Assembly: GCA_000165425.1 (NCBI GenBank)
Contig: CT868011.1
Location: forward strand, 62,001-126,000
From: Paramecium tetraurelia
Lineage: Eukaryota
Direction of reading: 5' to 3'
Length of the DNA: 64,000 bases
Numbering within the stretch: the stretch's first letter is position 1; each line of letters starts with the position of its first letter. Both the position numbers and the translations under genes were made by a program. The notes below the pieces were generated by a model, which saw only the letters and a list, made by a program, of their open reading frames with translations, was not told where the DNA came from and searched no databases. Positions 1-64,000 of this stretch are shown here, piece by piece.

Positions 1-3000
1 TGATACACATGCATTACTACCATTAACGTGAAAACCAGAGGCACAAGTTTAACAAGTGCTTACACCTGTACATGTTAAGCAAGGATATTAACATTAAGTG
101 CAATTAGGTAAATCTGGGTAATAGCCTGGAATACAAGTTAAACAAGTAGTGCTGTTAGAACATGTTAAACAATTGTTTGTACATCTATTACAAGAGTTAG
201 GAGATGGGTCTGCTAAATAAAATCCATCATAACAAGAAGAACATTTATCAACTCCAGTATCAGTGCATGCCTTACAGGAGGAATTGCAAGTTGATGAACA
301 ATCAGCTCCATAAGAGCCATCAACACATGATGTACAAGTTGTACCATTTCCAGTGCAGTTCTTACAAGGAGCAGTACATTTAGTACAGGCGGGTCCAGCA
401 TTGTAATATCCTCCATTGTTTTCACATTCTGGTTGATCAGTAGTACAATTTTCAACACAATTTCTGCTGCAATCATCTCCAGGCACGCATGCTTTGCATT
501 ATCCAGGATTGGCTGGATCTGGATATTTGTTTGCAGCTGTGCAAGTTAGGCATGTTTGAACTTCATTAGAATAGGTACAAGTTGCACAATCTCCAGAACA
601 ATCATTTTTACAATTACTTCCGCTTTTATAATAGCTACTCCAACACGCTGTGCAAGTCGTATCATCGTCACACGCCAGACATCCTACTTTACATTAAGTA
701 CATGTTGAAGAAGTTTGATAAAAGCCAGGGATACAAGAATCACATGTACTTACATCTGGATCACAGGTCAAACAATGACTAGTACATTAATCACAAGAGG
801 ATCCATTCTTTATGAATCCAGGTCTGCACCCTTGGCAAGTGTTTGAATCAGTACATGTTGTGCACTTATCAGGGCATTTGTTGCAAGTGGCAGGTAAAGT
901 TGCTGAAGGATAATAGCCAGTTGCACATACTTAGCAGTTAGTATCAGATGTGACACAGGTTGTACAAGAAGCACTACAAGGTTGACATTGATTACTACTT
1001 GGAAAGTAACCATCTTAACAACTTGTACAATGTGAAGCAGATTAGTTTGAGCAAACTTTACAATTAGCATTACAAGGCTAGCAAGCATTACTATTATCAA
1101 GATAATAACCAGCAAAACAATCTTAACAAGTTCCATTGCCATCAGAAGAATAACTATTGCATGGGAAAACGAACACATTACAAGTATCAGTTGTTATATA
1201 AAATCCAGTAACACAAGTTTGACATTTTGTTGGTCCGGTTGATTTGCAAGTGGCACATGGTAATTGACATTGAGAACATGTGTTATCATTAATCAATTGA
1301 GTTGAACAAGTATCACATGTGTCAGAGGGACACTTGAGACAGCCTACAGCGGAACATTCTTGACATTCTTTGCTAGCATTAAGAAAGAAGCCATCGCCAC
1401 AATCAGTACATTCAGTGGCTGAATTACAAACATTGCATGGTTTTGTACATTGTTAGCAAGTAGTTGTGCCATTAGGATAATATCCAGGTAGACATGTTGT
1501 ACAGGAGGCCTTTGTACACAAGAGACAATTGCTAGTACATTTTTCGCATGTATTATTATCAGGATAGTATCCGCCAAGACATTTGGAACATTCAGTTTTA
1601 CTATCTGGGCATTCTAAACAAGATGGTGAGACTAGACTGCAAGACTTGCAATCTCCAGAATCAAGATGGTATCCAGTGATGCAAGATGAACAATTTCCTG
1701 GATCAGTTGAAGAACATTTTAAACAATTGTTAGGACAAGCTGAACAAGTCGTCCCAGATAAGAAATATCCATCGATACAACTTGTCTTACATGCTGTTTA
1801 TGTAGTACATTAGAGACATGGTAGTTAACATTAGGTACAAGCTGCTCCATTTTTATAAAACCCATCAATGCAACTTGTGCAAGTATTTTAATCGGAACAA
1901 GTTAAGCATGCTTTTGGACATTAACTACAGGAATTGTTGTTTGGGTAGTATCCGGGGGGGCATGAATCGCACTTTGTTTGGTCTTCACCTGTACATGTAA
2001 GACAAGGGAAAGTGCAAGCTTTACATGTATTATCTGCCATTTTGACAAATCCAGGAACACAGCTCTCACATGTAGTGGGATTTCCTGAACAAGTTGAACA
2101 AGCATAACTACATTAATCGCAACTACCACTGTTGCATACATATCCTGTCATGCAAGTAGTACAGGTAGAAGCTGATTCACATGTGACCATAGGACTCACG
2201 CATTGTAAACAATTATAGTGAGTTGCATCTACTTAATTTTTATAATATCCACTAGCACAATCAGTACAATTATCAGCAGCAGTGCATTTTGTGCAAGAGA
2301 GTGGACACACTGAACATGCATTATTATTAGGATAATATCCATCGATGCAATTTTAGCATGAATTAGCTGCTGTGTCACAGGTCTTACATATATATAAGCA
2401 GGGTTAACATTGATCGGATGCTAATGATGTATTTTTCCAAAAACCAGTATCACAATTTGTACAGTTGTTTGCTGTTGTCTCACATTCCAAACATTAATTA
2501 GCACAAATTGTGCATTATTTATTATTGACGTAGTATCCAGTCACACAACTGCTGCATTCTACTGATGAAGTGGCACTGTTATATGTGCATCCAGTACAAT
2601 TATTTGGACATTTAGTGCATGTTGCTGCATTCAAATATGATCCACTAGGACAAGATAGACAAGCATTATTGCCACTTGCATTACAAGTGAGACATATACT
2701 TGCACATTACACGCAATTGCTATTTGAATCCATATAATATCCACTAACACACTCAGTACCAGTACATTTTGTATCTGATTCACAAGTCAGACAATGATTA
2801 GTACAAATAATACAAATATTTGTAGAGGATACGTAGTATCCATTTGGGCAGGCAGTACATTTAGTACTAGTCTTTTCACAAGCATCGCAATTGGCATCAC
2901 AAATGTTACAAGTTCCTGGGGTATTAGGATCTGTTAAGAAGTATCCTTTTTCACAAGTTTTACATGTAGTTAAATTTGTACAAGACACACAAGGATATTA

Positions 3001-6000
3001 GCATTGTTTGCATAAAAAGTTAGTATCATCCCAAAAATCACCAGAATAACATGATAAACACTGATCTCCTGAAGTTGAATTTTTACAAGTCTTACATGGC
3101 TCAATGCAAACCTTACATGTGTTTTACCCAGTGGGTTGATAAAATCCGTCATAGCAAGCCGTACAATAATTTTTATCGTTTTAAGAACAGGTTTTACATA
3201 AATTGCTACACTATAGACATTAATTGTTATTATTATAATAATATCCAGGAGAGCAAGATTAGCAATTCTTAGGATCAGATTAACTGCATGAAGTACATTC
3301 CGGAGAGCATTGGTTGCATGTATGATTCACATCGTCTAATACCAAACCTGAATCACAAACTGTACATTTAGTGGCATTATCAACACAACCATAACATGGA
3401 TTTGTACATTTGGTACAAGTAACTGCATTTGGATTAGTTTTATCTAAGAAGAATCCAATATCGCAACCAGTGCAGTTATTGGCATCACTGCATTTAGCAC
3501 ACTGAGCTGCGCAAAGAGTGCATACTTTACTACCATTGACATAATACCCATCAACGCAACCTGTGCATGAAGTAGCAGAATCACAAGCAGTGCAATTAAC
3601 TGGACACTCAGTACATGTGCCAGGAGCACTCAAATAATAACCTTGAACACAGGCTTAACAATCAGTTAAAGAAGCAACACAATTAGTGCATGGTAAAGTA
3701 CATTATGTACAAGAATTGTTATTTTCAGAATAATAGTATCCATAAACACAACCTGTACATTTATCTTAATTATTGACGCATTTAGCACAAGGGGCTTTAC
3801 AAAGATCACATGTAGTAGTACTAGATTAATAATACCCATCGACACAAGAGTCACAAGAATTGGCTTAGGTTGAACAAGTCGAACAAGGACTTGTACAAGC
3901 ATTGCAAGGACCATCAGCACCTCCACTTTTGAAGTATCCACTTTGACATGACGAACAAGTGTTAGCATCAACTGTACAAGCCACGCATGATTTTGAGCAA
4001 GCAGTGCAAGTGTAATTTGGATCACCAGTGTAAAAGAATCCTTGAACACATGATCGACAAGATGTGGCTGAATCTTTGCAAGTGGCGCAAGGTGATGTAC
4101 ATTAAGCACACGTATTACTATTTAAGTATGTTCCTGCATAACAACTTGTACAATTTGTAGCACTTGTAATACAACCAGCACATTCGTTGGAACATTATGA
4201 ACAAGTGTTATCATGTTAATAATAGCCTACAACACAGCTTTGACATCCATTTTAGGAACTCTAACATGTAGTGCATGGTTTCAAACAAATTTAACAATTA
4301 GAACCATCATATTCATACCCTGCAACACAATCTGTACACTTACCATCAGTACCGCAAGTGGAACAAGGGTAGGCACATTTAACACAATCAGTGTTGCTTA
4401 GATAATAGCCTGGAACACAGGATTAGCATTCTGTTTTACTAAGACAATTCACACAAGGAAATTCACAAGTGATACATTAATTAGTATTTAAGTATTTTCC
4501 ATCATAACATTTAGTGCAATTAGTTGCTGAATCTTTACATTCTTAGCAGGTGATTGAACAAACTGAGCAAGTATTGCTATTCAAATAAGAACCTTTTGAA
4601 CAAGCAGTACATTCAGTAGCTGAGGTCTCACAATCAGTGCATGTATTAGAACAGGGCAAACAATTATTATTATTAAAATATCTGCCAACATAGCATGCTG
4701 TACACTTAGTGGCTGATTCAACACAAGTAAAACATTTATTTGAACATTCGGTACATTTGTCTCCATCCTTGAAATACCCTGGGACACAGGAAGTACAGGT
4801 CTTGGCTGCACTTAAACATGTCAAACAATTTGCATCACACAAGTCACATGTGTTGGTAGCTCCATTTAAAAAGTAACCTGATGAACAGGATGTACAATTA
4901 GTTGATGAGTTTATACAATTTTCACAACTATTTGAACAAGCATTACAGGCATTCTTATTCAGATAGTATTTTGGTTTACAAGTAGTGCATGTGGTTCCAT
5001 TCAAACAGTATTCGCAATTGCTAACAGCTAGAGTACATTTTGAGCATTTAGTTCCATCAAGGAAGGTTCCATCTGAACAGGATGTGCAGGTATTGCCATC
5101 TGAACATGTCATGCAACTTACCATTTAGGTAGAACACAAGAAACATGCACCACTTTTTAAGTAGAATCCTGTTGTGCATTTTGTGCAATTTTATCCACTT
5201 GAACACTATTTGCAGTAACTGATAGTGTCAGAACATTGGATGCATTATTGTCCACTTGTATAGTAGGCAGCAGAAACACAAGAGGTGCATGTTGATGAGT
5301 CTGAGCAGGCTGAACAATTTTGATCAAGTGTTGTGCAAAGAATGCAACTACCATTACTGAGGTAGGATCCAACTGCGCATTCAGTACATTTGGTTTCATC
5401 TGGACAAGCGTTGCATTTGGTTAACTTGTCCTAACAACGAAGACATTGGTTATTATTCAGATAGTAGCCTTTGACGCAGGAATTACAGTATGTGCTAAAA
5501 AGTGATGAACATGAAATTATACTCCGATTGGCAGGTTGCACAATACTGATTGCAAGGCAAACAAGAGTTAAAGCTTTGGAAATAGGTGGAGTAGTCAAAA
5601 GTAGTTTGTGCTCCATTGAATTCATCTGGAGTGTAGGTTGGGAATACATTGTAATATCCATCGGAACAAACAGTGCAGATACCAGTGCTTATACTAAAGG
5701 TTTTACAATTGTTATTTTAAACACATATTCCACCTTAAATTAAAATATTCATTTACCTATTTGAGTCGATTACCCATTGCATTGGAAACACACTATGGTT
5801 GAGCCGTCTGCTGAAAAACCTCCTCTTACACAGTTGGTATCAGGGTGTTTAATACAAGTTCTAAAATTATTATTTTTGATTACAATCCGATTTGATAATA
5901 TCCATCCGAACATGTTACATAATTGCATGTATTTGCACTTGTGCAAGTACAATACCCTCCAGCTATCTGCTAGCATGGCATACAGATCTGTCCATTAAAG

Positions 6001-6163
6001 TAAGACCCTATTGTGCAAAACAACCATTACCCTTAGTACACGCAAATTGAGGATTATTCGAGTTAAGTCCCTAATCAGTATTGCTCGGTTAATTTATAGC
6101 AGTATCTCCTTTAACCACTATCGTCAATAGCACGCAAAGAAACAAAGATTTCTTCAAGTTCAT
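1..6163 (-). CDS. Giant cysteine-rich (furin-like / growth-factor-receptor CxxC repeat) surface protein, about 2000 aa in window, 3' end outside window
   Basis: ATG at 6163 gives signal-peptide-like MNLKKSLFLCVLLTIVVKG. Introns at 6008-6030, 5861-5883, ~5734-5756 and ~5495-5522. Then dozens of C-x2-C-x2-C...C-x2-C-x2-G(Y/F)(Y/F) repeats, with TAA/TAG read as Gln joining the ORF-track fragments. Confidence 0.9.
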
Positions 6164-8322
6164 ATTTGTTAATATAATTTAATTAATACAAAATATCTTG
6201 AATGATTGAACTCTTATAATTACCTGATAAGACGACGCACAGAATTTGTCCAACATTTCCATACTTTTTAATATTTTTACTATTCTAAAAATGCAGAATG
6301 AATGCTAATTTATTTTTTTTATTGCTATAAATCTTATTAATATATCATTATCCTAATAATTAAACTAATTCTATTCCTTCTCTCTCTAAATCCTTCTCTT
6401 CTCCTTAACTCTGATATTAATCAAACTTAATTTTCTCACCCCCCTTTCTCATAGACTTGGAACTGTAATAAATCTTTTAAATAATTACCCCATCAAATCA
6501 CAATTAATTTACTCTCTATGCCAATTGTTGATTATTACCCCGATCAATAGAATTCACTAAATGACACTACAGAAGGAAGTTGCCTTCTAAAAAGCTGTAG
6601 TTACTTTTTCGGACTTATGAAATTTCAATTATATATTTATTCAACTTAAAATTTATCAAAGCAAGTCACCCAAAGAATCGATGTCTAATCTCACAATTCT
6701 AGAGGAGACTTGCTACACACTTATTCATTTTAAGTATTATTATGTCAAGAATATTAATACTCAATCGTATAGTTTTAATTATTAATTCAATTAATGAAAG
6801 GACTTTTAATATCAATATCATAATTTCTGGAATTAATTCAACAATTCTAAGCGTCTTAGTCTTTCCAAACATAATTACACCTCTTAATGGATTATCTTAC
6901 TAATACCTGAATTTCCTCATTAAACTTTATGTTAAATCAAAATAAAACACCACTCTCATTATAATTATCAAAAGAAATTTTTCAAATCCTCTTTTTTCCT
7001 ATTCGTTTATATCATCCTATCATAATTTATAATCTTTTATCGATTTATAATCAATATAGCATCAAACTCATAAATTATAAAAGAATCAATTAAGTAATAT
7101 TACGAGTAAGATTTTTTATAAGCCGCTTTCATCAGCCTAATTCAATTTCTAAACATCAAAAGTATAATAAAAAGTTGCATTTCAGAAGATTGGCTGCTAG
7201 TAAAAAGAATTAAATTAGTTGTCAAGATCCATAAAAAAAAGGATAAAAATCATTATTAATCTAAGTTTTTAAGTCATTGAATTTATAAATTAGTATGATA
7301 ATATCGATCATTTTTATAAAAATTTCAATCATCTATTTTTGTTTCACTTGCTTATTAGATTGAGTAACTTAGTATAGAGATCCAAAGCCAAAAGGAATTT
7401 GGTATTGGCTTGATATTAATATATTCATTTTATAATAATAACTATTTTATGAAGAATAATGTCAAAATGTTAAATGATAGTGAAGAATCCATTTCAATAT
7501 AAATTACATCTGAACTTTTGAGAGATAGTGGTAATAATAGATAATTACAATAAGAACGATAATTGGATTAATAGTTTTCAAAAATTATATTAGAATATAG
7601 TTTACACCGATAATGCTTTCTTTCTTATTTTTTGTTGTTTTAAATTCAAAAGAAATTTAAAATTAATAATTAAATAAGTATTCGTGGAACTTATCTTATT
7701 TTTTCTTAACAATACACAAAATTTTGCCCTTTTTATAAGCGATTTATTTTAAGGATAAATGAATTTTCTAAATGACAATTTAGAATTATTGAACGCTCCC
7801 CTTGATATTTTTATTAGATTAAAAATTAGAGTGAATCCTAAAAATTATAACTTAATTTTGAGTTTGCAACTTTCAAAGAACAAGAATATTATTTCGTACT
7901 ATTTATGCTACTAAGAAACGATTGATATTTTTATTTATTTAATTTGCAATTTATTAGATTTACCTTTTTCAAGATCTCCAGAGATAAATGGCTGTAATAA
8001 TTTAATACCCAGATAATTTTTAAAGTGATAAACTTATAATATAATAAATATCACAATTATCTAGGATTGCTCTATGCAAAATAATTTTGGTATTCGTTAA
8101 ATGTTCGAATTCGAGAATAGCATAATTTAATTTATTAAGTTTTAAATTATATTTATGTTTAATAAATATAAACTGAAATTAGGAAAGGGGTTAGATCAAA
8201 GAAAGAGTATAGTAGAAATTCTTAATCAAAAGTAAATAAATAAACTAAATTTAAAGACTCAGAAAAGAATATTTTTAAACTACTAAGATTTCTTTCTCTA
8301 ATCCACACATCTATTATAAATA

Positions 8323-9429
8323 TCAATTATTTTTATTATCAGATTTTGATGAAAATAATCTGCTGATTATCTTAGCCTATGGTTTTCTCTACAAAAACGA
8401 TCTGCCTTTGCTCTAAGAGAATCCTTGCTAAGTTCCTTGATTGGGAGAATGAATCTGAGGCAATACGTCTTGAGATTCAGCACTGTTTAATTTATACTAA
8501 ATTTTGTTCTGAATTTATTGACCTCCTGACTCTCGCATGGTTTCTTAAGCAGTCTTTGACTTCCTCATCAGAGAATCCTCAGGATGAGCGTAGAGTATTT
8601 CATTTCCTTGGATGGTTTATTTGGAGGAATTGGTTCTTATGGCTGTGTCTTGTTATGATATTGGTCCATAACCATAAGGAAGATTTTTGGCTTATTACAA
8701 TTTAGGTTAGATTTGAGGGAGAAAGGCAGTTGAATTACTTTTCTTCAAAAGATCATTTAAATTCTAACGATTGTTGAAACGATCAGATTCAAGGAGCGAC
8801 TTCTTATAGCTGGGAAAGTCCATTTGATCTGACGACAGTCTAGTTACATTGTCTGTTTCATTTTATTTGGTATGAAATTGGACTCGCAGAGCGGAATCGG
8901 CAGTATTGATAGTCCCTTCCATTTTTTATCGAAGCATACGTGAACCTACAAAATTCTTGTTGATGGGTTTTGGAGGCTGCATTTCATTTTATTGATTTTT
9001 GTGTACGAATTCATCACGTATGTCTGTTTCTTTGATTCGTTTGATTTGCTCTTGATAAGTAACTTTATTGCGGGATTCGTAAAGTTACGGAGGAGATTGT
9101 GGCTTTTAACTAATACCTTTGATGACTTTGACAGGAGAACTAGAGATAGGATTAGTTTGGTACGTGATTTTTTATGGTTAAGCATTTAGTTTGTTCTGCA
9201 TAAATTATCCATTATTTCGTTTGCTTGAACTCTGCTGCGTCTCATGTTGAATAAGACGTGGTTGAGCAGGCTTAAATGTGTATTCCATTTGTGGTCTTCC
9301 TGATCCCTTAGAACTAGTTATAGAATTTTTGAGGCCTGATTGGTTTGGATTGAAAAATGTGGCTGTTTGTTTGAATGCATCCTAAAGTCTGGAATCATCA
9401 AAACAATCCTAGTATTCGTAATGATTCAT
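8323..9429 (-). CDS. Hypothetical Q/S/P-rich low-complexity protein
   Basis: TGA-free frame of >300 codons from ATG 9429 (MNHYEYQDCFDDSRLQDAF...). The 3' end assumes one 31-nt intron and is uncertain. Confidence 0.65.
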
Positions 9430-9870
9430 TATTTTAAATTATATAAAAAATGTTTAGAAATAAAATAGTTGTGATCCAAAAGAAGCCATTTTCATATAAA
9501 TCTGAACTAATCTATTCTGATAAAAGCGATTAAATATCATTGAAATAGCATTTAAATGTATATTTAGTGAATTCTCGGAATTTTATTAATTAGAAAAATA
9601 ATTAAATGGATGAATATCAATATATTCATGAGAATAAGAATTGGTAAAAGATGATGGTTCAATCGACCATTTTAGTTTCTAAAGGAATTACTTCGAATTA
9701 ATTTTACTGTAATTTATTAAGCATTATTTCTAATTTATATTAAAAGCTGTTTATTTATTCTTCTATCAATTGCTGTTTTTTCAAGATGATTTCTATTTTT
9801 ATGCCAAATTTCTACAAAGACCTTGAAATTTATTTGAATAATGGCGATTTAATTTAATTCTTTTTAAATT

Positions 9871-12192
9871 ATGAGTTCGTTAGGACCTTTGATAGTGATA
9901 ATTTTGGTTATTATAATTGGAATTCTTTGGTACTTTATACATTTGATTGCACAAGTAAGCATACCTATTCTACATTTAGGGGTTCTCATAACTTTATAAA
10001 GACGAGTCAGCCTTTTTGAGTGATCAATTAAAGGCATTGTTGGGAGTGGATGATATACAACGAAATTCGTACCGTCCGTCAGTAGAACCACTATATATAT
10101 CAAACATAGTTGACCTAATTGTATCTTCCATACGAGGATTATGGCTTGGTCAATTGTTATACATACTTTTGCTTTTGTTCCTATTTTTCATAGTCGTTGG
10201 AGTTTTCTTCATTGAATAACCCTTCTAATTCCTCTTCAATATGATTGTGGGAGTCGTGACTGTGTCGTTATTTTCACATTATATCATTTAGACGAATGGC
10301 AAGGGATTAACCCGTGCGTTGATATCGGTATGATGTAAAATTTAAGAAGGCTTCATTTTCAAAGGAGGATTGTTATAGTTACATGTATTCATGCGGTTTC
10401 GCAATGCTGAGTCTACTTATAAGCTTATTTTTGGGGATGTATGTCCTAATGTATTATTTCAACCTTGCCATTTGGGGAGGGGAATTAAAATAAAAAGATT
10501 ATGAAAAAATATCAATTCTAATGATAGGGTACCTAATGGGATTGCTAATGGGTGGATTTATATACAGAGAAGGTTTATCATTAATGAGTAGATCATTTAA
10601 AACTGCAACTATTGGATTAATTAAATCTGATGTGAACTTAAGTGTTGGAAACAGCAACATCTCCTAATTGACAAGATTGACATACATGGTTTCTCAGTAG
10701 ACAGGCAATACTCTAATAAATTACTTAGATATTGGATTTGTCTTAGTATTTTTGTGTTGTTCAGTCCTCACATTGTTCTTGAATAGTGCTGAAGTTTTGG
10801 AGAGTGAAAATAAAAACATCTTTATGTTGGGACCAATCTATTTGATATGTTTAGGATATTTCGGATCCATCTGTTGTTATCTGTTGAGAACTATGTGTAG
10901 AGATTCATAAGCACCCTCTTTTACTGCTATTAATGTTAGGTGGCAAGTCATAATGGGAGCTTTGATCTCCTTCATTATCTTGGTTACATTCCCATTTAAC
11001 TTTCTAATATCTCAATTCACCTTGAAAGGAAATAATAGTCAAGACATTGATTTAAGTGGAAAGTCCTCTACTCATGCTTGCTGGTGTTACTTGTTGGGAT
11101 TGATATTTAATGTGATCCACATTAGTTTATTTGAATGGTATACATCTCATGGATGTTCAAAAGTTCGAAATCTCGTAAATTATTCAATTCAAATAGGGAT
11201 TAGCAACGAGTGATCGCATTATGTCTATGAATCTAATATATTCCAACTATTTAGGAGATTTGTTCTCTGCAATTCCTCTGGTTCTCATGCTCTTATTAAT
11301 CACAATTGTTTATTCCATTCAGGGATTTGCTGGATTGCTATTTGCTGCCTCTGGGTACACATCTGTCTTTATCATCTATGGTATCATATACTAAATTGGA
11401 TGCAATTCATCAGAATCATACAAACTCACTTGCTTTGTGCATTTCAAATCTGAAATTTAAGGAAGAATTTTTGCCATTTATTGGGAAGCTAAGAATTACA
11501 TGATCTATCTTAAATCCACAAATGCAGGAGCTCTAACCTTGATCTCAATAGGATTTATAGGATCACAGTTGTATCAACATCCTGGAACATTGGGTTCTCT
11601 TTTTACTCATTACAAAGGAATCATTGGATTATTGATAGGATTTACATTAATGTTTGTCTGCAGAGGCCTTAGTATATGGGCAATTATAAATATGGCCAAA
11701 ACCTATGTAAATTTATTTATATCGTAGTTCATTTGCCAACCCTCCAATGATTCCGAAGGCAAAATAAACTATTTTTCTGACAATCGTATCATTGAATTTA
11801 CAAAAGTTAAATACACTCAAAGTATTCTTCATGTGGCTTATAATATTCTCTTTCTGACTTTTACTTTGTTGTTAACAGGATATTTGTATGGCCAATAAGG
11901 TACAATTGCTGCTATGATTGGCTCATCCATAAGCATACTATTGATTCAATATAATGGTTTAATCAAAGGGACAGCCCTTGAAAATGCTAAGATTTATAAT
12001 GAAAGTACTTCTTAAATGCTATTGATAGTTGAGGACAACAGAAAGACTTCCCATTATGTCATGTATGTTGCTGGAGATACCTACGCTTGTGCTACTGAGG
12101 AGAGTAATGCTTGTCCTTTAGTTGCTTATTTTATTTTCAGTTATTGTCTATTGATTTCTTGTCAAAATAAATTCACTTCAGCAGATCAATGA
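9871..12192 (+). CDS. Membrane H+-translocating pyrophosphatase (V-PPase) homolog, predicted catalytically inactive
   Basis: About 740-aa polytopic membrane protein with 4 inferred tiny introns, colinear by eye with plant AVP1: EWYTSHGCSKVRNL ~ EYYTSNAYSPVQDV; KGIIGLLIG ~ KVIIGLLVG; GTALENAKIY ~ GGAWDNAKKY; VAGDTYA ~ VIGDTIG. Confidence 0.85.
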
Positions 12193-12655
12193 ATTATTAT
12201 ATTAAATTCCAACATGCAATATCATTATCAAGTTTTTAATCTCCCATAGAGCATAGTAGTAGACTATAATTGAATAAATATTCTCAAAGCAGAAGGAGAA
12301 GATTTAAAGATGATCTTGCTAAAATCAAATTAACTATACTGGAGAAATATTCAAAACTAATACAATTATAATCAACAAAAGAAAGAGGTTTAAAATCAGA
12401 GTTAATGTTTGGATATCTAATTAAAATCAAAAGGAATCAATCATACAAATTTGTATTTCTAATTAAAAGAAAAAATCTTCTTTCACCTAGGTTATTATAA
12501 AGAAATTTACAAAATTTAATTTCATAATTAATTATTCATTTGAAAAATCTATCCTGCGTTAGAAATAAAAGTAGTTAATAGATTATCATATAATATTATA
12601 GTGAATTGAAATTCAAATAATTGTTTATCATACATAATAAATATTAGTTCAAAAA

Positions 12656-14189
12656 TCAATCTGATTTTTTTATATGCATTCGCTATTATTATTATGCTAA
12701 CATTTGAATACAATTATGATTTGTTTTATCTTTATTATTTTTGAAAATTGTTGAAGCCTAAATTCTGCATTATATTCATTCAGACTATAGAATATCTGAT
12801 AAATACATGATGTAAGGCTAACAAAAGTTAGGCTAATATTTTTGGCTTTATATTTTCTTTCAGCTATTCCCACAATAAATCTATTTGGAAGCTTCGCTTG
12901 AAATTATTTTAATTTCTTATTTAATTTTCTTAAACGAACTAATTAAAAATAGAAACTTACTCAAATATATTTTATTTAGATTATCCCATCTTAATTTTAA
13001 TTCTTTCATTCAATTGTAAATTGTCTGAGTTTATTTCACTCATAATGAAAATATCATTTAGAAATTCTAAACAATTTCTACTATCATTTTCAGTATAATT
13101 ACTTCTAACTTTATGAAAAGAAATCTCTATCATCAAGAATAGTGAACAAATGTTTAGTTTTCAACGGTAAAGTGGCATCTAAAATAGAAAAAGCATGTGA
13201 TTTTGTGGAGTCAAATCTCTCCTATTTATTGGAAGATGTTCTGAGTTTCAATGCATCCAAAAGAATTTCTATTTCAGTTTCATCTTTCTGGTGTGTGATA
13301 CACTCTTCTAATCTTTCAAATAATTTCTACTGCTTATGTAAAAATACTTAAAACTATGCTTAACTTCTCTTATTATTTGTTATGGGTTTCAATGCATTTT
13401 TGCAACTTGATACATTGTTCTCTCAATTTATCATTTTCCTCCTCCAAGTCTTTGACTCTATTCTCCAATAGTTCGAAATAGATCTTCTTACGATCTCTTG
13501 AATATCTTGCGGATTCTCTATTTCTCTTCTATTTGATTCGATTTAGGTCTAGATTTCCATCATTAATTGAATCTTGATTTTCAAATGAAGATTGATCGCT
13601 GTGTTCCACGTTAAGCTGCAGTTGCTATTCATTTTTCCTTTCCATTTTCTATTGACTTCTTCTAAATTCGATTTGTTTGTCCCAGATTCTAGTTATTGGT
13701 TTAATTGTTTTTTTTGGTATTTTTTCCTAATAAAATTTATTAAATTAATTACTTCTGCTTTTATTGGTTTTATAATTTTAACTTCATCTTTTGAGTTATC
13801 TCCATCACTTCCACTTCTTGGTTATCTCTCAAAAGAACTGTCAGTTTTAATGCATAATCTATCCATTCCCAACATTTTCAATTAAATGGCTCTTGACATT
13901 TCATTAGTTCCTTGGTCTAATTCTTCAAAAATCTGAATTTTAGGAAGTTATAGTATCTATTGCGCTTAGGTGTAAGGGTCATGCATAACAGAAATTCGAT
14001 TAAATCTTAATTGATATCAGATGATCTATTATAATAATTGTTTGTGTCTACTCATTGTAAAAATAGGGGTTACCAATTTTAGGATAACTCACGAATTGTT
14101 AGTTTTAAAATTAAATAAAATAATCTCATTTATTAATTTAAAACATTACCTTAAGATAAATCAGAATGTTGAATTAATTTTGGTTCCAT
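12656..14189 (-). CDS. bZIP transcription factor
   Basis: Basic region plus zipper LNRIKQKRNRESARYSRDRKKIYFELLENRVKDLEEENDKLREQCIKL at ~13400-13550; several tiny introns. Confidence 0.85.
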
Positions 14190-14768
14190 ATATTTTAGTA
14201 TTTACATAAGCAAAATTTAATTTATCATCATTCAACAAGAAATGACAACACACTAAAAATTTAAAAAAAATAAAATTAAATTCTTCTATTCCATTTAATC
14301 ATCCGATCATATTTGAATTTGTGGACATATTTGCAATAACCATTCCTTTTTCAATTGCTTCTTTATGATGCTATAAAATTGATATTTAATATACACAGAT
14401 GCAAAATCTTATTATAGCTCACTTAAATATAATTCTTAAACAGTTCTTTAAAGATATAATGATAAAAGTTACTGTGTTGTAAATTACAAGAATCACTACT
14501 GCTTCTCTATTTAAAAGGAGTTTCATTAGCCTATAAAACAATCAATTTTATCTTCTATTGAGTCTATTTGAGACTTTAAAAATTTTAATACACTATTATT
14601 TTATCTCAAATGAATTAGAAATGATAATTAAGTTTTCATACTATTTTCTATGAATAATAATTTCACAAGTTCTTTTTTCGTATAGATAATTATTAAGATG
14701 TAGTGATTTATTAGTTATTGGGTTATATCTAAATATAAATTAAGATTTAAAATAAATTAGTACCTGAT

Positions 14769-15566
14769 ATGAAAAGGAAAGCCACAATGAAAAGAAATGC
14801 CATCTTTAATCAAAATATCCGAACCATTACAGTGAAAAATCAAGAGGAGTATATGAATAAGTTAAAGATGCAAGCAATCCGTTTGCAGATTGAGAAGATT
14901 GTGCATCTCGACCCTTTATTAAAATCTCTTCTTAACTCTAAACCGAATCGCAAACATTATGCTCGTCCATTGTATAAGGCTTAAAGCAATCGATCTTTCA
15001 TAGAATCAAATAAGCAAGATGCAGAAACTCAACAAAGAGCTAAAAGTTCTGAGGGTTCTCAATTTGGGGACATGGGCATCAAATATAAGCGTCTTATATC
15101 AAGGGGGACATTTAAAATATAGATGCATGTAAATAAAATAAGAAGGAGATTTAGAAGATGTGTGACAGCTGTTTGTCTGTTGCTGACATATTTTAGATAT
15201 TATCCAATTTTAAGGAAGTGTAAACGATTTTCAAGACCTCGCATTTCAATATTGCGCTCCAAACCTATTTTGGAAAAGCTGCCGATTTTACCGTAGATGG
15301 ATAAAACAAACACCATAGATGACAGTGTGGCATCCAAGGAGCAGGTAAACTATTTTAAAAAGAAAAACTCTTCACAAGGGAACTATGATATCTTTATCAA
15401 AAGACCAATTCAATAGTTTATAATGAGATCTAATACTTAAACATATTCCTAGAAACGCATATGCAAAACTGAGCATTCATAAGTCAAAAGCATGGGCAAT
15501 ATAAATAAAAAATAATTACACGATAAATTGCTTATAAAGTCATCCTCAATCAAATACTTTCTATGA
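14769..15566 (+). CDS. Hypothetical basic protein (265 aa)
   Basis: Intronless ORF from ATG 14769 to TGA 15564-15566 under the ciliate code. Confidence 0.75.
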
Positions 15567-16911
15567 GTTGACACATTTAATCTTTGTTTTATGTTAAATT
15601 TAATAAACTGAAATTATATACTTATTTTTTAACTTCTTTACTAGATCACTGATCATTTAGTATATGATATACAAACACCGAGTCAATGTCATCAATCCTT
15701 CTTAAGATAACATAGTTCTCAATGAATATCTTCTAGTTTTAATGTAAATAAATAGAATCAGGATGTATAATTTAATTGATTGATATTAAAAGTTTTGATG
15801 AAACTTGCTATGAGATTTCAAAAAAATATTCAATTAATGTTAAGCTATGCGACCAATAAATTATTTGATAAAAAATATAAAAGGAATCTGAGAGCTGTTT
15901 GTAAAGTTAGATTATATTTCAAAAACAATATTCATTCATCCCAATCGCCAGACATTCCTTTTCTTAATTTCAAAATTAAACAACTATCATTTGGAATTGC
16001 TTAATCTTGTAGATTGGCTTTATCATCTAATAACTAATTTAAGATGTATCGACTCTCTTACTCTATCTCCAAAATATATTCTCATATCCTAGATCTCTTA
16101 TTTGTAGTAAGGTAGCAATTTTCTTTTCAGAATCTCTACAGGATCAAGCAATGAGCACTCGAAAAAGAATACTCTATTTTCCCTTTTAATTCTCAAATAT
16201 ATTTTTAATGGTTCCATGCGAATATTAAATTAATTACGAAAATTGTAATAGTACTTAAATGGAAACCCTTTTTAGAAATTCTCAGATATATTGCTACTAA
16301 CATTTTATAGATAAACTGCTTATCTTGAAAGAAAAGAAATCAATCTATGAATTGTAAAAAGAAATTCTTTGCATAGAATCATATGTTAAATTAGGAAATC
16401 AACTTTAAGAGAGTTGAGATTATTAAATGAAATGAATTTGTGGAAATCTGATTAAATTTGTTGCAATTATTATAAGACATTTTCTAACATCTTCATTTAT
16501 TAAGATCTATTAGTGACGAAAATAAATTACAAAAAATCTAACATTTTTCTTTGTAATTCCGCAATTATTGTTTGGCTAATAATTGTAGGTTGATTTTACT
16601 CATCGCTATATATCACATCAAAAAGATGCTAATTTGAATATTAACTTTTAAAAGAAGCACTAGCTGGATATGAGTATAAAATTAATTTTGGAGGATATAT
16701 TATTCGATAGAATATTTTTCAATATCAATCTTAATTGTAATAATAGGAGTATTATTGAAATTCTGTTTGAGTAGGGAAAATAGTTTATAATTTAGGAGAT
16801 ACTCAAATAAATAAATGAATTGATATTTATCATTATTAACAGTATAATCTATAAATCAAATGAATAACAAATTTATTTTAAATGACTATTAATTATTATA
16901 ACTAACAATTT

Positions 16912-19796
16912 TCAATGGTCCTTGAACATGGGTGATGAAAACAAAGTCTTTTAATATTATTCTTTTCTTTCATCTCCCTAATATACATATCTCATTTTAG
17001 TTTCTTGTATTTCTTTTTCGTCATCATAGTCACTGAGATGCTGTTAATCATCACACATATTTATTTGATGCACTGAATCTTTGATGTCCTATGAATCTTT
17101 TAGGTTCTTAAGGTCCTCTCTAATAAGTATAAATGAAAATTCAAACCTAATTTGATGAAAACTTTATGAATCTTCTCTTTTCATATCAGGAGTTTCGGTT
17201 GCAACTTTTTAATGGCCCTGTAGCATCTATTGATAATACCTAAAATTGATTAATTGATATAAATATAATAGAGATACTATTGAGTAGTAGATTGGCTATT
17301 AGAGATTCTATTAAGAAAAGATTTGAACTTCTCACTTCTTGCAGGAGAAATTGCAGTCACTTCTTTCTTGTTCTATTGGATGTTGGGTTCTTAAGTATCG
17401 TCATTTTCGAAAAGTGTTCTGAAAGTGCTCTTCTATTTTTGAAAGGCTTCTTTGGGCACGGTCTCATTTTTGTTATTAGCAAGACTAACGAATTCTTATT
17501 CTTGATTAGGATTGATTCGCTAAACGGATTCTTTGGTTTATCCTGAAGCTGGACTATGAGGAGCAGACTTTTATGATTCATGAGACATATTGAGTGATTC
17601 TTCTTGAATGTCAGCATGAGATCCCTTGTAAGATTAAAGAATCATGATGGCTTATTGTTTGGAAGAGTTGTCATCTTCTGAACAGATGACTTGCTTATTC
17701 TTCTCCATTTCCAAAGCGTTCATAAATATTTCTTTATTTTCAAATGAAACATAAAGATTGTTGTTGTGAGATGAAAGTGAAGGGTTCACCTTTTGGATTT
17801 CCTTAACATTTTGATTGGTCTCAACTTTATCATTAAAATATTAGCAGAAGTTTTGTTATTTGGCATCTGAATTTTTCTTTTGATTACTGAAATCAGTTTT
17901 GACTCTTTAACTAATTGACTCCTCACTCTTTTTAGGGGGAGTGGGTTAGGTTCTGATGGGTTGAGTGATGTTTATTTATTAGATGTTTGAAATCAGAGGT
18001 ATTGCAGATTCAACCACCTCAAAACTACACATACTTAAATACAATACTTCTATGCAATCAAAGACATTGTGGCCTAGACATCCATAGTACCCATTGAATA
18101 GAGTTGAATATATTGGTTCTGAATCTCCTACTAGAATTCACCAATCTTAGAGAATCTAGAATGATGTTGATTCATAACTTCTCTAAACACTGACATGTCC
18201 ATGTTCTCCAGAACTCGTTTCCAATTGCTCTCAATCTCTGTTTGTATCTTCTTAGTGTCGAGTTAGTTGGCAGTCATCTATTAGAATAGTTTCGCAATGA
18301 AGGATAGGGTTTGTTGCTTTGAATTTGACAATTGATTCATGCTTCTTTGATAGATCTCTTCCAAGAAGATTGACAATTGTTATTTGGCTTCCATACACAG
18401 TTTCATTTATTTGTCATAATAATTTTGGAGCTTATTGCCTTGGCTAGATAATTGACTCAGGAGGTCTTGTCTATTGTTCTATATTTAATACAGTAAGGCC
18501 AGAAAGACCTTCATTTCTCTTTCTTTGAATTGGATATCTACTGAAGAAGACTGTCTGTGCATTGAATCTAGAGAGCTCTATTGAAAGGAGAGGGTTTGAG
18601 AATCCACTGTAGATTGTTTGAGTTATGCGATTTCAGTAAAGAACATTCCCTTGCCTGCCAATTTGACTGCACATTTGGAACAAAAGAAGAGATAATCGTT
18701 ACCCTCTTCAGTCACATACTTAGCTTTCTTCTCTTTATGATAGATGCAATATCTCTGCGTTTATTAGGGAGTCTTTGCAAAGGGAGATTATGTTTTGACT
18801 CCAAATTGTAAATGCATTCCAACGCTATCTCCAATCTATCATTTATTAAATAGATAGTACACTTGATGCTTGCTCAGAACTACTAAAAGCACTTGGCGAT
18901 CCTAAATTAAGGATATGGGATTGATTTTCTTTATCAAATTACATTATTTTCATACATTACAATTATTCTTCAACCACAGATTTACTTTTGCTATGCTCAG
19001 TATTTTATGAAGTAGTGGTAAACTTTTTAGGAGTTGGTGTTATCGTTGCAGTCTCCGATTTCTTCGGATCTTGTAATGATTGTTGATGATGGTTTCTAGA
19101 TCCATATGATAGCGAATTGGTTGAACTGTGTCCTTTCAGTTTTTGCTATTGTATCTGTTGTTGGATGGATAAGTAAGGACCGAGATGGTTATTTTTTTAT
19201 TTTTAATTGCTTCCATTAGCCTTAGGAGACGATACATCTGTTTCTAGGTATATTATTTAATGCATACTAAAATGATTTGAAAGCAATTATGCTACACTCT
19301 CCTTGATATCCAATGGAGAATGAGATTTTAATGGATATTTCGCAGTGATTGGAGTTAAAATAATTTGCTAGTCTTGGGATTGCTGTCTTTTAGATAATAG
19401 ATTAATCATGTCTGAATCTTGCTTAGTAGTTTTAAGTAATTATCTTATTGCATCAGAGTTTGGAGAGTAATCTCTTTTTTTATTTGGATGATTCATGGCT
19501 GATAATTTCTCTTAAATAGACTCAATATGGGAATTGCTTTTATTTTAGAGTGACATATTAGATTTATGATTGGATTATTGAGGTTTCTATGATGGTTTTG
19601 TACAATAATTTTATTATTATGGAGGTGATTATCTGTTATCAGTTCCTTCATTGTGTTTTCGCTCAAAACAATTAACATGCAATTAGACAGGAATGAGTTA
19701 CTGAAGCTTAGTTTTATCGGGCAACTTGGAAAGTTAGGAAGCTATGAATTATTAAGTTTGAGATGTCTTAGTTTGATGTGATATTTACGAATTCAT
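16912..19796 (-). CDS. Hypothetical protein: low-complexity N-terminus, helical central domain, acidic C-terminus
   Basis: Long TGA-free frames joined by tiny introns, ending LFSSPMFKDH*. The junction at ~17240-17279 is ambiguous. Confidence 0.65.
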
Positions 19797-19858
19797 TTGT
19801 TTTAATATATTTTAACAACGACAATTCAAATTCAAATTTAATATAAATAGTTAGGGGT

Positions 19859-20936
19859 TCATTTACATTCATCATTAAATTAAAATTAATTAACTTCTAC
19901 ATGCTTCTTATTCGAAGACAACTTGCCACTGCCTATCTCATTTGTTTCTTCGGGAATACAATTAGGATCATCTTATGGAGTTTTATGCTACCCGAATTGT
20001 TTGATCGTTGGAGTAGACTGGGTTTTATTGATGTTATGCAATGAGAATTAAGACCGCAGCTTCCTCATCTCCTTTCTCTTTTGAATACTGGATTCTTGCG
20101 CATTCATTCCTGCTTCGATTTGCTATTGAATAGTTATTTCATTTTTGATTACCTATGATATTCGCCTCTCCTACTTTTTGAATTGGATTGCTATTTCTTT
20201 TGCCCTGCCTTCAGTTTGAATTATGATTTATTCTTCGATAACCTAATTTTGAATCTCCTTAATTTTCTCCTCCTTCTCTTATTCTATCATATTTTTTTAA
20301 TGAGTGTTCTCCTCCTCCTCTTCCTCGTCACTGTGACTGCTCTCTGTATTTTTTATTATCTTACAAAAGCTTTAGCTATTTTGATTCTTGTTGATTGTGG
20401 AGCCACATTAAAAAAATTTATCAACCACGGGTTCTTGAAAGCTAAAAGAAAGTATATTGTTATCTGGCTTTTTAGAAGTCTGGGGTTTGTTCATAAATGA
20501 ATATTAAGCCTATACTACATTTATTGTGGGGACTTCAATTTTTTTCTTTTCTGGAGGAGTACTTTGTTTGGGTTATTCTGAAGGCTGCAAAATTGATGGG
20601 TTCGTAAATATATTTTTCAACTTTATTTCGAAGTATTAATGTGCTCGATCCTCGCATTCCTTATAATACTCGACTCCTTACTATTGTATTTAAGAGTAGA
20701 TTATTACCATGTACAATTAAATCAGATTTTTCAGGGCTTCATTGTTGGTGTAATTGCTGAGCACTAAAACGATGTCGTTGCTTAAGATCTAAGAGGCGAA
20801 GTCGGCTGGCAACGCTTTACTTTGCTCATGAAATTATCATGAAATAATACTTGGCACTTTGAATTCACTTTGACTTGTGTTTCGAAACTACCATAGAAAC
20901 AGCAAATGATACCATCTTGTTAAGAAGTTATGACAT
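19859..20936 (-). CDS. Hypothetical coiled-coil protein
   Basis: LPADFASQILSNDIVL...LKNLIQLYMQGVEYYKECEDRAHQYFEIKLKNIF followed by charged heptads; first exons uncertain. Confidence 0.6.
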
Positions 20937-21016
20937 ATGTTTTGCTTTTTTATATTTTTTAATAATTTATATAATATATAATTTATTTTCCATAAATTAT
21001 GATTTTTTTAAACATT

Positions 21017-21672
21017 TCATTACACATCAAGTTTGTTTTTATTTTCAAACATTTTTTCATAGACTTATTCGTCGTTACACAACTTTCTTCTCAGGATGTT
21101 CTACATATATATGAAATTATATTACTGTTTCAATAAATGGATTAAATTTAGAGAAATGAGATCTACATTAACAAGCATTTCTGGTCTGAATCTCCTCCGC
21201 CATCATTTTAAAAACACGATTTAACTTCTTATGAACAGTTGTCTTGAAGAGATCGCTGTGAAGCCTCACAAATTACAAGAATTTATAGTGTTCCTCGTTA
21301 GTCCAGTGACCTAAATTTCAGATGAATAAACATACCTCTTTATTTTTTCACCTTTTTCTTTAAATCCAGATCCTCGAGCAAATCTGTCTTCTCAATATTA
21401 TTCTAAGTCTTCACTCTATCCAAGCTTTAAAAATTATTCGTATCGTTATTGGAAGGGATTTGAAAATGATTTGATTAATTCTTGTTTAAATCTAATTATG
21501 ACTCGTTTTAGCATCCCACTTGACACTAGTTATTCTAGACTTACTAATTATTCATCTAGTACCATTATGGGACTAAGTAATTTTAGTAATATTGCCAATA
21601 GTCTATTAAGTTAATGAGTAGATGCTTACTGTTTTATGGGGGGATGGAATAGTAAGAGTAATACGGGTTCAT
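21017..21672 (-). CDS. Single-repeat Myb-like DNA-binding protein
   Basis: GHWTNEEHYKFLQFV...VFKMMAEEIQTRNACQCRSHFSKFNP (SHAQKY-type Myb repeat); GT..AG introns at 21311-21335 and ~21101-21125. Confidence 0.85.
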
Positions 21673-21832
21673 TTAGAAAGTTTAAAGATAAATGATTTTT
21701 TTAAATAACTTAATAATCTTAAATGCGTAAATTAGAGTTGGATTTATATACAATATTATCGGACAAATCTCTTTAATTCGTCAAAAAATATTAATTTTTA
21801 ATATATATAATATAATATTTAAGAAAATAAAC

Positions 21833-23513
21833 TCAAGGAATTCTGGCTGACTAGTTATTATTATTCGTCCTAACTGAGGAGGTATTTTTGACTTCGTATA
21901 CTGTCTACGTGACTATTGGTTGCGCTTATTGCCTTTTCTTCAACGATTACAACTCTGTTTCTGCCAAAACCAACTTCTCCTGGACTTCGAAATATTTCTT
22001 ATTTTAGTCTTCAAACTTCTTTTTCCATTGATTTGCCTCCTATTTTGAAATATTGAAAAATGTGTACATTAACATAGTGAGTTACGTAAGTCTCCGTTTT
22101 TGATTGGGATGACTATTAATTTTATAACATATTTTCCATTTCCTCATTTTTTTCGTTTAACTCTTTTATTTACTAGTCTTTTTCTAGGAAAGTTCTCTGG
22201 ACTTTTCTTAATTCCAACTCCAATTTGGCGATCTGATCCTTGTATGATTAGGCTTTATTGTCTTGATTCAATTATACTTATAGTTGTAATTGATTGTGTT
22301 CTTAATATAAATTTTCGTAGTCTTGGTTACTTTACTTTATTTTGAGTTGCAATTATTCAATTTGTTATTATTGCAAGTTTATTTTATTCTGAAATTCTGT
22401 TGGATTGATGATCTTGGTTTTGAGTAATCCATTTTCTCTATTGAGGTTATCAATCACTTATCTCAATCTACTCATCTCAGTATTCAATTGAGTTAATCGA
22501 CTGTCTTTCTCTAATGACTCAGTTTCAATATCTTAGAATCTTCCCTTCCATCTCTCCATCTCATTATTCTTCTATTCATTCAACACATTAACTCTTTCGA
22601 CCTCGGTAGTCATCAAAGCTAATTTGCTCTACAATTCTCTAATCTGCTATTCCTTAGTTTTTTGTATCACACTACTTTCTTCATTGAATCCAAAAATCTT
22701 AAATTCAAGATCCTTGTATTTCTTTTGCCATTCCAGCACTAAATCCTTTTGCATTTTAATTTCATGATTCAAAATGATATTGGTCTCCTGTATATCTAAA
22801 TTATAAGAAAATTAATTACCTCTCTTAGTATTGGCTAATTCCTATTCTACTCCATATTAAAATCTGACTTCAGCTTCGAAATCAGCGTATCTCTTCTTCC
22901 AAATGTCAATTTCTTATTACAATTCAAAAGCAATTTTCATATATTTTTGTATCTCCTCTCTCAGTTGATTTATTCTTGTTACATCTTCTCCAATTGATAT
23001 TTTTTCAGTTGCTTGAACACTTCTAAGCTTAATATTCTCCATCTGTAAACTATTCAATTGATTTTCCAATTTTTGAATCTATTCTTAATATGACCGATCT
23101 AATTCTTCCCTCCTAATCACTTAGACGGGATGTTCGCTAATATGTATCTCTTCTATTGTAGGTTTGACAGGCAATTAAATGGGTTGCACTGAAGTGATTT
23201 GCGGTCTTATATAGGGCGATTGATTAATGTATGAAGGTATTGGCTTTTAAGGCGAAATCAATTATGGTTGCAGGATCTGAGGTCTTATTGGAGAAACAAA
23301 TGAATTCACATTATTAGGCGATGCCGTAAATGCCATAGTTTATTGATCAGGGGATGCGTATGGTTTTGATGGTGATTCATAAGTCTTCATTCCAGTCATT
23401 GGAGTTAGATGATGCAAACGGGAATCAGCCGTTGTTGGTATTTAATATTATTGTTTCTAATCAGAGTTCCTATAAAGAGTGGGTCTTTGTTCAGTTGTTA
23501 AATTATCGTACAT
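21833..23513 (-). CDS. Coiled-coil protein with Pro/Ser-rich head, probably cytoskeletal
   Basis: SP/QP-rich N-terminus, then heptads with repeated WKKRY / WQKKY / WKGRF motifs; ends SARIP*. Confidence 0.7.
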
Positions 23514-23642
23514 TGGTATTTTATTTTTGCAAATAAATTTTTATTTCCAAAAAATAAAAAGAAATCATATTTATAATGAAAAAATGGGGCAACCTGAAAA
23601 TTGTAAAAAATATTATATAATAAGTACGCCAGAAAACTACAA

Positions 23643-25697
23643 ATGAAGCAGAATCTCGTAAAACATCGAACCTCAAATCTAGAACTCCGTTGGATGATGC
23701 CTGTAATCCCAATAATCTTAGACATCAAATCAAAGAGTATTTTCCAAATAAATAATACTCTCTTCACATTCCGCGTACTTAAAATACATCAACCCAAATT
23801 ACCTAACCCAACGATAAATCTCCTCCGAATTCCAAACTTATCAGTGTAGTTGATGCCTGTACAAATTTTGATCTAATTTAGTATCTCTACTTTAAAAAGA
23901 CGAAATTTACCCTATAAGTAGACCAAATAATCGTACTTTGCCTACTAAATAAATAAATAATATCTAAACATAGGATTAAGTTTTTCGTGATTGTCCTCGT
24001 AATTAATTTCTATTAATTCAAAAGGTTTATACACGCAACTCTAAAAACCCTAGCCTATCATTTAAATGTACACATAACATAACTCCCCAAAGAAAAGTTT
24101 AAAAACCAGTCCAGATACTAAATACCCTATCAATTCGGAGACTTTCAAAAATCGTCTATCACGCAAAATGCCTGGACAACTTTTTGAAAGACTTGAGTAA
24201 ATTCATTAAATTACCTCCGATTCTGTTAGATATAGAATTTCAAACCTAAAGTAGAACACGAGAGGGAATACTTAATAGATACATTATAAGTTCAATAATT
24301 TAACAATTACAAATTAAGATAATTTTAAAGAAGATATTGAGTCTAAATCTATTAACAGAGCTAAACCAAAATTACCTTAGACGTCTTTGGTTGTCCTAGA
24401 ATATTATAAATCTCAATTGACAGATTTCGAACAGAATGAAATAAAAGATATTGATACTATTTATTATCTGAGACCTGAAACAATAACACTACGCTAAGTA
24501 ACTTAATAATATAATAATGGTTTTGATACAAAAGAGTATCATTATAATTTAATATCTTAGTGGTGATTATATATTTAGATAATATGATCATATAATGTAT
24601 CGATATGAGATGCTCGAAAAATTGGGACACGGCAGCTTTGGATAAGTTTTTAAAGTAATCGATCACAAACAAAATTAAAATGCCGCTATCAAAATCATCA
24701 AAAATGATAAAAAATTGCAAGATTAGGCAATTATAGAAATTGACATCTTGAAAGTAGTAAATTAAGCCGATAGTAGTTGTTGTTTGGTAAAAATGCTTAA
24801 TCATTTTATCTTTCGAAATCATGTAGTATGATAATCATCATTATTAGAGTGTATCGTTTTTGAACTATTGAGCTGTACTCTTTATGAATTTATAGCATGC
24901 AACGATTTCTAAGGATTAGAACTTGATTTGATCAGAAGATTTGCTGTTCAAATATTATAAGCACTTATGTATTTATCCGAATGTAATATTATTCATTGTG
25001 ATCTCAAACCTGAAAACATTCTATTAAAGGACTTATTAAAATCTGGAATCAAAATAATCGACTTTGGATCTAGTTGTTTTATTAACTCTAAATTATACAC
25101 TTACGTTTAAGTAAACTCTCAAATGATATGATTTATGTAGAGTAGATTTTATAGAGCTCCTGAAATTATACTTGGTATACCCTATACAACTGCAATTGAC
25201 ATGTGGAGTTTTGGTTGTATTGTTGCTGAGCTGTTTCTTGGCAATTCATTATTTCAATCAAAAAATGAAAAACAATTATTGTTTCTACAAGTAGCAATTC
25301 TTGGAAAACCTACGAGCCAATTTCTAGATTATTGTCCTAAAATACATAAATTTTTCAATGCCAATTATGACCTTCTGGCTCAATTCAAAGAATCAGACTT
25401 AATAATTTCACCCAAACCTTTGAAAGAGCTTCTATAAGCTTGTCCACTTACCTTTTATGACGTAACTCCATTGTTTATTTAGATTAGTTCATTAGTAAAT
25501 GCTTGTCATGGGATCCTAAATTAAGAATGAAACCATTTGAAGCATTAATTCATCCTTGGATTATCGAAGGCTTACCGAAAGAAATTAAGTAATAATATAT
25601 TTAAGTATATCCTAGACAATAACATATCTAAAAAATGAAATTGTACTCAAAATAAAAGAATCTAGATTTCTAGGGCCAGACCAAGAAAATCAAATGA
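23643..25697 (+). CDS. DYRK-family dual-specificity protein kinase
   Basis: [40 protein letters not shown] (YxY activation loop), DMWSFGCI. Confidence 0.93.
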
Positions 25698-26549
25698 TCA
25701 ATATTTCAAATACTTCTTTATACAATATTTGAGAACATTAAATATGTCTTTTGTAATTTCTCTATTTAAGAATAAATAATAAAATAACATAGTAATTTTT
25801 TAAAATGTATTCCCTAAAGTTAATCTGAAGTAAAAAAATGTAAATAATATCCCATTCTACTATAGAAGTAGGCATTTATAGATTCGAGCAGTAATGAGTC
25901 AAAACTGATAAAGGCTGTCTCAACCCATAAAAGCTAGTTGCTAATGGATGGCACAAAACATAAATGAGGTTTGTATAATTCTATTAAATTAGGAATTATC
26001 GTTTATGATCACAATTATTTTTTGACCACTTTGCTATTATGGAATTATTTTATGAGGGGCTGCAAAAATTTCTATTGAATTTTAAAGAAGATTATTTTAT
26101 CTCTAGCTAAAAATGGAAATCAAATTCATCAAAGAATTTCTTTTAAAATAATTGGCAAAATTCTAATGATTTCGAAGCCATAATTCTACAAGACGAAATA
26201 CTTTAATCCTTTAATATTATAAATTCATTAATTTTAATTTACGTTTAATTATTAAATTATATTTATATATTTATAAAATTCAAAATATTTATAAATAACT
26301 AAATTAATTATGCGCAGCCATTAAGAGAATAATACTTGCAAATATACTACATACCCAATTATATTATAAAATTCTATCATCACTCTAAAATTAAATGAAT
26401 GGGCTATCAAAATAGCTTTTACAACAATCTAAAATTAAATTTTATCTTCAATTGAGTCTTTAGAAGTTAAGAATGCAAACCAAAAATAATAAATATATTG
26501 CTTCATTAATTGATCGATAAAATAAAATGTGATATTAATTGAATCAAAA

Positions 26550-27851
26550 TCAAACGTTACTAAAATCAATCAATTGTTCTGGATGCAATATTCCCTTTAA
26601 AACAACAAGTGATTTATTTTCTGAGCACAAATTTCCTGGCCAATATTATGCTGCAGATTTTTATTAATCGAATATTCCAAGCTGTTTGTACAGTGCTGCT
26701 ACCAATTCAGAACAGAAAAAGGTTCTTTCTTCCTATAAAAATATAAACCTCAATATACCTTATTAGTCTATTTGTTAATATCTTAAACTGTAGATTTCTA
26801 TTTAAGCAATTTCATAGGAGTGAGTGAGTACTTTTTACCCATATTTTCATTCACAAATTCTTACACTGTTTTTAAAAAATTGTGATCTCTATCAATTTCT
26901 AATTTTCTTATCATAATCTTTTCATACAACTCAAACCATCTTTCATCAATCATATCCTCTATAAAAATTAATATTCTAAATACTCCAAGAACACAATCCA
27001 ACTCCGTAACAACCAGTAGCTTCTAGTATGTACAATGAACCTGATGGAAATCGTAACAAGAGTGCTGCATGATCATAATCAGACCCAGTTAATCCTCTCT
27101 AAATAAGGCAATTAGCTCCATTTCCTCTAAATAGAAGAATGTCACCAGTATCTCCTGTTTTCAAAAATTATTCACATGATATCCTATCAGTCTAAATATA
27201 ACAATATGCAATACCCTCCAAAATCTAGGATATTTAATTAAATTATTGAGTATCTTTTTTGCTCCTTCAGATGTGTCCTTGTTTTCCCTTATAACATGAA
27301 ACCATTTCATTGTTTCTTGAGAAGTTCCAGCTTTAAAAATAAAGTTCTTTGTGGATCCAGTTGGAATTAATCTACATTTAGCGTAAAAGATGATACACAA
27401 ATTCAATAATATTGCCATTTTGGTCTTTGGTTTCTTGCAAGGAATATGACATGATATTGAAATCAAGAACTCCAAATGGTGAGTTTCTATTTTCTGGCAG
27501 ATAATAAACCAAGCGATTATTATGGCAGACTGTCCATCTCTATTACCACCCTTATAAGAAATGTGGACTCTTTTTAAGAAGCATTCCTTCTAATTTAGGA
27601 GTTTTGTATGGTTCCACTTTTTTAGTCACAACTGAGATGTCTTGTTCTGCAACTACTATTGCATTTTCATCTATGTCAGGAATTTCATTATGGCCCATAA
27701 AATATGTGGACTTGAGTCCATTATGCTAGACAATGGTTTGGTGTAATTGGTTCTGAGTTTGTCCCTTGTTTTGGGCTCGATTCTTTTTATCCATTTGAGA
27801 GATAGCAAGAGCTGCTCTAAATTTTGCCTGGAAGTTGTTGTTTTATTACAT
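26550..27851 (-). CDS. PH domain + permuted papain-like (NlpC/P60, YiiX/YaeF-type) protein
   Basis: PH: LEGMLLKKSPHFLQGWQQRW...FIFKAGTSQETMKWFHVI. Catalytic domain: TGDILLFRG...DYDHAALL...ILEA...GKKY...FFCSELVAALY, with His before Cys. Confidence 0.85.
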
Positions 27852-27869
27852 TTAAAATATTAAAAATAA

Positions 27870-31441
<3,572 letters not shown>

Positions 31442-31554
31442 ACATACACAATTTATAACTAAGTTATTTTTTATTTCAATCAATATATTTTTATCATTAT
31501 TATTAGATTTAGAAATCATAATAGAATTAGATAATAATTTATTGTTATTTGAAA

Positions 31555-32412
31555 ATGGGTTGTTGTTTAAATTCAGAGAGAAAGAATAAGAATGAAATAA
31601 ACTTGTATTAAACTAATAAAGAATGTAACTAAATGATAAACGAACTTTATAATTAAACATGGAGAAAAAGGGATGTGCGAGAAGAGTATAAACTATTTGT
31701 AAGAGATGTTCAGCTTAAAACAGAACTAAAAAAGAATTATAATTTATCCTTCTAAATGGCTGCTGATCTTGCAAAAATATGCAATTGTTTCAGAGAAGTT
31801 AGAGGGGATGGAAATTGCTTTTATACTGCTTTTGGATTTTAATATTTGAGCATGATTTTGATGAAAGATCAACCAAATTAATTTGAAGAATTTACTAAGA
31901 AATATGCTAATATAAAGATGAAAATATTTTCAAATAATTTTAATACCGAAGACGAAAAGATCTAGGCTAACCTAAGAACAGAATTTTTCAAAATTTTAAG
32001 TCAATTAAGAATGATAAAAGATAGGCAAAAAAGGAAAGAAGCATTTATCAAGTAATTCTAGTGTTATGAGGATTAAAAAGACATAGATTGTTGCTTATAC
32101 GGATTATCAACTATTTTTTTTAGGAACCTTGCTGACCAAGTTGTTGATGAAAATAATTTGGCTGAGCTACTTTATGATAGAGAGAATTTGCTAATTTGGG
32201 AAACAGAGTGTAACAATAATGAAGTGGTAATATCGGCCCTGGCTAAGAGCTTAAAAATGTATTTATATTCATAAAATTTAAGAAAAATATTATTAGTATT
32301 TTTTTAAAATAATGGATTTGAATTGAAAAAGTACGAGGAGTAATATGTAGACTAAGTCATATTGTTGATTAAACCAGGTCATTACAATATTGGATTATAT
32401 TAAGAAAACTGA
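31555..32412 (+). CDS. Otubain-like OTU deubiquitinase (peptidase C65) with MGCC N-terminus
   Basis: FREVRGDGNCFYTAFGFQY Cys box and LLIKPGHYNIG His box. Confidence 0.88.
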
Positions 32413-32658
32413 TTTACAATCTATATCATAAGGAATAATATATCATCATTAAATGGGCTTTTAATTAGCTTTATTATTTGTTTTCCATTTAGAACCGAAT
32501 GGGATTTTTAATAATATATGATATATTATTTTTTTTACCAAAATAAAGGTGCATAATTGCGGTTTAGTGTTACCTTTTACAATTTAGGTTTATGCAATTA
32601 TTCAAAATATTAATATTTTTATTAATTTGTAATTACTTTTCATAAATTATTAGTGTTA

Positions 32659-35106
32659 ATGTCCTCTAATATTTTTTAGAATATATGTCGAATTCACAAC
32701 AGTGAAGTAATTGCTATTAAATTGTCTGGCAATAAGTAACTAGATGATTATCTAATGTGTGTCTATTGCTTAACTGGAAATGTTCAATAATCTGTTGTAC
32801 CAATAAATGAGATCTAAAAGTTGTATGAAACTAAATCTACAATTATTAAATAGTTGGAAATGGAAAAGCACTAATTAATGAAGACATCTCTTGGCAAGTT
32901 AATGGATACCTTAACTCAGTTGAAAAACGATTTAAATGTTGAGTTGGATAGAGGAATCCGATTGATCGATAACCAATTGCAGATAGAAAATCAAAAATCT
33001 CATTGTGAGCATAATGCTCCTCAAGATAGTGAAAAGACATTAACTGATTATATTTAACTCGTAGTTAACAGTGAATTTAGTTACTGTTAATAAGAAAGAA
33101 AAGAGGATTAATTTAATTGGATGTAATCACTATCCTAAGAGTTAAAGAGATTCAACAAAGTATCAGAAGTTTAATACTGCTATTTCATATTGGAAGATCT
33201 CAAAAAATAATATTTAATAAAAGATCAGAATATTAAGTCTTAAAATTAGATTCAACAATTTTACTAGTCGATTTCTCCTCAATAATAAAATGAGAGGACT
33301 CCTAAATTAGATTTTAATTGCAAGATTCACGGCAAAGAAATTATAATGTTTGATTTGAGTCCAGAATCAGAGAAGAATAGACGATTATGCTGTGTGGAAT
33401 GCATGCCATCTCAATATGTTTCATTAAATAAGGCATAGGAAAAATGGTAATAGTTTGAAGCCAAAAAATGTAACTATTTCTAATAATAAATGTTTGATAA
33501 AGAATAGCAATATGAATAAGTCTTAGAATAAATCATTAAGATTGAATATTAAATTATCGAATAGGTAAAGGATCTGAGAGTAAATTTCGAATAGAACCTA
33601 TTGATGATGAAATAAAAAAATGCTTTAAATCTCAATTTAATTAATTAAGGTTTTTAAAATCTAAATTAGACTGAATTAATGGAAAGAGCGGAAATTTTAA
33701 GTAAATCCGAAGAAATTTAATAAAGAATAATATTTTAAGAATATTAGGAAATCTAAGATTCTGTTCTGCGTTAGTTGAAAGAATAGATATAATAATTATA
33801 TCATTATTAATAAAATTTATATGATAATCTAAGATCTACATTATGTAATTCTCAAGAAATAAGCAAAGCAACAAGTTAATCAGATTAATAAAATAATATC
33901 AATAACATACAGTATTTTATTACGGAAAATCGAGAAAATTCTTATAGTAATTAAATGGAATTTTGTACTCAAAGATCTCAAGAATCTCTAGAGTGGAAAA
34001 ATGGCAATGAAAACTAATTCAATAATCTCAATTAATAGAAATTACATGTCATAAATGAAAATCGTTAGACTAGAAGCGCCTCCGCTTAGGTAAAATCTAA
34101 AATGAAGGAGAGTGACAAATAAATAATAGAAGAACAGCAAATAGAATTTTAAAATGAAAATAATTATGAGTTAATTGATAAATTTCCTGAAGAAAAAAGT
34201 TGTCATGCAATCTCATTTAATTATGATAACCAATTAATGATTAGCGGTTGCTAAAATGACATAACTGTTTGGGAAATCAAAAACGAAAAAATAACCAAAA
34301 AATAGCAATTAGAAGGCCATACCAATTTGGTGATATCTTTGTTTTTCAGTTTTAATAAAAATGAGTTCATATCTGGTAGTACGGATAAATCGATTAGATA
34401 TTGGTAAGTTATGGAGAATGAATGGGTTTGTGCATAAGTTTTATTAGGCCATAAAAGATAAATTGATTGTTTATTATTAGATAATAAAGGTAACTAAATT
34501 ATATCATGCAGTTGTGATAAATCAATTAGAATTTGGAGAAAAAATGAATAAATAAAATGGATATAAGTTCAAGTGCTAACAAATCATTAAGCCTATGTTC
34601 GATGTATTAGCTTCAGCAAGTCGTAGGAATAGTTTGTATCTTGTGGAGAAGATAAGATGATTATAATTTGGGAAATTGATGAATTCAAAGAATGGAAATT
34701 GAAATAAATAATTAGGAATGAAGACTATGGATATAGAATATGTTTTGTTGACGATAATTTATTAATATGGTAGCCAAGAAATATAAATAAGGCTATCATC
34801 TTTTAGTTGGACAGCAACTTGAATTAATTTAACTAGAGTAATTAAAATATTTAATTAATTTAATCAAGTAATGGATATCAAAACTTTTTCCCATCAATTT
34901 ATAATGAATAAAAATAAGTAGTAATTAATAAACATGGAAGATATGTATATGTTTTGAAAAAAGAATTTAACAATACTTTTCTGATTTCTTAGGTGATTGA
35001 AGTTGGTCATTATTGTAATTATGGTTCATTATCCCCAAATGGCGAGTATTTGGTAATATGGGACGAAGGATCGAAAAACTTTTAAATTAGAAAAGCCAAA
35101 TTCTGA
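32659..35106 (+). CDS. WD40-repeat protein with two N-terminal CxxH...CxxC motifs and coiled coils (815 aa)
   Basis: Intronless ORF; GH...SGSTDKSIRYW and GH...SCSCDKSIRIW repeats at 34170-35100; CRIH..MCVYC and CKIH..CCVEC. Confidence 0.88.
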
Positions 35107-35330
35107 TGATTTTTAATAAGATTATCATTATTAATATTTTAATTGTTCAAAAAATCAATAATATTCATTATATTGAGTAAAGAATATATTATTAATACAT
35201 TTTAAATTAATCCGTAATTGAATGATTCTAAGTGTTTTTTCTGATTTGTTTATAGAAGTTAAATCAGTATTAAATTGGCAAAGATTTATAACTTTATTCC
35301 CTATTAATAAAATTTCAAAAGTATTTCTAT

Positions 35331-35704
35331 ATGGGAACTTGCTAAGTTAGAACACAAAATATCAATAAAAATATAGATGATGAAGATTAAATCGAAACAA
35401 ACTCACAACCAAATATTTAATAATTACAACTTACACCTCTTGTCTGTAACATTGTAGGGGATTAGGATAGAATGGACGATTTATTCTTAGATTTAGAAAG
35501 ATAACCCTCTCTAAATCCTATTTAACAGACCACAAATCTGTAAGAAAATGTAAAATAAATTATTATGGTAAGTTCCTGCTCTCATCCAAGGGTTAAATTA
35601 CTCATGATCCTTAATCTTAGACTTTAGACCATGCATAGCAAACAAATAAATCACCGAAGAAATCAAAAAACTTGAATGCTAAATTTAAAGAAATGATTTA
35701 TTGA
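35331..35704 (+). CDS. Small hypothetical protein with MGTC N-acylation-like start
   Basis: ATG GGA ACT TGC start, one inferred 23-nt intron, ends FKEMIY*. Confidence 0.6.
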
Positions 35705-36471
35705 AATCCATCGATGGAAAGTACATTATATTGATTTATATTCATATTAAATACTAGAAGTAACTCAATTTACACTATTTTTCAAGTTCATTGGATTTCT
35801 CAACTTCTATTACAACATATTAAAAATATTTTAATATTTATTAAAAAATAATATCTAATTAGTTAAGTATGATCATTTAAAATACTAAATAATTACTAAT
35901 CCATAATAATCTTAAATCTCAGATAAATAGATTTCTACATTAATAAGATTTGATATTAAATCTGACTATAACTAACATTAATAATATCTTTTTACATCAA
36001 GAAAATCTTGAAATAGAAATTATAAAAAATCAGATTCAATTTTAACTATTTTTTTCTTTGGTTATATTATGAAGTGTATAATACAAAATAATGCCATATC
36101 AGAAGAATTATAAATTATAAATCTCCCCTAATATCACATTACTTTATCTTCCATCTGGATTTATTTCAATTCCAAAAGTCCTCTAATTAAGAATATGAAA
36201 TTATTAAAACATACATTTTAGACTTCTAATCCTTGAATCTTGTCCTTATTAAGGTAATTTTATTCAAAATTTCAATCCTAAAGACAAGTGTCGAATTTTC
36301 AAAAATTTCTTTCTACTCTTTCAAGATATTGCTCCTTGAATTCCACCTATTAATATCTACTTATCTTTTTGGAAGAATTCAATTTTTAAAATGTTCAAAA
36401 ATAAAAATTTAAAAATATTACAAAGTCAGAGATAAAATAATATATATTTAAAAGCTTTAAATATCTTTGAA

Positions 36472-37653
36472 TCATATTTCTTCATCAACTATTTCATAAC
36501 TTCCTGGTCCTAATTCAGAATATTTCTCATCCTTAAACCTTTTTGATTTACCAAAACTTGAATTTATGTTACTTTTTTTAATATATTCAGATTAACAAAG
36601 AAAATCTTTAATTTCATAACTACCAGGTCCTAATGGGTTATTGGAGTTGGATTTTTTCTCCGAATTTGACTTTTATAGGTTTTCATTTTTCTTGTCAACC
36701 TGGTCAATCTAAATGAAATCTTTAATCTAATAGCTTCCAGGACCTGGAGGATTAAATTTTACATGAAGGCTCCTTCTGATTGTTTCCATCTTCCTTCTTC
36801 TTGCTGCTTGTTTGATTTACATTGCTGATTTCGGTCTCTTTTGCCTTTCTGATTGTTCTTTGGTTTCTTTTTATTTCTCTAATTCTTAGATGTATTTATC
36901 CTCTTTCCTATTGTAAAAAGATCTTACCATGACTTTAGGCTTAAGGAGTCTTTCAATTCTATCTATTTTTTTTCTATTTACTTTATAATCAATTTTATAG
37001 GCCCCAGGTCCTGGAGTTATAAAGTGAGAATTAGGCTGTGATTGATAGCTTGCAGTCCCAATAGAGATGCTTCTGCAAGACTTTTAGTTTAACTCATAGG
37101 TGCCAGGACCTGGGGATTGCTGATGGTATTCACTATTTTGTCTTGAATTGAAAACAAATGTTTTTGATTTTATTTTCTATATAATATTGTATTATCCAGG
37201 TCCAGGATTTTAGAATTTTTCTAACTATTTTCTATGACTTTTAGAAAAGGTAGCGCAAGGACGATTTTGTTGTAAGTGAGCTGGAAATTAAATTTCGTAA
37301 GAACCAGGGCCTACACTCTTTTTTGATCGTTAAGAATTTTATCTATAAAAGGTGTATGAATTAGAGGTTTCAGGAAGAGACCAGACTTGTTCTTAAGAGT
37401 TGATTCTTATTCTCTTATTTGAATATGGTTTATTTGTCATTGCTGACCTATTTGACTATGCAGTCAATCTCAAATCATTAAAGAACTTATTGACATATGG
37501 CTAACTGGAAGCCACTCTAATATGATGATCAATTTTGACTACATTTAAGCAACTGGAAGAATCTCATCTCCAAAGTGAGCAGCTAACATTAAAATTATTG
37601 TTTCTTAGTTATAATGTTAATTAATTTATTTGTAGTAATTTTCTTGAGTTCAT
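36472..37653 (-). CDS. PGPG-repeat (SHIPPO/ODF3/STPG-like) ciliary microtubule-associated protein
   Basis: Seven (P/L/V)GPG(S/Q/T/A)Y repeats. Start uncertain: ATG 37653 is followed by an in-frame TGA; the alternative is ATG 37440. Confidence 0.8.
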
Positions 37654-37900
37654 TTATTTTAGATTTGATTAATTCACCAAATTTATTGGGTTTTCTATAG
37701 TTTAATTATCAAATTTAAAGGGCTTTTCAATAAAGTAGCTATTTCAATGTGATAAGTATGATATTTTGGCTGTCAATAATTTCTTACTATAACTTCATAT
37801 TGATTTATAATTTATATTTATAAATACGACCTATGGAGGTTTCAATTAGTTTGTTTTATAGAATTTCATTGAGATTAATAAAAATTAAAATTCGAAAAAT

Positions 37901-40900
37901 ATGTAAAATGATCAATAATAAAACCAGAAAAATTACCGATCCTAACAATTATATGATTCTACATAAAGTTCCAACCCCAAAAAAAATAAAATCAAAATTC
38001 TCAATTCGACTTCAATGGATGTTGAATAATCTTTTTATAATTTTTAGTTTCATTAAGAGTCATAGGAAGTTAGAAAAAATGATTAGATGAATTAACAATT
38101 GCCATATTAGTATCCCTAATAATAAAAATAATACGGATAGCAATAGAATGATGTAAGGAATTCTTAAAATGAGTTTTACTAATAATCGAATAATTTTTCT
38201 AATTAATAGTAGTAATATTTTCCGCCATATTATTAGAATTAATAACAATACTACTCTAATTAAGTATAATAATAGTTATATTAATAATAATAATAGTAAT
38301 AACAATATCAAGGCTAATAAAGGATAAATAGTTTAGAATTTTCATAATAGTAATGCTAAACTAAATTTTAATAAAATACATAAAGTAATAGTAATTGGTA
38401 TAATTAATAAAATAGCTCTTCTAATTTTGTAGAAATTTCATAAAATAATCCAACAACTATTAATTCTTAATAAATTTTTTAAATCCCTCAAGTACCTATT
38501 TAAGTTACGACCTGTCTACCAAAATTGAAATAAGATGATTAGAATAAACACTCATGTCATTAGTTAATTGACTATTTTTTTTCGCTTGCAGACATCGAAA
38601 TAAAAGTTACAAATATTGATAGGTCAGTTTTAGCTTATTTTGACGAAATTAAAAATAATTTGGGCGATTTAAACTTAAACATCTAATATCCTACAATAGA
38701 TTAAACGCAGTACCTTAATGAGAATCTTATTTATTAAGTTTATGAACAGCCAGAAAACAATATTTCAAGATAAGAAAAAATGACTATTTTACTAAGCCAA
38801 GTAATTGAGAAATTTTTTATTGAAGCTGAAAAGCAATAAGTAAAAATTAAGATTCACGAATAAAAATGTCAATATAAAATAGACTCATAATAACAAATGG
38901 TAGCAACTAAGTTTTATCAAAATTTTAAAACATCTTGGGACAGCTATGTTGTTTTGATTGCATCACTTAAATCTGAATTCGAAGCAAAATAAAAATTTAA
39001 ATTATTAAAAAAACCAAGAATGCATGAATTATTTTGCAAAGCTCTTGATGTAAGAGAACCAATTATGTTTTTGGCCTCTGACATTAACCTAGCTTTTTTT
39101 CAAAAGAATCAAATATTTTTAACAAATGCTATGGACATTAAAAGATAAGTTAATTCAATAATAGTAATAAACTATGTATATGATGTTAACTTGAAAATTC
39201 ATGAGCTATAGTAAAAACTTGATGACTTTTTCTAGAATCCCTAGATCATGAAGAATGTCAAAGAGACTTTTGATATTGATTGTTCTATACCAAAGGATGT
39301 GGATGAGATAGATAGAAGCATAAGAAAGCTGAAAGAATAAGAAGAATAATTTGAAATTATAGTTACAAACCCAATATCAAATGCTCAAAATAAAGGAAAG
39401 TATTTAGTAGAGGCTGAGATGCAACTATGGATAGAGGGCGATCAAACAGAATATGTTATTATGTAGAAACTGTAAGCCGTAAAAAAGTAATTGTATGAAA
39501 TCTACAATCCCAATTTAATTATAAAGGTAACAGAATAGGATAAAATAAAATTGTGGAACTAATTTTTAGGCTAAGAATTTGAAAAACAACATAATTTAAA
39601 AGAATGCATAACGAAGTAGAATAATATTGAATTGACCATAGAATTAAATGGAAGATAAAATGCTATTTTGGAAAAGTAACAGAAAATTTTACAATATTTA
39701 GAGCAATTTAAATGTATTATATTATATTGCTAATGTGACAAAGAAGTAGCTCTTGTATTACAGAGTAAGGAATTTTAATTTCAAAGATTATTAGTTAGTA
39801 CATTAATAGAAATTGCTTAAGAATTTGGACAATGTTTGATTAAAATGATCGAAGTTAATTAAAAATTATAATTGGTAGTTGAAGTTTATTACAATCAAAT
39901 TTAATACAAGCAAATTGTTGTTAGCCAAAAAATTTAAACCTTTTTTGAAAATTTGGAATATTAATATGTTGAATTTGACTTCAAAGAATTTTTAAATTTT
40001 ATAGAGATGAAAGAGATTTCATTTTAGGAGACATTCCAAGTTGTAGTATCAAAGTTTGGTTAATAACCAGGAACTTGGATTGTTGGAAAAAGAGAGAGTT
40101 TAGAAGAAGTAAGTAGCTTTTTGTTTTAGTTTAATTAATCAAAACAAGAAGATTATGTTTCTGATTCCATTGATTGTGATAATAAGCTGGTTTTTAATAA
40201 GCTAAAATAATTATAATCACAGTAGGCAAATCTTAATGCTGGTGATCGTAATGTAATAATTAGTTTTCCTTAGGAAAACAAGATTATGATTTAAGCACCT
40301 GAAAAATTGATTAAATAAGCAAAAGATAAATTTGATAAGTAAATTAGGGAACTAAAAAGTTAAGTTAAAACTAAAATTTGTGATTTTTCTGACAAAGAAA
40401 TCAAATTCATAGACAAAAATTTTTAAGCATAATTGGAATAATTAAAAAAGAATAATGAAATACAACTTTTTAAGACATCTCAAGTTCAAGTATAAGAAAT
40501 ATAAAATAGCTCCATAGCATGTACATTGCTATATAAAAATAAAAGTATACAGATAATTTATGCTGATATATCTAAAATTCAATGTGATGCAATAGTAAAT
40601 TCTTGTAATAGTAAAATGTCTTTTGGTGATCATTTACAATTGAGTGGTGTTGCCTAAAGTATTTTCGAAATGGGAGGGACTTAATTTTAATCATTTTGTT
40701 CTGATTACATAAAAAAGTATAAGGAATTATAATAAGGAGTTGTGTGCACATACAAAATGCCTGCCCAAAGATAAATAAAGTATATATTGAACGTAGCTAC
40801 TCCTATTTATTCTAAAGGTGATTAAACAGATGATGACTTGAAAAAGATTGAAGAGAACATCAAAGCATTATTCAAAGAAATTAAGAACTTAGACATAGAA

Positions 40901-42576
40901 ACTGTAACCATTCCTATCTTCGGAGGAGGAGCATGCGGTTACAGTTTTAATTAGGCTGCAATGGTGGTGCTGAATACTACGATAAATCAATTATATGCTG
41001 AGAATAACTCAATTAAAAAAATTTACATTGCAGAGTTGACTGATGTTAAAATCGACTAATTGACTAAAATACTTAAATAGCTGTTAGAACCACCTTTAGC
41101 ATAGAGAGAAATATAATATTAATGGTAATGGTAAGATCGTAGTAAATTTAAAGATTATGATGATGAAGAGATCAACAAATAAATAGATGAAGCATATGAA
41201 CAATTTTTACTTACGGGCCAAGAGTAAAATATATTATTGAAGTTTCCATACTCTAAAAAGCCTGGAACTCACTAGATTGATTTTCAGAATAAAACTGTTA
41301 CTGATATTTCTTTATCGACAACAAAAGCTTTAATCACAAAACTGGTCTCTAATTCAAAAAAGTATTTTTTCGGTTATGAGTAGGTTGATGATTAGCTAAA
41401 TGAATACATAATGATCTAAGAATTGAGCAATGTGACCTAGTTTGATATCTTTTATAAATAACATTATGTAATAATTAAGCAAGGAGAAATGTATTAAATG
41501 AATTTAGAAACTCAATACAAGAGATAAATACAGAAAACAAAATACTAAACCAAGAAAGATCCTTCAAAATAATAATATAATTACTTAGTTGATAAATAGT
41601 ATTAGTTTTAAGTAACTCAATATCAGGTTTCGAAATTGGTTAAATAAAAAAACAATTATGGACAATTTACAGTCTAATCTTTTAATGATAATCTCAATGA
41701 AACCATTATCAAATAAATTAAATAATATTTATCAAGGGAGACAACGAAGCTAGAAATTTATATTCCTAATTTACAAGAGGATGAAATTGAAAATATCTAA
41801 AACTAAATTTAAAAGACTGCTCTATCTAGTGAAGGGAAATTCCTTTCGGGAAATAAAGTTATAATAGAGTTTTTTAAAAAAAAATATAGTCAAATTTGTT
41901 AAATTATTGAGTAATTTAAAAGTAGAGGAAAATCGTATCCTAAAGAATGGATCCCTTAAAATGAAAATTATTTGAAAGTAGCTTTAAAATCCGATTCTGA
42001 AGAGTTCAAAAATATTTCAACTATGTTTAAGAAAACTGATAGTGGAACCATTTATGAGATATATAGAATTTAAAATAAATCATTATGGGATAATTACATT
42101 AGTGAAAAAAATAAATTGATTTAAATATATTAATAGAATGGGGTTATCTTGAGTTAAATCGAAACTGAAAGGTACTTATGGCATGGAGTAAGAACAAAGC
42201 ACCCTAAAATTATCTATTCCGGTTTGAAGGAAGCATTTGATTACTCCTACAGTGATGTAAATATAAATTAGGAAAATTATAGGTTGGCTTATGGGGAGTT
42301 GGTATCTATTTTGCTGAAAAGGCTAGCTATTCTCGACATTATTCCTACAAATTACAAAAGGCTGATTAATAAGGAGAAGGTAGGCAAGTATTTTTATGCT
42401 GTTTGATAACAACTGGTAAAGTTTCGACAATGCCATAAGATAAAAATATCAAAAGACCACCTTAAGGGTATGATTGTGTGTCAGGTTTATCTAATGAAGG
42501 TAATAGTAATATATTTGTTCTTTACTCAATGGATGTAAGAAGAGCATATCCAGCTTATGAGATTATCTTTTCTTGA
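37901..42576 (+). CDS. Macro-WWE-WWE-PARP protein (PARP14-like mono-ADP-ribosyltransferase), about 1550 aa
   Basis: Macro: IIYADISKIQCDAIVNSCN...SGVAQSI...VTIPIFGGGACGY (40550-41040). WWE: YQWQWQD..FKDYD (41115-41530). ART: RIQNKSLW...YLWHGVR...GLWGVGIYFAEKASYSRHY...GYDCV...NIFVLY...AYPAYEIIF. One intron near 42257-42282. Confidence 0.92.
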
Positions 42577-43056
42577 TTTATGAAAATGATATAATCTATT
42601 ATTAAATAACCTTATGAAATGATACTATAAAATTGTTAAAAAAATTAATGAAAATAATATTCTAAATAAATCTTTATTCCAAAACAAACAGAGCTTAAAG
42701 GTTTGTAGCAGTTTTAAGAAAAGCGTTTTAAAGGAGTATGTAAATCATAATTAGCTAATTAAAATTCTATGAAAATATATAATTAATGATTTATTTGGTT
42801 TTAGTAATTTTATAAAAAATTATATAATTTCTTCTATTTAAAGAATGGAGCTATAATTTATTACAATTGAATTTTATATTGAGTTGGGTTGGATGTAATT
42901 TCGTCAAGTTTTTAAGCAAATATAAAAAATCTTCGATATTTAACAGTTATACAATTATATCTGTAGCAGTTTAAGTATTTCATTATCGGGTTGTCTTGTT
43001 TGCTTGGATACTTGATATTAGTTTTGTAATCCAAAAAATAATAAGAGATTTTATTA

Positions 43057-46000
43057 ATGGAAATAAATAAAGTTCAAAATAAAGCAAAATATGAGTCATT
43101 TGATTATGGGTAATATGAGAAGTTAAGAAAACTGTTTCACGATCCTAGTTTTGAACCAATTTAAGTAGAGGAATTGGATCTGTCAAATGAGAAGGCTACT
43201 CAAATGCCAAATGTATTATGTTTACAACTGCTCACACATCTTAAGGTTTTAGTGTTGAATGGGAATCAGATTCAGAGGTTTCCTGGAAAATTGGTTGCAA
43301 AAGAGTTACAGTCGCTGACGATTTTGGATCTCTCCAACAATCTAATTGAAGAATTGGATGATATTGCAGATATGAACTTGCCAAATCTGTCAGTTTTGGA
43401 TTATTAGGGGAATTATGTGTGTTAATATCTGCTGAGGATAACTTAAATATAGCAATTGTTATGTCCAAAGAGATATGTGAAATACAATCCAGTTAAAGTA
43501 TTTACAGCATCATATAATCAACTTCCAGTCTGTAGGTTGACAGAAGCCTAGTATTAGGAGGAAAAGAAGTGCTTGAGATCAATATAGAGAGCACCTGAAG
43601 AGTTCAAACCTGAGGAATTGATGAATACGGTGTCGAAGTTTTCACATAAAAATACTTTGGGGAAGTTTTGTTTAGAGATGTGTCCAGTTCCAAGGAAGAC
43701 AAGATTCAAGAACTTAGAATATTTGAATGGTACTTAGATAACGAAGATGGATATCATGAGAGTGACAGGAGTTGATAATTATAAGTTGGCATTGGAAGTG
43801 GAGAATTCTGAAACTAAGAAGTATAAACATGCTAAGAAATCCAAATTGCATAATGAATACATTTAGAAGTACATAAAAAGAGTTCAAAGATTATTGGAAG
43901 AGAAGCCATCTAATGATCCAGATGAGATTTTGAAGGCAAAGAAAGTAAAGAAATTGGATTAAAAGAAATTTTCTGTTTGGGAAACTCCATTGGATGTATA
44001 GTACAAGGATTCAGAGTTCACAATAGGGATTGAAGAATTTAAGTAGTAGAAGAAGGAATTTGAGGAATAAAAAAAGCAGAAATTGGAGAGGAGACATAAA
44101 AAATAAATAGAAAGGATAAAAAAGAAGCATCCTTCATTTGAGGAAAGTGAGAGCGATCATGAAATCAGAAGGATGTATTTGACTACTAAAGTAAAACCTA
44201 AAATGAATTTAAGCAGAGATGAGGATAGAATATACAGATCTTCAGAAAGTTCTTTGAGTGAAGGAGACAGTCCTCAAGAAAGATCAAGTACGAGTCAAGA
44301 GAGTGTGGAAATGAAAGGACCTAAATCAGTGGCTAAAGTAGAAGCCAAGCCTATTAGTTACTATAGGAAAAAGACGAAGGAAGAAAATAAGAGCAAGGAA
44401 GTAGTTCAACAACGAAAAGTACAGCAGTAGAACAGACAACAGAGAATAGAAGTGATGGATAATGAGAATAGTGAAAGTGATAAGGAGACTCCAACAAGAC
44501 AAGTCAAGAAATCATCAACACAATAGTTGTTAAAGAGTCATCATAAATAACAAACCTATTCTCCAGTTGCTGTTCCTTAATAGGCAATACCTGCCTAAAA
44601 GATTATAACCAAGATGCTGCATGATGAAAATAGAAATACTTTTGATCTCAGTAATAAACTGAGTGCTCAGCATCCTGTTGTACGAGAAGGAGAGTATAAG
44701 GAGTAGCAGTTCTAGAGAATGTTGAAGGTCAAGGAGTCTGTTTAGAAGGAAAGATAAGAATTAGAGCAAATACGGAAACCAGTAACTGCTCAACCACAGG
44801 TAAGGTAGAAGGTTAATCGTGTGATTGTGGATGGTTAGAAGAAGAAGGCTTTGCCTACTCCATAAAGAGAGTTGGTGAAATTGCATGGGGATTTAGACAA
44901 GGCAGAGTTCCAAAGGATTCAAATCCCGTTGGAGGAGATGATTCCAACAGAAGAACAAGGAGTTCCTGAGAGGTTCAGACAGGAATTTCTATATAATGTC
45001 GATAGTGAGACTTATAAGGAATTGCTGCATTACAAGGGTATCTTAGAGGAGAGTTTGAATCTCAAGGAGGCTTGGAAAGAGATGGATGCGAAGTTAGAAA
45101 TTCTGGGAGCCACTAAACCAGATAAGGAATTGAGGTTTAAGGCAAATGATTACAATGCTGTGCATACATATTTGAAGGCTAAATATAAGGACAAGATTAG
45201 TCCTTATGAGATGAGAGAAATCATATATGGAGCTAATGATTATGACTTGTAGTCAGAACCCAGGATCTAGGAGAAGGATATCATGAAAAGGTTGGAACAA
45301 GAAGACGTTACTTAGGAGGAGAGACAAGTATTATACAAATGGATTGAAATTTTGGATGACATCAGATTGAAATAGACTAAAACTGATGATAAGAGATTGA
45401 GGAGAATTGAAATCAAAGAAATTGAGAGAGCATAATCGTTTGCACATCTGTAAATCAAATAATGTATTTAATTAGTGCCTATCATTATTAAAAGTTAAAG
45501 AAGTATGTGTCTGCAGATAAACTTTAGAAGTATGTAAAAATGATGGGAATACCCTTAAATGAGATTTTGAACCAAGATAATTAAAAGCTGAAGACAGGGC
45601 AAAAGAAGAAGACGGAATATGTTAACAGATAGAATTACTAGTAGACGAAAGTTCAGGCTCAGAAGAAGGAAAAGGAACAGAAGGATTTGGCAAAACAGAT
45701 GCTGTAAATTGAGGAGGACAAGGCTTAGATGTTGAAGGAATATGAGGAAATCAATCAGCAACGATACAGCAATATTAAGGCTGAGATAATGAGTGACAAT
45801 GGTAATTTGGCTACCAATGATCCTTATTATCTGAAATGTCTTAACAAATTGGAATAGGATAAGGTGGATGTGCTCAACAAAGTGGCCAAATACAATATTC
45901 CATTTGAAAACATGGTGGAGTAGAATCTAAGAAAATTGCAGGACCAATTCATTACTACTTAAGGTCCAACTGACTTGGAGGAATAAATGATGAAGTATTG

Positions 46001-46227
46001 ATTCAATAGTAACTATTAGGTATGCTTCTGAGTTCAAGGAGAAGATCAAATAAAGAGAACGATTGCAGTAGAACATCAACAAACATATAAGTGAAACTCA
46101 GAAGAAATTGGATGAATTTTGGATGTGGGAAGCCAAGGAAAGAGAATTGAGAGATGACAAGGTGGCTAGTTTGATGAGACAAATAAAGAGACTAGAATTG
46201 GATGATTAATAAACTATATAATTCTGA
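43057..46227 (+). CDS. N-terminal leucine-rich-repeat protein with long charged C-terminal region
   Basis: LKVLVLNGNQI, LTILDLSNNLI, LSVLDYQGN, LEYLNG cap; K/E-rich tail; at least two tiny introns near 45450 and 46020. Confidence 0.8.
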
Positions 46228-46246
46228 TTAGAGTCCATCAATTCAA

Positions 46247-47740
46247 TCATTGCTGTAGTTGATTTGTCTCCTCCCTTACTTCTATAAACATTTAAGCAGC
46301 ACTCTTCTCCCAATCCAACAATATTAATCTCACAAATAGTACTCCAGCACTTACTGACAATCCACAAGCCCATCCAAACCACAATCCTTTCAATCCATAA
46401 TCATGATAATATCCCCAATAGATGCCGGTTCCAATTCCAATTGCATATTAACATAGCAATTAAACATTTATGGTAAACGCTACTTCTCCCAAGGCACCCA
46501 AGAGATTTGCCAACATAATTTACATCCCACCAATCGTAAGAGTTGGTAAGAATAATTTTAAGTTGTTAGACAAAATAAGTGATGTTTCGTTGTCCATATA
46601 AAAGAGTGCAATCCATTATTATTTGAATACTACCAATAAGAAGCATAACAATATTCCAGTCATCAAGCTGGTTGCTAAATAATACCAAACATGCTTTCTT
46701 CCTATTTCATACTCTTGCTCTTTAAATAATCTTCGTATTCTAGAAGCAGCAGTCATGGCTACTCCCAAGAAAAACATATACAGTGCTTGGGCTGTAAAAA
46801 TGAGGCAAACACAAACGGAGAATTCTTCATACGTTAGCCACAATGCAAGAAACCCCATTATTTCAAAAGACACATTTTATAAATAATTTTTGAAGGATGA
46901 GTGCAATAATCCATATGAAAATTAAAAAATTGATTTTAATGTTCTTCTGTCCCATTCAATCCAAGCAGGATGATTTTATTAATATTTGAAAATGTAAATA
47001 TACATAAGCAATGAAGATGTACAACTTGAAAAATTCTTACCCCAAGCTGCTCCACTTATGCCGAGGCCCAAATACACTATCAATTGTTTAGATAAGTAGA
47101 TATGCAAAATCTGTGTAAGTTAATGAATTGATTTACAGTAGTAAATATTTGTATAACTAAGACTGGATAATCAATGCCCATGGAGGTCAGGTAGTTCTTG
47201 GTGCAATCGAAGTATGTGAATGCGTATAGGGCTGGTAGCATTTCCCATACGTATTGAATAGCCTTTTCAACTACAATGCTTCAATATGAGAATGATAACC
47301 TACTTCGGGATATTGAATTAGGAGAGAATAAAGGTTGAACCAGCAATAACAGGGGTAATCAAAATCAGAAAAACTCCGTTCAAAAGCAACGATCTTTGAT
47401 AGGAGATCCCAATTTTCACATATTGATGCTATTTAAACTACCTAGTCATTATGGAGGTGATGCTAGAATTCATGCAAAGTAACAATCCTTTTACAAGCAA
47501 ATTCGCATATATTGTCCCAAAACCTATTCCAATCACATCTTCAATAACCAAATATCAATACTGTCTCTCCCTATAATGAAATACATATTCACCAACGTTG
47601 TAAGTATACTCAATTCCTAAATTTCATAAATCTCCATCTCATACCATTCCAATAACCGTGGGTAAAGCCTTCACCAGTAAGGTTTCGAAACTGGATATGA
47701 ACTGAGAAAACGTTGTGATTTCAAGACTCTCCTCTGCCAT
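46247..47740 (-). CDS. MATE family multidrug/toxin efflux transporter
   Basis: Polytopic membrane protein with MATE-like segments GIGFGTIYANL...IGISYQRSLL, GLGISGAAW, GLWIVS; several tiny introns. Confidence 0.82.
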
Positions 47741-47834
47741 CTATAACAATTATAAAATAATTAAGAAAATGATTCCAATTTAGATATTCAGATTCCCACA
47801 ATACAATTAAATTCAACTTAATATTCCAATTATA

Positions 47835-48172
47835 TCAATGAGTGTTGCTGAAAATGGGGGGTAATTGATTGGCTTTGACCTTATCAAAATCGATGCTCTT
47901 CTCTTTCTCCAGATTGACTTCCCCTAAAACTGCCACTGTGTCTCCTCTAATCACCTATAACCCCGCATTTAAAAATTGAACTCCAGTCTCTAGTGAATAC
48001 ACTCTCTCCTCGCTGTTTTGTAATACACAATTCATAGCTTGATCAATTCCAATAAGAGTCCATTAAACATATAGGAGAAATCATACCCACAAAACACACG
48101 GCCATCAGTTGTAATGGCCTGCACCTTCTTATTCAGCATAATCTCAAATGGATTCACTCCTTCTTTGTACAT
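47835..48172 (-). CDS. LSM8: U6 snRNA-associated Sm-like protein LSm8
   Basis: LNKKVQAITTDGRVFV..LIGIDQAMNCVLQNSEERVYS...GLQVIRGDTVAVLGEV...VKANQLPPI; one intron. Confidence 0.88.
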
Positions 48173-48211
48173 ATATTTGAAATAATATTATTATATGAAA
48201 ATAATTTAATA

Positions 48212-49003
48212 TCACAGAATAAATGGAATTATGGCTTTTCTGTTTTTGGGATAGTTGTCGAATTTGTTCTTATACCATTTATGGGTTGAAACGGCTCTAG
48301 CTGAAAGAATTGACAAGGTTGAAAAGAAAAATAGGAATCCGCTCCATTAGCCACTAACCAAAAAGTACCCAAACCTTTTTTATTTTTTAATTATTCTTAC
48401 CATTCAATTATTTCACCTAAGTAATGGCCAGATGATACCAACTCAAATAAATTGCCATATGGAATCTTGTATTCATTTGAGTTTTCCTTCTTCAACCCTC
48501 TCAAGATGTTATCACATTTGATATTAGATGTCATTCCATAGATGAATATTAAGATTCCTACAAGAATTCTTAAATAATCAGGGAGGTATAATTAAAGATC
48601 TCGATTTAAATGAGTTGTAATTTAGATATAGCCGTTGCAGGTTGTAAATAAGATGGCACTAGCCACTACTTCAACGGGGATGGGTCTTGCAAGTGGAGAT
48701 AGTCTTAAGTCATAGATAAATTTGCAAATACCTTAAAGGATAGATGATCACACGATTGAAGTAATGGGTGACGAACAATAGAATGGGCAATCTATTGAAA
48801 TCAAGGCTGATGGCTGGGAGAAAATACACAAACCAAATGAGGTTAGGGCATTCGTAGAGGATCCACCCTATTCTTGGGGGCAGAGTCAACTTCATGTAAT
48901 GAGAGAGATGCTTGCCATAGCCTATTTTTAGGAGATCAGCAGTCCAGGCTGCCAAACTAAATCCTAAAATGATGATTACGGATATGAATTGAAAATCAAA
49001 CAT
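48212..49003 (-). CDS. 3-oxo-5-alpha-steroid 4-dehydrogenase (DET2/SRD5A family)
   Basis: YGK, RIGWILYECP, HYFNRVIIYP, YKIPYGNLFELVSSGHYLGEIIEW, ARAVSTHKWY..KFDNYPKNRKAIIPFIL*. Confidence 0.92.
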
Positions 49004-49224
49004 AATTAAATAATATTATTATTTCTACAGCAATATCTGATTTGAACATGTCATTAAAATTATTAATATTATTATTATTATTAATTAACAAATTTAAATT
49101 AATCTATTACAATAAACTCTACATTGATAAATTTTTAAGGCCCATTTGTCTCATAGCATTAAATTCATTTATTTTTAATATTTATATATATAAAATTTTA
49201 TTAATAAAGTTAATTAACGTTGAA

Positions 49225-50321
49225 ATGAATACTGTTTAATTAATACAACCTTGGAGGTAAGTTTCACCCCAGGCGATAGAAGCCTTAAAATCCTTAGAGT
49301 AATTATAAACTATCTCAAATGCAAAAATAGTTAAAAGAATTACCACCACATCCCCAATCAAGCAATTCTTCTTAAATGGGAGATAACTTACTGTCTTTGG
49401 AAATAACAGTCAAACTAAGATAATTTAACCTTGTTCTTACCAACCGGTTCATTAAACCGATAGAGTTCAACCATAACATAATAGAAATATTTCAATTGAA
49501 ATGCTAAATTTTAAATAGTAAGTCCAGGATAATATATTGCTCTAAACTGTGATCTCAAAGTACGAGTCCTCTCCAAAAATGAGTACTCCCGTCAAGAACT
49601 CTGGAACATAAACTCCTACAATGTTTACTCGAAATTCATGCGATAATATTCCTCTACCGAAGGAACCCAACAAAGTAATAGAGTCAAGAGAGAATAAGTC
49701 TCCATAAGTAAATTTGATCCAAAAAAAGAAATTAATTTTAAATCAAATTTTATAACTTGACAATGAAATAAAATTAATGTAGGATGAGGAGGCAAAAAGA
49801 AGATTAGATCCTTTGAGACAAAAAACATCAAATTAAACATCCATAGCTCCAGTTTCCATCAGGGAATCCTTAGAGAAATAAGCAAGCACCAGTACTTTTA
49901 TGTCGAAATTGAATGAATGGATGAAAAAAAAGAAAGCAGTTCCCTTAGATGAAAAATAAGATGAGCAATCCAGTTCAATATAAAATTCAGTTTTAAGGGA
50001 TGTATGATTATGCATAATACTTAGTGTACTTTCAAGGGTAATTTGACATCTAAAGATCAAAACTATGAATCATTTTATGATCGCAACATGAAATGGTAAA
50101 GGAGAGTAAATATGAAGAAACAAAAGATGAAAACCTAAAAATCTATGATATAATTGAAGAAAGATTCAAAATCTCCAAATTAAAAGCCTTCGAGACCAAA
50201 TTCATCAGAATTGAATTGCTGGATAAGGGGAAAAGAATTAAAACAATCTCAATCTCCCTAAAAATAAAAGCAAAAACAGAATAAGATACAATAATAATTG
50301 GCCAATAAATTGCGTTTATGA
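49225..50321 (+). CDS. Hypothetical basic low-complexity protein
   Basis: Open frame from ATG 49225 with one 23-nt intron; CTFKG...FYDRNMKW motif; ends ANKLRL*. Confidence 0.7.
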
Positions 50322-50496
50322 ACCCTATATTATATATCAGCTTTTTTATTGTATAATCCATGGTTTTTGATAAATTCCTTAACAATTAATAGTACTATTG
50401 CATTAATAACCAATGAATCTAATATAGTTGAAATTATTGCTCAATTTTAGATTAACAATCTCTTGTGTTTGATTATATAAATAATAATTTTAATTT

Positions 50497-51218
50497 ATGA
50501 TAGTATTTTGTGCTAATTCATTGCCTTAAGTGATTGCCAATTAGGGGTTGAGACAATTCTAAGTAATAACCTAGAATTTGAAACCATAACTCATCTTGAA
50601 TTAGTGCGGAGGGGATATTGAAACAAGATCACAATATTTTGCAAAGTATTTAAGCAAATTCAATGAACCATTTCATTTAATTGGATATGGAATTGCTGGG
50701 TTGGATTTAAGATATGCCTTGAGTCAAAACAATAGCATAAGAGCGAAATCTTTGATTACCATAGGCACACCTCATCGGGGATCAATTTTAAGCGATTTGT
50801 ACAGGAGAAGAAGAGTTGAGGATGATGTCATTGAGCCCTTATGTAGAGTATTGGGAATCAGATAAAACTATTTCGAAGAAATTAACAGTGAAAACATAAG
50901 GGATTTCAATTTGGTAACCACAAATAAAGAAAATATTAAGGTAAATAAAATTAGAATATACAGTATTTTAGTTTGAATGCAGAGACTGAAGTTGGATAGA
51001 TGTCATAAATTTATCAAGCCAGTGGGACCATCATCGAAAGTGAAAAGGAATACCCAGTAGAGAGTGGATCCGATGGAGTGTTCGCTCATAATGAAACAAA
51101 GTGGGGACAACATGTTGCTACATTGGATTGCGATCATGGGGCAATGATTGGAATACCAAACTAGAGAAATGGTGAATAGACTGTGGATATAATTCAATAA
51201 TTGATCAAAGACTTATGA
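50497..51218 (+). CDS. Alpha/beta-hydrolase (Tgl2-like lipase fold) lacking the catalytic serine, 232 aa
   Basis: FHLIGYGIAGLDLRY, SLITIGTPHRGS, SDGV, CDHGAMIG; intron 50941-50963. Confidence 0.85.
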
Positions 51219-51244
51219 TCAAATAAAATTATATTAATAATTTA

Positions 51245-53314
51245 TCATTATTTGTTTACTTGTATGGGATCCACCTTTTTCATTAGCTCATCAAAATCAA
51301 TCTCATAATCTAGAATATAATGCTGAATCTCATTGACAAATGCTTAATATTTCTTTTCATTGACAGGCTTCCCTATTAATATAATTTAGTGATAAAACTC
51401 AAGTATCATATGAAAATAGATTTGGAACATATCAAAGATCCTAATACAAATTTTAAATATTCCCATTGGACAAGCCTTTAATAATATTAAATATATATAT
51501 ACTGTTTAAATTGTAGTTGATATGGTTAATTTTCTGGATTAATCAATGTAAATATTCATCGGTGTGGGTTCTCTTATGAGCATGTTGGCTAAATAAATAA
51601 TGTCGTCTGCAGTATCTATTGAAAATTGGATTTCAGAAATGCTTGTTTTCATTATTATAACTGAGTCATATTGTGAGTTGGCTTAATTGGATGCCGAGGA
51701 CTCTTTAAACGTCATCGTGTATGGGATCTTCAAATCTTCCTGAATCATTTATTGAGTCCTCTGATCAACAATTTGTCTATTGATTCTATTTATTGAACTT
51801 GACCAATTAAATTGAAATTAATCCTTAGTTTCAGGTTTACTAAATATTTCGATTCTGTGCTAATTGGAAGCAACTTTGGAATATGGTGCCATATCAATCT
51901 TATTTTCATCTGTATTCTTGGATTTCAAGTGTTCATACATAGAGTTCATAAATTTTCCAAATATCTCATAGCTATTAGAATTGATCTCTTTAGGTAATTT
52001 ACTAAAAAATTAGGTCATATTAATGAATTGTAATTATAAAAGATTTTAAGCATCTTTTTATTAAGTAATTAATTCGTCATCCTTTCTACTGAATTCTTTA
52101 AAGAGCATCTTAAGTTCTTCGTTATTTTATAATTAATATAACAACATTGTTTACTTAAATCTAGTTCTAGCCAATTTCTTTTAAAATCTTTGATCTTTGT
52201 ATAAGTAATCCGCGCCTCTATATTATTAATTATTTGGAAATTGAGGTTCCAAATCTTAAATTTCAGGTTCTTTTATGAAATACTCTTCAAAGAATGAGAA
52301 ATCCTCATCTGTATTCTTAATTGGGTTGAGAAATTTCAAATAAAACCTATAGAGAAAATTAAATGTCTTGATTAAATCATCATAAATACAGCATTTTGAT
52401 ATAATTTGAATCTAAATTCTATAAACTTTTCAAGCAAGCTTGAGGCTTTGGACTAGAATAAATGTCTAGTCATTAATGTGAAAGTTGGCAATAATACAAA
52501 TTATTCTTCTTCTTTATAATACAAGAGGCAACTCTGAAGAGGGTCGAAAAATAATCTAAATAGAAAATAAAATAAGTACCCAAAGTTTGCAGACCAATAG
52601 AATATTTCTATTAAATTAAAAAACACTTTTTTGAGCATAGAAGCATCTATATTTTTCAATTCCTATATAGGGGAAATTAATTCAAAAGCCTCCTCAAAAC
52701 CCTCATCTAATTTATTTAATTTATTTCTGTAAGGAATCTCAAGCTTTTCTCCTTATAATCCATCATAATAATATTAAACGTCGAGGCAAGTTCCATTCAT
52801 AGTCATTTTGTTATCTTTAGCTATTTTGGCCACTTTAAGGTTAATTGAAATTGGAAACCTTTTACACTAAAATCTTACTTATTATGCAATTAATCTTAGC
52901 TATGTTAGTATTACTCAAATATATATTTGAAAGATTCCTTAGCATCTTGAGAATTAAAATTTTTATCGTGGTTTATTTGGAAGCACTAAGTTTATTAGCT
53001 ATAAGAGATTATTTTTTAATTCATTTAATATTATATACATTTCCAAAGTTTCCAATACTACTTTTTGGAATGCTTCAAAAGAATGAATCAATTTAATATT
53101 GTAGGTGTTTAAATGTATTATAATCCTTGAAAAGTGAAGGAGATTAGAAATTTTAACTACTCTTTATAATTGTGTACACCATTTTTTGTAGAAGAATTGA
53201 TCTAATTATTAATCCCTTATCATGAACAGGAAGTGAAAATTTCTCAAATTTCAAGAAATGATACAGTTCTGCCAAAAGGAGATTGATTTAATTAGGATAT
53301 TAATATATCCACAT
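51245..53314 (-). CDS. Hypothetical multi-exon protein
   Basis: Frame can be threaded through about 6 GT..AG introns, including a 40-nt one at 52999-53038, to TGA at 51245; 5' end uncertain. Confidence 0.55.
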
Positions 53315-54113
53315 ACCCTACAGGGTAGATTGGAGGATTTGTCAAGCGCTAAACGTTTCATTTTGATCCTGTTTTAATCTATCCTTTATCAGGAACTCAC
53401 AACCAAGAAAAGAATAAACTTAATAAGTTTTTCTTATGGAAATTAAAATTTATCATAGATGACATTTTAATGGAAAAACTATCCTTAAATTAAAAGGCAT
53501 AGTAAATATTCAAATATTTCATTTATTCATATTTTGTGATCCGAAATGCTTAAATTAATTTTATATAATGAAAATTTCGATAAAAAATTTGTTGACATTT
53601 TTTTAGTATAAAAATCACTTAGATCAAAATTATCTTGATATCACCTATTTAAATGTGTTAAGCTACCACTAGAAAATATGTAACAGAGTATTTCATATCA
53701 TATAATATTTTATTTAAAATCCTAAATGTGCCCTTTATTTAACCAGATACAAAATTTAAATAGATATGCTGTTTCTAGAGTCGAATATTACTCATTTTTC
53801 ATATCTAATCTCCAAAGAAGGATTTTTTGAAAGATATTAGTCCTCTTATTATTTATAGGAGTGACATTTAGAAAGAATCACATTGAATTACTAATATTCC
53901 TCAATGAATAAAATTTAAAAATTGTTGATAAAACATATATTTAAAACATAAATAAGTTGTTTTTCTCTATTGATTCCAAGTTGTTTTTAATTTGGAAATA
54001 TATATATGAATTTGTTCAAAATTTTATAAATAATTAAATTAATGGACGAATATATGAAAAATTTTTTTGTTCTTAATCGCCTTTTAGTATTCTATTATTA
54101 TTAATTAGTTTAA

Positions 54114-55126
54114 ATGACAGACAGCACATGTCCTTTCTGTAAAAACAATGGTTACTTCGATCAAAGTACATCCTCAACATATTGTAAAACAAAATCTTGC
54201 AATAACAGGGTCATTTAATTCGGAACAATTAATTATGAAGATGAAAATAAATTGGGTGACGTTGATCAACCAGGAAATAGATAATCTAGAAATGGAGGAT
54301 ATGAAAATAAAATTGTTGCTTATAAAGAACAGCTTTGTGAAAAGTAAGGAATAAGCGATTCTAAACAGAGAAAATAATTTTAAGAAAAATTTGAAGCTGG
54401 AGAACATCAAATATACAAGTTGAATAGATATTTCAATATGAATGAGGCATTCACTAACGATGCCATCTATAAATACAGATTCTACATGAAAAATATATCG
54501 AGCGAAGTAAAATTCTTTTATAAAAATTTTAGATTTCGAGAAAAACATTTTTGGACATATCTTCTTATGTATTCTATCTAACTATTAAAGAAAGATAGTC
54601 AAAGCATTATTATGATTAAAAATTAGGCAAAATTACATTAGAAGAAATAGCTAAATATTCCAATAAGACGGCTCAATAAATTAAATAAGCAATTAGAGTT
54701 TTAAACAATAAAACAATTGGCTTCACTTTAGAATCAGATGATCGTAGTTAACAAGACATCTGCTAATAAATTGCACTTAAAATCTAGAAGCACAATCTAC
54801 CATTTACTGAAGATGAAACTTTTGCAATTAAGGATATCCCGCGTAGACTTATGGATAGCAGTATTATCAGAGGTGAAAAAACTTCAACAATTGCATGGTA
54901 ATATTGTATATTAATGGCTAGTGTTGCTGAATTCATGGTATCATAGCTATCCAGCAATCCTAGATTAAATATGTTAACTATCGATTAACTTGCTTAAATG
55001 AATGAGGTATAAAAAGACACAGTTAAAAAATTATGGAATGCTATTATTGATAATTAATCTTCGCAAAATCATATTTCTAGATGGGAAGGATAAAGATCAA
55101 TAACAGAACTAAAGCATATAAACTGA
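54114..55126 (+). CDS. Divergent TFIIB-family transcription factor
   Basis: Zn ribbon CPFC...CKTKSC, then RVIQFGTINYEDE, SRNGG, and two cyclin-fold-like repeats (ISRKTFLDISSYVFYLTIK...ITLEEIAK; IRGEKTSTIACVAEFMVSQL...LTIDQLAQMNEVQKDTVKKLW). Confidence 0.78.
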
Positions 55127-55986
55127 AAATAGAAAATAAAATAATAATTATTACATATATTATTCTTAATATAGATATCCTCAAACTCTATCAATAACTC
55201 AGACCGATTACTTTTCTGCCATATATTTTAATTTACCATTTCTTTTCTAATTTCATATTCTTTATGGTTCAAATCAATTAGATAGTTAATAATTTTTGGA
55301 GATATTTGAATGCCTCCTAACCCAATTTAATGGCAATATTGCAAAAACTTAATTTATTACGATCATTCAAATTATTCTATTTCTTTTAATAATTTTCACT
55401 GAATGCTCAACCTAATCAATTCTCTTTTCTAGCAATTACTTACAATCCCTTACAAACATCATTTTTTGATTCCAACCTATTCATCCTTCATTATAATTTT
55501 CTCTTATTTTTATGATATTTTACTATAATTAATGTAGACAAATTCAGCAAAGATTTTTTCATATTTTTATTTATTGTATAAAAGGGAGGAGGATATGGTC
55601 TTAAAAGATAGATTAGAAACTCAATGAGAGATATAAATTTGATTAGAAATGTGATAAAAACCTAATAATTAAAATTCTATTAATTTCTGAGTGGAATATA
55701 AGTTTTGCATATTTTTAAAAAAAGAAAAGACGCTATTAGAATTTAGAGTAAAATTTAAAATTATTAATAAATAATACATTACCGAGTATCTTTTAAGATA
55801 ATGTTACATAAATTCAATCATCTTTTTTTACCATTTGCCCATCTTTATTATTTAGCATATCATTTGTATTTTATTAAAGTAAATTGCTCATTCTATATAA
55901 TAAATTTCAATTAGATTAGTTAAGATTAATATTTGTAATAACAAATTTATTTATTAAAACAATGTTTTATTTAATTTTTTTTATTA

Positions 55987-58444
55987 ATGAGTATTCAACA
56001 TAAAGAGAAATAGTTATAAGAAATTAAAAAAAGAATAGAAGATATGATATAAGATTGCATAAAAATACAGAATTTTAAAATCAATGTATTTTTAAAATTT
56101 GATTCGTAATTTATTTTTACATATATTCAACTTAGTGATCTAAGAAAATAGGTGAATTCCTCTCCACTGGCTAAGTAATTATGTAAATAGATAATTCTAC
56201 TAATGCTAACGTGTCTAAGGGAGGCTTATGACAAAAAATTTAAGAAATTGCCTGATTTAGAAGAATTTTTTGTTAATTATGACGAGTATGAAAAGACAGC
56301 GAAATATTTGAATCTTGCTTGCTATCATATTGTAATTGATTGTTCATGATTTAGTTAGTGTTAAACCCTTAGTCAAAAGGAGAAGTTTAGTTTCTCTGAA
56401 ATAGCTCTATGCAAATATATAAAAGACAATATTTAACATATTCAAGAGACTATATTTAAGAATCTGCTGAATCATCTCGAATAGATTTATAAAAAATAAG
56501 AATATGAATATGTACATAAGAGGTAAGAGAGTGAGATCTTAAGCAGAAAAATAGAACATAATAATTCTATCGATTAATTTAAGACTTACATTTAAAGATT
56601 ATTATAGTTCTCATAGAATAAACTGCTCCTTCAAAAAAGAGATATTAATGTTTTTGATGATTTCTGTTAGATGTTGCTGTTCAAATTTATAGAGGATCAA
56701 TACCAATAAAAGTATTAGAGATGGTCTCAAGTTTATTCAGTTAAAGATTATCTAACATTAGTGGAAAGGGAACAAAAATTGAATTAGGAATTGTTTATTT
56801 CTTTAATAGAATATGAAACATTTGAAGGTCATTAAAATAATATTTTGAGAATAATATATGAAAAATTGCTGATTTCATACAAAGGGGTAATCCTAAGAGA
56901 TGAAAGAGGGCTTTAAGGGTTGTTGAAGGAATTCCTCTAGAGCTATGATTATAATGATAAGAAAAGTGCTAAAGAGGAAATCATTCTAATCTTGAGAGTG
57001 TATTCCAAATTCTAAGACAAGGAGAATTACTTCAATGATTTTAAATATCACTTTTAGTCCTTTGTAAGAAGAACAATAGATGAGCAATACAAGGAGGAAA
57101 CTCTTCACCATGAATTAGAGAAATAAAAGTAGAAATATAAATCTCTGGTAAAGATTTTATGCGACATTTATGATAAATTTAACGATCTGATTCTGTAGTG
57201 CTTTAGGAAGAGTACTGATTTCAGAGGAAGATATGACCTTGAAATGATAGTCAATTCTGAACTCAACTTATTTTTCATAAGTTTAGAATAAGTAATGATT
57301 ATTTTATTACAAAGAGTATTCAATTAACATTGCAATTATGCGATTATGTACATGAGCTGATAATGTAAATGGCCAAAACTGATGATCTATAATAAAGAGA
57401 AGAGAATTATGATGAAATTAGAAAGGTATAAAATTGCTTGTTACCATTTGTGAAAGATTACGAATACTATCTGCTTGTAACGATTTCAATCAATATCATA
57501 GATTTCTTATTATCGATTGGCTTCAAGATTACTTGGTTATCTGTTGTTTTTTGACAAGAATTATGTAATTAATCATCTAGAAACTGAAAGATAAATACTT
57601 GATAATATGAGAAGGTTCTGTGGGAATAAAAAACTAAAAAAGTTTTATAAGATGATTGATGAAACATCAGAAATTGCATCGAAAACACAAATAGCTACTT
57701 TTGACGGAGTCCCTTTAGAAATTATTCAAATCAATAAAAAGAAATGGCCAATACATTATGGCAATGACCAAAATGTATTTAAACGTTTTGATAATCAAAA
57801 AGCAGATTACCTTAAGATGCAGAATTAGCAACACAATATTATATTTAGTGATACCTTATCTTATGTTGAGATTTATTGGAATGAAGTAAATAAAAAACTG
57901 TTGATAAATTGCGTTTAAGCAGCAATTTTATTATTGTATGACAAAAATGAAGACCCAAAATCCTTAAATTAGATCTCGGATTCAATCAATTTAGAAAAGG
58001 GCCAAGTTAAATTTCAACTAGATAGAATGGTATTGAATTCATTTTATAAAAGGTCAAACAAAAAATCCTATGGAATGATGAATAATTTTTTTATCTAAAT
58101 AATTCATAAATTGAATAAGAAATCAAATAAGAATGGATTATCATGGAACACAACATTTACGAAAATGAACGATATATAAATGAAAGTATGTGTTATATCT
58201 AAATCAAGTCAAACCTGTTGTTGATAAAACATAAGATTTTAAGTATCAGCTAGATGCTTATATAATGAAAGTCCTAAAAGCAGAATAAAGAGTGTTTCAC
58301 AAAACTTTACTCGAGAAAGTTTAACAACACTTTTACCCAACCCTAGTAACAAACGAGTAAATCAAAATATCGATTGAATTCCTCTCCAAATACTAGTACA
58401 TAAGTAGAGATCCAAAAGATTAATCAGCATATCTATATGAATGA
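55987..58444 (+). CDS. Divergent cullin-family protein
   Basis: Cullin-homology segment (INKKKWP...LSYVEI...LLINCVQAAILLLY) and C-terminal winged helix LDAYIMKVLKAEQRVFHKTLLEKV...IKISIEFLSKYQYISRDPKDQSAYLYE*. Confidence 0.85.
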
Positions 58445-59293
58445 AGTTAGAATTATAGTAACAAATCTGTTAAATAGCAAATTTTGTCTGAATTTAAACT
58501 CTTAACATCCCAATTATTCTTTTACTATTATGATTAGTTGAATCTCTAGATTATCAAATATGTATTCAACTATATAACTCTATTTTGTATTATGGGTGTT
58601 AAGGGGACTATAATATTATAACAAGAAAGATTTACAATTTAATCAAATTTATTATATTAATTGTGTAGTTAGCATAACTAAGAGTAGAATTTTGAGTTAG
58701 ATATCATCTTTAATTGACAACAAAGAACACTAATAATCAAAAATTATTGATTTTCTGTTAATTTTAGTATTGAGTATTATACAACCCAATTTTAGTGGGA
58801 TTTCTAAAATAATTCAGAAAGTTCGTATCTCAGATATTTTCATGTCATGTTTCTTTAATTATCAAAATGTATAACGTTTTTCTACTTCTTTTTCAGATTT
58901 TTTATAATATGATTTATCATAAATTATAATAAAATATGTAATATAACCTCTGAATTACTAAAAATATGTTTTTTCAACCACTATCTTTGATTTGTATGAT
59001 CATGAGTCCTTTTTGTTTTCTTTAATATGTATTTCAATAATTAAAAGTAATTAATAGAAGATTGAGTAAATAAAGTGAAACCCTATGATTGATGACTCTG
59101 ATCATACAGGGAAGTTAATCCAATGTAGACTTTTATTAATTCAATCGAATATTAGTTGTAATTTCTCTAGTTCGTCAGAATTCATTGATTATAAAAAACT
59201 ATTATTTTGTGAAATAAATCATTTTATTACATACTATCAATGTTATAAACTGGTTTAGATTTGTTTAGAGGTCATTCATTATTATATTTTTTG

Positions 59294-59679
59294 ATGAATT
59301 GTGTTAAAATAAACACCAACTAAGAATGGCATGAACATGTGATGAGTAGTTAAAAACCAGTTGTTGTTAGTTTTTTCGCTGAATGGTATGGATATTGAAA
59401 CTAATTGAAAATAGGTGTGCCCCATGCCATAAGCTGAATCCTCAATTAATCTAAGAAGCTGAGAAGAACTGTGAAAAATGGTAACTAGCTTTTGTGAATG
59501 TTGACAATGAGGAACTTTATGACGTCGTACAATAAATAGCGGTATAGTTTAATATTGATTTATTTTAGAAAGCCTAAATTCCATCAGTTCATTTACTAAA
59601 TAGAGGAACTTCTATTGATTCTATGACTGGATATAGCGAAAGAAAAACTAAATCCTTCATAGATAAAGTTTGCAGTTGA
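59294..59679 (+). CDS. Thioredoxin-family protein (WCAPC active site)
   Basis: KPVVVSFFAEW|CAPCHKLNP, VNVD, IPSV; two tiny introns, one splitting the Trp codon. Confidence 0.9.
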
Positions 59680-60419
59680 TTTTAACTACTTGTTTATACA
59701 TGTTTTGTTATAAATAAATAATAAAATAGAGGGACGGATTGCACCATTGAACTTTCAGAATAATACCTTTCTTTTGGCAACATAAAACTAATTTTAAAGT
59801 TCTAAATATTGGACTTATCATTATTGTATTCTTACATCACCTTTTATCGAGTCCAGTGTTCTTACCTTAACCAACTCTAATAGAGCATCTCTTATATTGA
59901 TATCATCTATTAAGGATCGATGATACAGATGTTTGAACCTTATTATTCTCAATAATTGCAACTGATTTGAATTATAATCTGAAACAGTTTTTCATAATTA
60001 TCTTCCTCATTAGACTCCTCCAATTTATCAAGGAATATAGAGAAGATGATTAATATGATGTTTATATTGGATTCTAGTCAATTATTTGGCAATAAAATGG
60101 TTTCCACTTACGCGAGCAAACTGTCTAGAAATCAAAAGTATGGCAACATAGAATGGTCAACCAATGACAAATAATACAATAGATTTTAAATAGTCCTTCG
60201 GTAATCGAGATTCCAATATCATATTAGAAGATTTAGAAAATATTGTATAATTAAATAATCTTTTATAACGAACCAATATTTTATATAATTAAAATAATTA
60301 GTCTAGTTAACTGAAGAAAAATAAGTGTAAAGCATCCTCTCTTTTGATACATATAAATTAGTTAAGTGGTTTAGAAATATATTGAATGGAATTGAGTTTG
60401 AAGAATTCTTTTAATTCAT

Positions 60420-61460
60420 TATAACATGCACTATTTATTTAAGCTATAAAATGATTCGGGATGTCTCCATACATTATTAAAAGGATAATAATCATAATAC
60501 TTTTTATTGATAACAATGGTATTGGTATGATAATCTGATTTATTAATATTTAATAATCCTTTAGCCCACCCTAAACTTTACATAGCTTCTGTTCTTAGAT
60601 GTTCATTCTACATAGTAGTAAAATTGCTTTGAGCGGCAATATGTTCATATGCATAGGATGCTTTTAAAACAGTATCAGCAATAACTTAATATGCTAAAGA
60701 GTAACCAGTCAAATAAACACTATTGTTTATAGGATTTGCTTTATTTATTCACTCTGTTTGCAATGAAGTCATCAAATCTGAAGAACTCCTAGAAGATATA
60801 TAGCATCTTTTAGTACCAATTCCTTATATTAAGTGATAGAGTCCATCTTGTCCTACCTGAGTATGTGGGAATGTAAATTTCTTCCAATTACTCTGAATTA
60901 TATTAATACAACTTTTTACTTATTTTAATGGTGCTCTAGTGAACCAATGAACAACATACTTCTATCCATATGAAGTTTAGTCTTTATGGGTGAGACCATA
61001 TTAAAATGTTGGGGGACATATACGATTGAAGTGGCGATATGCTTCTCTTAGTTTCTTATAAATCCCATCATGAAAGAATTCGTTCTCAAAATTCAGATGT
61101 GCTGATGGTTGACAATGTTGATCTATCTCAAAATATTGCTTATCTAATTTATTCAGCACTTTTTTATTCATCCACCTCTTATACATATAGATTTGATGCA
61201 TTGCATTTTCAGTCCTATATTAGGTCAATCTTAATACGCCAATCTATAGAAATTTTTAATGGAAAGAAAGGCTTATATTGAAACTCATGGCTATCAACTC
61301 CAATTGTATCTTAACCTTCATGGTCCATTTAAAATCCTCCAATCCCAACAAATCTGAATTTAGTACCATGTTTTGTATTCTTTATTGCTTGAGTCATATG
61401 AGCTAAATGAACATCAGTTTAAGTTCAAGCTGCAAATAAAAATATTGTAGTTTATTTCAT
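60420..61460 (-). pseudogene. Decaying lipid-A-disaccharide synthase (LpxB)-like gene
   Basis: TIFLFAA*TQTDVHLAHM...FRFVGIGGFQMDHEG resembles the LpxB N-terminus. In-frame TGA at 61425-61427, a frame break near 61250 and several TGAs 3' of ~60760; 3' limit approximate. Confidence 0.65.
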
Positions 61461-61711
61461 TTTAAATATTAATCAAATAAAACAAATATTTGTTAGAAAC
61501 TAAAGAATAAACTAAATTTATCCACCAGATTAATGTTTAAATTAGAATTACTGAATATATTTAATTATATATAGGTTCTGTATTTCATTTTTTAATATTA
61601 AGACCTTTATCTAAGTTCGTATTTTTAAAATAAAAGTAAATAGGCAATGATATTCCTACAACTTAAGTATTATAATTTATATATAATTATATGATATATA
61701 AAAATATCTAA

Positions 61712-63547
61712 TCATCCTAGTTAGAGATTGAGTCTACAGGTTTCAATAACTGCATTCTACACTCTTCCTTGAACAATGTGACACAATTTTTCATATTCAG
61801 CTCTCAATTTAATATTATTTCCTTCTTAATTACTCATGAGTCTTTCTAATTCCAAAATTCTTTGATGTTATAACTACAAATTAGTCTTATGCAAAGCATA
61901 TTATCTTTCTTATAGCAATCTTCTTTATTAAATATCATCCATTCCTCTATCTAATAATTATAAAGTCCAATACCCTTTTAAATGTTCAAGATGAAGAAAG
62001 TTTCGTCTATTTTTTTAATTAGATTATCAATGTGATGGTCTAAAACGATGTTATTATTTATCAATTTTTCCTGTTTAATACTTCTCTTGCTAATTTGTAG
62101 ATGCGTTTGATGAACCTTTTCCCTTTCCTACTATATTTATTCCTCAATTAATTATCTATCTCTAGTTAAATTGGTTTCTAATCTTTACATATCATCCTAA
62201 ATGGACTGACTTTCATTTTCAGCTCTCTTTATTATTGATTTAGAAATAATACTTTCAATGACTGCTATTATTCCATCTCCTTCTTCTTCAACAATTCAGT
62301 TTAATGATTATATTTAGCTTTTTCTTCTATAAGTAGCCTACCTTCAACAGCCTTAACATTCTCATCGTGATCTAATCTCATTTTCAAAAAGAATTCCTTC
62401 ATTCTTAATAACTATTGATTGTATTGATCATTGGCCTTCATTAATGAATTAAATTTGCTCTGGATTCCATCTAATCTAGGTTACCAATTAGAATTAATTT
62501 GATCAATTTACAACTAATTAATTACATATTAATTTAAACCTTATTGTCATGTCTGATCTATGATAACTCATGCATATATTCATTTTCCAAAGCCAACACA
62601 TGTTTATTTTTGGCCACATATTCATTCATTACTTCTTATTATCTATAATCACTCGCCTTGCCAAGTTCATCAAATTATCGTTTAACTTAAGTGTATTCGG
62701 CTTCAATTATAGATTTTCTGGTCACTTCCTCTTCAAAATGTCTTTTAGCCATACTGACAGCCTGCTCTTTGGATAGGATCTCTTATCTTAAGGCATTCAT
62801 CCTATTCGTAAGTTCTTCATTCATTAATCTATTCTATCTTAATTCCTAATCAATTTATTCTTTCAATTGAGCAACCCTAATAGCATCATTTTTTTTGACA
62901 GCTCTATTATCAGGTATGTTGGTTGTAGCTGCAGTTTTTGGCATAGTTTTAACAGGCTAATAGGCATTTCTCTGCGATTCCTTGATGCCTGTTGAGTTTT
63001 TAGCCATCAAATCTGTTGATCTATTCTACTCAATTCTCTCTCTGATTTATGTTGCTAATCCTTCGGGTATCTTATTGCAAGAGACATCCAGAAATTTTAA
63101 ATTTCTATTGCCATTGAGTCCTTCTAATAAGTATTGAGCTCCTTTTTCTCCAATTTCGTTCCATTTTAAATTCAATGATTATAAGGATGTATTTTGCTTT
63201 AACATTTAACATATTCTGGCACAATGATCTGCTTGTATTCTGTTGTTCTTTAGATCGACTAATTGCAATTGGTATGATGGGTTCATCAATAAATCACACA
63301 AAGCACCCACACCTCCACCTATAGCATTCCATTCAGCGATCAGAGTTCTTGCGTCTGGACTTATTGATCTGCAAATTCTTTCAAATCCTCTTCCATTTAT
63401 ATTGCATCCTCTTAGTTCAATGTTAATGAATTGTGTATTTTGAGCCAAAAATTAGGCTACAACAACACAACCCTCTTCGTTCAATATTTAATCGGATAGA
63501 GTGAGATTTGGAGCTTTCTGAGATTCTAAAGCTTTCTGGAGCTTCAT
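61712..63547 (-). CDS. RNI-like LRR + long coiled-coil protein (LRRC45-like architecture)
   Basis: IELRGCNI, LIAEWNAIG, VDLKNNRI, LNLKWNEIG, LDVSCNKI, then heptad repeats; ends LNLQLG*. Confidence 0.82.
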
Positions 63548-63729
63548 GGATTTCAAATTTAAAATTAGTAGTTAATTAATGAATTATCAAAACCCCAATT
63601 GCTTAGTGTATTATAATTTGAAAATCATATAATTTTTGTAATAAATATTTTTTATAATAATTTTTGTAAAGTATCTTACAAGATAAACTCGTAATATGGT
63701 AATGGTAATTAAATAATACGGATATAATA

Positions 63730-64000
63730 TCAAAGTTGGGCAGTATTCTTTTAAAGGTTTTGCAAAATTTCTTCTGTTTTCGAAAAGTTTTAGTTCCAAG
63801 TGTTTAGTATTTGAGAATCAACAACTTTGGGACTGTCACAAACTGATATGATTTAGGTATTTGTGATTTCCAATGCCAATTGATCCATTGTATAAGCCAA
63901 GAGGATGTCTTTCACTGAAACACCTGAGCAATCACTGGTGGAGACCTCAACATTGACAACATTCTCTTTTTGTGTCCATTTGGGATAGTCTATTAAATAG
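63730..64000 (-). CDS. 3' end of a hypothetical protein (5' part outside window)
   Basis: Open frame IDYPKWTQKENVVNVEV...QKNTAQL*, stop at 63730-63732. Confidence 0.6.

Follow-up and report, generated by a model that had tools for sequence, protein, structure and literature searches.

The membrane pyrophosphatases (M-PPases) share a fold of 16 transmembrane helices arranged in two concentric rings, and the functional enzyme is a homodimer held together through TMH 10, 13 and 15. The two subunits of working H+-PPases communicate, and half-of-the-sites asymmetry is seen kinetically in working M-PPases. The hydrolytic centre comprises 12 acidic residues, three Lys and one Asn, with the Asp pair D6.43/D16.39 activating the water nucleophile (residue roles as given in part of PMC6882861). 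Among ciliates, typical type 1 and type 2 pumps are described in part of PMC8055999, namely PdVP1 and PdVP2 of Philasterides dicentrarchi and their relatives in Paramecium tetraurelia, Tetrahymena and Ichthyophthirius. Here we describe the product of the P. tetraurelia gene GSPATT00031277001, which belongs by profile similarity to the same superfamily (Pfam PF03030, TC 3.A.10) and appears to have lost both the catalytic centre and the ion gate of these pumps.

The window that we analysed is a stretch of 64,000 nucleotides from contig CT868011.1 (assembly GCA_000165425.1, positions 62,001 to 126,000 of the forward strand), and the gene occupies positions 9871-12192 of it on the plus strand, with an ATG at 9871 and a TGA at 12190-12192. 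The initial annotation had taken this DNA for an uninterrupted open reading frame of about 740 aa, which is wrong at the DNA level: when read unspliced under table 6 the coding frame changes three times, and five GTA..AG introns of 25, 22, 22, 21 and 24 nt break the gene. Splicing and translation under code 6, as had been suggested, yield an intact protein; nine TAA and two TAG codons are read as sense, and TGA occurs in frame only at the end. The claimed freedom from stops and frameshifts thus holds for the spliced frame, but the length is 735 aa. Three Paramecium proteins, also of 735 aa, align with this model without gaps at 97, 83 and 67% identity. Its parts are as follows:

9871..9954, plus strand: exon 1, 28 aa, with the start ATG and the first transmembrane helix; the start fits the orthologue MSSLG
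9955..9979, plus strand: intron 1, 25 nt, GTAAG..TAG; absent from the RNA contig of run X7 (place 9955, 25 letters)
9980..10327, plus strand: exon 2, 116 aa
10328..10349, plus strand: intron 2, 22 nt; the X7 RNA contig lacks 22 letters (place 10327, equivalent after left-alignment)
10350..11174, plus strand: exon 3, 275 aa, with the TM5 and TM6 remnants and the EWYTS motif; weak Pfam H_PPase match, E 0.0059
11175..11196, plus strand: intron 3, 22 nt, GTAAA..TAG; retention gives a frameshift and a stop ending at 11213
11197..11706, plus strand: exon 4, 170 aa, with the TM11 and TM12 remnants
11707..11727, plus strand: intron 4, 21 nt, in frame and stopless under code 6
11728..12004, plus strand: exon 5, containing ENAKIYNE (11968-12003)
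12005..12028, plus strand: intron 5, 24 nt, phase 1, stopless if retained
12029..12192, plus strand: exon 6, with the TM16 remnant (12073-12135) and the TGA stop

A second in-frame ATG lies at 9841, upstream of the candidate start at 9871. Scans of the window for tRNAs and Rfam families gave no matches.

The gene is transcribed, at a low level: oligo-dT RNA-seq gave 76 and 29 reads, located only within 9882-12156, and the X7 contig has introns 1 and 2 removed and introns 3-5 retained. Although that contig still contains intron 3, its splicing may be inferred from the proteins, as its removal fuses SKVRNL with GLATSD as in all orthologues; its retention would result in a truncated protein. The residues encoded by intron 4 are missing from all 11 other Paramecium proteins, and are present in the X7 contig and in the annotated protein of the gene in the databases (P0084); intron 5 has the same comparative support and is likewise retained in both. 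P0084 further uses a 19-nt version of intron 2, which adds one Lys. At 58 nt the raw reads of X20 and X21 are too short, and also too few, to reveal splice junctions. Run X4 was dismissed as evidence of transcription, its contig being unspliced and continuing into intergenic DNA.

Profile-level homology of the family to M-PPases is significant. In the PDB, a family profile matches the Vigna H+-PPase (4a01/6afs; E 5e-38), with profile positions 102-654 corresponding to chain residues 145-700, and the Thermotoga enzyme 4av3 (E 6e-19), these being the mung-bean and Thermotoga structures to which an alignment had been proposed. Another family profile search recovered Vigna H+-PPase chains (E 5e-21), and hhalign of 15 family members against eight canonical pumps gave a probability of 99.45% (E 4e-22) over 530 columns. 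For a Tetrahymena relative, E is 4e-15 with the Paramecium profile and 1e-30 with Pfam H_PPase. The public predicted model of P0084 (pTM 0.81, pLDDT 0.68) has the 16-helix M-PPase fold, and matches an H_PPase cluster with TM values of 0.84/0.89 over 692 aligned residues (7-751), a comparison of two predicted models in which the matched cluster is 100% PF03030 and is labelled a K+-stimulated Na+ pump. The end-to-end colinearity with M-PPases noticed earlier is borne out by the PDB profile matches, the hhalign comparison and this superposition.

Single sequences are less telling. The suggested HMMER search against Pfam H_PPase gave no match for full-length orthologues even at E<=10, while exon pieces matched weakly, their 15.7 and 22.4 bits falling short of the gathering score of 29.7; since pieces and profiles do match, we read the full-length result as a filter effect. 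Exon 4 alone, run with phmmer against the PDB, returned no M-PPase and only chance matches (E about 1). A word-index search with the family alignment returned 16 proteins, comprising Paramecium members and ordinary prokaryotic pumps, and one with the Tetrahymena protein returned its own cluster only. The profiles and the predicted model, as opposed to a solved structure, support a genuine M-PPase homologue. It is a strongly altered one: 133 columns are invariant in the eight canonical M-PPases, and the window protein keeps 32 of them. With the canonical sequences left out one at a time, the remaining seven have 133-160 invariant columns, of which the omitted sequence retains all 133, so the low retention is not a matter of chance.

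The counterparts of the canonical motifs lie at the following places:

10563..10643, plus strand: TM5 remnant, residues 216-242; R217 (R5.50), K228 (K5.58) and D238 (D5.65) kept, D5.61 replaced by T231
10683..10751, plus strand: TM6 remnant, residues 256-278; D6.35, D6.39 and D6.43 replaced by Q260, N264 and N268, and E6.57 by F278
11133..11147, plus strand: EWYTS, residues 406-410, the kept counterpart of canonical EYYTS; E406 and S410 identical across the nine family lineages compared
11389..11424, plus strand: counterpart of the DxxGPxxDNAGG loop, residues 484-495; D11.50 replaced by Y484 and D11.57 by S491
11467..11502, plus strand: counterpart of TDALDAAGNTT, residues 510-521; both Asp replaced (F511, Y514), Asn replaced by K518

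In exon 5, D15.61 is replaced by E674 and K15.64 (K677) is kept. The TM16 remnant keeps D698 (D16.31) and has C702, E705, E706 and I717 for D16.35, K16.38, D16.39 and K16.50, in a register taken from MAFFT and from hhalign, which pairs GDT with GDT; the HMMER alignments end at chain residue 700.

Judged by these alignments, the carboxylate-rich hydrolytic centre appears to be gone. Its 12 acidic positions hold two Asp, two Glu and eight non-acidic residues (T, S, Q, Q, N, N, S, C); two of the three Lys are kept, the third being the Glu that replaces K16.38, and the Asn has become Lys. The water-activating Asp pair is likewise apparently lost, being N268/E706 in the window protein and Ser/Phe and Gln in Tetrahymena and Ichthyophthirius. 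Some key residues are kept or similar, namely R5.50, K5.58, D5.65, probably D6.50, K12.50 and K15.64, with Glu at 15.61 and 16.39, and these may leave room for a reduced or different ligand site. Besides the TM16 register, two of the assignments depend on the alignment: the counterpart of K5.58 is R225 or K228 by HMMER and hhalign, basic in both cases, and D271 is probably D6.50 following a deletion of four residues in TM6, HMMER placing it four residues away from D294. Across the 15 full-length family members only D271 and E406 are invariant acidic residues, so no other register supplies a carboxylate-rich site. Curated NCBIfam equivalog models also set the family apart: P0084 scores 19.5 bits against a cut-off of 912 and the Tetrahymena protein P0073 68 bits against 651.9, with the canonical control P0082 at 801 bits against 651.9; by this measure, too, neither would count as an M-PPase equivalog.

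Most of what the initial annotation had reported by eye therefore stands: few of the catalytic and ion-gate residues are left, ExYTS and xNAKxY are retained as EWYTS and ENAKIY, and four of its five motif pairings (YQIGCNSSESYK, IFAIYWEAKN, GDTYACATEE and the KTATIG...D stretch) are exact. The fifth, the equivalent of DNVGDNVGD, was four residues off, the true counterpart being QQTGNTLIN at residues 260-268.

The ionic gate, too, is apparently lost: S5.43, 6.53, S6.54, E6.57, 16.46 and K16.50 correspond to L210, F274, V275, F278, V713 and I717, and only D271 (probably D6.50) persists. The hydrophobic residues that Paramecium has at these gate positions led us to reject a passive ion leak through the old path, an idea raised at the outset.

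The family to which the window protein belongs has nevertheless been kept. Three paralogues are found in P. tetraurelia (GSPATT00031277001, GSPATT00034733001 and GSPATT00037559001), and the 12 Paramecium copies, from five species and three paralogue lines, are all 735 aa long, show no indels and share 428 of 735 positions as invariant. The proposed collection of ciliate orthologues reached beyond this genus, to relatives with matching losses in three species of Tetrahymena (the T. thermophila gene is Q233H0) and in Ichthyophthirius; a metagenome scan for the DNA of relatives gave 136 pattern matches, none of which was confirmed. In the tree the stems are long, at 0.81 to 2.4 changes per site, and the tips beyond them measure 0.004-0.085. 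The sequences indicate that this dead family is under purifying selection, and the earlier view of an intact gene kept by selection fits the 12 indel-free copies, the Tetrahymena and Ichthyophthirius relatives and the poly(A) RNA.

With the homology, the predicted fold, the loss of catalytic and gate residues, the conservation and the transcription established, we consider the gene product to be, probably, a selected pseudo-pump that neither catalyzes nor pumps. It would descend from an ion-pumping M-PPase and remain a 735-aa, 16-helix membrane protein with the predicted fold retained, having apparently lost canonical Mg-pyrophosphate binding, activation of the attacking water and the holding of a cation at the ionic gate. 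Any action would then come from the scaffold as such; the likeliest form is a dimeric membrane protein that does not pump and serves neither as an enzyme nor as an ion path, with itself or one of the working H+-PPases of the cell as putative partner. Within this reading a heterodimer with a live pump is a tentative suggestion, the greater share falling to a separate structural or regulatory role. A site on acidocalcisome-like or contractile-vacuole membranes, as first suggested, would be conjecture. Pyrophosphatase is not mentioned in the main text of a P. tetraurelia subcellular proteomics preprint (10.1101/2025.04.24.650466).

An unlikely alternative is a repurposed binder, sensor or transporter, in which the old cytoplasmic cavity, where Ser, Thr, Asn, Gln and Lys now take the place of the Asp lining, would bind another ligand, such as a metal-free anion, with binding as the function. 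The stretches of the former active site are well conserved in Paramecium, with no variation there in 13 of the 16 canonical Asp columns; K228, K525, K677 and D238 persist; and W515 in TM12 is an invariant residue peculiar to the dead family, present in nine lineages. However, replaced sites are conserved within Paramecium no more than the rest (56/98 versus 345/605), Paramecium and Tetrahymena have a residue in common at 14 of 98 replaced sites versus 97 of 605 elsewhere, which gives no common new site family-wide, and the residues identical in all lineages are mainly Gly and packing residues. Conversion of the old active site into a new conserved one was accordingly rejected for the family as a whole. 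Far less probable still is a protein that continues to work as a pyrophosphatase or ion pump by means of an unorthodox active site. The retained fold and few key residues, and the family name of H(+)-exporting diphosphatase in UniProt and NCBI, speak for it; against it stand the eight non-acidic Mg/PPi ligand positions, the alteration of both nucleophile-activating Asp, the reversal of K16.38 to Glu, the Phe and Ile in place of the gate Glu and Lys, and scores far under every NCBIfam equivalog cut-off. A young pseudogene, that is, a whole-genome-duplication duplicate in neutral decay, is scarcely credible, for despite the low RNA depth, the introns 3-5 retained in the RNA contig and a partial, degraded P. 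sonneborni copy (P0004, 277 aa, keeping 98 of 119 otherwise invariant sites), the spliced frame is intact, the 12 copies lack indels with paralogue lines only 67% identical to each other, the terminal branches are short, and relatives occur in Tetrahymena and Ichthyophthirius.

If the pseudo-pump reading is right, its broader form would be that the M-PPase scaffold has a second job independent of pyrophosphate, done in oligohymenophorean ciliates by a dedicated dead paralogue, for example by forming an asymmetric dimer with a live pump in which its own subunit is silent for good; in this form we regard it as doubtful. Such a dimer would amount to half-of-the-sites asymmetry fixed in the genome. 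Paramecium and Tetrahymena lend themselves to RNAi feeding, knockouts and tagging, and both a scaffold role without pyrophosphate and a hard-wired subunit asymmetry are directly testable in them. Our literature search found no paper describing such a dead M-PPase class, in agreement with the initial remark that none was known in ciliates. The ciliate proteins of this family are named H(+)-exporting diphosphatase or vacuolar proton pyrophosphatase in UniProt and NCBI, which inflates the tally of PPi-driven pumps in ciliate genomes.

Among known systems, the best solved match is the K+-dependent H+-translocating M-PPase of Vigna radiata (4A01, 6AFS; PF03030, TIGR01104), colinear with the family over chain 145-700. 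The window protein resembles it in the predicted 16-helix fold, in R5.50, K5.58, D5.65, K12.50 and K15.64, in E-x-x-T-S and in many helix glycines. Unlike it, the window protein has eight of 12 acidic residues non-acidic, a changed nucleophile pair and K16.38, Phe and Ile for E6.57 and K16.50, a four-residue deletion in TM6, and no TIGR01104 match among those listed, its best NCBIfam score being the 19.5 bits given above. The Na+-translocating enzyme of Thermotoga maritima (4AV3, 5LZQ) is likewise matched by the profile, and the nearest model cluster carries the Na+-pump label; the window protein differs from it by the same losses and by F274 in place of Glu at 6.53, so it has no Na+ site. The working ciliate H+-PPases share both organisms and superfamily with the dead family, from which they are set apart here by description rather than by their sequences, and they are candidate parents and possible dimer partners of it.

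We show that the gene GSPATT00031277001 (9871-12192, plus strand) is transcribed and conserved, and that it encodes a protein with the predicted fold of the membrane pyrophosphatase (M-PPase) ion pumps whose sequence lacks the Mg-PPi site, the nucleophile pair and the ionic gate. Such a protein matters both to the pump field and to the annotation of ciliate genomes. In the literature searched, which misses most subscription journals, no account of inactive M-PPase homologues and no mention of these accessions came up, and a term search of the 2024 review of microbial pyrophosphatases (PMC11210485) returned, for the text available to it, no mention of inactive or pseudo forms in that sense.

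The window is AT-rich (GC 0.24-0.38), with TAA and TAG used as sense codons and with tiny introns. The initial annotation had described an uninterrupted ORF, but under table 6 coding runs across four frame segments, and one frame is regained by removing five GTA..AG introns:

9955-9979, plus strand: intron 1, 25 nt
10328-10349, plus strand: intron 2, 22 nt
11175-11196, plus strand: intron 3, 22 nt
11707-11727, plus strand: intron 4, 21 nt, in frame, stopless
12005-12028, plus strand: intron 5, 24 nt, in frame, stopless

The frame is then intact, as had been claimed, with nine TAA and two TAG sense codons and a single terminal TGA; the product has 735 aa rather than the proposed ~740. It aligns with zero gaps to 735-aa proteins of P. 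octaurelia (97%) and P. sonneborni (83% and 67%). The public model of the gene (P0084, 751 aa), already databased in UniRef as 'H(+)-exporting diphosphatase', sits in the same 90% cluster as the orthologues and corresponds to the window translation when intron 2 takes a 19-nt form and introns 4 and 5 stay in place. This match identifies the window as macronuclear DNA of P. tetraurelia. Compared with the 735-aa model common to 11 other Paramecium proteins, the 19-nt form adds one Lys and introns 4 and 5 become coding. The length of each is divisible by three and neither contains a TGA; a transcript that retained them would encode 7 and 8 extra residues, respectively, in frame and evade surveillance by premature stops. 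The insertion from intron 5 would fall directly after the ENAKIYNE motif.

Transcription is at a low level. Two oligo-dT RNA-seq runs gave 76 (of 19.2 million read) and 29 (of 22.4 million) reads on 9700-12400, all of them within 9882-12156 and with the flanks of that stretch empty; in one run (X20) the first mate lies mostly on the minus strand, the orientation that an RNA from the plus strand would give in a common type of stranded library. A contig of 2282 nt from a further run (X7) spans 9882-12210 and is missing exactly introns 1 and 2 (25 + 22 = 47 letters), which marks it as a product of spliced RNA and favours 22 nt as the length of intron 2. Introns 3, 4 and 5 are present in it, and the frame would end at 11213 if intron 3 were kept. 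Because the contig retains all three, their removal is deduced from the conserved protein.

Other frames in the window are:

1-5748, minus strand: open-ended 1916-aa frame with Cys-rich repeats, matching Pfam VSP (Giardia variant-specific surface protein) at E 3e-104 over eight stretches; by sequence apparently a gene of the Paramecium surface-antigen type
28029-31595, plus strand: protein kinase domain (E 5e-70) with a long poly-Gln tract behind it, then a very long stretch rich in Glu, Arg, Lys and Gln
32413-35106, plus strand: WD40 propeller protein
37529-42406, plus strand: 1625-aa frame with a Macro domain
46247-47170, minus strand: MatE transporter fragment

No link to the pyrophosphatase homologue was found for the Macro-domain, WD40 or MatE neighbours.

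Single-sequence tests of M-PPase homology are weak, and it is profile comparisons that settle the question at the sequence level. The Pfam H_PPase model (PF03030) matched two large exon pieces in the right order along the model, below the gathering score (E 0.0059 and 5.6e-05), whereas full-length orthologues gave no match even at E<=10; with phmmer, exon 4 matched no solved M-PPase. A profile of three Paramecium proteins searched against 1.84 billion representatives gave 69 matches. One of them is a canonical pump, P0066 (E 3.6e-04); others include one protein of Tetrahymena (E 4e-15) and one of Ichthyophthirius (E 1.6e-06), both of which match H_PPase in their own right (1e-30 and 3e-16, respectively). 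A 12-sequence family profile recovered the Vigna radiata H+-PPase structures at E 5e-38, with profile positions 102-654 colinear with chain 145-700, as well as Thermotoga 4av3 (E 6e-19) and Pyrobaculum 8b37 (E 1e-13); a 15-sequence profile recovered the Vigna structures at E 5e-21. In hhalign, 15 family members aligned with 8 canonical pumps at 99.45% probability (E 4e-22, 530 columns). The predicted Atlas model of P0084 (pTM 0.81, pLDDT 0.68) can be superposed on a cluster that is 100% PF03030, with 692 residues aligned (span 7-751) at TM 0.84/0.89. By descent and predicted fold, the protein belongs to the M-PPase superfamily, as first proposed.

The Atlas clusters nearest the Paramecium protein by language-model features are H_PPase clusters, mostly from Myxococcota. 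Three full-length family members (P0001-P0003) lack a Pfam match at E<=10 and match H_PPase weakly in halves, and are nonetheless given PF03030 in the collection's precomputed table. The cause seems to be a filter or a version difference, an effect that could hide such proteins from routine scans.

For the functional residues we used the Ballesteros-Weinstein numbers that the available text of PMC6882861 gives for the hydrolytic centre, coupling funnel, ionic gate and nucleophile pair, with its Vigna anchors (5.50 = R242, 6.50 = D294, 11.50 = D500, 12.50 = K541, 15.50 = A680, 16.50 = K742); by these anchors the GNTT Asn was taken as 12.43, though it is printed there as 12.53. Residues were mapped on a 28-sequence MAFFT alignment cross-checked with HMMER and hhalign alignments, the TM16 register being taken from hhalign and MAFFT only.

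Canonical M-PPase positions and their counterparts in the window protein
Hydrolytic centre, acidic: D5.61, T231; D5.65, D238 (kept); E5.76, S249; D5.77, Q250; D6.35, Q260; D6.39, N264; D6.43, N268; D11.57, S491; D15.61, E674; D16.31, D698 (kept); D16.35, C702; D16.39, E706
Hydrolytic centre, basic/polar: K5.58, K228 (kept); K15.64, K677 (kept); K16.38, E705; Asn 12.43, K518
Ionic gate: S5.43, L210; 6.53, F274; S6.54, V275; E6.57, F278; 16.46, V713; K16.50, I717

The catalytic Asp are largely lost, in agreement with the initial annotation: eight of the 12 acidic positions are non-acidic, two are Glu and two remain Asp. The late gate Lys is likewise gone (I717), and four of the five motif pairs aligned by eye were right, the fifth being displaced by four residues. 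R5.50 (R217) and K12.50 (K525) are still present. D271 is probably D6.50 after a 4-residue deletion in TM6, an assignment made uncertain by HMMER, which puts it four residues off. A count that needs no assigned residue roles agrees with this: the protein retains 32 of the 133 columns invariant in 8 canonical pumps, and at the 16 invariant canonical Asp it has three Asp, two Glu and 11 non-acidic residues, while in a leave-one-out control every canonical sequence retains all 133 of the 133-160 columns that do not vary among the other seven. Retention of the catalytic Asp and Lys in another register is excluded: D271 and E406 are the sole invariant acidic residues over 15 full-length family members, and therefore no other register can rebuild the site. 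The best NCBIfam equivalog score is 19.5 bits against a cut-off of 912 (canonical control, 801 against 651.9). Judged by sequence, the protein falls short on each feature of a functional M-PPase that was tested.

The family is well kept. Besides the window gene, P. tetraurelia carries at least two further paralogues, GSPATT00034733001 and GSPATT00037559001, and between two and four copies are present in each of P. primaurelia, P. pentaurelia, P. octaurelia and P. sonneborni. The window protein and 11 Paramecium proteins are all 735 aa, with zero indels and 428/735 positions invariant; the two paralogue lines are 67-69% identical. Between these species and paralogues, synonymous sites are expected to have diverged strongly. 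Relatives from three Tetrahymena species and Ichthyophthirius share the same residue losses. The canonical motifs DNVGD, GNT[TV], DNA[GR]G, GDPxKD and DN[AG]KK are absent from 68 of the 69 representative matches, most of them short fragments from unknown organisms, with P0066 the sole carrier. In a maximum-likelihood tree of 24 rows, fragments excluded (16 family members and 8 canonical pumps, none of the latter from ciliates), a 100/100 branch divides the family from the other rows; the stems of the family are very long (0.81, 1.58 and 2.4 changes per site) and its tips within Paramecium very short (0.004-0.085). In P. sonneborni a partial copy (P0004, 277 aa) departs from the 12 intact copies at 21 of the 119 positions at which these do not vary; this probably decaying duplicate shows what decay is like in this family. 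It aligns to residues about 78-288, with an 8-residue insertion.

We conclude from these replacements that the protein would neither hydrolyse PPi nor pump. With Leu, Phe, Val and Ile at the gate, the passive ion leak suggested earlier is unlikely along the old path. Nor do the sequences reveal a new ligand site that the family would share in the old cavity: conservation is no higher at replaced sites (56/98) than in the rest (345/605), and Paramecium and Tetrahymena have the same residue at only 14 of the 98. The 30 columns identical across all lineages are mostly Gly and packing residues, with R5.50, K5.58, D271, E406, S410 and the family-specific W515 also among them. We take this as a sign that selection acts on the scaffold. 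Our best inference is a dimer-based structural or regulatory role, in which the protein would partner with itself or with a live pump, because working M-PPases are, in the available text of PMC9408878 and PMC6882861, dimers with communicating subunits and half-of-the-sites behaviour, and P. tetraurelia is reported, in that of PMC8055999, to have both VP1-like and VP2-like pumps.
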